A DNA stretch of 64,000 nucleotides from Alphaproteobacteria bacterium (GTDB taxonomy: Bacteria > Pseudomonadota > Alphaproteobacteria > UBA828). This document shows, in pieces, positions 1 to 64,000 of the stretch. Location: positions 192,001 to 256,000 of the forward strand of contig CBDCQT010000011.1 of assembly GCA_965220745.1 (NCBI GenBank), given 5' to 3'. Each line of letters begins with the position of its first letter. Position 1 is the first letter of the stretch. The notes below the pieces were generated by a model that saw only the letters and a program-made list of their open reading frames with translations, did no database searches and was not told where the DNA came from. A program made the position numbers and the translations under genes.

Positions 1-242
1 ATGGTGCCGCGCCCGGTGACGACGCCATCGCCTGGCACCCGTTGCTCGGCCATGCCGAAGTCCGAGGAGCGGTGCTCGACGAACATGTCGTATTCCTCGA
101 ACGAGCCGTCGTCGAGCAACAACTCCAGACGTTCGCGGGCGGTGAGCTTGCCCTTGGCGTGCTGCCGCTCGATCCGCGCCTCGCCGCCACCCAACCGGGC
201 GCGGGCGCGGCGCTCCTCAAGCGTGCGCAGGATGTCGTCCAT
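1..242 (-). CDS. pccB: Propionyl-CoA (acyl-CoA) carboxylase beta subunit, 5' part; runs off the window start
   Basis: Not in the ORF track. Manual translation from ATG at 242 gives [64 protein letters not shown]...[10 protein letters not shown], a classic carboxyltransferase N-terminus. GGGAGG RBS upstream. Confidence 0.9.
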
Positions 243-352
243 CGCCTCCCTTCTCGGTGCCGCGCGGAATTATGCGTCCGCGTCAGCCTCTGCCTCTTAG
301 CACGAAACGGCCCGACCCGGCGACCGGACGGTGCGAGCGGACGCCGAACCGG

Positions 353-1555
353 TCAGTTGCGCACGATGTTGTGCGCCGGTCCGTAGGGGAATCCGGTGAT
401 GTCCTCGGCACCGTCCTCGGTCACCACTAGGATGTCGTGCTCGCGGTAGCCGCCGGCGCCGGGCTCGCCCTCCGGAATCATGATCATCGGCTCCATGGAC
501 ACCACCATGTTGGGCTCCAGAACGGTCGGCACGTCCTCGCGCAGCTCCAGGCCAGCCTCGCGACCGTAATAGTGGCAGAGCACGCCGAAGCTGTGGCCAT
601 AGCCGAATGTGCGGTTCGGGAGCAGGCCATGGCGCTCATAGATCGTGTTGAGCGCGGCGGCGATATCGCAGCAGCGCGCGCCGGGCTTGATCAGCGCAAT
701 TCCCGCCTCGTGCACCTCGACGTTGATGTTCCAGAGCCGCAGGTGCGCGTCCGAGCACTCTTCGGCGAAGAGCGTCCGCTCCAGCGCCGTATAGTAGCCC
801 GCCGGCATGGGGAAGCAGTTGAGGCTTAGGATGTCGCCGCGCTCGATCCGGCGCGATGTCACTGGGTTGTGGGCGCCGTCAGTGTTGATGCCGGACTGGA
901 ACCAGGTCCAGGTGTCCATCAGCTCCACGTGGGGCTGGCGTTGGCCGATCTCGCGCACCATGGCCTGGGTCGCGTGGAGCGCCACCTCGTATTCGGGCAC
1001 GCCGACGGCGATCGCCTCCACGCAGGCGGCGCCGCCGATGTCGGCGATGCGCGCGCTCTCGCGAATCCAGGCAATCTCCTCGTCGGACTTCACCATGCGC
1101 ATGCGCATGGTGGGCTTGCTCACGTCGATCAGCTCCGCTGTGGGCAGGGCACCTTGCAGCTTGCGCAGGTTCTCGACGCTGATGTGATCGAACTCAATGC
1201 CGACGCGCCAGCCATCCTGAATCAGCTGCTTAACTGCGACGAAGTAGTTATCCCGGTGCCAGTCGGTATAGACCAGATTGTCGCCGAAGGTGCGCCGCCA
1301 GGGCTGCCCGGCGTCGATGTTGGCCGAGATCGTGGTCTGGGTCTCCTGCGTGACCACCAGGCCGTAGTTTCGGCCGAAGGAGCAGTAGAGGAAGTCGCTG
1401 AAGTAGTTGATGTTGTGATACGAGGTGAACAGGCAGGCGTCGATCTGCTTTTCTGCCATATGAGCGCGCAAGGCCGAGAGCCGGCGATTCATCTCGTTTG
1501 GCGAGAATGTCGGCCTGACCTTCTCGCCGTTTTGGATCCTTTTCAGTTGCTCCAT
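353..1555 (-). CDS. Creatinase (creatine amidinohydrolase, M24 fold)
   Basis: Motifs NGEKVRPTFS, FTSYHNINYFSDFLYCSFGR, TWTWFQSGINTDGAHN and HYYGREAGLELRED are typical of creatinases. ATG 1555 follows GAGG; alternative GTG at 1564. Confidence 0.92.
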   Translation of the reverse strand: MEQLKRIQNGEKVRPTFSPNEMNRRLSALRAHMAEKQIDACLFTSYHNINYFSDFLYCSFGRNYGLVVTQETQTTISANIDAGQPWRRTFGDNLVYTDWHRDNYFVAVKQLIQDGWRVGIEFDHISVENLRKLQGALPTAELIDVSKPTMRMRMVKSDEEIAWIRESARIADIGGAACVEAIAVGVPEYEVALHATQAMVREIGQRQPHVELMDTWTWFQSGINTDGAHNPVTSRRIERGDILSLNCFPMPAGYYTALERTLFAEECSDAHLRLWNINVEVHEAGIALIKPGARCCDIAAALNTIYERHGLLPNRTFGYGHSFGVLCHYYGREAGLELREDVPTVLEPNMVVSMEPMIMIPEGEPGAGGYREHDILVVTEDGAEDITGFPYGPAHNIVRN

Positions 1556-1902
1556 CGTCCTCACCTTGAACGTTGATAATGATCGTGCTGCCAGGCACGC
1601 GACACCGTCAATGTTGCAGCACGCGCTGCTGCACGCAGACCGTAATTCTCAATACGGGCGCAGGTTGCGCAAGGCTAGGCTGTGCCATCGTCGAGCCGTG
1701 ACTTGCGCGTCGGTGTGTGTCTGCGCGTGCCCGCGCAGATGGCGCCAACCGCCTAGTATACGAGGCCAAAGCCACACCGCCATTCTTCGCCGGAATACGA
1801 TTTTTTCCTGAGAATTGGTCAATCCAATTAGAGACTTTTGCCAACAGAGATGATATGGTCGCGAGACACGGCCCGTAACTTACAACCACAGAAGGCAAGT
1901 CG

Positions 1903-2184
1903 ATGGCTCAGAACTCTTCCTCCCGGATTGACGAGAGCGCCCTGACCAAGGGACAGCGCCGCAAACTCAATGCGCTCAGAAAATCCGTCGGCGACGAGGT
2001 CGGGGAGCGCGCGTTTGCCGAATGGCTCGCGACACGACCGGTGGCAAAGTCCGACGAGAATGCGACGTTGATCGTCGATACGCTTTGGCCGCTCGTCCAA
2101 CAGGGTAAGTTGGCAATCCCGAGGGGCGGCTATTTGCTCAGGCGGGGTCGCGGCCGGATCATCGTGGAACCGGCCAAGCAGTAA
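1903..2184 (+). CDS. Small basic hypothetical protein (93 aa)
   Basis: ATG with GAAGG upstream, protein-like composition, followed by a hairpin. No family recognised. Confidence 0.7.
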   Translation: MAQNSSSRIDESALTKGQRRKLNALRKSVGDEVGERAFAEWLATRPVAKSDENATLIVDTLWPLVQQGKLAIPRGGYLLRRGRGRIIVEPAKQ

Positions 2185-2216
2185 CTCGTCTGCACAATAG
2201 TCAGTCTACGTAATAT

Positions 2217-2247
2217 GGAGCGGTCCCGGATCACATGGGACCGTTCC
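2217..2247 (+). terminator. Hairpin downstream of the 93-aa ORF (possible terminator)
   Basis: GGAGCGGTCCC ... GGGACCGTTCC forms an 11-bp stem with one G-U pair. No clear U-tract. Confidence 0.35.
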
Positions 2248-3085
2248 TGACCTCCTGAAATTGGCGTGCGCCGTGCGATAGCGCCGAGTGCCGATTGGCC
2301 CGGAATGCTCACCATTGTCGCGGCCCGTATCGCACAGATCGTAAAATTGGTGAGAATTCCGGGCTAACCCTCTGCCCTAATCTTGCAGACGAGCAGTCGC
2401 GCGTCCTTCTCCGAACGTCCAAATGGAATTTGATACAGCGGATGCGTAAGCAAGAAATTGATCGCGGCGTAACAGGATTACCGGTCCTGCGATACCTATA
2501 GCGGAAGTGCCATTACCGCCCGGTGAGTCAGGCTGGTGGCGAGCGCAGGCGGCACGTTCGATACTTCGTGATAAGAGAAATCCACGCCAAAGATGTTGCC
2601 GATGGATTCGCTCAATTGACAGGGTTCGGGTATTGCCACTTGACTGATCACGAAAAATACAGCGGGAACCTCAGGGTATGTCACCGCCCGGCGACAGGTC
2701 AGTTACCCTAGTAGCCGCCTCAACTATTTGAACTACTTCCCAAGAACAACGTCACGATGGAGAGCTGTCTCGCAATAGGCCGAACATTGTGGGAGGACCA
2801 CTACGATATAGATTGCGACATGGGATAAGCGACTTATCGCTCGACAATCTGGTCGCATCCCTGTTTATGCGGGCATCGTGCTCGTCGTTGAGCCGAAATG
2901 GGCGCCCTTTCGGTGCTGGCCTGTGGCGCCTCGGGAGCCAACAGGGCTTCAAGAGGAGGTAAAAGCAGTCACGAACGCCGCAGCGCTGTTGGTGCACTAC
3001 CTGGGGGCCGCGCTATTCTCTCGCTTACTCGACGGGGCCGCGAGACGCGCGTCAACAGGGAGACCGCGGCCGCAAGGAGACAACG

Positions 3086-4351
3086 ATGCTCTCGATTCAG
3101 AAGGCGATACGGTCCGTCGTCGTGGGCGCGATGCTCGCGCGGGAACGCTGGCAGAGCGGCGTCACGTACAACCCGCTGTCGAGGCAGACCGCGCAAGACC
3201 CCTATCCGGTCTATGCGGCGCTGCGCGACCGCGATCCGGTGCATCGCAGCGCGCTGATGAACGCCTGGATGTTCACCCGGCACGCAGATATCGACACGAT
3301 CCTTCGTGACCATCGGCGCTTCAGCAACGACCCGCGCAAAGGCTCTCTCTCTAACCGGCAACGCGCTGGTCTACCAGCGGACGAGGAGTTCACAATGCTG
3401 TTCCTCGACCCGCCGGACCACAAGCGGCTCAGGGCGCTGGTCAACAAGGCCTTCACGCCCAAGGCGGTGAACGCGCTCGAACCTCACATCCGCAGCCTGC
3501 TCGGCTCTCTACTGGACGAGATCGATGACTCCGCCGGCTTCGACCTCATGCAGGCGGTGGCCCAACCGCTGCCCGTGATCGTGATCGCCGAGATGCTCGG
3601 CGTGCCGCCGGAGGACCGGGCGCAGTTCAAAATCTGGTCGGACCAGCGTGCACGCACCCTGGAGCCGTCGATCGATGCGCGAGAGCGCGCGCTCGCCGAT
3701 GCGGCCAACAAGTCGCTCAACGACTACTTCCGGCCGATTATCGAGGAGCGGCGCGCAGATCCCAAGGACGACATCGTGAGCGCGCTCGCGCAGGCGGAAG
3801 AGGAAGGCGACCGCCTCACCGAGCTTGAGATGCTGAACATGCTGCGCCTGCTGCTGATTGCGGGCAACGAGACCACCACCAACCTGATCGGCAACGGCGT
3901 GCTGGCGCTGCTGCGCAATCCTGATCAGATGCAGCGGCTCAGGGATGACCCGAGCTTGATTCCGTCGGCGGTGGATGAGCTGCTGCGCTTCGATTCTCCG
4001 GTGCAGACGGATTTCCGACGCGCGCTCGAGGACTGTGAAGTAAACGGCTTCCCCTTGAAAAAGCGCGACAACATCGTCCTGCTGCTCGGCGCGGCCAACC
4101 GGGACCCCGACGTGTTCGACGATCCCGACCGGCTCGATGTCGGCCGTGGAGACCGCTCACACCTGTCGTTCGGGCGCGGCATCCACCACTGCATCGGCGC
4201 CCCGCTCGCACGCCTGGAAGGGCGGGTTGTCCTCGAGATGCTGCTGGAACGCTTTTCTCAGATCAGCCTGGGCGGCGAGCAGCCACGGTTCCGCAACAGC
4301 ATCGTGCTGCGCGGCCTGGAATCCCTGCCTGTCCGCTGCGTCAAGGCTTGA
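3086..4351 (+). CDS. Cytochrome P450
   Basis: LFLDPPDHKRLR, AGNETT (I-helix), ELLR (ExxR) and heme motif FGRGIHHCIG. AAGGAG RBS. Confidence 0.95.
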   Translation: MLSIQKAIRSVVVGAMLARERWQSGVTYNPLSRQTAQDPYPVYAALRDRDPVHRSALMNAWMFTRHADIDTILRDHRRFSNDPRKGSLSNRQRAGLPADEEFTMLFLDPPDHKRLRALVNKAFTPKAVNALEPHIRSLLGSLLDEIDDSAGFDLMQAVAQPLPVIVIAEMLGVPPEDRAQFKIWSDQRARTLEPSIDARERALADAANKSLNDYFRPIIEERRADPKDDIVSALAQAEEEGDRLTELEMLNMLRLLLIAGNETTTNLIGNGVLALLRNPDQMQRLRDDPSLIPSAVDELLRFDSPVQTDFRRALEDCEVNGFPLKKRDNIVLLLGAANRDPDVFDDPDRLDVGRGDRSHLSFGRGIHHCIGAPLARLEGRVVLEMLLERFSQISLGGEQPRFRNSIVLRGLESLPVRCVKA

Positions 4352-4421
4352 GACAAGATTACGATACGTGACGCCGGAGTTCGGCTAACTCCGAACCGCG
4401 GCAAATCGAAAGGACAATACC

Positions 4422-5120
4422 ATGCTCGACACACCGCCGGCGCTGACCATCCGTCGCACCTTTCAGCGACCGCCCCGCGATACCATCGCCAAGCTAGAAG
4501 GCGCGCTGACCGGCCAGGTAGCCGACGCCCTTGGCGGGCTCGGCGCGCTGGACGCGTCGATCAAGCCGATTGTGGGCGCGCCGCCTTCCATGCAGGCCTT
4601 TGTGGGCCCGGCCTTCCCCTGCATGAACAGCCCGGCGGACCAGCTCGCCCTGGTCGGCGCACTTGCCTATGCAGAGTCCGGCGACGTGCTCGTGGTGGGC
4701 ACCGAGGGTTATCTCGGCACCGCCGTGATCGGCGACCTGATGGCGGGCATGCTGCTCAATAGCGGCGCCGCTGCGCTGGTCACCGACGGCGCGGTGCGAG
4801 ATACGCCGGGCATCATCGGGGTGGGCCTGCCAGTCTATTGCGCGGGCGTCAGTCCCAACTCGCCGCAACGGAACGGCCCCGGCACGGTGGGCCTCGCCAT
4901 CAGCATCGGCGGGGTCACCGTGAATCCGGGCGACGTCGTGGTGGGTGACGGGGATGGGGTCGTCGTCGTGCCCCAGGATGCGCTCGACGCCGTCATCGGC
5001 GGAGTCGAAGAAATCCGACGCCAGGAGACCGAAGTGGAGGCCAAGGTCAAAGAGGGCCTAACCTATCCCGACTCCTGGCGCGCCTACCTGGAGCCGGGGG
5101 CCGCGCACTTTGTCGACTGA
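4422..5120 (+). CDS. RraA family / HMG aldolase-like protein
   Basis: GDLMAG, VTDGAVRD and PGDVVVGDGDGVVVVP motifs. Confidence 0.85.
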   Translation: MLDTPPALTIRRTFQRPPRDTIAKLEGALTGQVADALGGLGALDASIKPIVGAPPSMQAFVGPAFPCMNSPADQLALVGALAYAESGDVLVVGTEGYLGTAVIGDLMAGMLLNSGAAALVTDGAVRDTPGIIGVGLPVYCAGVSPNSPQRNGPGTVGLAISIGGVTVNPGDVVVGDGDGVVVVPQDALDAVIGGVEEIRRQETEVEAKVKEGLTYPDSWRAYLEPGAAHFVD

Positions 5121-5841
5121 TCCAGGCGCCGTCCGGGAACGGGCGGCGATCCTCAGGCGTGAGACGAAGGTTCTGATCTTCGACCTCTACGGCACGGTCG
5201 TCGACATGCAGGCGGGGCTGACCGAGGCCGCAACCCCCTACCTCAAGGAGAAGGGCTGGGACGGCGCGCCGCACCGCTTCGTCACCTGGTGGCGACGCAC
5301 CCATTTCGAGAATTCGATGATCGACTCTCTCTGCGATCGGGGCCACACCTCCTATCGCGAGATCAGCCACCGCGCGCTCTCATACGTGATGGATCGCTGT
5401 GGCTTTCCCTACACGCAGGAGGAGGTTGTCCAACTGGTGAGCCAGATCGAGACGCTCAAGCCCTTTCCCGAAGTGCCGGCCGCGCTGGAGAGGCTCAGGG
5501 CAGCCGGCTACATGCTCGCCATCCTTTCCAACGGCGATCGGGACATGCTGAAGGCCGCGATGTCGCACGTCGGCATCCCGTTTGACCACGTGATCTCGGT
5601 GCAGGAGGCAGGCGCCTTCAAGCCCCATTGGCGGACCTACGCCAAGGCCGCGGAGATCATGGGCGCCGACCGCACGGCCTGCGCGCTCGTCGCCAACCAC
5701 GCCTTCGATTGCATCGGCGCCAAGGCCTACGGCATGCGCACGGTCTTCATCGACCGTCGCAGCCGGCCCTTCGGCGAGACCCCGCACAGCCCTGACCTCA
5801 TCGTCGAGAACGTCACGGCCCTCGCGGCGGCGCTCGCCTGA
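5110..5841 (+). CDS. Haloacid dehalogenase, type II (HAD)
   Basis: FDLYGTVVD, ILSNG, FKPH and ANHAFDCIGA motifs. Overlaps the previous gene. Confidence 0.88.
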   Translation: MSTDPGAVRERAAILRRETKVLIFDLYGTVVDMQAGLTEAATPYLKEKGWDGAPHRFVTWWRRTHFENSMIDSLCDRGHTSYREISHRALSYVMDRCGFPYTQEEVVQLVSQIETLKPFPEVPAALERLRAAGYMLAILSNGDRDMLKAAMSHVGIPFDHVISVQEAGAFKPHWRTYAKAAEIMGADRTACALVANHAFDCIGAKAYGMRTVFIDRRSRPFGETPHSPDLIVENVTALAAALA

Positions 5842-5867
5842 CGCGTCGGACCCGAAGCGGCGGCGGA

Positions 5868-7478
5868 ATGCAGGCGGACTACATCGTCATCGGCTCGGGC
5901 TCTAGCGGAGCGGCGGTTGCAGCCCGCCTCGCGGAGGACCCGCGCAACCGCGTGCTACTCCTAGAAGCAGGGCCGAAGGACACCAACCCGTTCATCCACA
6001 TACCCGCCGGCTTCACCCGCCTGCTTACCCACCCGACGCTCAACTGGCGGCGGCAGTCCGAGCCGGTGCCCGGCCTCGGCGGCCGTCGTATGCCCTTCCC
6101 CTCTGGCAAGGTGCTCGGCGGCTCCAGCGCGATCAACGGCATGCTCTACATCCGCGGCCAGGCCGAGGATTATGACGCCTGGCGCGACGCCGGCAACGCA
6201 GGCTGGGGCTGGGAGGATGTGCTGCCCTACTTCCGCAAGGCCGAAGACCAGCAGCACGGGGAGAGCGAGAGCCACGGTGTCGGCGGCCCCATCGGGGTGA
6301 GCGACACGCAGCCGAGCAGTCCAGCCTCCCGGCTCTTTCTCGACGCCGCGGTGCGGAGCGGCATTCCACGCCTCGACGACCTCAACACCGGCGATCAGCA
6401 CGGCGTCGCGCTGGTCCAAGGCACGATCAGGAACGGCCGTCGCATGACCACCGCCGTGGGCTACCTGCGGCCGGCTGCTGCGCGCGAGAACCTGCGCGTC
6501 GTGACCGAGGCGCTGGTGGACCGCATCGTCGTCGAAGACGGCATCGCCACCGGCATCATTTATACCGACAAGTCTGGCGCCACCGTCACCGCGCGCGCGG
6601 AGCGCGAGGTCGTGCTCAGTGCAGGCGCCGTGGCCTCGCCCCAGATCCTGCTGCAATCGGGGATCGGCGATGCGGACCAGCTCAAGGCGCTCGGCATCGC
6701 GCCGGTCCACCACCTGCCGGGTGTGGGCGAGAATCTCCACGACCACCTGTTCGTCTTCGTGCAACCCCGGTTGAAGAAGGGGGTGCCGACCCTCAACCGG
6801 CTACTGCGCAGCCGCCCGCGGCTCGCGGCAGAGGTGCTGCGTTACGGCCTCTTTCGTACCGGCGCACTGTCGCTCACCTCTTGCGAGGTCTGCGGCTTTC
6901 TCGATTCCACGGAACGCGGCGGCCGGCCGGATATCGAGATCACCTTCCGCCCGCTCAGCTTCGACCTGTTGCCGGACGGCGGGTGGCGTCCGCACCCCTA
7001 CCCTGGCGGCACGAGCTCGGTCTGTGCCACCCGGCCCAAGAGCCGTGGCCGGGTGACGCTGGTGCAGGACGGCAACGGCGCGCGCCGGGTGACGATCCAG
7101 CCCAACTACCTCGCGCACGATGAGGACGTGATGAGCCTCGTGCGCGGCCTGCGCATCCTACGGCGCATCCTGGGGACCGAGCCTATCGCCTCTTGCGTCG
7201 TCTCCGAGCAGCGGCCGGGCCCGGATGTCGAGAGCGACGAGGCGCTGAGCCAATACGTGCGCGAAACAGCGAGCACGGTCTATCACCCGGTCGGCACCTG
7301 CAAGATGGGCAGCGATGGAATGAGCGTCGTCGACGAGCGCCTTCGGGTCCACGGCATCGCGGGTCTACGTGTTGCCGACGCCTCGATCATGCCAGCTATC
7401 CCTTCCGGCAACACCAACGCGCCCACCATCATGATCGGCGAGAAGGCGGCCGACATGATCCGCCGCTACCACAATTAG
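5868..7478 (+). CDS. GMC family oxidoreductase (choline dehydrogenase-like)
   Basis: GSGSSG FAD motif, GKVLGGSSAING, GVGENLHDH, YHPVGTCKMG and GNTNAPTIMIGEK. Confidence 0.92.
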   Translation: MQADYIVIGSGSSGAAVAARLAEDPRNRVLLLEAGPKDTNPFIHIPAGFTRLLTHPTLNWRRQSEPVPGLGGRRMPFPSGKVLGGSSAINGMLYIRGQAEDYDAWRDAGNAGWGWEDVLPYFRKAEDQQHGESESHGVGGPIGVSDTQPSSPASRLFLDAAVRSGIPRLDDLNTGDQHGVALVQGTIRNGRRMTTAVGYLRPAAARENLRVVTEALVDRIVVEDGIATGIIYTDKSGATVTARAEREVVLSAGAVASPQILLQSGIGDADQLKALGIAPVHHLPGVGENLHDHLFVFVQPRLKKGVPTLNRLLRSRPRLAAEVLRYGLFRTGALSLTSCEVCGFLDSTERGGRPDIEITFRPLSFDLLPDGGWRPHPYPGGTSSVCATRPKSRGRVTLVQDGNGARRVTIQPNYLAHDEDVMSLVRGLRILRRILGTEPIASCVVSEQRPGPDVESDEALSQYVRETASTVYHPVGTCKMGSDGMSVVDERLRVHGIAGLRVADASIMPAIPSGNTNAPTIMIGEKAADMIRRYHN

Positions 7479-7573
7479 AGCAGCCGACCGGCCCTCCGTT
7501 CGGCAAGATTTGTCACAGATTTGTCTCCGCTGGCCGCCTTGCTCCGTTCTGGGCGGAGCGGCATAGTGCGCTC

Positions 7574-8155
7574 ATGGAATGGCGCCATGCAGCAGAAAGG
7601 GGAACGCACCCGGAGGCGGAAGAGCCGCCGGTCCGCGTGTGCGAGCATCCTGACTGCGACCGTAACGCCGACCACCGCGCCCCGCGGGCGCCCCACGATC
7701 TCCGCTCCTGGCGCTGGTTCTGCCTCGACCACGTGCGCGACTACAACCGCTCGTGGAACTTCTTTGCGGGCTGGAGCCAGCACGACATCGAGCGCTTTCA
7801 GCACGACGACGTGACCGGACACCGCCCCACCTGGCCGTTCTGCCAGGGCCCGGGCGGGCAGCGCCGGGAAGACCTGGAGGCGGCGTTCCACGCCTTCTCG
7901 CGCGAATGGCTGAACGGCGAGGAAGCCCCAAACGGAAAAAGGCGGACTGGCACCGAAACGATCTCCGAGGCCAGGCTCGAAGCGCTCGCCCTCTTCGACC
8001 TCGCGCCGCCCTTCGACCTCGATGCGCTCAAGCGGCGCTACAAGTCCCTGGTCAAGCGGCACCATCCCGATGCCAACGGGGGCTCTCGCGAATCCGAGGA
8101 GCTTTTGAAACACATCAATCACGCCTATAACTACCTGAAGAAGGAGTGCTCATAG
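7574..8155 (+). CDS. J-domain protein (alphaproteobacterial type found upstream of cobS)
   Basis: N-terminal CxxxxC...WFCLDHVRDYNRSWNFF and C-terminal J domain with HPD. Start reassigned within ORF 7193..8155. Confidence 0.88.
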   Translation: MEWRHAAERGTHPEAEEPPVRVCEHPDCDRNADHRAPRAPHDLRSWRWFCLDHVRDYNRSWNFFAGWSQHDIERFQHDDVTGHRPTWPFCQGPGGQRREDLEAAFHAFSREWLNGEEAPNGKRRTGTETISEARLEALALFDLAPPFDLDALKRRYKSLVKRHHPDANGGSRESEELLKHINHAYNYLKKECS

Positions 8156-8231
8156 ACGAAGGCGTTGTCGATCGGATTGGCGCAGGAGTGGCCGCCGATG
8201 GCGGCCTTATTCGTGCGGAGGGAAGCGCGCA

Positions 8232-9233
8232 ATGCAAACTAGTGAGGTGGGGACGGCTGTCACCAATGACGGAGTGCCGGATATCCAGGTTTCCGTCAGC
8301 CAGACTTTCGGCATCGATACCGACATGGAAGTGCCGGCGTTTTCGGAGCCCACGGACCATGTGCCGGATATCGACACCGCGTATCACTTCGACCGCGACA
8401 CCACGCTGACCATTCTTGCAGGCTTCGCGCACAACCGCCGGGTGATGATCCAGGGCTATCACGGCACCGGAAAATCCACCCACATCGAGCAAGTGGCGGC
8501 GCGCCTCAATTGGCCCTGCATCCGCATCAACCTCGACAGCCACATCAGCCGCATCGACCTGATCGGCAAAGACGCTATCGTGATTCGCGACGGGGTACAG
8601 GTGACCGAGTTTCGCGAAGGCCTGCTGCCCTGGGCGCTGCAACACCCGACGGCACTGGTCTTCGACGAGTACGATGCCGGCCGGCCGGATGTGATGTTCG
8701 TGATCCAGCGCATCCTCGAGGTCGACGGCAAACTCACTCTGCTCGACCAAAACCGGGTGGTGCGGCCGCATCCCGCCTTCCGCATCTTCTCCACCACCAA
8801 CACCGTCGGCCTCGGCGATACGACGGGCCTCTATCACGGCACGCAGCAGATCAACCAGGGCCAGATGGACCGCTGGAACCTGGTCGCGACGCTGAACTAC
8901 CTCCCCCACGACGACGAAGTGAAGATCGTGCTGTCAAAGGTGCCTTCCTACGAGAAGGAGGAGAAGCTCAAGCTGATCCACGCGATGGTCGAGGTGGCGG
9001 CGCTTTCCCGCTCGGGCTTCATGGCTGGCGACGTCTCCACCGTCATGTCGCCGCGCACGGTCATCCACTGGGCCGAGAACGCCGAGATCTTCGGCGACGT
9101 GGGCTACGCCTTCCGCACGACCTTCGTGAACAAGTGCGACGAGATGGAGCGGCCGATCATCGCCGAGTACTTCCAGCGCTGCCTCGGCATGGAGCTTCCG
9201 GAGTCGTCGGCGCCGCTGCAGCCGACCGCTTGA
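8232..9233 (+). CDS. cobS: Cobaltochelatase subunit CobS (AAA+)
   Basis: GYHGTGKST Walker A, RINLDSHISRIDLIGKDAI, FDEYDAGRPDVMFVIQR. Confidence 0.95.
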   Translation: MQTSEVGTAVTNDGVPDIQVSVSQTFGIDTDMEVPAFSEPTDHVPDIDTAYHFDRDTTLTILAGFAHNRRVMIQGYHGTGKSTHIEQVAARLNWPCIRINLDSHISRIDLIGKDAIVIRDGVQVTEFREGLLPWALQHPTALVFDEYDAGRPDVMFVIQRILEVDGKLTLLDQNRVVRPHPAFRIFSTTNTVGLGDTTGLYHGTQQINQGQMDRWNLVATLNYLPHDDEVKIVLSKVPSYEKEEKLKLIHAMVEVAALSRSGFMAGDVSTVMSPRTVIHWAENAEIFGDVGYAFRTTFVNKCDEMERPIIAEYFQRCLGMELPESSAPLQPTA

Positions 9234-9248
9234 GCCGGAGCACGCCGC

Positions 9249-11120
9249 GTGGCCCAGGAGGAAACCCCCGTCGAGACCTTCCAGCGCGCCGTCGGCTCGG
9301 CGCTGCGGGCCATTGCGGGCGAGGGGGGCGAGGAACTTCAGGTTTCCTTCGGCGCGGATCAGCCGCAAGTCGCGGGCGATCAGGTTCAGCTTCCCTTCCC
9401 CGCGCGCGATCTCAACGCGCTCGACGTGGAGCTCGTGCGCGGCTCGGCCGACGCGCTGGCGCTTCGGCTCCGCTATCACGACCAGGGCGCCCATGTGCGA
9501 GAGCAGCCGCGCGGCAAGACCGCGCGCGCGATCTACGACGCGATCGAGCAGACACGGGTTGAGGCGCTGGGCGCCGGCCGACTGGCCGGGGTGGCGGCGA
9601 ACCTCGATTCCGCGCTCGAGCAGCGCTGCCGGCGCAAGGGCTACGACCACTGCACGGCGCCGGAAGAGGTGCCGGTCGCCGAAGCGCTCGCCATGATCAT
9701 GCGCGAGAAGCTCACCGGCCGGCACCTGCCGCAGTCGGCGCGCCACATGGCCGACCTTTGGCGCCCCTGGTTCGAGACCAAGGGCGCCCGGCACACGACA
9801 CAGCTCGTGCGCGCAATTCACGACCAGGAGCAATTTTCCACGCTGTCCCGTCGCCTCATCAAGGAGCTGGATCTTCCCGACGAGGACGCCGAAGACCCGG
9901 ACGACGCCGAGGACCAGTCGAGCCCCGAGCAGACCGACGACGACGACGCGAGCCAGCCCGGCGACGCGGAGCGCGGCGACGAGATGGATGCGGACAGCGA
10001 CCGGGAGGCGGATGTCGACGCGGACGCGGATGCGGAGGCGCAGGAGGCGTCCGACGAAGACGCCGACGCCTCCATGAGCGAGGGTGAGGACGACGAGGAG
10101 GCTGGCCGCCGGCGCCTGCAGCCGGGAGGGGGACCGGGCGCCAAGGAGCCGCCCTACAAGGCGTACACCACCCAGTTCGACGAGGTCGTCAACGCCTCGG
10201 AGCTATGCGACGCCGAGGAGCTTGCCCGGCTGCGCACCCAGCTCGACCAGCAGCTCTCCCAGCTGCACGGCGTCATCAGCCGGCTCGCGAACCGGCTGCA
10301 GCGGCGCCTGCTCGCGCGCCAGACGCGGTCGTGGGAGTTCGACCTCGAAGAGGGCCTGCTGGATACCGCGCGACTCTCCCGCGTCGTCACCAACCCGCTC
10401 CATCCGCTTTCCTACAAGATGGAGAAGGAGACCTCGTTCCGGGATACGGTGGTGACGCTGCTCATCGACAATTCAGGCTCCATGCGCGGGCGGCCGATTA
10501 TGGTGGCCGCCATGAGCGGCGACATTCTGGCGCGGACGCTGGAGCGCTGCGGCGTTAAGGTAGAGATCCTGGGCTTCACCACGCGCGCCTGGAAAGGCGG
10601 CCAGTCGCGCGAGCGCTGGCTGGCGGAAGGCCGCTCGCGCAATCCGGGACGCCTCAACGACCTGCGCCACATCATCTACAAGAACGCCGACGAGCCCTGG
10701 CGCCGGGCGCGGAAGAGCCTCGGCCTCATGCTGCGCGAGGGCCTTCTCAAGGAGAACATCGACGGCGAGGCGCTGCTCTGGGCCCACGAGCGCCTGCTCG
10801 GCAGGACCGAAGAGCGGCGTATCCTAATGGTGATCTCCGACGGTGCGCCGGTCGACGACAGCACGCTCTCGGTCAACGCGCGCAACTATCTGGAGCGCCA
10901 CCTGCGCTCGGTCATCGACTGGGTGGAGACCTTCTCGCCGGTCCAATTGCTTGCCATTGGCATCGGGCACGACGTGACGCGCTACTACCGCCGCGCCGTC
11001 ACGCTGACCGATGCCGAACAGCTCGGCGGCACCATGACTGAAAAACTCGCCGAGCTCTTCGACGAGCAGCCGCGCGACGAGCGCGCCTTCGAAACCCGCC
11101 CGCGGCTCAGAAGCGCCTAG
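9249..11120 (+). CDS. cobT: Cobaltochelatase subunit CobT (vWA domain)
   Basis: Acidic linker, [16 protein letters not shown] motif, [24 protein letters not shown]. Follows cobS. Confidence 0.95.
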
Positions 11121-11135
11121 CCGCCGTCCTTCTTC

Positions 11136-11900
11136 TCACATGAGGTGGGCCGCGAAGAAGTCCAGGGTGCGCTGCCAGGACAGCGCGGCGTCCTCCTCGT
11201 CGTAGCGTGCGCTGGTCGGGTTGGCGAAGCCGTGGTCGGCCTCGTACCAGTGGTTCTCGGCGCTCTTGCCGGCTGCCGCCATCTCCGCCTCGAAGCCGTC
11301 TACCATCTCCTGGTTGATCCACCTGTCACGGGTGGCGAAGTGACCCAGCACCGGCCCGGCCAAGGAAGCGAGCTGCTCCTGCGTCCTCTTCACGTTGCCG
11401 TAGTAGACGATGGTGGCGTCGACCGGCGCGGCGAGCGAGGCATTGAGCGACCAGCGGCCGCCGAAGCACCAGCCCACGGTGCCGACTTTGCCGCTGCCGC
11501 TCTCGTGGTTCCGGAGCCAGTCGATCCATGAGGCGCAGGTGTCGGTGGCGGCCTGCGGCCGGACCCCCGTCGCCAGCTCCCGCGCCACGGCAGGATCGGC
11601 GGTGACGTTGCCGTCGTAGAGGTCGATGGCGAGCGCCAGATAGCCGGCGTCCGCCAGCGCGGCGGCGACCGACTTGATCTGATCGTTAAGCCCCCACCAT
11701 TCGTGCACCAGCATCACGGCCGGCGCCGGCAGTGCGGCGGGCACGCCGAGCGCCGCCGAGACGGACCGGCCGCCGGCGGTGGTGATGGTGACGGTCTCGA
11801 GGCTGTCGGCGGCGGCGCGGGCAAGCCGCCGGTCGGCGAGGACCGCCGCGAGCGGCAGCCCGGCGAGGCCGATGAGGAGGTCACGTCTTGCGAGTCCCAT
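11136..11900 (-). CDS. Dienelactone hydrolase family protein with Tat-like signal
   Basis: ARRDLL twin-arginine-like leader, HEWWGLN, GWCFGG nucleophile motif, HGFANP. Confidence 0.9.
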   Translation of the reverse strand: MGLARRDLLIGLAGLPLAAVLADRRLARAAADSLETVTITTAGGRSVSAALGVPAALPAPAVMLVHEWWGLNDQIKSVAAALADAGYLALAIDLYDGNVTADPAVARELATGVRPQAATDTCASWIDWLRNHESGSGKVGTVGWCFGGRWSLNASLAAPVDATIVYYGNVKRTQEQLASLAGPVLGHFATRDRWINQEMVDGFEAEMAAAGKSAENHWYEADHGFANPTSARYDEEDAALSWQRTLDFFAAHLM

Positions 11901-12043
11901 GGCGCGTCGTCCTCCGTTGCGATGTGAGAGCGATCATGGTCGGGCGCGCGCGGCTCCGACGCAAGGCGCTATCGGCACGGGCCCTTCGCTTTCTCCGCCG
12001 GACCGCTCCCTGTATCCTCGCGCGGCTTCAGCGGAGGAGGACC

Positions 12044-13771
12044 ATGGCGAGTTCGATCCAGGCGCGAAAGACCAGACGCCGGCAATGGGCCGGCACGGAT
12101 CCTGCGCAGCAGCGGGACCTGGCGAACCGCGCCTACACCGGCGGGGATGCGCTGGTCGCGACCCTTCTCGAACACGGCGTCGATACCGCGTTCGGCGTGC
12201 CGGGCGAAAGTTACCTGGCCGTGCTGGAGGCGCTGCGGGCGGCGCAGGAGCGACTGCGCTTCGTCATTACGCGCCACGAATCCGGTGCTACCTTCGCCGC
12301 GTGCGCCTACGCCCGACTGGCGCGCAAGCCGGGCGTCGCCTTCGTGACTCGCGGGCCCGGCGCCACCAATGGGTCCATTGGCATCCACACCGCGCGCCAG
12401 GATTCGGTGCCGCTCGTGCTCTTCATCGGCCAGGTCCCGTCGGATCAGCGGGGCCGCGAGTCGTTTCAGGAGATCGATTACCACCGCATGCTGGGTCCGA
12501 TGACCAAGGCGGTGTTCGAGCCCCACACGCCGCACGAGGTCGCAGCCGCCGCGGCGGAAGCCTTCGCCATTGCCGTTGACGGCAGGCCGGGGCCGGTCGC
12601 GGTGGCGCTGCCGGAGGACGTGACTGAAGGCGAAACCGACGACACACCGGTGCCGCAGCCCCGCCCGCGCCGCGCCGCGCTGCCCGCGCCGGGTGACATC
12701 CGCGCCATCGCCGAGCGGATCGCGCAGGCCGAGCGTCCCGTCGCGATCGCGGGCGAAATGGTGGCCTTCGAAGGCGCCAACGGGGCGCTCGCCGCCTTCG
12801 CAGAGGCTTATGGCGTGGGCGTTTTCAGCTCCTTCCGCCAGCAGGGAGTGGTGCCGTGCGCGCATCCTGCCTTTCTGGGGACGCTCGGCCTCGCGCTCCC
12901 GCCCTATCAGGAGGCCCTGCTGGCGGAAGCGGACCTCGTGCTCGCACTCGGCACTCGGCTCGACCTCGCCACGACGGTCGACGACCGCGTGATCCACGAG
13001 GCTCGCTTCGTGGTCCACGTCTACCCGGACGCGGACGCGCTCGCTGCCGCCGGGGCTGGCCTGCAGGTCTGCGCCGATATCGCGCCCGTGCTGGAAGGCC
13101 TTACCGCCGCAGCGCCGGAGGCCCCGCCCGCCTCCCGCAGCGCCTGGTGCGCCGCGCAGCGTTCGGTGTTCGACGAGTTCCGACAAGAGTCCGCCGGGCC
13201 CGCACTCGGCACGGTCGATCTCGCCGCCGTGGTGCAGACGCTCGCCGAGCGGGTGCCGCAGGACGCCACCATCGTCAACGACGCCGGTAACTTCGCAACC
13301 TGGCTGCTGCGCCACTTCCCTTACGAGCATCCGCTGGCCCAGGCCGCACCATCGGTAGGCGCGATGGGCTACGGCGTGCCCGGCGCGATCGGCGCCCAGC
13401 TCGCCAGGCCCGGCAAGCGGGTGGTGGCGATTGCCGGTGACGGCGGCTTCGGCATGACCGGGCAGGAGCTGATCACGGCGGTCGGCAATCGGCTCCCGAT
13501 CGTCGTGCTGGTGTGCGACAACGGCATCTACGGCACCATCGCCATGCACCAGTACAACCGCTACGGCGCCGATGCGACCTACGGCGTCGCCCTCCACAGC
13601 CCTGATTTTGCGGCCGCCGCACGCGCCTGGGGCGCGGACGCCTGGACGGTCGAGACCACCGAGGCCTTCGCGCCGGCCCTGGAGGGGGCGCTGGCCGCCG
13701 ACGGCCCGGCGCTGATCCACCTCAAGACCGACATACGCGACCTCGCGGCCTCGGGCGCCAAGATGCAGTGA
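12044..13771 (+). CDS. Thiamine-diphosphate-dependent enzyme (acetolactate synthase-like family)
   Basis: FGVPGESYL, RHE, TRGPGATN and the GDGGF...DNG ThDP motif. GGAGGAGG RBS before ATG 12044. Confidence 0.88.
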   Translation: MASSIQARKTRRRQWAGTDPAQQRDLANRAYTGGDALVATLLEHGVDTAFGVPGESYLAVLEALRAAQERLRFVITRHESGATFAACAYARLARKPGVAFVTRGPGATNGSIGIHTARQDSVPLVLFIGQVPSDQRGRESFQEIDYHRMLGPMTKAVFEPHTPHEVAAAAAEAFAIAVDGRPGPVAVALPEDVTEGETDDTPVPQPRPRRAALPAPGDIRAIAERIAQAERPVAIAGEMVAFEGANGALAAFAEAYGVGVFSSFRQQGVVPCAHPAFLGTLGLALPPYQEALLAEADLVLALGTRLDLATTVDDRVIHEARFVVHVYPDADALAAAGAGLQVCADIAPVLEGLTAAAPEAPPASRSAWCAAQRSVFDEFRQESAGPALGTVDLAAVVQTLAERVPQDATIVNDAGNFATWLLRHFPYEHPLAQAAPSVGAMGYGVPGAIGAQLARPGKRVVAIAGDGGFGMTGQELITAVGNRLPIVVLVCDNGIYGTIAMHQYNRYGADATYGVALHSPDFAAAARAWGADAWTVETTEAFAPALEGALAADGPALIHLKTDIRDLAASGAKMQ

Positions 13772-14997
13772 CCATGGCCGCCGGCCACGACGAGACGGAC
13801 GACGCGATCGACGCCGGCGAGGACGGCCCAGCGCCAGAGGGGGCGCCGGTCGAAGCCCATGTTCTAAGCTCCATCACACAGGTGGACGCAGCCGCCTGGG
13901 ATCGCTGCGCCGGCCCCGACAACCCCTTCGTCCGCCACGCCTTCCTGTCCGCGCTGGAAGAGAGCGGCTCGAGCACGGGCGCGACCGGCTGGCAACCCCG
14001 GCACATCGTTCTCAAGACCCCGCAAGGCGCCGTCCTCGGCGCCGTGCCGATGTATCTCAAGAACCATTCCTACGGCGAGTACGTCTTCGACCACGGCTGG
14101 GCGGACGCGTTCGAGCGCGCGGGCGGGCACTACTACCCCAAGCTCCAGGTCTCGGTCCCGTTCACGCCGGTGACAGGGCCGCGCCTGCTAACCCCGCCGG
14201 GGCCGGGCGCGGAAGCGGTGAGGACGGCGCTGCTTTCCACCTGCGTCGGCATTTGCGACCAGATCGGCGCGTCTTCGGTGCACATCACCTTCCCCACCGA
14301 GGACGAGTTCGACTTGATGGGCGAGGCCGGGCTCCTGCAACGGACGGGCATCCAGTTCCACTGGCTGAACGAGGGCTATGGGAGCTTCGACGACTTCCTC
14401 GCCAGCCTCGCCTCGCGGAAGCGCAAACAGATCCGCAAGGAGCGACAGGCGGTTGCAGACTCCGGCCTCACGATCATGGCGCTGACGGGCAGCGAGATCG
14501 AGGAGCGCCACTGGGACGCCTTCTTCGCCTTCTACCAAGCGACCGGCAGCCGCAAGTGGGGGGTGCCCTACCTCACGCGCGAGTTCTTCGGCCTGCTCGG
14601 CGAGCGGATGTCCGACGCGGTGGTGCTGGTGATGGTGGAGCGGGACGAACGACCCGTCGCAGGCGCCCTCAACCTTGCAGGCTCGGATGCGCTCTACGGC
14701 CGCAACTGGGGCGCCATCGAGGAGCACCGCTTCCTGCACTTCGAGGCCTGCTATTACCGCGCCATCGACTACGCCATCGCCCACGGGCTGAAGCGGGTCG
14801 AGGCCGGCGCCCAGGGTCCGCACAAGCTGGCGCGCGGCTACCTGCCGGTGCCCACCTATTCCGCGCACTGGGTCGCCAACGAGAGCCTGCGCGATGCGGT
14901 CGCCCACTACCTCGATCACGAGACCCGGGAGATCGACCGCGAGATCGCCGTGCTGGAGCGGCACGGCCCCTTCCGCCAGAGCGACGACGCGGCGTAA
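13768..14997 (+). CDS. GNAT/FemAB-like protein (DUF482 type)
   Basis: HSYGEYVFDHGWA, YYPKL, PFTPVTG, LYGRNWG, LHFEACYY, EAGAQG. Confidence 0.88.
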   Translation: MTMAAGHDETDDAIDAGEDGPAPEGAPVEAHVLSSITQVDAAAWDRCAGPDNPFVRHAFLSALEESGSSTGATGWQPRHIVLKTPQGAVLGAVPMYLKNHSYGEYVFDHGWADAFERAGGHYYPKLQVSVPFTPVTGPRLLTPPGPGAEAVRTALLSTCVGICDQIGASSVHITFPTEDEFDLMGEAGLLQRTGIQFHWLNEGYGSFDDFLASLASRKRKQIRKERQAVADSGLTIMALTGSEIEERHWDAFFAFYQATGSRKWGVPYLTREFFGLLGERMSDAVVLVMVERDERPVAGALNLAGSDALYGRNWGAIEEHRFLHFEACYYRAIDYAIAHGLKRVEAGAQGPHKLARGYLPVPTYSAHWVANESLRDAVAHYLDHETREIDREIAVLERHGPFRQSDDAA

Positions 14998-15081
14998 CGG
15001 CGGCGGCGCACCGCTTGCGCGCGGCACCGCACCGCCCCAAGATCGCCCGCGCAATAACCGCCGCGCCTGAGGAGAAACCGG

Positions 15082-16431
15082 ATGGACGCCCCCAATCTCG
15101 ATGCGCTGACTCGCGATGCGCTCGACTACTACCTGTTCCCGCTCGCGACCAAGCATGACATGCGCACGGACGGTCCGATGATCTTCTCCAGCGCCGAAGG
15201 GATGGAGATCACCGACGCAGGCGGCAAGACCTACCTCGACATGATGAGCACCCAGACTAGGGCGAGCTCGCTCGGCTACGGGCAGGAGCGCATCGCGCGC
15301 GCGATCTACGACCAGCTGATGTCGCTCCACTACGCCGGCACCTTCGCCAATGTCGCCGACACGACCATCCGGCTCTCGGCCAAGATCGCCGATCTCGCGC
15401 CCGGCTCGCTGACCGCGACGGTGTTCGCCGGCAGCGGGTCGGAGGCGAACGAGATGTCGATCAAGCTCGCCAAGCAGTACCACGCCGCCAAGGGCGACAA
15501 GCCGCGCGCGCACAAGATCATCTCGCGCTGGGACTCCTATCACGGCGCCACCATGGGCGTGATCGGCAGCACCGACTATCTCGGCACCCGCGCCATCACC
15601 GAGCCCGGCGTGCCCGGATTCAGCCGTATCCCGGCGCCGAACCTCTACCGCACGCCCTTCGGCATGGACCCGTCCGAAGTCTGCGACTTCTGCGTCGACT
15701 ACCTGGAGCAGCACATCGTCCACGAGGGGCCGGAGACGGTGGCTGCCTTCATCGCCGAGCCGGTGATGCAAGGCGACGGCGTTCAGGTGCCGCCGGACGA
15801 CTACTTCCCTCGCGTGCGGGAGGTCTGCGACAAGTACGACGTGCTGCTGATCGGCGACGAGGTGATCTGCGGTTTCGGCCGCACCGGGCGCTGGTTCGCG
15901 CTGGAGCATTGGGGCGTCGAATGCGACATCATGAGCACCGCGAAGGCGATCACCGCCGGCTACTTCCCGCTCGGTGCGTCGACGGCGAGCCGCAAGGTGG
16001 CCGACGCGCTCCCGGTGTTCACCCATGTGCAGACCTACAACGGCCACCCCGGCGCCTGCGCTGCGGCGCTCGCGACCATCGACATCCTGGAGAGCGACAA
16101 CCTGATCGAGCGTGCGGCCGAGACCGGCGCCTACTTCCTCGACCGGATGCAGCGGCTGCGCGAGCTCCCCATCGTGGGCGACGTGCGCGGGCTCGGCATG
16201 TGGACCTGCATCGACTTCACGGCCGACAAGAAGACCAAGGCGCCGTTCACCGACGACACGGTGAAGGCGATCACGCGGCGCATGGCCGATCTCGGCGTGC
16301 TCGGCGGCGAGGAGGGCACGGCGATCGAGTTCGGCCCGGCGCTTATCGCGACGCGAGAGATGGTGAACCGCTGCGTCGATGTGGCGGAGCAGGCGATCCG
16401 CGAGGTGATGGCAGACCGCGACCTCGGCTGA
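15082..16431 (+). CDS. Class III PLP-dependent aminotransferase
   Basis: SGSEANE, SYHG, DEVICGFGRTG and AKAITAGY (PLP lysine). Confidence 0.92.
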   Translation: MDAPNLDALTRDALDYYLFPLATKHDMRTDGPMIFSSAEGMEITDAGGKTYLDMMSTQTRASSLGYGQERIARAIYDQLMSLHYAGTFANVADTTIRLSAKIADLAPGSLTATVFAGSGSEANEMSIKLAKQYHAAKGDKPRAHKIISRWDSYHGATMGVIGSTDYLGTRAITEPGVPGFSRIPAPNLYRTPFGMDPSEVCDFCVDYLEQHIVHEGPETVAAFIAEPVMQGDGVQVPPDDYFPRVREVCDKYDVLLIGDEVICGFGRTGRWFALEHWGVECDIMSTAKAITAGYFPLGASTASRKVADALPVFTHVQTYNGHPGACAAALATIDILESDNLIERAAETGAYFLDRMQRLRELPIVGDVRGLGMWTCIDFTADKKTKAPFTDDTVKAITRRMADLGVLGGEEGTAIEFGPALIATREMVNRCVDVAEQAIREVMADRDLG

Positions 16432-16467
16432 CCGAAACCGGCCCGCCCCGGCTTCAAGCCGCGGGGA

Positions 16468-17865
16468 TCAATCCAGGATCACGCCGGGATTGAGGATACC
16501 CTTGGGGTCGAGGGTCGCCTTGAGCGTGCGCATCAGCGCGATCTCCTCGGCCGTGCGCGCGAGCGGCAGGTAGGCGCGCTTCATCACGCCGATGCCGTGC
16601 TCGGCGCTGATGCTGCCTTGGCGCGCGTGCACGGCGCCGTAGATCGCATCGGCCAGCGCGGGCTCCATGGCGAGAAAGTCGTCGTCCGAGAGCCCCGCTT
16701 CCTGCGTCATGTTGACGTGAACGTTGCCGTCGCCCAGGTGCCCGAACAGCACCACGCGGACGCCCGCGAAGCCCTCGGCCAACGCCTCCATCTCGCCGAG
16801 GAAGGCGGGGATCACGCCGGGTGGCACGGTCACGTCGAACTTGTGGGTGAGCCCGCGGCGGCTCACGGCCTCGGTCGGCGCCTCGCGGACGCACCAGATC
16901 GCCCGCGCCTGCGCCTCCGAGCCCGCGACCACGGCGTCGGCGATCAGCCCGTCCGCCAGCAGGCTCTCCAACCCGGTGGTGAAGGCCTCGCCCGCAGCTT
17001 CGCCCGACGCGGATTCCTCCTCGATCACGACCAGGCTTTCGTAGTCGCCGTCGAGGGGGATGCGCAGCGCGGGGTCTTCCGCCTTCACGTAGGCCACGGT
17101 CTCGCCGTCGATGAACTCCAGCGAGGAGAGGCGGGGGAAGCGCGCCCGCGCCGCCTGCAGCAGGGCGGGCAGCAGATCGCGGCTGGCGAGGCCCGCGAGC
17201 GCGGTCTGAAACGCCTCCGGCGCCGGCTGCACCTGCAGCACGGCGCGGGTGATGACGCCGAGCGTGCCTTCCGAGCCGATGAAGACCTGCTTCAGGTCGA
17301 GGCCGGTGTTGTTCTTTTTCAGGATGTTGAGGCCGCTCACCACGGTGCCGTCGGCGAGCACGACCTCGAGGCCGCGCACCTGCTCCCGCATGTGACCGTA
17401 GCGCAGCACCTTCACCCCGCCGGCGTTGGTCGCGATCATGCCGCCGATCTGGCACGAGCCGCGCCCGCCGAGATCCACCGGCATGTCGTAGCCGCGCTCG
17501 GCGAGGTAGCCCTGCAGCGTCTCCAGCACGACGCCGGCCTGGACCGTGACCGTCGCCGAAGCCTCGTCGAAGGCTTCGATGGCGCCCAGCCGCTCGACGC
17601 TCAGCACCACCTCGTCCGCACGGGGCACGCCGCCGCCCACCATCCCGGTATTGCCCGCTTGCGGCACAACGGGCACGTCGAGCTCCGTGCAGGCGCGGAG
17701 CACCGCCGCCACTTCCTCGGTCGAGCGCGGGCGCACCACCAGTGGCGCCGTGCCGACGTACTTGCCGATCCAGTCCCTGGCATAGCGGGCCGTGTCGGCG
17801 GGGTCGTCGAGGTAGAGCGCCGGGTCGCCGAGCCTCGCCCGCAGCCTCTCGTGAGGTGCCGTCAT
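16468..17865 (-). CDS. FAD-linked oxidoreductase (D-2-hydroxyacid / D-2-hydroxyglutarate dehydrogenase-like)
   Basis: GNTGMVGG, ATNAGG, KKNNTG, GSEGTLG, HLGDGNVH, SAEHGIG, LDPKGILNPG. Confidence 0.9.
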   Translation of the reverse strand: MTAPHERLRARLGDPALYLDDPADTARYARDWIGKYVGTAPLVVRPRSTEEVAAVLRACTELDVPVVPQAGNTGMVGGGVPRADEVVLSVERLGAIEAFDEASATVTVQAGVVLETLQGYLAERGYDMPVDLGGRGSCQIGGMIATNAGGVKVLRYGHMREQVRGLEVVLADGTVVSGLNILKKNNTGLDLKQVFIGSEGTLGVITRAVLQVQPAPEAFQTALAGLASRDLLPALLQAARARFPRLSSLEFIDGETVAYVKAEDPALRIPLDGDYESLVVIEEESASGEAAGEAFTTGLESLLADGLIADAVVAGSEAQARAIWCVREAPTEAVSRRGLTHKFDVTVPPGVIPAFLGEMEALAEGFAGVRVVLFGHLGDGNVHVNMTQEAGLSDDDFLAMEPALADAIYGAVHARQGSISAEHGIGVMKRAYLPLARTAEEIALMRTLKATLDPKGILNPGVILD

Positions 17866-17943
17866 CGTGCACTCCGTTCGGCAGGGGTGCGGTTTTGCGG
17901 CACTATGGCGCGCAGGTCAAACGGCGGGGGTGGAGCGCGGCGG

Positions 17944-18585
17944 ATGGGCGTCAAGGTACTGTTTCTCGACTACGACGGCGTGATCGCCGACAGCATGGGG
18001 GCCAAGGCAGAGGCCTTGGCCGATGCCTTCGCACCCTACACCCTGGATCGTGCCGGGGTCGCCGACGGCTTCAGGCGCCATGCAGGGAGCGGCCGGGAGC
18101 TCATTTTCGACCGCATCTACGAGGACCTGATCGGGGAGCCGCTCGACGAGCCCACACGCCAGCGCATCCTCGGCACGTTTCTCGACCGCATCGACGCCAT
18201 CAACGCGGCCATCGGCCTCTTCCCCGGCGTTCACGGCTTCATCGAGGGCCAGGCAGCAAAGCGGCTCGTGACCGTGGTGACGGGGGTGCCGCAGGAGGAG
18301 GCCGCGCGGCAGCTTGGACGCCTCGGCCTCTTGCCCTTCCTCGCCTCGGTCCACGGGGCGACGCGCGAGACGCCCAAGCACGTCCACATGGGGCGATTCC
18401 TGGAGGCCCGCGCCATCGCGCCTGCGGACGCGCTCTTCGTCGGCGATTCCCATGCTGACATGCGCGAAGCTGCGCTGGCAGGCATCCCCTTCGTCGGCAT
18501 CGGCGAGCCGGCGTTCTTCGCCAAAGGTGCGCCGCTCGCCGTGGCCCCCAGCCTGCCCGACCTCGCGCCGCTCATCGACGGGTAA
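17944..18585 (+). CDS. HAD family hydrolase (phosphatase)
   Basis: LFLDYDGVIADS motif I and FVGDSHAD motif IV. C-terminal part of track ORF 16597..18585. Confidence 0.85.
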   Translation: MGVKVLFLDYDGVIADSMGAKAEALADAFAPYTLDRAGVADGFRRHAGSGRELIFDRIYEDLIGEPLDEPTRQRILGTFLDRIDAINAAIGLFPGVHGFIEGQAAKRLVTVVTGVPQEEAARQLGRLGLLPFLASVHGATRETPKHVHMGRFLEARAIAPADALFVGDSHADMREAALAGIPFVGIGEPAFFAKGAPLAVAPSLPDLAPLIDG

Positions 18586-18620
18586 CACCCGATTCCATGA
18601 TCTGTCCCAGAAAGAGTTTC

Positions 18621-18735
18621 TTTGGCGGCCTATTCCGGCCCACTCCGGCCCAAAGTGGCCCAAGGTGGTTCAGGGCGACCTCCCCCGATGCGGCTTATTC
18701 CGGCCCAAAGTGGCTCAAAGTGGTCCAAGACGGCT
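18621..18735. repeat. Degenerate 10-bp-period tandem repeats in two blocks
   Basis: Block 1: tattccggcc/cactccggcc/caaagtggcc/caaggtggtt. Block 2: tattccggcc/caaagtggct/caaagtggtc/caagacggct. Confidence 0.75.
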
Positions 18736-18915
18736 CCTCCCGGTCCGCGGCCGTGGTGGGTTGCGCTGGCGACCGAGCGAAGTGCGGCCGGCAAGCGACC
18801 GAACGACGGGCGCCCACCGCATTTGCCTCGGCCTGTCGCGGCCTGTCCGCCCTCGTGCGTCATGGCGCGATGATGGCGCATCCGCCGCGCGCCGTGCACC
18901 GCACCATGGTCCGGG

Positions 18916-20646
18916 CTAAACCACGGGCACCGCTTGACCAGAGCGCGGGGCGGTCAGGAAATCCAGATCGCAGCCGCGATCCGCCTGCTCGACATGGGCG
19001 AGGTGGAGCGCGAGATAGCCGCGCTCGGCACCCGCCGGCGGGGGCGGCGGGCGCCACACCGCCCGGCGCGCATCCAATGTCGTTTGCGGCACGTCCAGCG
19101 TGAGCGAACGCCCCTCCACGTCCAGCGTGATCCGATCGCCGTTCTCCACCAGCGCGAGCGGCCCGCCGATGGCGGCCTCCGGCGTCGCGTGGAGCACGAT
19201 GGTGCCGAAGGCGGTGCCGCTCATCCGCGCGTCCGAGAGCCGCACCATGTCGGTCACACCTTGGGTGGCGAGCTTGCGGGGGATTGGGATGTAGCCGGCC
19301 TCGGGCATCCCCGGCGCGCCCTTGGGGCCCGCATTGCGCAGCACCAGCACGTCCTCGGGCGTCACATCCAGGGCTGGATCGTCGACCCGCGCCGTGAGGT
19401 CGGCGACCGAGTCGAACACCACCGCGCGCCCGGTGTGCTGGCAGAGCGCGGGAGTCGCCGCCGATTGCTTGATGATGGCGCCGTCCGGCGCAAGGTTGCC
19501 GCGCAGCACCGCGATGCCGCCCTCCCGGTAGATGGGATCGTCCCGCTCGCGCACCACGTCCTGCGGCCAGGGCGCGGGTGCTGCGGCGATCTCCTCGCCG
19601 AGCGTGCGCCCGGTCACGGTCAGGCAGTCGAGGTCGAGCCGGTCCGACAGCGCGCGCAGCACGGGCATGAGCCCGCCGGCCTTGTTCAGATCCTCCATGT
19701 AGTGCTGGCCCGAGGGCTTGAGATCGACCAGCACTGGGGTCTCGCGGCTGAGGCGATCGAGCCGGCCCAGGTCGAGGTCGAAGCCGCAGCGCCCGGCGAC
19801 GGCGGCGAGATGGATTACCGCGTTGGTTGAGCCGCCGACCGCGAGCAATACCGTGAGCGCGTTGGTGAAGGCGGCAGGGGTGAGGATGCGGTCCGGCGTG
19901 AGCCCTTCGGCCGCCAGCACCACGGCGCGCGCGCCGCTCTCTCTCGCGACGCGTTGGCGGTCGGCGAGCACGGCGGGGATCGCAGCGCTCCCCGGCAGCA
20001 TCATGCCGAGCGCTTCCGCCGCGCAGGCCATGGTGCTGGCCGTGCCCATCACCATGCAGGTGCCGGCGGACGGCATGAGCCGGCCGCCGACCTCGGCGAT
20101 CTCGTCCTCGCCGACGCGGCCGCCCCGGTGGGCGCCCCAGTAGCGCCGGCAATCGGTACAAGCGCCGAGCCGCTCGCCCTTGTGGCTGCCGGTCAGCATC
20201 GGCCCCGTGACCAGCTGGATCGCCGGCACGCCCGCGCTCGCCGCCGCCATGAGCTGGGCCGGCACGGTCTTGTCGCAGCCGCCGATCAGCACCACCGCGT
20301 CGATGGGATGGGCGCGGATCATCTCCTCCGTGTCCATCGCCATAAGGTTGCGGAAGAGCATGGTCGTCGGGTGCATGAAGGGCTCGCCCAGCGAAATCGT
20401 GGGAAAGGTCAGTGGCAGCCCGCCGGCGGCAGTCACTCCGCGCTCCACTGCCTCGATCAGGGCCGGCACCGTGCCGTGGCAGCTCACGAGGCCGCTGCCT
20501 GTGTTCGCGATGCCGATGACCGGGCGGTCCAGCTCCGCCTCGGTGTAGCCCATCGACTTGGCGAAGGCCTTGCGCAGAAAGAGCGAGAAGCCGGGATCAC
20601 CGTAGTCGGTGAGCTTGCGCCGGAGCCCGGTAGGCTTCTCCGTCAT
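18916..20646 (-). CDS. IlvD/Edd family dehydratase (dihydroxy-acid / sugar-acid dehydratase)
   Basis: GGCDKT, CMVMGTASTM, GGSTNAVIHL, LRGNLAPDGAIIK, SDARMSGT. Confidence 0.92.
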   Translation of the reverse strand: MTEKPTGLRRKLTDYGDPGFSLFLRKAFAKSMGYTEAELDRPVIGIANTGSGLVSCHGTVPALIEAVERGVTAAGGLPLTFPTISLGEPFMHPTTMLFRNLMAMDTEEMIRAHPIDAVVLIGGCDKTVPAQLMAAASAGVPAIQLVTGPMLTGSHKGERLGACTDCRRYWGAHRGGRVGEDEIAEVGGRLMPSAGTCMVMGTASTMACAAEALGMMLPGSAAIPAVLADRQRVARESGARAVVLAAEGLTPDRILTPAAFTNALTVLLAVGGSTNAVIHLAAVAGRCGFDLDLGRLDRLSRETPVLVDLKPSGQHYMEDLNKAGGLMPVLRALSDRLDLDCLTVTGRTLGEEIAAAPAPWPQDVVRERDDPIYREGGIAVLRGNLAPDGAIIKQSAATPALCQHTGRAVVFDSVADLTARVDDPALDVTPEDVLVLRNAGPKGAPGMPEAGYIPIPRKLATQGVTDMVRLSDARMSGTAFGTIVLHATPEAAIGGPLALVENGDRITLDVEGRSLTLDVPQTTLDARRAVWRPPPPPAGAERGYLALHLAHVEQADRGCDLDFLTAPRSGQAVPVV

Positions 20647-20683
20647 GTTGGCCTCCGCCGCTGGGTGAGCCTTGCCCCGGCCG

Positions 20684-21454
20684 TCACTCGGGCACGAGCC
20701 CGCAGCTCACGCCGCCGTCGATGGTGAGCGCGATGCCGGTGATCCAGCGCGCCTCGTCCGAGGCGAGGTAGACGAAGCCACCTGCGATGTCCGCCGGGTC
20801 GCCCACGCCGAGCGGATGCAGCCGCGCCAGCCGCTCCTTGAAGCCCTCCGGGTCATCGAGTTGGGAGAGGTGATAGTCCACCATCGGCGTCTGCACCCAG
20901 CCGGGGCAGACGCAGTTGACCCTGATCTGGTCCTTGGCGCCGTCGAGCGCGAGGCACTTGGTCAGCATGACGACGGCGCCCTTGGAGGTGGCGTAGGCCA
21001 TCTGCCCCGGCGTGCCGATGAGGCCAGCGACCGAGGCGGTGTTGAGGATCGCGCCGCCGCCCCGCTCGCGCATATGACCCCAGACCGCCTTGGCGCCCCG
21101 GTAGATGCTGGTGACGTTGACATCCATCTGGCGGTCCCAGTCGGCGCGCTCGACCTCTTCGACGCTGCCGATCACCGCCTGGCCCGCGTTATTGACGAGG
21201 ATATCGACGTGGCCGAGAGCCTCGATGGCGGCCACCGCCATGCCGGCCACGTCGTCGTCCCGCATGACGTCGGCCTCGATGGCGACGGCGTTGCCGCCCG
21301 CCGCTTCGATCGCGCGCACGGTGGCGACGTTGTCGTCGGCGCTGAGCCCCGCGCAGGCCACCGCCGCGCCTTCCTTGGCGAAGCGCAGCGCCGTGGCCCG
21401 GCCAATGCCCGAGCCCGCGCCCGTGACGATCGCGGTCTTGCCCGCGAGCCTCAT
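20684..21454 (-). CDS. Short-chain dehydrogenase/reductase
   Basis: [12 protein letters not shown] and YATSK. GGAG RBS before ATG 21454. Confidence 0.9.
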
Positions 21455-21573
21455 GTGTCTCCGCCCGTCCTCATGGCCGGCGCAGGATAGCCCGGCGCCC
21501 CGGAGCCCGCGAGGGTTGACTCCGCGCCCCGCCAGCCGATAGGCCGGGCCGTGAACGGGACGGGTTGGAGGCG

Positions 21574-22386
21574 ATGAGGCTGGAGGGAAAGACCGCCGTC
21601 GTGACCGGCGGCGGGCGCGGCATCGGGCGCGAGATCGGCCGCCGCTTCGCCGCCGAGGGCGCGCACGTGCTGCTCGCCGACATCGACGGCAAGCGCGCAG
21701 AGGCCGCGGCCGCGGAGATCGGCGCGGCGGGCGGCCAGGCGACGCCCTGCACCGCCGACGTCGGCCTGCCGGAGGGCGTCCGGCACATGTACGAGACCGC
21801 CCAGGGCTGCTTCGGCGCACGCCTCGACATCCTCATCAACAACGCCGGTATCGCCCATCACGGCGCCTTCCTCGAGCTTTCGTTCGAGGACTGGGAGCGC
21901 GTGCTGCGCAACAACCTGACCAGTTCCTTCCTCTGCGCCCAGGGCGCCGCACGCATCATGGCGGCGCAGGGCGGCGGGCGGATCGTCAACATCGGATCGA
22001 TTTCGGGCCAGCGCGGCAGCTACGGGCGCACCGCCTACGGCGTCACCAAGGCGGGCATTCACCAGATGACGCGGATCATGGCGGTGGAGCTCGGCCCGCG
22101 CGGCATCGCGGTCAACGCCATAGCGCCTGGCCCCATCGATACCGGCATCACCAGCATGGGGCCGGATCAGGAGCGCCGCTACCTGGAGCGGATCCCGCTG
22201 GAGCGCTTCGGCCACGCCCGCGACATCGCGGGCACGGCGCTCTTCCTCGCGAGCGACGACGCGGCGTACCTTACCGGCAGCGTCGTCAACGTGGACGGCG
22301 GCTTCGACGCCGCCGGCCTCATCTTCAGCTACACGGAACTCACCACGGTGAAGAGCGATGTCCGAGACTCCTCCAAGAGCGACTGA
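21574..22386 (+). CDS. Short-chain dehydrogenase/reductase
   Basis: TGGGRGIG, NNAG and YGVTK. GGAGG RBS. Confidence 0.9.
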   Translation: MRLEGKTAVVTGGGRGIGREIGRRFAAEGAHVLLADIDGKRAEAAAAEIGAAGGQATPCTADVGLPEGVRHMYETAQGCFGARLDILINNAGIAHHGAFLELSFEDWERVLRNNLTSSFLCAQGAARIMAAQGGGRIVNIGSISGQRGSYGRTAYGVTKAGIHQMTRIMAVELGPRGIAVNAIAPGPIDTGITSMGPDQERRYLERIPLERFGHARDIAGTALFLASDDAAYLTGSVVNVDGGFDAAGLIFSYTELTTVKSDVRDSSKSD

Positions 22387-22390
22387 GCCG

Positions 22391-23143
22391 ATGAAAATCA
22401 AGGGATGCGAGGCCTTCGTCACCGGCGCCGCCGGCGGTATCGGCACGCCCCTGGTAGCGGCGCTGGCCGAGCGCGGCGCCCAGCGCATTCACGCCGTCGA
22501 CCTGGCGCAACCGCTTGCGAAGGCGGCGTTTCCGGAACGTGCGGGCGTGGAGCCGCTTGCCCTCGACGTGACCGACGAGGCAGCGGTCCAGCGCGCCGCA
22601 GAGCAGTGCACGGGCGTCACGCTGGTCATCAACAACGCCGCCATCGTCGCCTGGGAGGGCGTGATGAGCGCGCCCACCCTCTCCACCGCCCGCACCGTGT
22701 TCGAGATCAACTACTGGGGTTATCTGCACGTGGCCCGCGCGTTTGCCCCGGTGCTGGCGCGGAACGGCGGCGGCGCGATGGCCAACGTGCTTTCCGAGGT
22801 AGCGCGGGTGAACGCGCCCTTCTGCGGCTCCTATTCCGCGAGCAAGGCGGCGGTCTGGTCCGCCACCCAGTGCATGCGGGCCGAGCTCGCTGCCCAGGGC
22901 ACCCACGTGCTCGCGGTCTTCCCGAGTTCGACCGACACCCCGATGATTGCGGGATTCGGCGGCGAGAAGCAGCCGCCGGAAGCGGTCGCTGAGGGCATTT
23001 GCGACGCGCTGGAGGAAGGCGTGGAGGACGTCTGCATCGGCGCCCATTCGCTCTATACCGAGGCGCTAATGCGGAACGATCCCAAGGCTGGGGAGCACGA
23101 GTTCGGGGCCATGCTGCCCGGCGCCGACGCTATCCCCGACTAG
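22391..23143 (+). CDS. Short-chain dehydrogenase/reductase
   Basis: TGAAGGIG, NNAA and YSASK. Starts a few nt after the previous stop. Confidence 0.88.
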   Translation: MKIKGCEAFVTGAAGGIGTPLVAALAERGAQRIHAVDLAQPLAKAAFPERAGVEPLALDVTDEAAVQRAAEQCTGVTLVINNAAIVAWEGVMSAPTLSTARTVFEINYWGYLHVARAFAPVLARNGGGAMANVLSEVARVNAPFCGSYSASKAAVWSATQCMRAELAAQGTHVLAVFPSSTDTPMIAGFGGEKQPPEAVAEGICDALEEGVEDVCIGAHSLYTEALMRNDPKAGEHEFGAMLPGADAIPD

Positions 23144-23175
23144 ACTCAGCATTGCGGAAGCGACAGCAGGCTCGC

Positions 23176-23235
23176 TATTCAAATTTACGCTCTAAAATTG
23201 AATAATGCAGCGGGCAATTGAGGAAACTTGAATAA
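23176..23235. promoter_or_regulatory. AT-rich inverted and direct repeat (candidate operator) upstream of the fic gene
   Basis: TATTCAA (23176-23182) and TTGAATA (23198-23204) are inverted repeats; a further TTGAATAA lies at 23228-23235. Confidence 0.5.
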
Positions 23236-23247
23236 GGTGGCACCGCC

Positions 23248-24411
23248 ATGCAGCGCGGGGAGGCCGGCAGGTACGAGAGCACGACCATAGGTGGCGAGCA
23301 AGTTCGCGCCTTCGTGCCGCTGCCTCTGCCGCCAAACCCTGCCTTGGCGCTGGATGGCTCTCTGCAACGCGCGCTCGAGGCCGCCACGCTCGCCCTCGGG
23401 CGGCTCGACGCGATCTCGACGCTGCTGCCCGACGACGCCATCTTCCTCTACGCCTATGTGCGCAAGGAGGCGGTGCTGACCTCCCAGATCGAGGGCACAC
23501 AGTCCACACTGTCAGACCTTCTGCTGTTCGAGCTGGAGGAGGCGCCCGGCGTTCCAGTCGAGGACGTCGTCGAGGTTTCGAACTATGTGGCAGCCCTCGA
23601 TCATGGCTTACGTCGGCTTGAGGAGGGCTTTCCGCTCAGCAATCGGCTGATCCGCGAGATTCACCGAGTCTTGCTGTCTCGCGGCCGAGGAAGCGGCAAG
23701 GCGCCGGGCGAATTTCGCCGCTCCCAGAATTGGATCGGCGGCACGCGGCCCGGCAACGCTGAATTCGTGCCGCCGCCCCACACCGCCGTGCCCGATTGCA
23801 TGGCATCGCTCGAACACTTCTGCCATGCGGACGACGAGATGCCCGTCCTCCTCCGCGCAGGACTGGCACATATCCAGTTCGAGACCATCCATCCCTTCCT
23901 GGACGGCAACGGGCGTGTGGGACGACTGCTGATCACACTCCTGCTCTGCAATGCGGGTGTGCTACGCCAGCCTCTCCTCTACCTGAGCCTCTACTTCAAG
24001 CAACGCCGCAGCGAGTACTACGACCTGTTGAACCACATACGGCGCACCGGCGACTGGGAAGAGTGGCTCGCTTTCTTTCTCGAAGGTGTGCGGGTCACGG
24101 CCGAGGGTGCGGTCGTCACCTCCCGCCGCTTGGTTGACATGTTCGCATCGGATCGGACCGCTATAGAACGGCATGTTGGCCGCCGCGCGGGCTCGGCACT
24201 GCGCGTGCACGACGCATTGAAGGCGCGGCCAATCGCGTCGCTGCCTCAGGTCTGCACAGACACGAGCCTATCGTTCCCGACTGCATCCGCCGCGATGCAG
24301 TCACTCGTAGAACAGGGCATCGCACGCGAACTGACTGGTAGGACCCGCAACAGAAAGTTCGCCTACGACCGCTACCTCTCCATCCTTGCTGAAGGAACCG
24401 AGGTGCCCTGA
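23248..24411 (+). CDS. Fic family protein with N-terminal inhibitory motif and probable C-terminal wHTH
   Basis: HPFLDGNGRVGR catalytic motif, TSQIEG inhibitory (S/T)xxxEG motif, FRRSQNWIGG. Confidence 0.93.
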   Translation: MQRGEAGRYESTTIGGEQVRAFVPLPLPPNPALALDGSLQRALEAATLALGRLDAISTLLPDDAIFLYAYVRKEAVLTSQIEGTQSTLSDLLLFELEEAPGVPVEDVVEVSNYVAALDHGLRRLEEGFPLSNRLIREIHRVLLSRGRGSGKAPGEFRRSQNWIGGTRPGNAEFVPPPHTAVPDCMASLEHFCHADDEMPVLLRAGLAHIQFETIHPFLDGNGRVGRLLITLLLCNAGVLRQPLLYLSLYFKQRRSEYYDLLNHIRRTGDWEEWLAFFLEGVRVTAEGAVVTSRRLVDMFASDRTAIERHVGRRAGSALRVHDALKARPIASLPQVCTDTSLSFPTASAAMQSLVEQGIARELTGRTRNRKFAYDRYLSILAEGTEVP

Positions 24412-24454
24412 TGCTACGCATACCAAGACCATGACCGCGGCGAGGGGAAGTGCC

Positions 24455-25291
24455 ATGATGCGGACCGTGAGATTGCCGGGCGGCGACGAGGTGGTGGCCC
24501 TCGGCCAGGGCACGTGGCGCATGGGCGAGCGCCGGGCGGCGCGCAAGGACGAAGTGGCGGCGCTTCAGCACGGCATCGCCTGCGGCATGACGCTCATCGA
24601 CACGGCGGAGATGTACGGCTCCGGCGGCGCTGAGAAGGTGATCGGCGAAGCCATCCGCGGGCAGCGCGACAAGGTCTACCTGGTGAGCAAGGTTCTGCCG
24701 TCGAACGCCGGGCGCAAGCGCATGGTCCGCGCTTGTGAGAAGAGCCTGAAGTGCCTCGGCACCGACTATCTCGACCTCTACCTGCTGCACTGGCGCAGCG
24801 GCACGTCCCTCGACGAGACCGTCGAAGGCTTCCTCGCGCTGCAGGAAGCCGGCAAGATCCGCCGCTTCGGGGTCAGTAATTTCGACGTCGACGACATGGA
24901 AGAGCTGTGGGAGACCCCGGACGGCCAAGGCTGCCAGACCAACCAGATCCTTTACAACCTGACGCGGCGCTGGCCGGAGGCGTCGCTCATGCCGTGGTCC
25001 CGGCGCAACGGCCAACCGCTCATGATCTATTCGCCGCTGGAGCAGGGCCGGCTGCCGGCGGGCGGTGCGCTCGGCGCCATCGCCGCCGCCCGCGGCGTGA
25101 CTGCGATGCAGGTGGCGCTCGCCTGGGTGCTGCGGCACGAGGACCTGTTCGTCGTGCCCAAGGCGAGCCGCATCGCCCACGTCGATGCGAATCTGGGCGC
25201 GCTCGACATCGCGCTCACCGGCGACGAGCTTGCCGCGCTGGATGAGGCGTTTCCGCCGCCGGCCGGCACCGCACCCCTCGAAATCCTATAG
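24455..25291 (+). CDS. Aldo/keto reductase
   Basis: LGQGTW, IDTAEMYG, LDLYLLHW, GVSNF, YSPL. Confidence 0.92.
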   Translation: MMRTVRLPGGDEVVALGQGTWRMGERRAARKDEVAALQHGIACGMTLIDTAEMYGSGGAEKVIGEAIRGQRDKVYLVSKVLPSNAGRKRMVRACEKSLKCLGTDYLDLYLLHWRSGTSLDETVEGFLALQEAGKIRRFGVSNFDVDDMEELWETPDGQGCQTNQILYNLTRRWPEASLMPWSRRNGQPLMIYSPLEQGRLPAGGALGAIAAARGVTAMQVALAWVLRHEDLFVVPKASRIAHVDANLGALDIALTGDELAALDEAFPPPAGTAPLEIL

Positions 25292-25313
25292 GGAGTGCTG
25301 GGGCGCAGGAGCG

Positions 25314-26204
25314 TCAGTCGCCCTGGCCGATCATCTTCATGATGCCGGAGAAGTCGTCCGCCCCGTTGCCTGCGTTGCAGAAGAGCGTGTAGAGCGCCGC
25401 CGCCTCCGCGCCGAGCGGCGATGCCGCGCCGGCCGAGGCCGCGGCGGTCTGGGCGAGGCGCAGGTCCTTCAGCATCATGGCCGCCGTGAAGCCCGGCGCG
25501 TAGTCGCGGTTGGACGGCGCGTTCGGCACCGGCCCCGGCACCGGGCAGTAGGAGGTGAGCGCCCAGCACTGGCCGGTCGCCTTGGAGACGATGTCGAAGA
25601 GGGTCTGGCGCTCCAGCCCGAGCCGGTCCGCCATCCCGAAGGCCTCGCAGACCCCGATCATCGAGACCGCGAGGATCAGGTTGTTGCAGACCTTGGCGGT
25701 CTGGCCGGCACCGGAGGAGCCCGCATGGATCACCGCCTTGCCCATGTCGCCCAGCACCGGCCGGGAACGCTCCACCGCCTCGGTTTCGCCGCCCACCATG
25801 AAGGTGAGCGTGCCCGCTGCGGCGCCCGCGACACCGCCAGAAACCGGAGAATCCAGCAGCGCCCAGCCACCTTCCGCCGCCGTCGCGGCGACCGCGCGGG
25901 CGGTATCCACGTCGATGGTCGAGCAATCGATCAGCAGCGTGCCGGGCGCCGCCACCGAGAGCACGCCGCCCTCGCCGCGATAGACCTCCGACACCTCGGC
26001 GCCGGAGGGAAGCATGGTGATGACCACCTCGCGCCCCGCTGCAGCCTCGGCCACCGTGCTCGCCGTTACACAACCTGCCTCTCGGGCCCTCTCCACGGCA
26101 TCCGCGCTGATGTCGAAGGCGGAGACGGCGTGGCCGGCCTTCGCCAGATTGGCGGCCATCGGCCCTCCCATGTTGCCGAGCCCGATGAAACCCACTTCAG
26201 CCAT
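25314..26204 (-). CDS. mmsB: 3-hydroxyisobutyrate dehydrogenase
   Basis: GFIGLGNMGGPMA, DSPVSGG, AKVCNN, YCPVPGPVP, GFTAAMMLKDL. Confidence 0.92.
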   Translation of the reverse strand: MAEVGFIGLGNMGGPMAANLAKAGHAVSAFDISADAVERAREAGCVTASTVAEAAAGREVVITMLPSGAEVSEVYRGEGGVLSVAAPGTLLIDCSTIDVDTARAVAATAAEGGWALLDSPVSGGVAGAAAGTLTFMVGGETEAVERSRPVLGDMGKAVIHAGSSGAGQTAKVCNNLILAVSMIGVCEAFGMADRLGLERQTLFDIVSKATGQCWALTSYCPVPGPVPNAPSNRDYAPGFTAAMMLKDLRLAQTAAASAGAASPLGAEAAALYTLFCNAGNGADDFSGIMKMIGQGD

Positions 26205-26257
26205 GTCGAAATCTCCCTCCCGCATCCGTCAGCGACTGGGATGCCGCTGGCGGCCTT

Positions 26258-27325
26258 TCACCACGTCATGTCGCCCTTGGGCGGCTCCTCGAAATAGGCA
26301 TCGACCGCCGCCGCCGTCACTTCCTCCAGGCACGCCGGGCGCCAGGCCGGGTTGCGGTCTTTGTCGACGATTTGGGCGCGGATGCCCTCGAAGAAGTCGA
26401 AGCCCAAGTTGCAGTGCATGGCGAGGCGGTATTCCAGCGCCATCGCCTCCTCGAAGTCCCGCTCGCCGTACTCCGTGAGCTGTTTGTATGAGACCTTGAG
26501 GCTGGTCGGCGATTTCTGGAGGAGCGTCGCGAGCGTCTCCGCCGCCCAGTCCGAGCCCTCGGCCTCGAGGTTGGTGACGGTCTCCTCCACCGAGCCCGCA
26601 TCGAAGCAGCGGTCGATCGCCGCCTGATGCGCGGCGAGAGGGGCCGGTCCTAGGTCTGCGGCGCTCTCCGCCAGCATTCGGTCGACGGCCGCGTGCGCGT
26701 CGCCGCCGAGGTCCGCCGCCAGCAGAGTCTCGTCCAGCGCCTGCAGGGCGTCGCTCGCCACCACGTGGGACGCGAGCCCCAAGTAGAGCGAATCCGCCGC
26801 GCCGATGCGCGCACCGGTGAGGCCGAGATAGAGCCCGGCTTTGCCCCTGAGCCTGGGCAGAAAGTACGTCGCGCCGACATCGGGGAAGAGCCCGATCCCT
26901 GTCTCCGGCATGGCGAAGAGCGCGCGCTCGGTCATCACGCGGTGCGAGCCGTGGATCGAGATACCGACGCCGCCCCCCATGACCACGCCGTCGATCAGCG
27001 CGACGTAGGGCTTGGGATAGCGGAAGACGAAAGTGTTGAGCCGGTATTCCTGGGCGTAGAAGACCGTGGCGAAGTCGCGCTCCGGATCGTCCCGCTCACC
27101 GTAGAGGAGGCGGATGTCGCCGCCGGCGCAGAAGGGCACGCGCCCGTCCTCCCGCGCCGCGCCGCGAATGACCACGGCGGCGATCGCGGGGTCCTCCGCC
27201 CACTCCTTGAGCCTCGCGTCGAGGTCCAGCACCATCGGCTGGGTCAGCGCGTTCAGCGCCTTGGGCCGGTTCAGCGTGACACTGCCGACCCGGCCCTTCC
27301 GTTCCAGGATGATCTCGTCGCTCAC
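26258..27325 (-). CDS. 3-hydroxyisobutyryl-CoA hydrolase (enoyl-CoA hydratase family)
   Basis: LNRPKALNAL, FCAGGDI, AMPETGIGLFPDVG, EGIRAQIVDKDRNPAW. Operon context. Confidence 0.88.
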   Translation of the reverse strand: MSDEIILERKGRVGSVTLNRPKALNALTQPMVLDLDARLKEWAEDPAIAAVVIRGAAREDGRVPFCAGGDIRLLYGERDDPERDFATVFYAQEYRLNTFVFRYPKPYVALIDGVVMGGGVGISIHGSHRVMTERALFAMPETGIGLFPDVGATYFLPRLRGKAGLYLGLTGARIGAADSLYLGLASHVVASDALQALDETLLAADLGGDAHAAVDRMLAESAADLGPAPLAAHQAAIDRCFDAGSVEETVTNLEAEGSDWAAETLATLLQKSPTSLKVSYKQLTEYGERDFEEAMALEYRLAMHCNLGFDFFEGIRAQIVDKDRNPAWRPACLEEVTAAAVDAYFEEPPKGDMTW

Positions 27326-27407
27326 GGTCGCTCCGCCCCGGTCAAATGCCGGCGCATCCTACGGATAAGCCCTCAGTGGGGAAATAGGCGCTTGGTGGTG
27401 TCCCGCG

Positions 27408-28547
27408 TCACTCCGCCAGCAGGCGGCGGGCGATGATGAGGCGCATGATCTCGTTGGTGCCTTCCAGTATCTGGTGGACCCGCAGGTCCCTGAGATGGCG
27501 CTCCACGGGGAAATCCATCAGATAGCCGTAGCCGCCGAGTAGCTGCAGCGCCTGGTTGCAGACCTCGAAGCCCGTGTCCGTGGCGAAGCGCTTGGCCATG
27601 GCGATGGTGGCGGTGGCACCGTCCTCGCGTGCGTCGAGCGCGGCTGCGGCCCGGTGGATCATCAGACGGGCAGCCTCCAGGTTCGTCGCCATGTCGGCGA
27701 GCGTGAACTGCAGCGCCTGGAAGTCGGCGAGCTTGCGGCCGAACTGCTCGCGCTGGAGCAGGTGGTCGCGGGCGATCTCCAGGCTCGCCTGGGCGGCCCC
27801 CAGCGAGCAGGCGCCGATGTTGATGCGCCCGCCGTCGAGGCCCGCCATGGCGATCTTGAAGCCCTGGCCTTCAGAGCCGATGAGGTTTTCGGCCGGCACG
27901 CGGCAATCCTCGAAGATCACCATCGCCGTCGGCTGACTGTGCCAGCCGAGCTTCTTCTCCTGCGCGCCGAAGCCGAGGCCGGGCGTATCGCGTTCGACCG
28001 CGATGCAGGAGATGCCGCCTGGTCCCGGCCCGCCGGTCCGCACCATGCAGACGTAGACATCCGCGTGGCCGCCGCCGGAGATGAAGGCCTTGGTGCCGTT
28101 CAGCACGTAGTGCTCGCCGTCCCGGCGCGCGCTGGCCTTGAGCGAGGCGGCGTCGGAGCCCGAGCCCGGCTCGGTCAGGCAATAGCTCGCGAAGTGCTCC
28201 ATGCTCGCAAGACGCGGCAGGAAGCGCTTGCGCTGGGCCTCGCCGCCGAAGCGGTCGATCATCCAGGACGCCATGTTGTGGATCGAGATATAGGCTGCGG
28301 TCGACGCGCAGCCTCGCGCCAAGCCCTCGAAGATCAGCGCGGCGTCGAGCCGAGTCAGGTTCGACCCGCCGACGTCGTCGCCCACGTAGATGCCGCCGAA
28401 GCCGAGCGACGCGGCCTTGCGCAGCGTCTCCACCGGGAAGGTGCAGTCCCGGTCCCACTGGGGGGCGAAGGGGGCGAGCTCGTTCTCGGCAAAGCTCTGC
28501 GCGAGCTCGCGGAATGCCTCTTGCTCTTCGGAAAGGCTGAAATCCAT
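27408..28547 (-). CDS. Isobutyryl-CoA (acyl-CoA) dehydrogenase
   Basis: [44 protein letters not shown]. Upstream of the hydrolase and mmsB. Confidence 0.9.
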
Positions 28548-28554
28548 GACCGGC

Positions 28555-29649
28555 CTAACTTAGCGAGCGCCGGCGCACCTGGGCGAGACGAAATATCAGG
28601 GGGGCCACGATCACGATCAGCATGATCCGCGCGATGTGATGGGTCGAGACGAAGGCGGCGGCGCTCCCCATGGTGAGCGCGATCAGGCTCATCTCGGCAA
28701 GCCCACCGGGGGCGAACGCGAGGAACAGGACCGGACCCGACTGGCCCGCGACGGCGGCGAGGCCGTAGGCCGCGCCGGCCGTGACCAGCACCATCATCAC
28801 CCCCACCAGCCCAGCCAGCAGCATGATTCGCCTAAGCTCGCTGAACGCCATGCCTACGAAGCGCGCCCCGATGGCGCCGCCGAGAACCACCTGGGCGGCC
28901 GCGATCAGCTCGCCCGGCGGCTGCGCCGAGACCAGCCCGCTCAGGTGTAGGGCGGCGCTCAGCACCATCGGCCCCACCAGTTGCGCCGCCGGCACCTTGA
29001 GCGCCTTCGCTGCCGGGTAGCCCACCAGCGCACAGGCGATCAGTGCGAGGATGTCGATCCAGTCTGCCGCCTCGCCAGCGGGCACCGGCAGCCCCACCGG
29101 GGCAACGCCCTCGACCAGCCGGAAGTAGAAGGCGATCAGGAAGACAGCGACGAGGATGCGGGTGGCGTGGGTGAGCGAGATCGTGCGCCCGTCGCCGCCC
29201 ATGCTCTCGCCCAGCACCATCATCTCGCTGAGCCCGCCCGGCATCGACGAGAAGTAGGCGGACACCCGGTCGTAGCCCCCCAGCTTGCGGAAGACGACAT
29301 AGGCCATGCCCGCCGCTAACGCCGTGGAGAGCACCACGCCCGAGAGGCCCACGTACCACTCCGCGATCCGGCCGAAGAGGTCGATGGTGAACTGGCTGCC
29401 CAGCAGCACGCCGAGGATCGCGATCATGACGTTGCGGACCTGGGCGGGGACCATGATCGGCGCCCCGGCGAGCGCCGCCCCTGTCGCCACGGTCATGGCG
29501 CCCAGCATCCAGGGCAGCGGCAGCGCTAGCGCAAAGAAGATTGCCCCGCCGACGGTGCCGAGGCCGACGGCCAGCGCGAAGCGCAAGCCGGCGATGCGCA
29601 GCCGCGCGGCCTGCCAGCGCGGGCCAAATGGGATGTCGAACGGTTTCAC
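28555..29649 (-). CDS. AbrB-family membrane protein
   Basis: Duplicated hydrophobic halves with PLPWMLG and PGGLSEM / PGGLAEM motifs. Confidence 0.85.
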
Positions 29650-29680
29650 GGGCCGCCCCCGGCTCGCGGCGTTACACCCC

Positions 29681-30448
29681 TCAGGGGGTGAACTGCTCGG
29701 TGAGGATGCGCTCGGTGAGGCTGTGCTCGGGATCGAACAGGAGGTTGATCGCCGTCGCGTGATCGACCGCGACCTCGACCGACGCCACGTCGCGCACCTC
29801 GGTGTAGTCGGCGACCGCGCTGACCGGGCGCTTGTCGTGCTCGATCACCTCGAGCCGCACGGTGGCCTCATGCAACAGCAGAGCGCCCCGCCAGCGGCGC
29901 GGGCGGAAGGCGCTGATCGGCGTGAGCGCCAGGATGTTGGCGCCGAGCGGTATGATCGGGCCGTGGGCCGAGAGGTTGTAGGCCGTGCTGCCGGCGGGCG
30001 TCGCCACGATCACGCCGTCGCAGATCAGTTCTTCCACCCGCACGACACCGTCCACGCTGATCCTGATTTTCGCGGCCTGGCGGGTCTCCCGCAGCATCGA
30101 GACCTCGTTGATGGCGAGCGCTTCCCGCGTCTCGCCGTGGATCGTCTCGGCCCGCATGCTGAGGGGGTGCAGGACCGTGCTGTGCGCCTGCTCCAGCCGC
30201 GCCGGCAGGTCGTGGAGGGAGAATTCGTTCATCAAAAAGCCGACCGTGCCCCGGCTCATGCCGTAGATCGGCTTGGCTTGGCGGAGCAGGCGGTGCTGGG
30301 TCTCCAGCATGAAGCCGTCGCCGCCGAGGGCGACGATGACGTCAGCGTCGGTTGGCTCGGTCAGGGAGTAGCGTGCGGCGATCTCGGCCAGCGCGTCTTG
30401 AGCATCGGCGGCGGTCGACGCGACGGCGGCCATCCTCCGATAACGCAT
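29681..30448 (-). CDS. nadK: NAD kinase
   Basis: [34 protein letters not shown]. Confidence 0.93.
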
Positions 30449-30506
30449 GGGGTCTCCCGATGGACTACGCCGAAGCGGCGCGGAGCGCGGGCTGGGCGGC
30501 GGCCGG

Positions 30507-31499
30507 TCAGCCGCCGGTCACGCTCATGTGGCGGTCGACCGCTGGGCCAGTATGGCGGCGGTCGATGATGAAGTCGTGGCCCTTGGGCTTGCGCCCGATC
30601 GCCTCGTGGATCGCCTCGACCAGAGCCTCGTCGCTCTCGCTGCGGCGGAGCGGGGTGCGCAGGTCAGCCGCGTCCTCCTGGCCCAGGCACATGTAGAGCG
30701 TACCGGTGCAGGTGAGGCGAACCCGGTTGCAGGATTCGCAGAAATTATGGGTGAGGGGCGTGATGAAGCCGATCCGCTGGCCGGTCTCGCGCACGGTGAC
30801 GTAGCGCGCGGGCCCGCCGGTGCGATGGTCGCTCTCGTCCAGAGTCCAGCGCTTGCGCAGCCGCGCGCGGACGAGGGAGAGCGGCAGGTAGTGCTCGGTG
30901 CGGTCGCCGTCGATGTCGCCGAGCGGCATGGTTTCGATGAAGGTGATGTCCTGGCCCTCGGCGGCGCACCACTCGATCAGGTCCTCGATCTCGTCTTCGT
31001 TGACGCCGCGCATCGCCACGGTGTTGATCTTGACCTTGAGCCCCGCCGCGCGTGCCGCCTCGATCCCCTCCAGCACCTGGTCGAGCCGGCCCCAGCGGGT
31101 GATCTCCGCGAATTTCGCAGGATCGCGCGTGTCGAGGGAGATGTTGATGCGGCGCACGCCGGCGGCGTAGAGGCCCTCCGCGTGGCGCGGCAACTGGCTG
31201 CCGTTGGTGGTGAGCGTGAGCTCGTCGAGCGCACCGGTCCGCAAGTGACGGCCCAGGCTCTCGAACAGCCCCATGACGCCCTTCCGCACCAACGGCTCGC
31301 CCCCGGTGATGCGGAGCTTGCGCACCCCGAGGCCGACGAAGGCGCTACACAGCCGATCCAGCTCCTCCAGTGTCAACAGCTCCGCCTTCGGCAGGAAACT
31401 CATGTGCTCCGACATGCAATAGAAGCAGCGGAAGTCGCACCGGTCCGTAACCGAGACCCGCAGGTAGGTGACGTGGCGCTCGAATGGGTCGATCAGCAT
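30507..31499 (-). CDS. moaA: GTP 3',8-cyclase (radical SAM)
   Basis: CDFRCFYC radical SAM motif, FCESCNRVR and C-terminal MSVTGG. Confidence 0.96.
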
Positions 31500-31684
31500 G
31501 GCTTCCGCTCCGCGGGCGCGCGTCGTAACCTCCGCCGCGCGCCGGCCAGCATACTACGCGAGGGCGCCGAATTTCTCCCGGAGAATCTGGGCACGATCGG
31601 GGTGGCGTCAACCGTCCCGCTCGCACAGCAATGGAGGCTGCTGGTAGGATCGGGAGCGAAGGGCCGCGAAGTGGAGCGCGCAGA

Positions 31685-32701
31685 ATGACGGAATCAGTGG
31701 TCCCGGTCATCGATATTGCGCCGTTTCTCGCCGGCGGACGCGAGGACAAGGCGCGGGTCGCCGCTCAGGTGGACGACGCCTGCCGCGAGATCGGCTTCCT
31801 CGTCATCGCGGGCCACGGCGTCGCGCAAGCGCAGATCGACGAGATGCGCCACGTCACCCGCGCCTTCTTCGACCTGCCCTATTGGGAGAAGCTCAGGGTC
31901 AAGATGCCGCCCGACCGCTACCGCGGGCTAATGACCGTGGGCAGCGAGGACGTGGCCTACAGCATGGACGCCGACGAGGGCGCGCCTGACTGGCGCGAGA
32001 GCTTCGTCACGGGGCCCTACGACCACGACTACGATGAATATCACTACGGGCCGAAGGGCTGGCGCTTCTTCGCCGCCAATCTCTGGCCCGATAGGCCGGC
32101 GGAGATGCGGACGCTCTGGGAGGCCTACTATCGGGAGATGGAGCGGCTGGCGGGCGACCTGATGCGGATCTTCGCCTGCGCGCTGGGGCTGCCCGAGGCG
32201 TTCTTCGTCGACAAGATCGATCGCCACATCACGAACTTCATCGCCTCCTACTACCCGCCGCAGCCGACCCCGCCGCTGCCGGGGCAGCTCCGCTGCGGCG
32301 CCCATGCCGACTACGGCAGCCTCACCATCGTCTCCTCCGATACTCCCGTGGGTGGTCTGCAGGTGCTGGGCAAGAACGGCGCCTGGGCCGACGTGCCCTG
32401 CATCCCCGGCACCTTCGTCATCAATCTCGGCGACCTGATGGCGGAATGGACCAACGACCGCTGGCGCTCGACCCTGCACCGGGTGGTCAATCCGCCGCGT
32501 GAGGAGGCGGAGAGCAGCCGGCTCTCGCTGCTGTTCTTCCATCAGCCCAACTACGACGCCGTGATCGAGTGCCTGCCGAGCTGCACCGACGCGGCCAACC
32601 CGCCGCGCTACACGCCCATCACGTCCGGCGCCCACGTCGCGTACAAGATCGATAAGAGCCGCCGGCCGCTGCTCGAGGATGCCGAGGCGGCGGCGAGCTA
32701 G
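31685..32701 (+). CDS. 2OG-Fe(II) oxygenase, isopenicillin N synthase family
   Basis: VPVIDI, HADYGSLT (HxD), WRSTLHRV, RLSL. Confidence 0.9.
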   Translation: MTESVVPVIDIAPFLAGGREDKARVAAQVDDACREIGFLVIAGHGVAQAQIDEMRHVTRAFFDLPYWEKLRVKMPPDRYRGLMTVGSEDVAYSMDADEGAPDWRESFVTGPYDHDYDEYHYGPKGWRFFAANLWPDRPAEMRTLWEAYYREMERLAGDLMRIFACALGLPEAFFVDKIDRHITNFIASYYPPQPTPPLPGQLRCGAHADYGSLTIVSSDTPVGGLQVLGKNGAWADVPCIPGTFVINLGDLMAEWTNDRWRSTLHRVVNPPREEAESSRLSLLFFHQPNYDAVIECLPSCTDAANPPRYTPITSGAHVAYKIDKSRRPLLEDAEAAAS

Positions 32702-32799
32702 AAGGCGGCGCCATCTCCCCTTGACTCCCCGCGCCTGAAACCGCGAATTCGGGCCGCCCGCACGGCGGGCGAATGAGGCGTGACGGAGAGGAGGCGGCG

Positions 32800-34149
32800 G
32801 TGGCCGACAACGGAGGGCAAGGCGCCCGCGATCAGGTAGAGGACGCACTGGCGCAGCTCGAGCGCGACGGCATTCAGCATGTCCGCTTCGAGTTGCCGGA
32901 TATGCACGGCTCGGCACGCTCCAAGCAGGTGCCGATCGAACGCTTTGCCGCCTCCGCCCGCGAGGGCGTGAACATGTACGGCGGCATCGTCGCCCTCGAC
33001 ACGGCCTCCCACGTGATCCCCGGCACCCTCTACAACGAGGAGGTCAAGTACAAGGACCAGACCCTGCGTCCGGACCTTTCGACCCTCGCGACCGTGCCGT
33101 GGCTCGACGGCATGGCGAAGGTGATCTGCGACACCGAGTGGGAGGACGGCACGCCGCTACACGCGGCACCCCGCGGTGTCGCTCGCCGGATGCTGGAGCG
33201 GGCGGCCGAGCTCGGCTTCGGCATCGAGAGCGCCCACGAGTACGAGTTCTACGTGCTCGACCGCGAGACCTATCAGCCGCTTTTCGGCGGCGTCCACATC
33301 TTCAACAATCTACGCAACGATCACATTCCCGCGATCCGCGCGGTGGTCGACGGCCTGCGCGCGGCCGGCATCCCGATGCTGACCGCGAACGCCGAATACG
33401 CGCCCTCTCAGTACGAGCTGGTCTACAGGCATGCCGCGGGGATGGCGGGCCTCGACCAAGCGTTTACCTTCAAGAACGGGGTGAAAGAAATCGTCCAGCA
33501 CGAAGGGCTCACCGCGACCTTCATGGGCAAGCCCTCGGCGGAGTCGGCGGGCTCCGGCTGCCACTACCACATCAGCCTGCTCGACAAGGAAAGCGGGCGG
33601 AGCGCCTTCTACGACCCCGATAACCCGAACGAGCTGACGCCAACGCTCCGGCACTTCGTCCAGGGCATTATCGACCACGGCGCGGCCGCCATGGCGCTCT
33701 TCAACCCGACGCCCAACTGCTATCGCCGGCTCACGCCCCACACCTTCGCGCCGTCGAACGTGAGCTGGGGCGAGGAGGACCGGAGTGCGATGGTGCGAAT
33801 CAAGCAGCCGGGCTCGCCGGGGATGCACGTGGAGATGCGGGCGTCTTCTGCGATCAGCAACCCCTACCTCTGCGCCGCCGGCACCCTGGCCTGCGGGCTG
33901 CTCGGGATGAGCGAGAAGCGCTCGCTGGTCACGCAGTCCGACGGGCCGAGCGAGGACGACCCCAGCCTGCCGCCCTTCCCGGCCAATCTCGAAGCCGCGC
34001 TCGCCGCGCTCGAAGCCGACGCGGCGATGGTCGATCTGCTGGGCGAGGAGTTCGTGACCGTCTTCACCACGATGAAGCGCGCCGAGCTCGCCCGCTTCAA
34101 CGCCCATGTCACCCAGTGGGAGCGCGACGAATACATCGAGCTTTATTGA
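32800..34149 (+). CDS. Glutamine synthetase-like (gamma-glutamyl ligase family) protein
   Basis: HEYEFY, EYAPSQYE, ATFMGKP, GSGCHYH, WGEEDRS, EMR...NPYL. GTG 32800 follows GAGGAGG; alternative ATG at 32773. Confidence 0.88.
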   Translation: MADNGGQGARDQVEDALAQLERDGIQHVRFELPDMHGSARSKQVPIERFAASAREGVNMYGGIVALDTASHVIPGTLYNEEVKYKDQTLRPDLSTLATVPWLDGMAKVICDTEWEDGTPLHAAPRGVARRMLERAAELGFGIESAHEYEFYVLDRETYQPLFGGVHIFNNLRNDHIPAIRAVVDGLRAAGIPMLTANAEYAPSQYELVYRHAAGMAGLDQAFTFKNGVKEIVQHEGLTATFMGKPSAESAGSGCHYHISLLDKESGRSAFYDPDNPNELTPTLRHFVQGIIDHGAAAMALFNPTPNCYRRLTPHTFAPSNVSWGEEDRSAMVRIKQPGSPGMHVEMRASSAISNPYLCAAGTLACGLLGMSEKRSLVTQSDGPSEDDPSLPPFPANLEAALAALEADAAMVDLLGEEFVTVFTTMKRAELARFNAHVTQWERDEYIELY

Positions 34150-34221
34150 GGCGCGGGCTAAAGGCGTAATCCGCGTTTGCCGATAGCGGAGACCCGAGTC
34201 TGCAATTGACGATCTTCCGTT

Positions 34222-35109
34222 GTGACCTGGTTGTTCTTCATCGACGAGAGCGGACATGACCACAGAGCCACGCCTTATGAGGTTCGTGGCGGGCTTGCGA
34301 TTCATGTCAGTCGATTGTGGCCGTTTGTGCAGGACATGCAGCGACTGGAAATCGATTGTTTTGGTTGCGAGCTGCACACGTATGGCAAGGAGATCAAGGG
34401 CGCCACGCTGATCGATCGAAAGCGCTTCAGGCTCGCAGGACAGGGCGAGCCCTACCGCGATATCACCAGGCAAAGGCTCTGCTTATCTTTTCTTGCGAAG
34501 GGCCGCGAGCGCGCCGTGCCGCACCGGGAAGAATTCACGGCCTACGGCCAAGCCTGCCTTCGTATGGCACGAGAGACGTTCGCTCTTCTACGGAAGCATG
34601 AAGCCATCGTACTGGCGTCTGTCATCCCGCGAGGCGTAGCCAAGCCCCGGGGCTACCTGTTCGACAGATATCTCAGAAAGGACCTGGTGTTTCTACTGGA
34701 GAGATATTTCTACTTCTTGGAAGAAGCACGGGAGTACGGCGTCTTGGTCATGGATGAGACCGACAAACAAGAAGATCGCAGGTTTGTTGCCCGCATGGAG
34801 GGTTACTTCACCAACACATCGATCGGTCGACGCAGGACGGCCTGGATCGTGCCCACACCGTTCTTCGTATCATCCGATATGAATCCGGCGATCCAGGCGG
34901 CGGACCTTTGCATCTATTCCATCAACTGGGGATTTCGGTTGCCCGATCGAGGGATGAACGCAGAGTGTCGGGAGGAGATCGCCGCAATGTTTGGAAAAGA
35001 GCTGTTCGATCTCCAGTTTCGCGGTCGCGGGCATCGTGACGGCCGTGACTTCGATACCTATGGGATCGTCTACGTCCCCGATCCCTATGAATCCAGGGCG
35101 ACCAAATGA
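34222..35109 (+). CDS. DUF3800 domain protein
   Basis: N-terminal FFIDESG, central VMDE and C-terminal IQAADL acidic motifs. Visibly less GC3-biased than its neighbours. Confidence 0.8.
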   Translation: MTWLFFIDESGHDHRATPYEVRGGLAIHVSRLWPFVQDMQRLEIDCFGCELHTYGKEIKGATLIDRKRFRLAGQGEPYRDITRQRLCLSFLAKGRERAVPHREEFTAYGQACLRMARETFALLRKHEAIVLASVIPRGVAKPRGYLFDRYLRKDLVFLLERYFYFLEEAREYGVLVMDETDKQEDRRFVARMEGYFTNTSIGRRRTAWIVPTPFFVSSDMNPAIQAADLCIYSINWGFRLPDRGMNAECREEIAAMFGKELFDLQFRGRGHRDGRDFDTYGIVYVPDPYESRATK

Positions 35110-35186
35110 AAGAGGAGGCAACGCCCCCAGCCGCTGCTACCGCAAACTCTGGGTTCACGGACAGCCCTCGGGGCCGAGCCTCCACC
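35105..35186 (-). ncRNA. Putative structured ncRNA convergent with the DUF3800 gene (DUF3800-associated RNA-like)
   Basis: Closing stem GGAGGC/GCCTCC (35114-35119 with 35178-35183), internal pairings, U-rich 3' tail on the minus strand, and an upstream promoter. Confidence 0.55.
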
Positions 35187-35190
35187 GTGG

Positions 35191-35219
35191 AATATATGCC
35201 GCTGCTTCCAAGAATTCAA
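35191..35219 (-). promoter_or_regulatory. Sigma70-type promoter TTGAAT-N17-TATATT
   Basis: Minus-strand -35 at 35219-35214 and -10 at 35196-35191, with an exact 17-nt spacer. Confidence 0.6.
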
Positions 35220-35281
35220 TTTGGTCCGGCGGGGCGTGACACCGCAACGCGCTGAAGGCAAGGCTGGGACGCGCTCGGTCC

Positions 35282-36301
35282 CTAACGGAAGTGAGGAATC
35301 ACGTGGTCGGCGTAGGCCGCGACGATCTGCTCCTCGCCGCCGTTGGTAAGGTAGATGTTGAACTGGGTCACGCCGGCCGCCTCCAGCGCACGGATCTTCT
35401 CCACATGGGCCTCGGCCGGGCCGATCACGCAGAAATCCTCGGTGATCTCGGGCGAGACGTAGGCGCTGTTGTCTGACTCCAGCGCGGTGTGCTGGCGATA
35501 GTCGTAGCCCTCGTCGGCGCCGATTCCCTCGCGCTCTGCGATGTAGGCGGTGAGGCTCTCAGGCACGAGGTCGGTGCTGGCGCCGTGGTGCTTCACGATA
35601 TCGGCCACGTGGTTGCCCACCAGCGCCGGGAACCACTTGGTCTGGGCGATCCCGGCCTCGCGGTCACCGACCCAGACCGGTGCGCAGGCCATGACGCGGT
35701 AGTCCGCCATGTCGCGGCCTTCGGCGCGGCCGGCGGCGCGCGCCTGGTCCCCCATCCACTGGCAGAGGCCGACGTCGCCGAGCTGCACGATCAGCCCGTC
35801 GCCGACGCGGCCAGCCGCCGCCAGCGCCCGGGGCCCGTAGGCCGCGACCCAGACCGGCATCTCGTAGCCGCCGGTCCAGTCGAACTGCACCGGCTCCGGC
35901 ACGCCCTCGTAGCTCACCGCCTCGCCCCGCACCAGCGCCTTCATGGCGTGGCAGAACTCCTCCAGACGTGCCACCGTCGCCGGCCGCTTGCCGATCGCCC
36001 GCACGGCGCTGTCGCCGCGCCCCACGCCCATGTCGAAGCGGCCGTCCGACTGCACCGCCATCGCCCCGAAGAGGCTCGCGGCCACCGACCATTCGCGGGT
36101 CATCGGGTTGGTGACGCAGGGGCCGAAGCGCAGCCGCCGGGTGTGGTCGATGGCGACCGCCATCTGTGGGTAAAGATCGCGCCACAGCGCGTGGCTGTCG
36201 AAGAACCAGGCGTAGTCGAAGCCCGCCGCCTCGGCCTGCCGGCAAATGGCGACGACGCGATCCTTCTCAAGGTCGCCGCGAAAGGTGATCGCGAATTCCA
36301 T
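35282..36301 (-). CDS. LLM-class (luciferase-like) probably F420-dependent oxidoreductase
   Basis: WFFDSHALW, GPCVTNP, GVGRGDSA, VAAYGP. Directly downstream of npdG. Confidence 0.85.
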   Translation of the reverse strand: MEFAITFRGDLEKDRVVAICRQAEAAGFDYAWFFDSHALWRDLYPQMAVAIDHTRRLRFGPCVTNPMTREWSVAASLFGAMAVQSDGRFDMGVGRGDSAVRAIGKRPATVARLEEFCHAMKALVRGEAVSYEGVPEPVQFDWTGGYEMPVWVAAYGPRALAAAGRVGDGLIVQLGDVGLCQWMGDQARAAGRAEGRDMADYRVMACAPVWVGDREAGIAQTKWFPALVGNHVADIVKHHGASTDLVPESLTAYIAEREGIGADEGYDYRQHTALESDNSAYVSPEITEDFCVIGPAEAHVEKIRALEAAGVTQFNIYLTNGGEEQIVAAYADHVIPHFR

Positions 36302-36312
36302 GATCGTCTCCT

Positions 36313-36981
36313 TTACCCGGCTTCCGGCCAGATCTGCACGCCCGCGTGCTTGAAGTCCGTCGCCTTCGACATATTGAGGCGAATCAGCAGCGGTGTCAGC
36401 GCCTCGATGCAGCGCGCGCTCTCGGCCGGGCCGCAGTTGTAGGCGCGGGCGCCGATGGTCTCGATCAGGTCCATCACCGCGCGCTTCGCCTCCAGAACGT
36501 CGCCGCAGACGAGGATGTCGCAGTTAATCGGTTGATCGAGGGCCGCAAGCACGTGGGCGGAGACGTTGTGGAGAGCGCCTACCACGGCGACGCCCTCGCC
36601 CAGCATCGCCTGCGCCGCCTCGGTCGCCGAGCCCTCGGGTGGCATCGCTGCCTTGCGGGGATTGCCGTCGGCGAGCGGCACCGCCAAGTCGATCAGTATC
36701 TTGCCCTGCAGTGCCTCGGTAAGCCCCGCGAGAGTCGCCTGGTGCGCGCTCCACGGTACTGCCAGCACAACCATGCGCTCGGCCCGCGCCACCGCGTCGA
36801 CGTTGGCAGCGCCTTCGATCGACCCCGGTGCATCAGGCACGCCGGCTCTTAGATCGGCGGCGATCTCCGTCGCGCGGGCGGCATCGCGCGACCCGACGAC
36901 GACATCGATGCCGGCGAGCGCGCAGCGCTGCGTTAGCCCGCGGCCCTGAGGGCCGGTGCCTCCGATCACGGCGATTGCCAT
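36313..36981 (-). CDS. npdG: NADPH-dependent F420 reductase
   Basis: [40 protein letters not shown]. Confidence 0.88.
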
Positions 36982-37013
36982 GCAATGGGTCTCCTGAGTG
37001 CGCCCGGCCGCAG

Positions 37014-37538
37014 CTACGCGTCGTAGGCGACGAGGGAGGTGATCGGCAGGTCGAGGCGTTGACGCCCGCCGAGGAAGCTCAGCTCGATGATGAAGGCCGC
37101 CGCCACCACCTCGGCACCCACTTGGCGCAGCAGCGCATGCGACGCGGCCGCCGTGCCCCCGGTCGCAAGCAGGTCGTCGACCAGAACGACCCGCTGACCC
37201 GGCGCGACGGCGTCTGCCTGCACCTCGACCTGATCGGTGCCGTACTCGAGCGCGTATTCATACGCCACGGTCACGCCCGGCAGCTTGCCCTTCTTGCGTA
37301 CCATGATGAAGCCGCAGCCGAGTGCGTGCGCCACCGGCGCCGCGACCAGAAAACCGCGGGATTCGATGCCTGCGAGGAGATCGGGCTTGTGACTGCCGAC
37401 CACATCGACGAGACGCTGCACCGTCTCGCCCCAGGCCCGCGCGTGGGCGAGCAGGGTCGAGATGTCGTAAAAGAGGATGCCTGGCTTGGGAAAGTCAGGA
37501 ATTTCGCGGATATGGTCGCGCAGGTCGAACGCGGACAT
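37014..37538 (-). CDS. apt: Adenine phosphoribosyltransferase
   Basis: [43 protein letters not shown]. Confidence 0.95.
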
Positions 37539-37579
37539 GGCTGCCCCCAATCAGCGCAAGAGGGCTTTGTCCTCCGCGA

Positions 37580-37969
37580 TCACTCGGCGCCGGTGGCTTC
37601 CTTGAGATAGGCGATCAGGTTGTCGCGGTCCTTTTCCTTCCTGACCCCCTTAAACGCCATCTTGTTCTTCGGAATGTAACCCTTGGGATCAGCAATATAG
37701 GCTCTGATCGTCTCCTCGTCCCAGACGATTGCCGCGTCCTTCATTGCGTCCGAGTACTTCTTGAAGCCTTCGGCCGTGCCCGAGGTGCGGCCGAAGACGC
37801 CGTGGAGGTTCGGGCCAACCTTGTGCTTCCCGCCTTCCTTGACGGTGTGGCACACCTTGCACTTCTTGAAGACCTTCTTGCCCTTCTTAACATCGGCGGC
37901 AATGGCGGAGGCGCTTGCCGCCATCATGAAGGTGGCGAGGCCAACGGCGAGGACGTGTCGTGCGCGCAC
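37580..37969 (-). CDS. Class I cytochrome c (c2-like), exported
   Basis: Signal peptide, [22 protein letters not shown] (Met ligand). GTG 37969 follows AAGGAG. Confidence 0.93.
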
Positions 37970-38101
37970 GGGTATCTCCTTAGGTCTGGTCCCGATCATG
38001 CGGTAAACGCGCGAACATAAGCCGGGTCCGCACCCGCGATCAAGCAGGCCATGCAGCCGGTGGCGCGCTGTTCCGGGGAGTAGCGCGCCACCAGCATGTG
38101 G

Positions 38102-39337
38102 CTACTGGACCCGATACTCCTCGTCGAGGAAGAAGCGGCTGTCATAGTCCTCGACGCCAAGGTGGCACTCCGCGCAGAAGACGACGTTCTTGTTGCCCTT
38201 GCCGCCGGTCGTGCCGATGGTCTTGCCGTTCGGCATGATCAGCGTGTAGCGCCAGTCGCCGGTATCAGCGTTGAAGCCGGCTTCCATCTTCTCCATCAGG
38301 AAGAGCGGCCCGGCGCCGATCTTGCCGTTGGGTTTGGCAGTGAAGCTGTCCTTGGCCAACACGGTTCCGACAGGCGCAGGCCCCGCCTCTTCGAAGAGGC
38401 TGTAATTGTCGGCGCCGATGTCGTTGGCGTAGTTGTTGACGTAGCGCGCGCCGTGGGTGTCGGAGACGTAGGGCTGGGCCGCGACGTTCCGCCAATTCTG
38501 GTAGGACGCCGCCCACTGATTGCCCGACTTGGCGTAGCCCTCGGCCATCACCGCACTGATGCAGGCGTAGGCGTCTCGGGCCTCGTCTGCGGTCAACTCC
38601 ACCTCCTCGCCGGCCGCGCAGGGATTGCACGGACCACATGGATTGCACGGGTTACAGGGGCTGCACGGGTTCGCCGCTGCACATGGGTTGCAAGGACCGC
38701 ACGGGTTGCACGGTGCGCAGGCAGCGGCGCATGGATTGCACGGCTCGCACGGGCTGCTTGGACCGCATGGGTTGCAGGCTGCAGCACAGGGATTGCACGG
38801 ATTACAGGGAGCGCACGGTCCGCAAGGGCTACAAGCACTCGCGCAGGGATTGCATGGACCGCAAGGAGCACATGGCCCGCAGGGGCTGCTAGCGGCAGCG
38901 AGGCGCGGCACCACGCAGTCAGCACTGATCGCAGCGCCCGCCGCGCACGGGTTGCAGGCGCCGCACGGCCCGCAGGCTCCGGCGCAGGGATTGCAAGGGT
39001 TGCATGGTCCGCAAGGGCTGCAGGCGCCCGCACAGGGGTTGCAAGGATTACACGGCCCGCACGGTCCACACGCAGACGCGCAGGGATTGCACGGTTCGCA
39101 CGGACTGCATGGTCCACAAGGTCCGCATACCGCCGCGCACGGGTTACACGGACTGCATGGTCCGCACGGATTGCAGGAGGCGAAGAGAAGTACGCCCGGG
39201 TCCTGATGCTGCGGGGTCGCCCCCGGACTCTCGCCGGAGGATGTACCGGCCGTGGCGTGGCCGCCACTGGTGGCGACCGCGAGCCCGATGACCACGGGGA
39301 CCACCGTTCCGGCGAGCAGGGTGTTCGAGCGTGGCAT
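38102..39337 (-). CDS. Exported protein: long Cys-x-x (CNP/CGP/CSP) repeat region fused to a cytochrome P460 / c'-beta-like domain
   Basis: Signal-like N-terminus and about 53 Cys in the repeats. C-terminal domain YQNW...NNYAN...[11 protein letters not shown]...LMEK...GDWRY...CAECH near the C-terminus. GGGAGG RBS. Confidence 0.82.
38618..39175 (-). repeat. Coding 9-bp-period repeats (Cys-Xaa-Pro)
   Basis: Recurring gcacgggtt/gcacggatt/gcaagggtt units with synonymous variation on the + strand. Confidence 0.9.
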
Positions 39338-39469
39338 GTCGGGCCTCCCTTGATGGCGTGATGACGGCGCTCTGAGCGAATTGTCGGCGAGCGCATGGTG
39401 CGGGGCAAACCCCTTCGACTCAAATTTTTGTGATTCCCGTGCCGGGTGAGCGGCAGCTAGGCTGCTGCA

Positions 39470-40345
39470 ATGGTTTTCTCTCGCGGACTCCTTGCGGTCT
39501 GTCTCGCGACCTGTGGCCTGGTCCTCGGGGGCGCTTCATATGCTGGTTCGGTGCCAGTTCCAGTCCTGGCGGAGGTCTCGGCCGGCCCCTTCATCGCGGG
39601 CTCCGACGCGACCGAGCGGGAATACGCCTACCAGCTCGACGAGGCAGCCTACGGCCACTCCCGAACGCGGGAACGCGGCTGGTACGATCGCGAGCGCCCG
39701 CGCGGAACCAAGTCACTGGACAGCTTTTTCATCACGCGCACGCTGATCACCAATGCCCAGTACGCGGCTTTCGTGGATGCCACGGGCCACCGCGTGCCCG
39801 ATGTCGATCCCGAGACCTGGCGCGGCTATCGGCTGATCCACCCCTACGAGCGCACCCGCCGCCACGCGTGGACGGAGGGAGTTCCGCCGCCTGGGCGCGA
39901 AAACCATCCCGTGGTCATGGTCTCGCACGACGACGCCAATGCCTACGCGGCCTGGCTCTCGGCCGAGACCGGGCGCACCTGGCGGCTCCCCACCGAGCTC
40001 GAATGGGAGAAGGCCGCACGCGGCACCGACGGCCGCATCTTCCCCTGGGGCGACACGTACGACCCGGCGCTGCTCAACAGCCACGATTCCGGCCCCTTCG
40101 ACACGCTTCCGGTCGGCAGCTTTCCCGCCGGTGCAAGCCCTTACGGCCTGCTGGATCCGGCAGGCATGGCCTTCGAGTGGACAGCCTCGCCCGGTAATCC
40201 GGGGCGCTTTCTGGTCAAGGGCGGATCATGGGACGACAGCGGCTGCGGCATCTGCCGCCCTGCGGCGCGGCACGGCCGGCCGGCGGACATCAAGCACATC
40301 CTCGTCGGCTTCCGCCTCGTCGTCGATCCGGGCGCGGGGGGTTAG
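39470..40345 (+). CDS. Exported SUMF1/FGE-sulfatase-fold protein
   Basis: Signal peptide, [49 protein letters not shown]. Confidence 0.9.
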
Positions 40346-40427
40346 CCTCCTCGGTCTGGCAAGAGCAAGCCCGCGGCACTATCTTTTCCTGGCGGCACGG
40401 CCAGCGAACGGGCGACAGAGCGGCAGA

Positions 40428-41189
40428 ATGGCCCAGGCTTCAGCGGCGAAGAACGAGCGGCAGGAGGAGACTCGCCACCTCGACATGGCGACGCAGCCGG
40501 TGAAGCGGCTGCGCATGATGCTCGCCGCCGGCGAGGAGGTGCAGGAGGTCGAGCGGGTGCTCGGCAGGACCGGCGATAATGTGGTGAGCGAGCTACTGCG
40601 CGGGCGCGGGACGTTCTACGAGTGGGACCATTACCCGAAAGGGGACGTCTTCGACGGTCAGAGCCACTCCCAGTATTTCTACCACGCCCATCCCGGCGGC
40701 TTCCGGGACACGGAGCACGGGCATTTCCACACCTTCGTGCGCGCCAAGGGGATGCCGCGCGGCATGAAGCCCATGCGCCGCAAGAAGCGCGACAAGTGGC
40801 CCATGGGTGACAAAGCGCTCACCCACGTCATCGCCATCTCGATGGGGTCGAAGGGTCAGCCTCTCAGGCTTTTCACCACCAACCGCTGGGTCACCGGCGA
40901 GACCTGGTATCGCGCGGATGACGTGGCAAAGGTGATCGGCCGCTTTGTCATCGACCACGCCCGCCCGTCATGGCCGACCAACCGCTGGGTCGGCGCCATG
41001 GTCCGCCTCTTCTGGCCGCAGATCATCCTGCTAGTCAAGGCGCGTGATCAGGTGATCGAGAACTGGGCTGCCCAGAATCCGAAGCAGGATACCCTCGAAG
41101 ATCGCCGCCTCGAGGTCGTCTCGCAGGCCGACGTGGATATCGAGGCCCAGATCGCCGCAGTCAAGGCGGCCCTCGCCGAGAGAATCTGA
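40428..41189 (+). CDS. His-rich conserved hypothetical protein (possibly DUF6969 family)
   Basis: HYPKGDV, QYFYHAH, EHGHFHTF, THVIAI and FTTNRWVTGETWY motifs. Start uncertain (40428 or 40485). Confidence 0.72.
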   Translation: MAQASAAKNERQEETRHLDMATQPVKRLRMMLAAGEEVQEVERVLGRTGDNVVSELLRGRGTFYEWDHYPKGDVFDGQSHSQYFYHAHPGGFRDTEHGHFHTFVRAKGMPRGMKPMRRKKRDKWPMGDKALTHVIAISMGSKGQPLRLFTTNRWVTGETWYRADDVAKVIGRFVIDHARPSWPTNRWVGAMVRLFWPQIILLVKARDQVIENWAAQNPKQDTLEDRRLEVVSQADVDIEAQIAAVKAALAERI

Positions 41190-41231
41190 GGCGCAGCCGG
41201 CCCGCCGCTGTCACGGCTCCCGTACCGCAAT

Positions 41232-41259
41232 GAAGAACGCCGCCTCTCCCGAGGCGGCG
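41232..41259 (-). terminator. Intrinsic terminator of the small Cys-repeat gene
   Basis: 9-bp stem CGCCGCCTC/GAGGCGGCG with a 4-nt loop, followed by TTCTTC on the minus strand. Confidence 0.65.
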
Positions 41260-41290
41260 CCCTTGGATACCGTTGTCGTTACTCTTGAGC

Positions 41291-41683
41291 TTACTCGGCA
41301 GCACACGGATCGCACGGGTTGCAGGCCGCGCACGGGTCGCACGGATTGCAAGCCTCGCAAGGATTGCAGGCATCCGCGACGATGATGCGCTCGTCCAAGG
41401 AAGATTCGCACGGATTGCAACCGCCGCATGGGTTGCAAGCCTCGCACGGATTGCAGGCCTCGCAAGGGTTGCAGGCATCCGCGACGACGACGCCCTCGTC
41501 CAGGGAAGATTCGCATGGGTTGCAAGCCTCGCACGGGTTACAGGCCCCGCACGGGTTGCACGGATCCTCGTGCGAGTCCGCGACGACGGTCGGCTGCTCC
41601 CCTGCGGACACGGCCGACGGCGCAAGGGCGGCGCCGGCCGCCATGGTAACGATGCTCACGGCGACCACTGTTTCCTTGATCAT
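41291..41683 (-). CDS. Small secreted Cys-rich repeat protein (130 aa, 22 Cys, three CNPC cassettes)
   Basis: C-terminal part of track ORF 41291..42748. AGGAGGAG RBS before ATG 41683, signal peptide [27 protein letters not shown], downstream terminator. Confidence 0.85.
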
Positions 41684-41854
41684 TTTCGTAGTCTCCTCCT
41701 CGCAGACGCGAAATTTGATTGGTTTGAATTGGGGCTTCGCGCCGCCTCGGCGGGTTGTCGAACCATACGAAGCCCACGCCATTGTGGTGTATATCGGCGG
41801 CGAGCAAAAGTGCTTTCGTTTCGATGACGGGAATGTGAGCGACGGGGACGGCCG

Positions 41855-42631
41855 ATGCCGGTCGCGAGCAGCGAAGATTACGCGAGGCTGGCTGCCACCG
41901 CGCGGCAATTGGCGCTGGAGGCCGGGCGGACGATCATGGTCTTCTACCGCAAAGGCACGCTGGTCGAGACCAAGGCCGATTCCACACCCGTGACCGAGGC
42001 GGACCGCGCCGCAGACGGTCTCATCGTCACGGGCTTGCAGGCCGCGACCCCCGACATCCATGTGATTTCCGAGGAGAGCACAAGCGCAGGCACGCCACCC
42101 GCCAGCGGGCGCTTCTGGCTCGTGGATCCACTGGACGGCACCCGAGAGTTCATCGCACGCACCGGCGAGTTCACGGTCAATATCGCCTTGATCGAGGATG
42201 GCCGTCCGGTGCTCGGCGTGCTGCACGCCCCGGTCCAGGGCGAGACCTATGTCGCCGACGGACTGGGGCAGGCGGTGCGTATCGTGGGCGACGGTCGGCC
42301 GCAGGCGATCCGGGCGCGTCCGGTGCCTGCCAGAGGCCCTGCGGTCATCGCCAGCCGCCTGCACCGTGACGCCGAGACCGATGCATACATCGCGGGCCTC
42401 GGGCCTGCGCAGACTGTGAGCGCGGGGAGCGCCCTCAAGTTCGGCCTTCTGGCGCGGGGTGAAGCCGACATATACCCCCGCTTCGGCCGCACCATGGAGT
42501 GGGACACCGCCGCCGGCCACGCAATCCTCTCCGCCGCAGGCGGCCATGTCCGCGACCTGAACGGTCGCGAGCTGAGCTATGGCAAGGCGGGGTTCGTGAA
42601 TCCGCCCTTCGTTGCCTGCGGCATGGACTAG
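41855..42631 (+). CDS. cysQ: 3'(2'),5'-bisphosphate nucleotidase
   Basis: [52 protein letters not shown]. Confidence 0.92.
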
Positions 42632-42635
42632 GGAC

Positions 42636-43295
42636 GTGTCGCCCGACGCCACAACCGGTCCTCCGTGCCTCGCACCGACCCCCGATGTCATCGCGCAGGC
42701 CGCGCGGGCGATTCGCGACGGCGGGCTCGTCGGGCTGCCCACCGACACGGTCTACGGCCTCGCCGCCGACGCGACCTCCGATGCGGCCGTGGAGGGCGTC
42801 TTTCGCGCCAAGGGCAGGCCGGCCGACAAGCCGCTCATCGCCCTCATCGCCACGATGGCGATGGCGAAGACCTGCGCCGACTTCACCGCGCCGGCCCTGG
42901 CGCTTGCGGAGGAGTTCTGGCCCGGCCCCTTGACCCTGGTGCTGCCGCGTGGCCCAGCCTCGCCCCTCTCGCCGCTGGTTCACCAGCGCGCACCGGGCAT
43001 CTCGCTCCGCATTCCTGGCAACGAGACCGCGCGTGCCGTCGTTGAGGCCGCGGAGCGGCCGTTGACGGCGCCGAGCGCCAATCCCTCGGGCGCACCGAGC
43101 CCGCTCACCGCCGCCGAGGTCGCGGCCGGCCTCGGAACCGCGGTCGCGCTGGTGATCGACGGCGGCCGTGCCGCCGACAGCCTCGGCTCGACGCTACTCG
43201 ACCTCACCGGGGACATCCCGCGTCTGCTCCGCGCAGGCGTCGTGAGTGCCCCGGCAATCGAGAGCGTGATTGGCCCTATCGTTCGCGCGGACTGA
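42636..43295 (+). CDS. tsaC: L-threonylcarbamoyladenylate synthase (TsaC/Sua5 catalytic domain)
   Basis: [28 protein letters not shown]. Confidence 0.88.
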
Positions 43296-44181
43296 GAAAC
43301 TGCGTTAGGCCGACGGTGCCGCTGCCCCTGCGCGCGGGCTGCTGTTGAGAATCGTGCGGGCGCCAGCCTGTAAGATAGAGCACCTGGAAGGTGGCCGGGA
43401 TACGCCCGTCGCCGCTACCGAACATCTCCTGGTAACCGTCTGCGGCGACACGGAAAGTAGCCCGCCGGGCAAAGTGCCGCGCCCGCCCGCGAGCGGCGTT
43501 GGCCTCGCCCATGGCGCGGAGATCGTGCATCAGCGCGTCGGCGCTCTCGTAGGTGACCGTGATCCGGTCGCTGTCCACCACTGGCAGCGCAAAACCGGTC
43601 CGCTGCAGTAGGGCGCCGAGGGTCTGAACGTCCGGGAAAGGCGAAACATGGGGCCGCGCGCCCCCTTCTTGCCCCGCTTCCGCTTGCAGGAACGCCTCGC
43701 GCAGTTCAAACAAGGTTTCGCCGCCCAGCATCGCCGCCAGCAGCAGGCCGTCCGGCCTGAGCGCCTGTCTGATCTGGACCAGCGCACCTGGCAGGTCGTT
43801 CACCCAATGCAGGCTGAGCGCGCTCACCACGAGATCGAGCGAGTCCGCGCGGATCGGCAGCCACTCCTCGTCGGCGACGAGGCGCGCGGGTCCCGCAGCG
43901 CACGCCACCATGGCCGGCGAGAAGTCCGCCTCGATGAGCAAGTCGGGCGCGGCATGCCGATGCAGCATCGGCCCCAGTTGCCCGCCGTGGCAGCCGAGGT
44001 CGAGTACGCGGGGGAAGCGGCGCTTGACGTCTTCGAGCCGACCCACCAGCCGCTCGCCCACCTCGCGAACCAGGAAGTCGCCGCGCCCCGCGAAGCCGGC
44101 GGCGGCGCGGTCGCGGTGGGCGCGCACGGCGGCACGGTCGAAGACCGCGGCGCCGTCGGGCTGAGCCGCGCGCTGGGTCAT
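43276..44181 (-). CDS. SAM-dependent methyltransferase (BioC/NDUFAF5-like)
   Basis: VFDRAAVR, LDLGC, LHWVNDLPG, GFALPVVD, DLRAMGE, ATFQV. Divergent from comF. Confidence 0.88.
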   Translation of the reverse strand: MTQRAAQPDGAAVFDRAAVRAHRDRAAAGFAGRGDFLVREVGERLVGRLEDVKRRFPRVLDLGCHGGQLGPMLHRHAAPDLLIEADFSPAMVACAAGPARLVADEEWLPIRADSLDLVVSALSLHWVNDLPGALVQIRQALRPDGLLLAAMLGGETLFELREAFLQAEAGQEGGARPHVSPFPDVQTLGALLQRTGFALPVVDSDRITVTYESADALMHDLRAMGEANAARGRARHFARRATFRVAADGYQEMFGSGDGRIPATFQVLYLTGWRPHDSQQQPARRGSGTVGLTQFLSPRER

Positions 44182-44238
44182 GCCGCCGGTTATGGCATGA
44201 TGAACAGAAGGCGGGAAGCGCGGACGGGAGTCGGGATA

Positions 44239-45006
44239 ATGCTGAGCGGCGCGTACGGGGGGCCATTGACGGCGCTGGCGCGGGTGGCCGCGACGAGCGC
44301 GGTCGACATGGTGCTGCCGCCTTCGTGCCTCGCCTGCCATGCCCCGGTCAGCGAGGCCGGCGGGCTCTGCCCCGACTGCTGGAACCGCATCAGCTTCATC
44401 GGCCGGCCCTGCTGCGCGCGCTGCGGCCTGCCGTTCACGATCGAGGCGGCCCAGGACGCTATCTGCGGCGACTGCGCCCGGGTGCCGCCCGTCTTCGACC
44501 GGGCACGCGCTGCTTTCCTTTACGAAGGTGCCGGGCGCGAGCTGATTCTCGCCTTCAAGATGGCCGATCGCTCGTGGCTCGCGCCCAGGCTGGCCACGTG
44601 GCTGCAGCGCGCGGCCGCGCCGCTGCTGCCTGAGGCGGACGTGGTGGTGCCGGTGCCGCTCCATCGCTGGCGGCTGCTGGCGCGGCGATTCAACCAGGCG
44701 GCGGTGCTCGCCCGGCTCATGGCGCGCGAGGCGGGTGTTGCGATGGTCCCGGACCTCCTGGTGCGGACCCGGCGGACGGCGACGCAGACCCGGCTCTCGC
44801 GCGTCGAGCGGCGGCGCAACGTGCGGGGCGCGTTCGCGGTACGGCACGCGCGCGCGCCGCTGGTCGTCGGGCGCAACGTCCTCTTGGTGGACGACGTCAT
44901 GACCACCGGCGCCACCGTCGCGGCCTGCGCCCGCGCGCTGCGCAAGGCGGGCGCCGCGCGGGTCGATGTGACCACTCTTGCGCGCGCCTTGCCGAGCCGT
45001 CCATGA
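44239..45006 (+). CDS. comF: ComF family protein
   Basis: N-terminal CxxC zinc ribbons, VPVPLH, RRFNQA, LLVDDVMTTGAT. Confidence 0.88.
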   Translation: MLSGAYGGPLTALARVAATSAVDMVLPPSCLACHAPVSEAGGLCPDCWNRISFIGRPCCARCGLPFTIEAAQDAICGDCARVPPVFDRARAAFLYEGAGRELILAFKMADRSWLAPRLATWLQRAAAPLLPEADVVVPVPLHRWRLLARRFNQAAVLARLMAREAGVAMVPDLLVRTRRTATQTRLSRVERRRNVRGAFAVRHARAPLVVGRNVLLVDDVMTTGATVAACARALRKAGAARVDVTTLARALPSRP

Positions 45007-45037
45007 TGCCGGCCTGCACCGAGCATTGGGGGATACC

Positions 45038-45898
45038 ATGACCGAAACCCTTCGGGTCGCCTGCGTTCAGCCCTCCAGCGGCCAGGACATGCAGACCAAC
45101 CTCGATGCGGCCGGCGCCCTTGTACGCGAGGCCCGCGCCGCCGGCGCGGAGCTGATCGCGCTGCCCGAAAATGTCGCCCTGATGGACCACCGGACGGAGC
45201 TGGTGCAGGCCAACGCCCGCCCGCTCGACGCCCATCCGGCGGCGCAGTTCTTCAGCGCGCTCGCGGAGGAGCTGGACGTTTGGCTGCTCGCTGGCTCGAT
45301 GGGGGCGGACGCTGGCGACGGCCGCATCGCCAACCGCTCCGTCCTGATCGACCCCTCGGGCCGGATCGTTGCCACCTACGACAAGATTCACATGTTCGAC
45401 GTGGATCTGCCCAACGGCGAGGTCTACCGCGAGAGCGACGCCTTCCGCCCCGGCGGACAGGCGGTGGTGGCGGAGACCCCCTGGGGCGGCCTCGGCATGA
45501 CCGTCTGCTACGACCTGCGCTTTCCCCAGCTTTACCGGGCGCTGGCCCATGCCGGGGTGCGGCTCATCACCGTGCCCGCAGCGTTCACCAAGCATACGGG
45601 CGAAGCGCATTGGCACGTTCTAATGCGGGCGCGCGCCATCGAGAGCGGCTGCTTCGTGATCGCGCCCTGCATGTGGGGCAGCCACTCCGGCGACCGCCAG
45701 ACCTACGGCCACTCGCTGATCGTCGATCCCTGGGGTGAGGTGCTGGCCGATGCCGGCGAGGGCGTCGGCATTATCACGGCCGATCTTGAGCTTGCGCGCG
45801 TGGAGCAGGTGCGCGCCGCAATCCCGGCGCTGGCGCACGACCGCGCCTTCTCGCCGCCGGCCGGTTCGGAACAGGAGCTCCGCCGCGCCGCCGGCTGA
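45038..45898 (+). CDS. Carbon-nitrogen hydrolase (Nit1 / deaminated glutathione amidase-like)
   Basis: LPEN, YDKIHMFDV, VCYDLRFP, HWHVLMRARAIE, YGHSLIVDPWG. Confidence 0.9.
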   Translation: MTETLRVACVQPSSGQDMQTNLDAAGALVREARAAGAELIALPENVALMDHRTELVQANARPLDAHPAAQFFSALAEELDVWLLAGSMGADAGDGRIANRSVLIDPSGRIVATYDKIHMFDVDLPNGEVYRESDAFRPGGQAVVAETPWGGLGMTVCYDLRFPQLYRALAHAGVRLITVPAAFTKHTGEAHWHVLMRARAIESGCFVIAPCMWGSHSGDRQTYGHSLIVDPWGEVLADAGEGVGIITADLELARVEQVRAAIPALAHDRAFSPPAGSEQELRRAAG

Positions 45899-45958
45899 AA
45901 TTGTACGTTTCCCTCAACGGCGGGCGCGCGCTCCGGACCGCTTCACGGTCCGGCCCTG

Positions 45959-46498
45959 CTACGTTGCGGGCTTTATGGGCTTCCGGGCGCAAAGGTGCTG
46001 AACGATCTTGGGATTGGGCGGTGGGACTGCGCGGTGCTCGTAGGCGACGACCGTGAGACGGCCTGCGGCGAGCGCCAGCAGCTCGCCGCGCTGCAGCAGG
46101 TAGTCCGGGTTGCGCGGGCGGCCGAAGCGTTCGTTGCCGACGGCGAAGGTCTCGTAAAGGAAGACGCCGCCCGGCAGGAAGCAATCCACGAGCGGCACCA
46201 GCAGCGGGCGGAACAAATAGTCCGTCACCACCACGGCATCGAACCGGCGCCCGGCCAGCGGCGCGGCGCCGGGGCGCTCCAAGTCCGTCTCGACGATCTC
46301 GACCAGGGGGTCGTCCTCGAGATCGGCGAGGCCCGAGGTGTCGATGTCGATGGCCGTGACTCGCAAGCCGCGCTCGCGCAGATAGCGGGTGTGCCGGCCG
46401 CCGCCGCAGGCGAGATCGAGCACGTGGCCGCCTTCGGCGATCAGGCCAGCATGGCGGGCGATCCAGGGGGAGGGGACGCGCGAGCGGTGGCTGTGCAT
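45959..46498 (-). CDS. Class I SAM-dependent methyltransferase
   Basis: PSPWI, VLDLACGGGRH, YETFAVGNERFGRPRNPDYLL. Confidence 0.85.
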   Translation of the reverse strand: MHSHRSRVPSPWIARHAGLIAEGGHVLDLACGGGRHTRYLRERGLRVTAIDIDTSGLADLEDDPLVEIVETDLERPGAAPLAGRRFDAVVVTDYLFRPLLVPLVDCFLPGGVFLYETFAVGNERFGRPRNPDYLLQRGELLALAAGRLTVVAYEHRAVPPPNPKIVQHLCARKPIKPAT

Positions 46499-46593
46499 GG
46501 CGGTATCGGCCGCAGGGCCAATTGGATTTTCGTGTGGATTCGGGCTTTTATGGTACGTTGCAGTGACCGTGGCAGCGAGCCGGGCGCACCCAC

Positions 46594-47049
46594 ATGATCG
46601 TGTTCGACCTCAAGTGCGGCAAGGACCACGTGTTCGAGGGCTACTTTGCCGACTCCGCGACCTACGAGCAGCAGGCGGAGGCGGGCGAGATCGCGTGCCC
46701 CTATTGCGGCGACGTCGAGATCGCCAAGGCGCCGATGGCCCCCAACATCGCGGTCAACAACAGGGCGCGGGGCGAACCCGAGCCAGCGCCGGCGCCGGCG
46801 CCCGAGCGCAAGCCGACGCCGCCGGAGATGGCCCGCGCGATCGGGACGCTGCGGCGCATGCGCTCCTACATCGAGCAGAACTTCGATCATGTGGGCGAGC
46901 GCTTCCCCGAGGAAGCGCGCAAGATCCACTACGGCGAGGTCGAGCGCCGCAGCATCTACGGCGACGCCACCAAGGAGGAGGTCGGCGAGCTCGCCGACGA
47001 GGGGATCGAGGTCGGCGAGGTCCCCTGGGTCCCCCGCCACGACGCTTAG
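46594..47049 (+). CDS. DUF1178 family protein
   Basis: MIVFDLKC...HVFEGYF...CPYCG...KAPMAP and VGERFPEEARKIHYGE...IYG. Confidence 0.9.
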   Translation: MIVFDLKCGKDHVFEGYFADSATYEQQAEAGEIACPYCGDVEIAKAPMAPNIAVNNRARGEPEPAPAPAPERKPTPPEMARAIGTLRRMRSYIEQNFDHVGERFPEEARKIHYGEVERRSIYGDATKEEVGELADEGIEVGEVPWVPRHDA

Positions 47050-47083
47050 TTCACGGGCATCCTGACGCCGGTTTTACCCGCGC

Positions 47084-47899
47084 TCAGGCGCCGGGCTTCC
47101 TGGCGTGGACGATGTAGTTCACCGAAAGATTGGGGCTTGTGGTCCAGCCGCCGGCGAGCGGGTTGTAGACCATGCCCCGCATGTCGACGACGGTGAGGCC
47201 CTGGCGGCGCAGCAGGCGCACCATCTCGGCCGGGCGGACGAAGCGCGACCAGTCGTGCGTGCCGGCCGGTAGCCAGCCCAGAATCCGCTCGCCCGCCACG
47301 ATGGCGAGCGCGTAGGCCGCAAGCGTGCGGTTGAGCGTCGCCACGACGAACGTCCCGCCGGGCCGGACCAGGCTCGTGCAGGCGTCGGCGAAGGCGTCGA
47401 GATCGGCCACGTGCTCGACGATCTCAAGCGCCAGCACGGCGTCGAACTGCTCGCCGTCCGCCGCCAGCGCCTCCGCCGTGGCGTGGCGGTAGTCGATGGC
47501 GAGCCCCTGTTCCTCGGCGTGATGGCGGGCGGCGCGGACGTTGGCCTCCGCCGCATCGATGGCGACCACGTCTGCGCCGAGCCGGCACATGGGCTCGGCC
47601 ATCAGGCCGCCGCCGCAGCCGACATCGAGGAGTCTCAAGCCCGTCAGAGGCTTGAGCGCGGCGGGCTCTCTCCCCGCCAACAGCGCATCCCGCACGTAGG
47701 CGATGCGCACCGGGTTCAGCGCGTGGAGCGCACGAAAGGCGCCGTGGCGGTCCCACCAGCGCTCGGCGAGCGCGGCGAAGCGCTCGATCTCCTCGGGATC
47801 GACGCTGGGGTCGGTCGCGGGCTCGGCCGCCGCGGCATGGGGCGCCTCAGCCCCCTTTGAGGCCTCCTGCGACTCCCGACCTCGCCGGTTCCCGGCCAT
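47084..47899 (-). CDS. ubiG: Ubiquinone biosynthesis O-methyltransferase
   Basis: VDPEEIERF, WWD, LHALNPVR, LDVGCGGG, LEIVEHV, GTHDW. Start uncertain. Confidence 0.92.
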   Translation of the reverse strand: MAGNRRGRESQEASKGAEAPHAAAAEPATDPSVDPEEIERFAALAERWWDRHGAFRALHALNPVRIAYVRDALLAGREPAALKPLTGLRLLDVGCGGGLMAEPMCRLGADVVAIDAAEANVRAARHHAEEQGLAIDYRHATAEALAADGEQFDAVLALEIVEHVADLDAFADACTSLVRPGGTFVVATLNRTLAAYALAIVAGERILGWLPAGTHDWSRFVRPAEMVRLLRRQGLTVVDMRGMVYNPLAGGWTTSPNLSVNYIVHARKPGA

Positions 47900-48015
47900 C
47901 GCCGTCTTTCCTTTCCGCCAGGCCATCCGCTTGCGCGGCCAAAGCCGAGCCAGTATGTAGGGCCGTCTCCACGACCGGCAAGCGTCGCCTCACCGACGCA
48001 GACGCGGCCCACCCG

Positions 48016-49239
48016 ATGGCACTCATCGTTCACAAATACGGCGGCACGTCGCTGGCCGACCTCGACCGCATCAACGCCGTCGCCGACCGGGTGAAGGCGG
48101 CGTTCGATGCCGGCGACGAGATCGCGGTCGTGGTCTCTGCCATGGCCGGCACCACCGATCAGCTGGTCTCCTGGGTCCGGGCCGCGGCGCCTCTCCACGA
48201 CGCGCGGGAATACGACACGGTCGCTGCGGCGGGCGAGCAGATCACGGCAGGCCTGCTGGCGCTTGCGCTGCAGAGCCGCGGGGTCACAGCACGCTCGTGG
48301 CTGGGCTGGCAAATCCCGATCCACACCGACGGCGGACACGGACGCGCCAGAATCGAGGGGATTGAGACGGACGAGCTGCACAAGCGGCTCGGCAGACGCG
48401 AGGTGCCGGTGGTCGCGGGCTTCCAGGGCCTGGGCCCGCTCGGGCGGATCACGACGCTGGGCCGGGGCGGCACGGATACCTCGGCGGTTGCCCTCGCGGC
48501 GGCGCTGGGCGCCGACCGTTGCGACATTTTCACGGACGTGGAAGGCGTCTTTACCGCCGATCCGCGCATCGTTGCGACGGCGCGCAAGCTGACTAAGATC
48601 ACCTACGAGGAGATGCTGGAGCTCGCCTCCCTCGGCGCCAAGGTCTTGCAGATTCGTGCCGTCGAGATGGCGATGAAGCACCAGGTGCCGCTTCAGGTTG
48701 CCTCCAGCTTCGCCGATACCTCCGGAACATTCGTGGTCGATGAGGACGACATCGTGGAACAGGAGCGGGTCAGCGGGATCGCCTACAGCAGGGACGAGGC
48801 CAAGATCACGGTGATGGGGGTCGCCGACCGACCCGGCGTGGCGGCGGCCATCTTCGGGCCGCTGGCGGACGGCAACGTCAACGTCGACATGATCGTGCAG
48901 AACATCTCCGCCGACGGCACGACCGACCTCACCTTCACGGTGACAGAGGTCGATCTGGACCGCTCGATCGCGATCCTCAAGGAGACGCGGAGCGCGGTCG
49001 CCTACGAGCGGCTGGTGGCGGACCAGGGCGTGGTCAAGGTCTCGGTGATCGGCGTCGGCATGCGCAGCCATGCCGGGGTGGCCCAGACGATGTTCGCGGC
49101 GCTTGCCGAGAAGGGCATCAACATCCAGGTGATCTCGACCTCGGAGATCAAGATCAGCGTGCTGGTTTCCGAAGACTATACCGAGCTTGCCGTGCGCGCT
49201 CTCCACGCGGCCTACGGACTGGACGACCGTGAGCCCTGA
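48016..49239 (+). CDS. lysC: Aspartate kinase
   Basis: MALIVHKYGGTS, VVSAMAG, TTLGRGGTDT, TDVEGV and two ACT domains. Confidence 0.95.
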   Translation: MALIVHKYGGTSLADLDRINAVADRVKAAFDAGDEIAVVVSAMAGTTDQLVSWVRAAAPLHDAREYDTVAAAGEQITAGLLALALQSRGVTARSWLGWQIPIHTDGGHGRARIEGIETDELHKRLGRREVPVVAGFQGLGPLGRITTLGRGGTDTSAVALAAALGADRCDIFTDVEGVFTADPRIVATARKLTKITYEEMLELASLGAKVLQIRAVEMAMKHQVPLQVASSFADTSGTFVVDEDDIVEQERVSGIAYSRDEAKITVMGVADRPGVAAAIFGPLADGNVNVDMIVQNISADGTTDLTFTVTEVDLDRSIAILKETRSAVAYERLVADQGVVKVSVIGVGMRSHAGVAQTMFAALAEKGINIQVISTSEIKISVLVSEDYTELAVRALHAAYGLDDREP

Positions 49240-49256
49240 AGCGGGGCGCCCGGTCG

Positions 49257-50348
49257 ATGACTGAAGCGCGCGAGAGCGCGCTCCAGCGGCTCGATGCCTA
49301 CTGGGCGCGGGGGCGTGCGTTCCTCGGCACCCGCTACGCGCTCATGGGCGGGGCGATGTCGTGGGTCTCCGAGCGGAACTTGGTGGCCGCCATCTCCAAC
49401 GCCGGCGGCTTCGGTGTGGTGGCCTGCGGCTCGCTGGCTCCGGATCAGCTCGCGGCGGAGATCGACGGGGTCTACGAGCGCTGCGACAAGCCCTTCGGGG
49501 TCAACATCATCGTCATGCACCCGGAGCTCGACGCCCTCGTCGCGACCTGCGTCGAACGGCGCGTGGGCCACGTGGTGCTGGCCGGCGGCCTGCCGCCCAG
49601 GCGGACCGTCGAGACGCTGAAGCAAGCCGGCACCCGCATCGTCGCCTTCGCATCGACGCTGCCGCTCGCCTGCAGGCTCGCCAAGCAGGGCATCGACGCG
49701 ATCATCATCGAGGGCATGGAGGCGGGCGGGCATATCGGGCCGGTCTCCACCAACGTGCTCGCCCAGGAGGTGCTGCCCCATTTCGACGAGGTGCCGGTCT
49801 TCGTCGGCGGCGGCATCGGGCGGGGCGATGCAGTCGCGCTCTATCTCGCAATGGGGGCGGCCGGTTGCCAGCTCGGTACGCGCTTCGTCTGCGCGACGGA
49901 ATCCATCGCCCATCCGCGCTTCAAGCAGGCGATGATCCGCGCGAATGCCCGCGATGCGCGGCTCTCGGTGCAGGTGGACCCCGATTTTCCCGTAATTCCG
50001 GTGCGCGCCGTCGCCAACAAAGCGACGGAGCGATTCGAGGCGTTTCAACGGGAGACCATCGCGCGCTATCGCCAGGGCGAGATGGAACTCGCCGAGGCTC
50101 GGCTCGCCATCGAGCACTTCTGGGCCGGTGCGCTGCGCCGGGCCGCGATCGAAGGCGACGTCGAAGACGGTTCTCTGATGGCCGGCCAAAGCGTCGGCAT
50201 GGTGACATCGGAGCAGTCGACAAGCGAGATTGTCGCTGAACTGTTGGACCAGGCAGTAAATGCGCTCGCTCTCAGCGCCGAACGTGGAGCCGCGGGCCTT
50301 GCTGACGGTAATCGACCGGCGCATCGTCCTCTACCCGCCAGTGCATAA
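49257..50348 (+). CDS. Nitronate monooxygenase / FabK-like flavin oxidoreductase
   Basis: GGAMSWVSE, EGMEAGGHIG, GCQLGTRF, GSLMAGQSVG. Confidence 0.88.
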   Translation: MTEARESALQRLDAYWARGRAFLGTRYALMGGAMSWVSERNLVAAISNAGGFGVVACGSLAPDQLAAEIDGVYERCDKPFGVNIIVMHPELDALVATCVERRVGHVVLAGGLPPRRTVETLKQAGTRIVAFASTLPLACRLAKQGIDAIIIEGMEAGGHIGPVSTNVLAQEVLPHFDEVPVFVGGGIGRGDAVALYLAMGAAGCQLGTRFVCATESIAHPRFKQAMIRANARDARLSVQVDPDFPVIPVRAVANKATERFEAFQRETIARYRQGEMELAEARLAIEHFWAGALRRAAIEGDVEDGSLMAGQSVGMVTSEQSTSEIVAELLDQAVNALALSAERGAAGLADGNRPAHRPLPASA

Positions 50349-50599
50349 CAGCAGCTTTACAATGCGTAAGTCTATGATTGCGCAGGATGACGGCCGATGA
50401 TAACATCGTGGGCCTGGCTGTTAGTAACGGGGGACGGCTGATCGGGTCGCAGTCTTCTAGCGTCAGAAGAATAACTGGCGAAATGAGGCGGTGACGCGAA
50501 CACAATATGGAGCGTATTGGACGTTCGCAAACGGGTGTCTGAGCGCGCATCGCCGGCTGGGAGGGCGGCGTTCGTGCTCGCTGTTGCGGGACGTGAGTC

Positions 50600-52162
50600 A
50601 TGAAGGAACCTCTGCGGGTGCCGTTCGAAGCATCCGAGTCTGATCTGGCCGGTCCGCGACTCGTTCACGAGACGGGCCGCGACGACCCACATGCCCTCCC
50701 GAGCTTTTGCGAAGAGTTGCGGGAAGCGCGGACTAGGGGCGGCTATAGCGTGGCCGACGCCGCCCACGTGTTGCGCATTCAGGAGCACTATCTTGAAGCG
50801 CTTGAGGAAGGTCGCTTCGACCAAATCCCCGGCACCACTTATACAATAGGGTTCTTGCGCAGCTATTCGGGCTTTCTCGGGCTCGATCCAGACGAGATCG
50901 TCGACGCTTTCAAACGCGAGCAAGGGCTCGAAAAGAGCGAGCAGAGGCTGGCTTTTCCGTCGCCCACCGACAGCAGCCCCAAACCCAAATTCTGGCTCAT
51001 CCTCCTCGTGCTAGTGCTGGCGGGCCTCGCCTACGGCGGCTGGCAATATCAGTCGACCGGTGGACAGATTGCGACTGATCTCGTCGACGACGTTTCGACC
51101 CGGCTGACCGAGGCGGTGGGCCTGAGCGAGACCGTCACTACCGAGGAGACGGCCACCGCGAGCCAGACAACGACCGCTACGGCCGATACCACGCCTGCGG
51201 CCGAGCCCGCCGCGACCGCCGAAGCGGTTGTCGAGGAGGCGACGCCCGCGCCGGCGGAACCTGCATCGACGGCGGTGGTCGAGCCGCCTCCCGCTCCCTC
51301 CGCGGTACGGCAGGAAGAGCCTGCAACGGTAGATCCCGCTCCGGCGGAGCCCGCCGCCACGGACATCGCCGAGGGAGGTCTCGTCCCGGCGGCCGAAGTG
51401 TGGGACGAGTCCGGGCCGGCTGAGGCGACGGAGGTGGCCGCGCTTCAGGGGTCGCAGCCGGAGGACGCACAGGCCCCGCTGTCACCTGCCACGGTCGAAG
51501 CGACGCCTGAGCCGACAGCGCAGACCGAGCCTGCTCCGGTGGCCGAGGTGACCGCGCCGAGCGAGCCGGCCGTCGCGCCTGCGGAAATGCCCGATCGTGG
51601 TACGCCGATCGCGGCCCCGCTTGATCTCGCGATCGTCGCCACTGGTGGGACGAGCAGCCCCGCGACCGGCACTGACGAAGCTGCAGCGGGAGACGGCGCG
51701 TCGACCAGCAACGCTGAGGCTGCCGACGCCGATGTCATCGTGACCGCCGGGCTCGAACCTGCATCGCCCGAGCCGACAGTCGAGGCAGCGCCGGAGCAGA
51801 CCGCCCCGCCCGCGACTCCGGCGGCGGCGGAGCCCGAACTGCCGGTGGATACCGGCTACGTTCCCAAGGTTTACGGGCGAAGCAATCTCGACGCTCGCGT
51901 GATCATAACGGCGATCGACGATAGCTGGGTCCAGGTCCAGGGGCCGGACAACGAGCTGCTGCTGACACGGATCCTGCACGCGGGCGATACGTACCGTGTG
52001 CCCGACAGGCCTGGTCTGCTCATGGTGACCGGCAACGCCGGCGGCCTTGAGATTCAGGTCGATAACGCCCCGGCGCCGGCGCTTGGTCCGCTCGGCGTGG
52101 TCATTCGGAATATCGCGCTCGACCCGGATCGCCTCCTGGCCGGCACCGCCATCGGCGGGTAG
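50600..52162 (+). CDS. rodZ: RodZ-like protein (HTH, TM helix, long acidic linker, DUF4115-type domain)
   Basis: LREAR...LRI...YLEALEEG...GFLRSY HTH, a TM segment, and C-terminal SWVQV...GNAGGL. Confidence 0.82.
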   Translation: MKEPLRVPFEASESDLAGPRLVHETGRDDPHALPSFCEELREARTRGGYSVADAAHVLRIQEHYLEALEEGRFDQIPGTTYTIGFLRSYSGFLGLDPDEIVDAFKREQGLEKSEQRLAFPSPTDSSPKPKFWLILLVLVLAGLAYGGWQYQSTGGQIATDLVDDVSTRLTEAVGLSETVTTEETATASQTTTATADTTPAAEPAATAEAVVEEATPAPAEPASTAVVEPPPAPSAVRQEEPATVDPAPAEPAATDIAEGGLVPAAEVWDESGPAEATEVAALQGSQPEDAQAPLSPATVEATPEPTAQTEPAPVAEVTAPSEPAVAPAEMPDRGTPIAAPLDLAIVATGGTSSPATGTDEAAAGDGASTSNAEAADADVIVTAGLEPASPEPTVEAAPEQTAPPATPAAAEPELPVDTGYVPKVYGRSNLDARVIITAIDDSWVQVQGPDNELLLTRILHAGDTYRVPDRPGLLMVTGNAGGLEIQVDNAPAPALGPLGVVIRNIALDPDRLLAGTAIGG

Positions 52163-52267
52163 GCGCGCGGAGCGGCACCTGCCGCTTGCCGCGACAGCCG
52201 AAACGAGTCACTAAACTCGCCACCGTCACGCCGGGAGCAGCACCGGCACCGTTCGGGAACCCAGACA

Positions 52268-53529
52268 GTGCGTAGAATTCAGCCGGTTCGTGGAACGCAC
52301 GACCTCGCGGCGGGCGAGATGCGCCGCCACCGCCACGTCATCGAGCACGCCCGCGCGCTTGCTGCCCGCTACGGGTTTGCCGAGGTGGCGACGCCGATCT
52401 TCGAGTTCAGCGACGTGTTCCGGCGTACTCTCGGCGATACCTCGGACATCGTGACCAAGGAGATGTACACCTTCACCGACCGCGGCGGGTCCGAATTGAC
52501 TTTACGGCCCGAGAACACGGCGGGCGTCGCGCGCGCGGTGATCGGCGGCACCTTCGGTGAGCGCCGGCCGTTCAAGTGCTTCTACGCCGGGCCGATGTTC
52601 CGCTACGAGAGGCCGCAGAAGGGCCGGCTGCGCCAATTCCATCAGATCGGCGTCGAGCTGATCGGCGCTCCCGAACCGCTCGCCGATATCGAGGTGATCG
52701 CGCTCGGCGCGCATTTGCTTGAGGCGCTCGGCGTGCTCGACCAGGTCACGCTGGAGATCAACACGCTCGCCGACGAGGCCAGCCGACGCGCCTACCGGGC
52801 AGCGCTCGTCGCTTACCTCGAGGCTCACGAGGATTCATTGTCGGAGGAGAGCAGGCAGCGGCTCCAGCGTAATCCGCTGCGCGTCCTCGATTCCAAGGAC
52901 AAGGGCGATAAGGCCGTGCTGACGGACGCACCTGAAATCGATGCGCACTTGAGCCCGGAGGCCGCAGCGTTCTTCGACGGCGTTTGCGAAGGGCTCAGCG
53001 GGCTCGGAATCGCCTTCACCCGCAACCCCCGCCTTGTGCGTGGCCTCGACTACTACTGCCACACGGCCTTCGAGTTCACGACCGAGGCGCTCGGCGCCCA
53101 GGGTGCAGTGCTCGCCGGCGGCCGTTACGACGGGCTGGTGGAGACGATGGGCGGGCCGCCAACGCCCGGCGTCGGCTGGGCCGGCGGCATCGAGCGGCTC
53201 GCCGCCCTGGTGGAGGAGACCGTGGGCGACGTGGCGGCGGCGCCCCGGCCCATCGCCATCGTGCCCCTCGGCGCGCGGGCCGAGGCCGCCGCGCTCGGGC
53301 TCGCACAGCGTCTCCGCCACGAGGGCTTCGCGGTGGAGCTGACCTATCGCGGCTCGCTCTCGAAGCGGCTCAAGCGGGCCGATCAGGCGCGCGCCGCGGC
53401 GGCAGTCATTCTTGGCGACGACGAGATGGAGCGCGGCGTGGCCACGGTTCGCGATCTCGACACTGGCGCGCAGGTCGAGGCGCCTGAAGCCGAGCTCGGC
53501 ACGCACCTCGTCCGCTACGCGCCCGGCCG

Positions 53530-53533
<4 letters not shown>
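52268..53533 (+). CDS. hisS: Histidine--tRNA ligase
   Basis: [50 protein letters not shown]. Confidence 0.96.
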
Positions 53534-54614
<1,081 letters not shown>

Positions 54615-54618
<4 letters not shown>

Positions 54619-55490
54619 GTGGGGCTGCGGCGAGCCGGGCGGAGGCGCTCGGTGCTGCTACCGAGATGTTGCGGGCAGCAGGCGTCGATGCGCCGCGTCG
54701 CGATGCCCGCCTGCTGATGCAACACGCGCTGGGGCTCACGCCCGAGGCGTTGCTCGCGGACGACCATCTGCCGCTCGGCGAGAGGGAGGCCCGGCGGCTG
54801 GCGGCGCTCGTCCGCCATCGCGCGGCGCGCGAGCCGATCGCCTATCTCACCGGCAGGCGCGAGTTCTGGAGTCTCGACTTCGCGGTCGACAGTTCCGCGC
54901 TGGTGCCGCGTCCGGAGAGCGAGACCCTGGTGGAGGCGGTGCTGGCGCGCGCGGCGCGGCTCCCGGCCCGCCCGCGGTTGCTCGACCTCGGCACCGGCAC
55001 GGGCTGCCTGCTGGTCGCGCTCCTCACCGAACTTCCCGGCGCGGTCGGCCTCGGCATCGATGTCAGCGGCGCCGCTGTTTCGCTCGCGCGGTGCAACGCT
55101 TATCACCACGGTCTCGGCAAACGGGCCTCCTTCGCCGTTGCCGATTGGGGCGCACCACTCGCCGCACGCTTCGATATCGTGGTGAGCAATCCGCCCTATG
55201 TGGCAGCGCGGGAGCTGGCATCGCTCGCGCCGGAAATTGCCCGCCACGAGCCGCGGACGGCGCTCGCTGGCGGCGCAGACGGGTACGAAAGTTACCGGCG
55301 GCTTGCACCGCAAGTCGCGCAACTCCTGGCGCCAAGAGGGCTGGCTGCGATCGAGCTCGGTGCGGGGATGGCGGATGAAGTCGAGTTGTTGTTTGTTGCA
55401 TCCGGACTCGTAGAAATCGGCCGTCGGCGTGACCTCGCCGGCATCGAGCGCTGTGCGCTGTTTGTCCGCGATATCGACGCCGGACTCTGA
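54615..55490 (+). CDS. prmC: Release factor glutamine methyltransferase
   Basis: [29 protein letters not shown]. Overlaps the prfA stop. Confidence 0.95.
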
Positions 55491-55706
55491 TCCGAAGAGG
55501 ACTTAATTTTGTCGTCGGAACATGCCGGCTTGGAAAAAAGTTGTTGCAAACTGCGCACATATGGGTAGGGTTCGCGGGACTCGCGAACCTTGACCGGATG
55601 GACGGTCTCGCAGAGTTCCTCAGCGAAAGAAGCTGGCAAGCGTGCTTGGACGCAACGGAGTCGGAGCACGGCTTGTGGACGCCGACTAGGGGAGAAGGCG
55701 ATTCGC

Positions 55707-56156
55707 ATGAAGGGTCCCAACAACAAGCGCCCGCGCGGGTATAGGGGCAACGGACGACGCCCTGGTTTTCACGGGCGTGGCTCGACCTTCGAGAGCAATG
55801 GTCCCGAAGGAAAGATCCGCGGAACCGCGTTCCAGGTGATCGAGAAATACCAGGCGTTGGCGCAGGACGCGCTCTCGTCGGGAGACCGAATCGGCGCCGA
55901 AAATTTCTTCCAGCATGCCGAGCATTATTACCGTGTTGTTGCAGCCAATGGCTGGGATCAGCGCGGGCAACGCCAGCACGGTCAGCAGCCTCAACATTCG
56001 CAGCAACAGCCGCAACCTCAGCAGCGCGTCGAGCCCGAGAAAAACTCGGGCGGAGCGCAGGAACAGGCGGCAAGCGCCGAGCCTCAGACCCAGGCGACGG
56101 CGAGCGAGGAAGCACCGGCGGACGCAACCGAGGAGCGCGCGCCCCAGGCTTCCTAA
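55707..56156 (+). CDS. DUF4167 domain protein
   Basis: FESNGPEGKIRGTA...EKYQALAQDA...GDRIGAENFFQHAEHYYR. Confidence 0.9.
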   Translation: MKGPNNKRPRGYRGNGRRPGFHGRGSTFESNGPEGKIRGTAFQVIEKYQALAQDALSSGDRIGAENFFQHAEHYYRVVAANGWDQRGQRQHGQQPQHSQQQPQPQQRVEPEKNSGGAQEQAASAEPQTQATASEEAPADATEERAPQAS

Positions 56157-56277
56157 TCCGGGCGCCAGACCCTACCCAATCCTTTTCAGGTAAGTTTTTC
56201 CAAGTCGGCGGGCCCACGCGGCGCGTGTTTTACGCGCGCGGACACGTGATGTGTAAGGGATGGCAAGAGGGGCCACC

Positions 56278-56305
56278 CTTGCCGCGCCGCCTCGACACCC
56301 CATAT
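56278..56305 (+). promoter_or_regulatory. RpoH (sigma32)-type promoter of clpB
   Basis: CTTGcc-N14-CCCCATAT upstream of a heat-shock chaperone gene. Confidence 0.72.
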
Positions 56306-56414
56306 AGGGAACGGTTGCTCAGCGACCCGGCATCCGGCTGCGGGCCTCGTTCGAGGCCATGAGAGTGCGACCGTATTCGGCTCTCGTCAGCGGATGGCCA
56401 ACGAGGGATGACAC

Positions 56415-59018
<2,604 letters not shown>

Positions 59019-59112
59019 CGGGAGGCGCGGGTCGCGCGCCTTCATTCCCGGGTGGCCAGGAGGATAGCGAGAACGTTGTACGGCCCTGGACGGGCCGACG
59101 ACCAGGGATGGT

Positions 59113-62112
59113 TTAGCGCTGGGCGACGCGCGTGACCGCCGGCACCTCGGCGAGCAGGACCATGATCTTCTGCACCTGCGCCTGAAACTCTGCCAACTCG
59201 CGGCCCTTCAGCTTGCGGCCGGAGGGCAGCTTGAGCGTCATCGGGTTGATCCGCTTGTTGCCCACCATCACCTCGTAGTGGAGGTGCGGTCCAGTCGACA
59301 TGCCGGTGGAGCCGACGTAGCCGATGACCTGCCCCTGACGCACGCGTTTGCCCCTCTTCATGCCCTTCGCGAAGCCGCTCAGGTGGGCATAGCCGGTGCT
59401 GTAGGTACCGTTGTGCCGGATACGGATGTATTTGCCGTAGTTGCCATAGCGGCCGATCATGGAAATCTTGCCGTCGCCTCCGGCGTAAATTGGCGTGCCC
59501 GTGGGCGCCGCGAAATCGACCCCCAGGTGCTTCTTGTTGTAGCCAAGGATCGGGTGTCTGCGCATGCCGTAGGCCGACGAGAGCCGGGCGCCGTTGATCG
59601 GCGTGCGCATCAGGGCCTTGCGCACGCTGGCGCCTTGAGCGTCGATGTAGTCCGCTGGCCCTTCCCCCGGTTCGTAGCGGAAGAGCTCGACCTCACGCTC
59701 GCCCACTTCCAGGTTCGCGTAGAGGATGGGACCGTTCTCCACGAACTCGCCCGCCCTGTTGAAGACTGCTTCGTAGAGGACCTCAAACCGGTCGCCTGGT
59801 TGGATATCCCACTGGAAGTCCACGTCGAAGCTGAAGATGTGCACCATCTCCATGAGCACTTGGTTCGGCATTCCTGCGGCGAGAGCGGAGACATAGAGAC
59901 TGGAATCGATCGTTCCGACTGTCCGCTGCAGGACGCGGTCGAGCGGCCTGTCAACCACGCTGGGCAGGAAGATGCCGTCATTGCTGCGGGTCACCACGAC
60001 GTCACGATCCGCCGCCACGTCGAGAGCAAGCGAGGCCAGCCGAGGAGCGCCGCTCGACCCGTTCTCCGGATCGAACGCCAGGGAGAGCGTCTGGCCGATC
60101 CGTAACTTGCGTGGATTGTGTACCTTGCGGAAGGCCACGATCGCGGCTTCCGCCTCCTCGCGCGTGCCGCCGGCCCGTGTCAGTGCTTTCGACAGCGTGT
60201 CGCCACGGCCAATGACCACCGCCTTGCGCACCAGGCCGTCGTCTCCGTCGAGCGGGGCGGCGGCGAGATCGCTGAAAGCACCGTTGATGGTGCCCTTGAT
60301 GACGGGAAGGACAATCCCGTTGACGGCACCACTTTGGGGATCCGCCGCGCCTTGCGGCTCAAGGCTGGAGGAGACGGTGGCGATCGGCGCAGCGGCGGCG
60401 ACGAAGGCGCCGGTCATCACCTGGCCGCGATGGGTCACCCTTGCCCGCTCGCGCTGCGGCTTGTCCTTGGGCGGCGTGGCGACTGTGGCAGTGCGCGTGA
60501 GCGGGGCGGCCATGAGCCCGAGCCGATCGACCTCTGCCGCGTCGAAGTAACCGCTCGCGACACGGCTCACCTTGACATAGCGGTCGTCGCCAACCCGCAA
60601 TGCAACGGCCTTAAGGGTATCGGCGCCGGTCTCGTCGACGCCGGTGACCAGGGTGATTTCCTGCCCGATGCTGAGCCGCCTGAGGTTGAACAGCTTGCGG
60701 GCCGCCTGAATGGCGCGGTCGGCCTCCACACGGTCGATCCCGTGCCGCCGCAGAATCGCCATGAGCGTATCGCCCGAGCGCACCGTGATGCGTGTTGCGG
60801 ACGGCGGCAGGGTATCGTCTGGCGCGGCAGGCGCTGCAATCGGCGTCGTCCGGTCTACCTCGGCGGCGGCGGCCACCGCGCGCGGTTGGGCAGGCGTCGG
60901 CGGCTCCGTCGTGATGCGGCTGGAGAAACGTCCTTTCTCCTCGCGCTCCACCACGATGTGCCGGCCTTTCGGGAGCTCGATGTCAAGCAAAGCGACGCGT
61001 GGCTCGAAGCCTTCCACCGGTATCTTGGCTACACGCACGGTAACGCCAGCAGGAAGGCGCCGCGGGTTGAACACGCGGCGCAGGCTCCGCACGATGGCAT
61101 CCGCCTCGGGTCTGCGCACATCCGCGTCGAGGAGCAAATCCATCAACGTGCTGCCCGACCGCAAGGTGCGGTTCAGCTCAATGAGCTCGGGCTCGACAGG
61201 GTGCTGGGGACCATCGTAACGCGCGGTGTCGGCGCTGATCTGATCGGCGTCCGCAGGAGCGGTGTCGACAGTCTTGGGCGCCGGCTTTCGCGGCGGCGCT
61301 ATGGCGACGTCAGCCAGCTCCAGCTGCACCGCAGCCTCGTCCGCCGCAGACACTGGAGCGAGCGTTAGCCCTGCGGTGCGGAGCGCGTCGGCGGTGGTGC
61401 GGCGTGCGGCGAAACCACCGCCATCGCTGCGGACGACCGCCACTGCCATGTCGTCGTCGATGTGGAGCGCGACGCCGCGCAGCAGGGGTGCGCCATTCTC
61501 GTCGCGCCCAGCCACGACTGTGAGGGTGTGGCCTGGCATCAGATTGCGTGGGTCGAAGGCTGCACGCAATGCGCTCACGACGGCGTCCACGGTCACGGCG
61601 TCGACGCCGTGGCGTTGCAGAATGCCCGCGATCGTCTGATTGCGCCGCACGGTCACGGTGCGGCCGTCGCGCTCGAACGCCACTTCGGACAGAGGGACGG
61701 GCTGAGTGAGGGGAACGGTGGTGCGGCGCGCCCTGTACCCGTCTTTCTCGGTGCGGGTAGCTTCGACGTATCGACCGGGCCGCGTCTCGACGCTGACCGC
61801 AACCGGAATGCGCCGACGCTCGCCCTCCGCCTTGAACAGAAGCCGCACCTCGCGGCCGACCGACATGCGCCGCAGGTTGGTTTGCTTCTGAAGTGCCTTG
61901 CTGATCCGGTCGACGTCGACGGCGCGTACGCCGGCCCTGGTAAGCAAGACGGACAGGCTGTCGCCGCGTCCGAGCCTGAGGGTCTCCAGCTCGGTCTCGA
62001 CCTCTGCCGCAGCGATTGCCGTCTGCATTGGCGCGGGCAAGACCATGGCAACCGCCGCGATCAATGCGAGCGCTGCAAGTCGGCCCATCCAACGGCGAGA
62101 CTGGCGATCCAT
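59113..62112 (-). CDS. M23 family peptidoglycan DD-metalloendopeptidase with five repeated LysM/OapA-like modules
   Basis: C-terminal HLGVD (HxxxD), YAHL and STGPHLHYE. N-terminal hydrophobic segment. ATG 62112 follows GGAG. Confidence 0.9.
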   Translation of the reverse strand: MDRQSRRWMGRLAALALIAAVAMVLPAPMQTAIAAAEVETELETLRLGRGDSLSVLLTRAGVRAVDVDRISKALQKQTNLRRMSVGREVRLLFKAEGERRRIPVAVSVETRPGRYVEATRTEKDGYRARRTTVPLTQPVPLSEVAFERDGRTVTVRRNQTIAGILQRHGVDAVTVDAVVSALRAAFDPRNLMPGHTLTVVAGRDENGAPLLRGVALHIDDDMAVAVVRSDGGGFAARRTTADALRTAGLTLAPVSAADEAAVQLELADVAIAPPRKPAPKTVDTAPADADQISADTARYDGPQHPVEPELIELNRTLRSGSTLMDLLLDADVRRPEADAIVRSLRRVFNPRRLPAGVTVRVAKIPVEGFEPRVALLDIELPKGRHIVVEREEKGRFSSRITTEPPTPAQPRAVAAAAEVDRTTPIAAPAAPDDTLPPSATRITVRSGDTLMAILRRHGIDRVEADRAIQAARKLFNLRRLSIGQEITLVTGVDETGADTLKAVALRVGDDRYVKVSRVASGYFDAAEVDRLGLMAAPLTRTATVATPPKDKPQRERARVTHRGQVMTGAFVAAAAPIATVSSSLEPQGAADPQSGAVNGIVLPVIKGTINGAFSDLAAAPLDGDDGLVRKAVVIGRGDTLSKALTRAGGTREEAEAAIVAFRKVHNPRKLRIGQTLSLAFDPENGSSGAPRLASLALDVAADRDVVVTRSNDGIFLPSVVDRPLDRVLQRTVGTIDSSLYVSALAAGMPNQVLMEMVHIFSFDVDFQWDIQPGDRFEVLYEAVFNRAGEFVENGPILYANLEVGEREVELFRYEPGEGPADYIDAQGASVRKALMRTPINGARLSSAYGMRRHPILGYNKKHLGVDFAAPTGTPIYAGGDGKISMIGRYGNYGKYIRIRHNGTYSTGYAHLSGFAKGMKRGKRVRQGQVIGYVGSTGMSTGPHLHYEVMVGNKRINPMTLKLPSGRKLKGRELAEFQAQVQKIMVLLAEVPAVTRVAQR

Positions 62113-62296
62113 ACTCCGAATCAATCGGTGAACCACGCGCGTACCCGTCGATTCATTGGTCGGAATCGGCAAACGACTACTGACCCTGATGGCGCAAGGG
62201 CGTCATGTCAATCGTTGCGTGAGCGACATGACCCGAAAAATACCTTGCAATTCGGCACGGTATGCCCTGTCGGCACACACCCTAGGTCCAGGCGGC

Positions 62297-62545
62297 CTAG
62301 CGCCGACTGTGCGCTCCCGAGCGGCGGTTTTCACATGCCGCCGCCGTCTGCAGCCGTGCGATCTCGTCCTTAACCTTGAGCTTTCGACGTTTCAAATGGG
62401 TCAGAGACAACCCATCGGGCGCCGGCCGTCCGGCTTCTTCCTGGATAGCCCGCTCGAGTCCGGCGTGTCTTGCAGCGAGCGTGGCAAGATAGTCGTCGAC
62501 CCCGATCTCAAAGGCCAGCGCGACAGGGTCGATCCGCGAGTACAT
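62297..62545 (-). CDS. DUF465 / YdcH-like small protein (start codon uncertain)
   Basis: LAARHAGLERAIQEE..RPAPD...LKRRKLKVKDEIARL signature. Confidence 0.7.
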   Translation of the reverse strand: MYSRIDPVALAFEIGVDDYLATLAARHAGLERAIQEEAGRPAPDGLSLTHLKRRKLKVKDEIARLQTAAACENRRSGAHSRR

Positions 62546-62891
62546 CAGTTGGTGGAGCTCACTGGGGCAATCTCGACGGAGGTGATCAGCAAGGCATGCC
62601 GGGGCGTCTGCGGGTCTGTCGCTAGTATGTCATATCGCATGCGCCGCCGCCACGCCGTATCGCTCATCAAATCGCGTGGAATGGCCGTATGTTATCAATA
62701 TAGCTATGACTCTTTCGATAGCAGGCATGATGGGCGTCGTCGGCTCGGCGATCGGGCGTCGGTGCCCGGACACAGGAGCCAAGGCTGCCGCGACGCGCTG
62801 GGAGCCGACGCGGGAATAGCGGGCGAAAGGCAGGTAGTCGCGGAATGAGGGGTGGCGGTCGAACGGCAGACACAACGCCACGCCGAACGCA

Positions 62892-63929
62892 GTGAACCTT
62901 ACCGCGTCTCTCGTAGCCGGCGGTGTGGGCTTCGCGGCGACGGCGGCGTTGACGGGTCTCGTGCGGGTGCTGCTGCGGCGTCATGGCGTCTTGGACCGGC
63001 CCAACGAGCGCTCCAGCCATCGGGCCGCAGTGCCGCGTGGCGGCGGCATCGCCGTTGTCGGGGTCCTGCTTGCGGCATGGCTTGTACTCTGGTTCGCGAA
63101 CGCCTCTGCAGGCAGCGGGACGCTCTTCTGGGTCGCGCTCGCAGGCGGGCTAGGGCTCGCCGCAGTCTCCTGGCTCGACGACCTAAGCGGTAGCGTCCCT
63201 ATCTTCGTGCGCCTTGGGGTGCAAGTCGTGGCGGTCGGCGCCGGGATTGCCTCGCTCCCCGGTGACGGTCTCGTATTTCAAGGCGCTGTTCCGGCCCTCG
63301 TCGATCACGCGCTGGCGGCGGTGGCCTGGCTCTGGTTTGTGAACCTGTTCAACTTCATGGACGGCATCGACGGGCTCAGCGGCGTCGAGGGCGCGAGCCT
63401 CGGGCTCGGCACGTTCCTGCTGGCGCTGCTGGGGGCCGCGCCGGCCTGGCTGGGGCCGCTTGGGCTGACGCTCGCCGGTGTCTCTCTCGGCTTTCTGTTC
63501 TGGAACTGGCACCCCGCCAGGATCTTTCTCGGCGATGTGGGGAGCGTGCCGCTCGGGTACCTGGCCGGTTGGCTCCTGCTGGCGTTGGCGGCAGCGGGCG
63601 CATGGCAGGCAACGCTACTGCTGCCGGCCTACTATCTCGCGGATGCGACGTTCACGTTGGTTCGTCGCCTGCTGCGCGGCCGGCGCGTGTGGCAGGCGCA
63701 TCGCGAGCATTTCTATCAGCGGGTGGTGGCGGCCGGCTGGAGCCACGGCCGCACTGCCGCACTGATCGCCGGCCATAATCTGCTTCTCGTGGGGCTTGCG
63801 GCCGCCTCCCAGCAGGGCTTGGCCGCAGCCGCGGCGTCGCTCGCGGCGGGAGCGATGCTCGTCGCGGCGCTGCTGTGGTATCTTCACGCCGCCGCTCGGG
63901 CATCACGCGGCGCATCGGGGCAGAGTTGA
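62892..63929 (+). CDS. MraY/WecA-like polyprenyl-phosphate sugar-1-phosphate transferase (glycosyltransferase family 4)
   Basis: DRPNERSSH..VPRGGG, WLDD, NLFNFMDGIDG, PARIFLGDVGS, AHREHFYQ. Multiple TM segments. Confidence 0.92.
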   Translation: MNLTASLVAGGVGFAATAALTGLVRVLLRRHGVLDRPNERSSHRAAVPRGGGIAVVGVLLAAWLVLWFANASAGSGTLFWVALAGGLGLAAVSWLDDLSGSVPIFVRLGVQVVAVGAGIASLPGDGLVFQGAVPALVDHALAAVAWLWFVNLFNFMDGIDGLSGVEGASLGLGTFLLALLGAAPAWLGPLGLTLAGVSLGFLFWNWHPARIFLGDVGSVPLGYLAGWLLLALAAAGAWQATLLLPAYYLADATFTLVRRLLRGRRVWQAHREHFYQRVVAAGWSHGRTAALIAGHNLLLVGLAAASQQGLAAAAASLAAGAMLVAALLWYLHAAARASRGASGQS

Positions 63930-64000
63930 TCGTCAAACGCGCGTACATGGTGGCGGCCCACGACGTGGCCATGGCAGGCGCGTCATTCGCGCGCGCGCTG
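63926..64000 (+). CDS. Probable polysaccharide biosynthesis nucleotide-sugar dehydratase (CapD-like), N-terminal fragment
   Basis: TTG overlapping the previous stop gives MIVKRAYMVAAHDVAMAGASFARAL, resembling the HD-containing first TM of CapD-like proteins. Only 25 codons are visible. Confidence 0.5.
   Translation, partial: MIVKRAYMVAAHDVAMAGASFARAL

Follow-up and report, generated by a model that had tools for sequence, protein, structure and literature searches.

A predicted exported Asn-Pro-Cys repeat protein genomically tied to DUF6969, and possibly a periplasmic thiol buffer, in an alphaproteobacterium

Bacterial metallothioneins of the SmtA/BmtA type and MymT are small, Cys-rich proteins with CxxC and CxC motifs that contain few aromatic residues and are unfolded when no metal is bound. 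The Csp1-type proteins of methanotrophs are exported and hold many Cu(I) ions on Cys thiolates within folded four-helix bundles. In the SoxYZ/SoxXA system, the target of a SoxA-type haem protein is a periplasmic Cys thiol, the single carrier Cys of SoxY, and the cyanobactin precursor PatE combines a leader peptide, tandem cassettes with conserved flanking elements and dedicated proteases. Members of the FGE family act on peptidyl-Cys; work by Knop et al. in 2017 is said to have established FGE as a copper enzyme that oxidises it. Bufferins are Sec-exported, copper-chelating Cys peptides, as described in PMC11626156. They stay in the periplasm and are made by the MNIO BufB and the DUF2063 protein BufC. 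According to PMC12452194, the Sec precursor is encoded with a cytoplasmic metalloenzyme, and rare Buf1/Cytochrom_C/FGE-sulfatase fusions exist.

We analysed a window of 64,000 nucleotides (the whole stretch considered here) from contig CBDCQT010000011.1 of an alphaproteobacterial assembly (GCA_965220745.1), in which a sequence-only reading had described a secreted Cys peptide. Translation confirmed its coordinates, its sequence and a minus-strand ORF of 130 aa at 41291..41683 (ATG at 41683, stop at 41291-41293), here called P0001, which is a predicted exported Asn-Pro-Cys repeat protein with 41 homologues. A 485-aa GTG ORF (41291-42748), whose 3' part is the P0001 gene, had been called spurious, and rightly so, because its remainder overlaps cysQ (41855-42631; TIGR01331, E 7.7e-85) on the opposite strand. 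The ribosome-binding site, previously rated strong, is GAGGAGGAG at 41693..41701 on the minus strand, 9 nt 5' of the ATG, with AGGAGGAG at 41693-41700; in 15 genus copies GAGGAGGA is invariant and the whole site nearly so. As to the terminator noted earlier, RNA folding gives a G+C-rich, terminator-like hairpin of 13 pairs followed by UUCUUCAUU at about 41234..41263 on the minus strand (-35.7 kcal/mol, z -3.9, 0 of 200 shuffles equal), located between the convergent P0001 and DUF6969 genes, whereas a consensus scanner called no terminator for P0001. A sigma-70 consensus scan for its promoter returned 0 sites. Upstream lies a conserved block that reads GATATACACCACAATG within the genus and CACCATTAT in sister genera; other copies of the block in the genome amount to 2 sites, each with three mismatches. 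Rfam gave no near-threshold match over 41150-41900, and a hairpin in the 5' leader shows compensatory change in just 1 of 17 pairs.

P0001 is a genuine gene, coding for a small, predicted exported protein that is one-fifth cysteine. The 15 genus copies linked to DUF6969 are all open (67-130 aa) and conserve start, ribosome-binding site, signal peptide and stop. Homologues span several orders, and the family comprises 236 clusters at E<=1e-3 and 40 at <=1e-10 in a search of 1.84 billion representatives. That P0001 might be no gene, simply an open, low-complexity, GC-rich repeat, is suggested by the long spurious ORF that encloses it and by the abundance of shadow ORFs in this G+C-rich genome; we give this a negligible probability, and the conservation data refute it, together with synonymous variation and the terminator hairpin. 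The 10 CNPC units are encoded by 6 distinct DNA 12-mers. In an independent assembly, a contig from run X1, which may be the source sample itself, spans 40973-42000 with 0 differences. X20, the sole run from an RNA library, contains a 0.14 share of the words. Its contigs, which derive from relatives (listed pieces 88 to 98% alike), cover parts of 39427-41253 and 41616-41958 with the repeat core at 41275-41576 almost without cover; they cannot show transcription, and the library may contain DNA.

Residues 1-27 of P0001 resemble a signal peptide with cleavage after VSA, assigned by eye from the sequence and with no predictor, and the n-, h- and c-regions and VSA are conserved in 27 aligned members. 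The protein is predicted to be Sec-exported, acidic and, in the AF2 model (pLDDT 39), intrinsically disordered. Its mature form has 103 aa with 22 Cys, and the composition, free of Lys and aromatic residues and with 19 Asp+Glu, is metallothionein-like, as noted before. The Cys residues were counted in translation in three cassettes of 6, 8 and 8, as reported, comprising 10 CNPC and 2 CDPC units, with a short hydrophobic motif in front of every cassette (VVAD, VVVADA and IIVADA). The described 105-bp duplication was likewise recovered: two tandem units of 35 aa, each a spacer plus a Cys cassette, fill 41304..41513 as direct repeats at 41304-41408 and 41409-41513 that are 81% identical, with 3 synonymous and 10 non-synonymous differences over 34 codons and every Cys retained. 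P0001 matched no family in Pfam (E<=0.01) or NCBIfam (E<=1), libraries that do not contain the bufferin authors' own HMMs (Buf2, CxxxxC). A lipobox-like tripeptide precedes the first array Cys in 44 of 116 relatives; for P0001 itself a lipoprotein was rejected, as D-P stands before the first Cys.

Close relatives carry 1, 2 or 3 cassettes. The similar spacers described before the cassettes were found, and so was their conservation among homologues: they are retained in 6 of the 15 linked genus copies and in P0003, P0004, P0007 and P0023, with the consensus [ES]S[LF][DG][ED]x[IVM][IV][VF]A[DE] kept where the cassettes of homologues differ. The objection raised beforehand, that unconserved spacers would refute the reading, thus does not apply. 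The repeated spacer-plus-core layout is real, and it had been read as a multi-core RiPP precursor cut after the hydrophobic-hydrophobic-Ala to release three small Cys peptides. We consider this very improbable, with no sign of cutting at the spacers. Single-cassette forms make up 9 of the 15 linked genus copies, and an internal motif-bearing spacer occurs in just 4 of 116 small family members examined (P0002, P0003, P0004 and P0007). The duplication is recent (81% nucleotide identity), which explains some of the spacer similarity by age, and the ORFs scanned at 27-54 kb yielded no protease or transporter-protease family. The φxφA motif stands at most 12 residues before the Cys array in 91 of the 116 small members, against 3.4 on average and at most 11 in shuffled segments, a count that is partly circular because the profile that collected the family contains those columns. 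It is also present in uncleavable fusions of the array to haem domains; being family-wide and shared with these fusions, it looks like part of a functional unit and not like a cutting site. In many relatives, which are Lys-rich rather than acidic, a unit contains a single Cys (NPCAAK), so that neither CxxC pairs nor negative charge define the family. Relatives use K-N-P-C, which makes N-P-C the core unit and led us to reject CNPC as an FGE motif C-x-P-x. Literature searches for the repeat returned unrelated acronyms alone.

No DUF692/MNIO gene had been seen adjacent to P0001. Widening this search to the whole genome, which is 99.96% complete, gave 0 matches to MNIO (DUF692, PF05114; the control was positive in Caulobacter) and 0 to DUF2063 (PF09836), and hence P0001 is not a bufferin. 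Any modifier would need to represent a new type, one of two possibilities given earlier, and the conserved neighbour DUF6969 is a candidate. Its gene had been pointed to by coordinates, which stand, with its identity missing: the plus-strand ORF at 40428..41189 encodes P0046, a DUF6969 protein of 253 aa (PF22308, E 3.3e-84) with no signal peptide, whose stop lies 101 bp from the end of the P0001 gene. DUF6969 is single-copy, with 46-93% identity to P0046 and 45 invariant columns including 7 His; an invariant cluster in alignment A2 consists of H68, D73, D76, H80, H86, H88, E96, H99, H101 and H133. The AF2 model (pLDDT 85, pTM 0.87) had no Foldseek match in the PDB at E<=0.001, which does not prove a new fold, and the best hit of a wide VIA search (Z 7.2) covered just a 57-residue L29-like helical hairpin. 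A sequence search of the PDB yielded no match, nor did the literature for DUF6969 or PF22308. Predictions of a complex between DUF6969 and residues 1-62 of P0001 diverged, with run scores of 0.78, 0.02 and 0.00. The ESM Atlas gave solely 'hypothetical protein' clusters (0.80-0.82).

The P0001 family is genomically tied to DUF6969; in this lineage the link extends to a cytochrome c and an exported FGE-like protein. Of the 44 genomes in the taxonomic family, 35 have an A1 profile match and 35 have DUF6969, with both in 34 and neither in 8; in 30 of the 34 genomes with both, a peptide match lies within about 450 bp of DUF6969. Across 401 genomes of the class, DUF6969 is present in 91, NPC-profile matches in 58 and both in 54; where DUF6969 is missing (310 genomes), an NPC match occurs in only 4, and in 36 of the 54 with both the match lies on the same contig at most 10 kb away, overlap and distances having been read off two tables by hand. 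The adjacency persists between lineages in varying orientation (convergent, divergent, tandem), and the partner peptides are hypervariable, with NPC, CGAC or PCAA repeats. On pSymB of Sinorhizobium meliloti, the order is sulfurtransferase (rhodanese), YeeE, an unannotated PCAA-repeat ORF and DUF6969; a rhodanese and a YeeE-like ORF lie in two further loci.

A minus-strand gene at 38102..39337, missed in the earlier reading, encodes P0043 (411 aa), in which roughly 200 aa of NPC/GPC/SPC repeats are combined with a signal or anchor peptide and, at the C-terminus, a cytochrome P460-like domain bearing the CXXCH motif CAECH (PF16694, E 2.7e-8; 34.7 bits against a cut-off of 27; PDB 7s5o, E 4.6e-4). 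The peptide profile also matches P0043, and the same architecture is found in 14 of 15 named loci that also carry DUF6969. Among the 56 family matches of at least 142 aa, 14 carry a SoxA-TsdA_cyt-c domain, 4 Cytochrome_P460, 1 the haem motif of CCP_MauG only and 1 a YHS domain. P0001 is the free-standing form of a Cys array that, in the same locus, is fused to a predicted periplasmic P460-like haem domain, and in other genomes the array is, by sequence, joined to SoxA/TsdA-type haem domains. No literature joining cytochrome P460 with a cysteine-rich repeat was found. Downstream of P0043, the minus-strand gene at 37580..37999 encodes P0047, a class I cytochrome c with CKVCH (PF00034, E 8.9e-12; NF043008 cytochrome c-550, 2.9e-34, below the model's cut-off); of 20 loci across the class, 8 have a homologue of it close to DUF6969. 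The second neighbour previously given by coordinates alone, at 39470..40345 on the plus strand, encodes P0045, an FGE-sulfatase-like protein of 291 aa (PF03781, E 1.1e-43) whose N-terminus reads as a signal peptide. ToxD (7spq) is its closest solved relative, with weaker matches to FGE, SUMF2, EgtB, OvsA and PvdO. A C-terminal C-x-x-C pair is conserved (C259 in 16/16, C262 in 15/16) and lies in what we take to be the segment where FGEs bind copper. The remaining nearby genes are housekeeping (cysQ, Sua5-like, aspartokinase, HisRS, RF-1). A cysQ neighbour occurs in 2 of 20 class loci, both from the taxonomic family of P0001, and is therefore uninformative on function. Among the ORFs scanned at 27-54 kb, we found neither copper, zinc or cadmium resistance genes nor sox, YeeE or rhodanese genes.

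The explanation we prefer, although we put it somewhat short of even, is that P0001, uncut, buffers soft metals in the periplasm through its many thiols. Once the signal peptide is removed, the whole protein would be kept in the periplasm as a high-capacity buffer whose eleven CxxC pairs may bind thiophilic metal ions, Cu(I) most likely. As an exported protein of metallothionein-like kind, P0001 would then parallel the bufferins, which buffer copper. Redox or copper chemistry at its thiols would fall to the haem and FGE-like partners, and DUF6969, an enzyme-like protein of the cytoplasm with a His cluster, would ready or service P0001 before export. Tandem duplication to three cassettes, which as part of this mechanism we tentatively regard as recent, would raise its capacity. 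On the copper side stand the bufferin parallel, the Cys pair of P0045 and the one family member with a YHS domain. The SoxA/TsdA-type fusions indicate sulfur chemistry at least equally, and so do rhodanese and YeeE beside DUF6969 on pSymB; both count against a copper buffer, as do the absence of metal resistance genes among the ORFs scanned at 27-54 kb and the many Lys-rich relatives with a single Cys per unit. Moreover, so close an association with a highly conserved cytoplasmic protein of enzyme-like character suggests possible modification of the cysteines, in which case P0001 would be no plain thiol.

Such a modification is the core of a bufferin-like RiPP made by a new route, which we regard as rather doubtful. 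DUF6969 in the cytoplasm and/or the FGE-like oxidase in the periplasm would convert the Cys residues to give a periplasmic metallophore, and the hydrophobic motif before the array would be the recognition element of the enzyme, present once per cassette. The FGE family is generally known to act on peptidyl-Cys, the φxφA motif recurs at each internal cassette of P0001, and DUF6969 is a single-copy, enzyme-like and very conserved protein set against hypervariable partner peptides. A Sec precursor encoded with a cytoplasmic metalloenzyme would also follow the logic of bufferins, as outlined in PMC12452194. In its full and equally doubtful form, DUF6969 would be a new family of cytoplasmic His-cluster metalloenzymes converting the Cys of Sec-destined poly-Cys precursors, a functional analogue of MNIOs with an unrelated, apparently undescribed fold; φxφA would flag the arrays, and P0001 would be a three-core, RiPP-like metallophore precursor that is finished or serviced by a copper-type FGE-like oxidase and haem partners. 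Against this, DUF6969 comes without known chemistry or a fold match, the motif count carries the circularity noted above, a Cys-rich ORF is missing within 9 kb of DUF6969 in 6 of 20 class-level loci, and DUF6969 is absent within 6 kb of the peptide in 12 of 31 named loci. The repeats of P0001 also lack the Arg of the FGE substrate C-x-P-x-R, its units being C-N-P-C-E/G/D and those of relatives K-N-P-C. Ranking below it, and unlikely in our estimate, is a periplasmic sulfur or redox carrier, whose arrays would accept sulfane sulfur or thiosulfate, or switch between the thiol and disulfide states, while the P460-like and SoxA/TsdA-like haem partners catalyse the oxidative chemistry of S-S bonds, with cytochrome c receiving the electrons. 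The SoxA/TsdA fusions, the cytochrome c gene after the NPC-P460 gene with its homologues near DUF6969, the pSymB gene order and the two further rhodanese and YeeE-like loci all speak for it, and the C-x-P-C of P0001 presumably resembles redox-active CxxC motifs. However, known SoxY-like carriers have one Cys on a folded protein, the scanned ORFs gave no sox, YeeE or rhodanese gene, and the adjacency of cysQ, kept in the taxonomic family alone, adds nothing. Taken as a whole, the earlier interpretation of P0001 is partly supported.

Exported proteins that are one-fifth to one-third Cys are regularly missed by gene callers: P0001 is concealed in a 485-aa shadow ORF, and the equivalent ORF in S. 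meliloti is unannotated. With DUF6969 in 91 of the 401 class genomes sampled, an exported poly-Cys protein plus DUF6969 constitutes a widespread module. If P0001 buffers copper or other thiophiles in the periplasm, the module would be a second, MNIO-independent solution beside bufferins, with a bearing on how Alphaproteobacteria associated with sponges and corals handle metals and sulfur. Should the cysteines be modified by DUF6969, this protein would define a new class of enzymes in the making of peptide natural products.

In composition, P0001 resembles bacterial metallothioneins in being small, Cys-rich with CxxC spacing and aromatic-free, although it matched no metallothionein model in Pfam, and SmtA, BmtA and MymT are cytoplasmic and are not known to have a signal peptide or an Asn-Pro-Cys repeat. 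Where Csp1 is a four-helix bundle, P0001 is modelled as a disordered, short-period repeat. SoxXA finds an echo in the SoxA/TsdA domains fused to NPC arrays in longer relatives, whereas no sox genes were seen at the P0001 locus. Tandem flanked cassettes are shared with PatE, from which P0001 differs by its Sec-type signal and a locus with no protease among the scanned ORFs. P0045 has the PF03781 fold in common with FGE and carries a conserved C-terminal Cys pair, and it differs in the C-x-x-C spacing, in being exported and in its greater closeness to ToxD. Like the bufferins and oxazolins (BufA1/DUF2282, BufA2, Buf_EGKCG), P0001 is Cys-bearing and predicted to be Sec-exported; unlike them, it comes without MNIO or DUF2063, has DUF6969 as its partner and reaches a far higher Cys density, and it showed no match to the bufferin precursor models DUF2282 and EGKCG in Pfam and NCBIfam. 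The partners joined in the rare bufferin fusions described in PMC12452194 are the same three that stand as separate genes at the P0001 locus. As a class, exported poly-Cys repeat proteins linked to DUF6969 were found in no publication, and P0001 belongs among them by its predicted export signal, its short-period Cys repeat and its conserved adjacency to PF22308.

The minus-strand gene at 41291-41683 is an open translation of 130 residues and encodes P0001, an exported-looking Asn-Pro-Cys (NPC) repeat protein. Its N-terminus, a single Lys and an 18-residue hydrophobic stretch followed by VSA, we read by eye as a Sec signal peptide. Behind it lie three cysteine cassettes of 6, 8 and 8 Cys with ten CNPC and two CDPC units, and the mature protein holds 22 Cys, 14 Pro, 14 Ala, 11 Glu, 10 Asn and 8 Asp but neither aromatic residues nor Lys. 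AlphaFold2 on a 27-row alignment gave a pLDDT of 39, and P0001 is predicted to be without a fold of its own. Because the ten CNPC units use six different DNA spellings, constraint acts on the protein level. The open frame, the signal-like N-terminus and this spelling variation uphold the claim of the sequence-only reading that this is a real gene for a secreted protein with cassettes of 6, 8 and 8 Cys. Its further claims also held: a strong ribosome-binding site (AGGAGGAG, 9 nt 5' of the ATG), a tandem 105-bp duplication (copies 81% identical), a spurious 485-aa enclosing ORF, which merely shadows cysQ on the opposite strand, and a terminator of the gene's own. For the latter, RNA folding predicted a 3' hairpin of 13 pairs followed by UUCUUCAUU (-35.7 kcal/mol, z -3.9), though a simple terminator scan made no call on it.

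The neighbouring plus-strand genes encode a DUF6969 protein without a signal peptide (P0046; 40428-41189; PF22308, 3.3e-84) and an FGE-sulfatase domain protein with one of its own (P0045; 39470-40345; PF03781, 1.1e-43). The peptide-family profile A1, built from 27 intact members, also matched the minus strand at about 39059-39238, in the gene for the 411-aa protein P0043 (38102-39337, minus). P0043 begins with a signal or anchor, continues with CNPC/CGPC/CSPC repeats over about 200 residues and ends in a cytochrome P460-like domain with CAECH (PF16694, 34.7 bits; PDB 7s5o, 4.6e-4). The plus-strand ORF opposite it, for which no family was found, reads as a shadow, and the next gene encodes a class I cytochrome c (P0047; 37580-37999, minus). 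Since the same locus encodes this array-haem fusion, P0001 is the free-standing form of the Cys array that P0043 carries fused to a haem domain. All P460-fused repeat proteins (P0043 and those at L070, L071, L074, L078, L082 and L083-L106) split the array by a conserved linker x-C-[VIFYM]-[VI]-P-[RG]-[LVM]. C-G-A-C units replace N-P-C in the P460-fused array of two lineages (L073, 11342-12643, plus; L075, 6969-8066, minus), with Lys in one; repeats of differing chemistry are tolerated by the partner set.

Of the 15 genus copies linked to DUF6969, nine have a single cassette and six have internal spacers, two each in the window and L004 and one each in L006, L011, L013 and L014. Cassette number varies even between close relatives with 97-98% identical DUF6969 proteins. 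The spacers, whose conservation mattered to the sequence-only reading, are kept in homologues, both in these six copies and, as the consensus [ES]S[LF][DG][ED]x[IVM][IV][VF]A[DE], in P0003, P0004, P0007 and P0023, which have differing arrays. At its hydrophobic end, the spacer echoes the element behind the signal peptide (QPTVVAD). A φ-x-φ-A motif (φ, hydrophobic residue) was present at most 12 residues before the first array in 91 of 116 small members, typically 1-2 residues ahead of the first Cys, versus 3.4 on average and at most 11 in shuffled segments; this count is partly circular, as the search profile includes those columns. The motif also precedes the arrays of haem-fused proteins found via synteny (VLLFAS-C, IIRLAA-C, VQLAA-C), so the functional unit appears to be motif plus array, and the window gene contains three such units, which arose by recent duplication.

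A word-indexed search with P0001 yielded 41 proteins of 71-161 aa (E<=1e-3; 843 candidates), with nearly invariant signal peptides and highly variable arrays. Five of them (P0008, P0017, P0019, P0020 and P0028) appear to run out of frame within the repeats into Arg/Leu-rich text; faulty assembly or calling of the repeat, or pseudogene status, is the probable cause. Against 1.84 billion representatives, A1 matched 236 clusters at E<=1e-3, 40 of them at <=1e-10; Pfam and NCBIfam hold no model for the family. In the genome collection, relatives occupy 31 loci, every one from uncultured Alphaproteobacteria (Rhodospirillales, Kiloniellales, Rhodovibrionaceae and others), and the window stretch was present in 20 runs from 12 studies, those with labels being metagenomes of sponge, coral or marine origin. 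In 44 of the 116 small members (e.g. P0013, P0022, P0033), some of which may be lipoproteins, a lipobox-like tripeptide [LVIFM][ASTVI][GAS] immediately precedes the first array Cys, about 10 residues past the apparent signal-peptidase I site; P0001 does not have it. The window's own genome carries, on a different contig, one further copy that stands alone (G000:C3:187040-187261, plus; 1500-1725 of L002), which encodes 74 aa with a single cassette and the end CCADPCNPCAC and has neither DUF6969 nor an FGE-like gene within 1.5 kb.

Within the genus, the peptide genes share a conserved 5' region (window 41684-41800, minus; L002-L018; L093), with a block GATATACACCACAATG about 95 nt 5' of the ATG and, 3' of it, a hairpin GGGCUUCG...CGAAGCCC; solo paralogues carry both. 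Compensatory change was seen in only one of the hairpin's 17 predicted pairs, and Rfam gave no match for the region. In sister genera, CACCATTAT takes a comparable position.

Across 44 genomes of the taxonomic family, including the window's, the peptide profile and DUF6969 each occur in 35; 34 have both and eight neither. The remaining two are G006 (78% complete), with weak repeat matches only, and G018 (67% complete), with DUF6969 only. Peptide and DUF6969 genes lie about 450 bp apart or less in 30 of the 34 and 3-5.5 kb apart in four. Because kin share synteny by descent, we widened the comparison to 401 genomes of the class: DUF6969 occurs in 91 (counting genome G281), the NPC profile in 58, and both in 54, on the same contig and at most 10 kb apart in 36 of these. 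Only four of the 310 genomes without DUF6969 had an NPC match; two are 67-79% complete, and two matches are weaker than E 5e-5. Twenty of the 91 DUF6969 loci, the best-scoring places with very short contigs left out, were inspected with about 9 kb on each side. A Cys-repeat ORF was near DUF6969 in 13 (two with CGAC instead of NPC), an FGE-like gene in seven, a P460-like gene in eight, and homologues of the cytochrome c and of the window's phosphoribosyltransferase in eight each; six had no Cys-repeat ORF, FGE-like or P460-like gene. Adjacency of peptide and DUF6969 is kept across lineages despite changed gene orientation. cysQ and a Sua5-like gene adjoin only within the taxonomic family and thus tell nothing about function. 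A strict coupling is opposed by 16 of the 31 named peptide loci, which lack DUF6969 within 6 kb: four are solo paralogues whose genomes carry a linked copy too, and 12 are of a Kiloniellales type, eight downstream of a pyridine-nucleotide disulfide oxidoreductase and ten upstream of a histidine kinase. Kiloniellales-type peptides (L098-L113, MAG contigs) have the same signal peptide and Lys-rich arrays and lie downstream of rnpA-yidD-yidC. The phosphoribosyltransferase gene recurs near DUF6969 (window 37014-37550, minus; L117, 1555-2070), and an adenine phosphoribosyltransferase is annotated on Azospirillum lipoferum plasmid AZO_p5. On S. meliloti pSymB (CP140948.1), the order is sulfurtransferase, YeeE, an unannotated ORF (L118, ~5640-5984, plus) and DUF6969; the ORF, in the gap before DUF6969, encodes an exported-looking protein with PCAA/APCAAG-type Cys repeats and, behind them, a Pro-rich tail.

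DUF6969 sequences (n = 26) are highly conserved, at 46-93% identity to P0046; among the 45 invariant columns are H68, H80, H86, H88, H99, H101 and H133 as well as Asp and Glu positions. The structural model, a confident one (pLDDT 85, pTM 0.87), had no Foldseek match at E<=0.001, the PDB held no sequence relative, and VIA gave a helical-hairpin resemblance only (Z 7.2, 57 residues). A literature search found no paper mentioning DUF6969 or PF22308, and motif searches returned nothing relevant. The FGE-like proteins form a tight orthologous group (62-82% identity) in which the segment with the C-terminal Cys pair is nearly invariant; the best solved relative of P0045 is ToxD, then FGE, SUMF2, EgtB, OvsA and PvdO. 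FGEs hold copper by a Cys pair, of which that of P0045 is a candidate counterpart.

For function, the most direct clue comes from domain fusions. Among the 150 best profile matches, the 56 of at least 142 aa were scanned with Pfam: 14 carry SoxA-TsdA_cyt-c, four Cytochrome_P460, four LysM, two YceI, one YHS, one PDZ and one the CCP_MauG haem motif only, while 29 have no Pfam family. Three further matches, to Cornifin, were discarded as low-complexity noise. The haem-domain fusions suggest that the arrays work beside periplasmic c-type haems. The SoxA/TsdA fusions, and the rhodanese and YeeE genes beside DUF6969 in S. meliloti pSymB, leave room for a role as sulfur carrier or redox relay, which we consider unlikely. 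DUF6969 itself looks like a cytoplasmic metalloenzyme, and a chemical conversion of the cysteines that depends on it or on the FGE-like protein is a doubtful, if slightly better, prospect. The multi-core layout of spacers and cores proposed from the sequence is real as a repeat, but no sign of cutting between the motif-plus-array units was found, and cleavage into separate cores is very improbable.

The haem fusions and a parallel to bufferins lead us to favour, tentatively, a soft-metal buffer: P0001 would stay intact in the periplasm as a multi-thiol buffer, and the buffered species would be soft metals, Cu(I) first. Bufferins are described as copper-chelating Cys peptides exported by Sec (PMC11626156). 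The MNIO landscape paper, which contains no mention of NPC or P460, reports that a cytoplasmic iron enzyme takes part in making them and that a few occur as Buf1|Cytochrom_C|FGE-sulfatase fusions (PMC12452194). Neither MNIO (DUF692) nor its partner DUF2063 was found in the window's own genome, extending genome-wide the earlier remark that no MNIO is adjacent. The likeness lies in the three partners Cys peptide, cytochrome c and FGE-sulfatase, a rare fusion in bufferins and separate genes here; the difference is that DUF6969 here stands in the place of MNIO.
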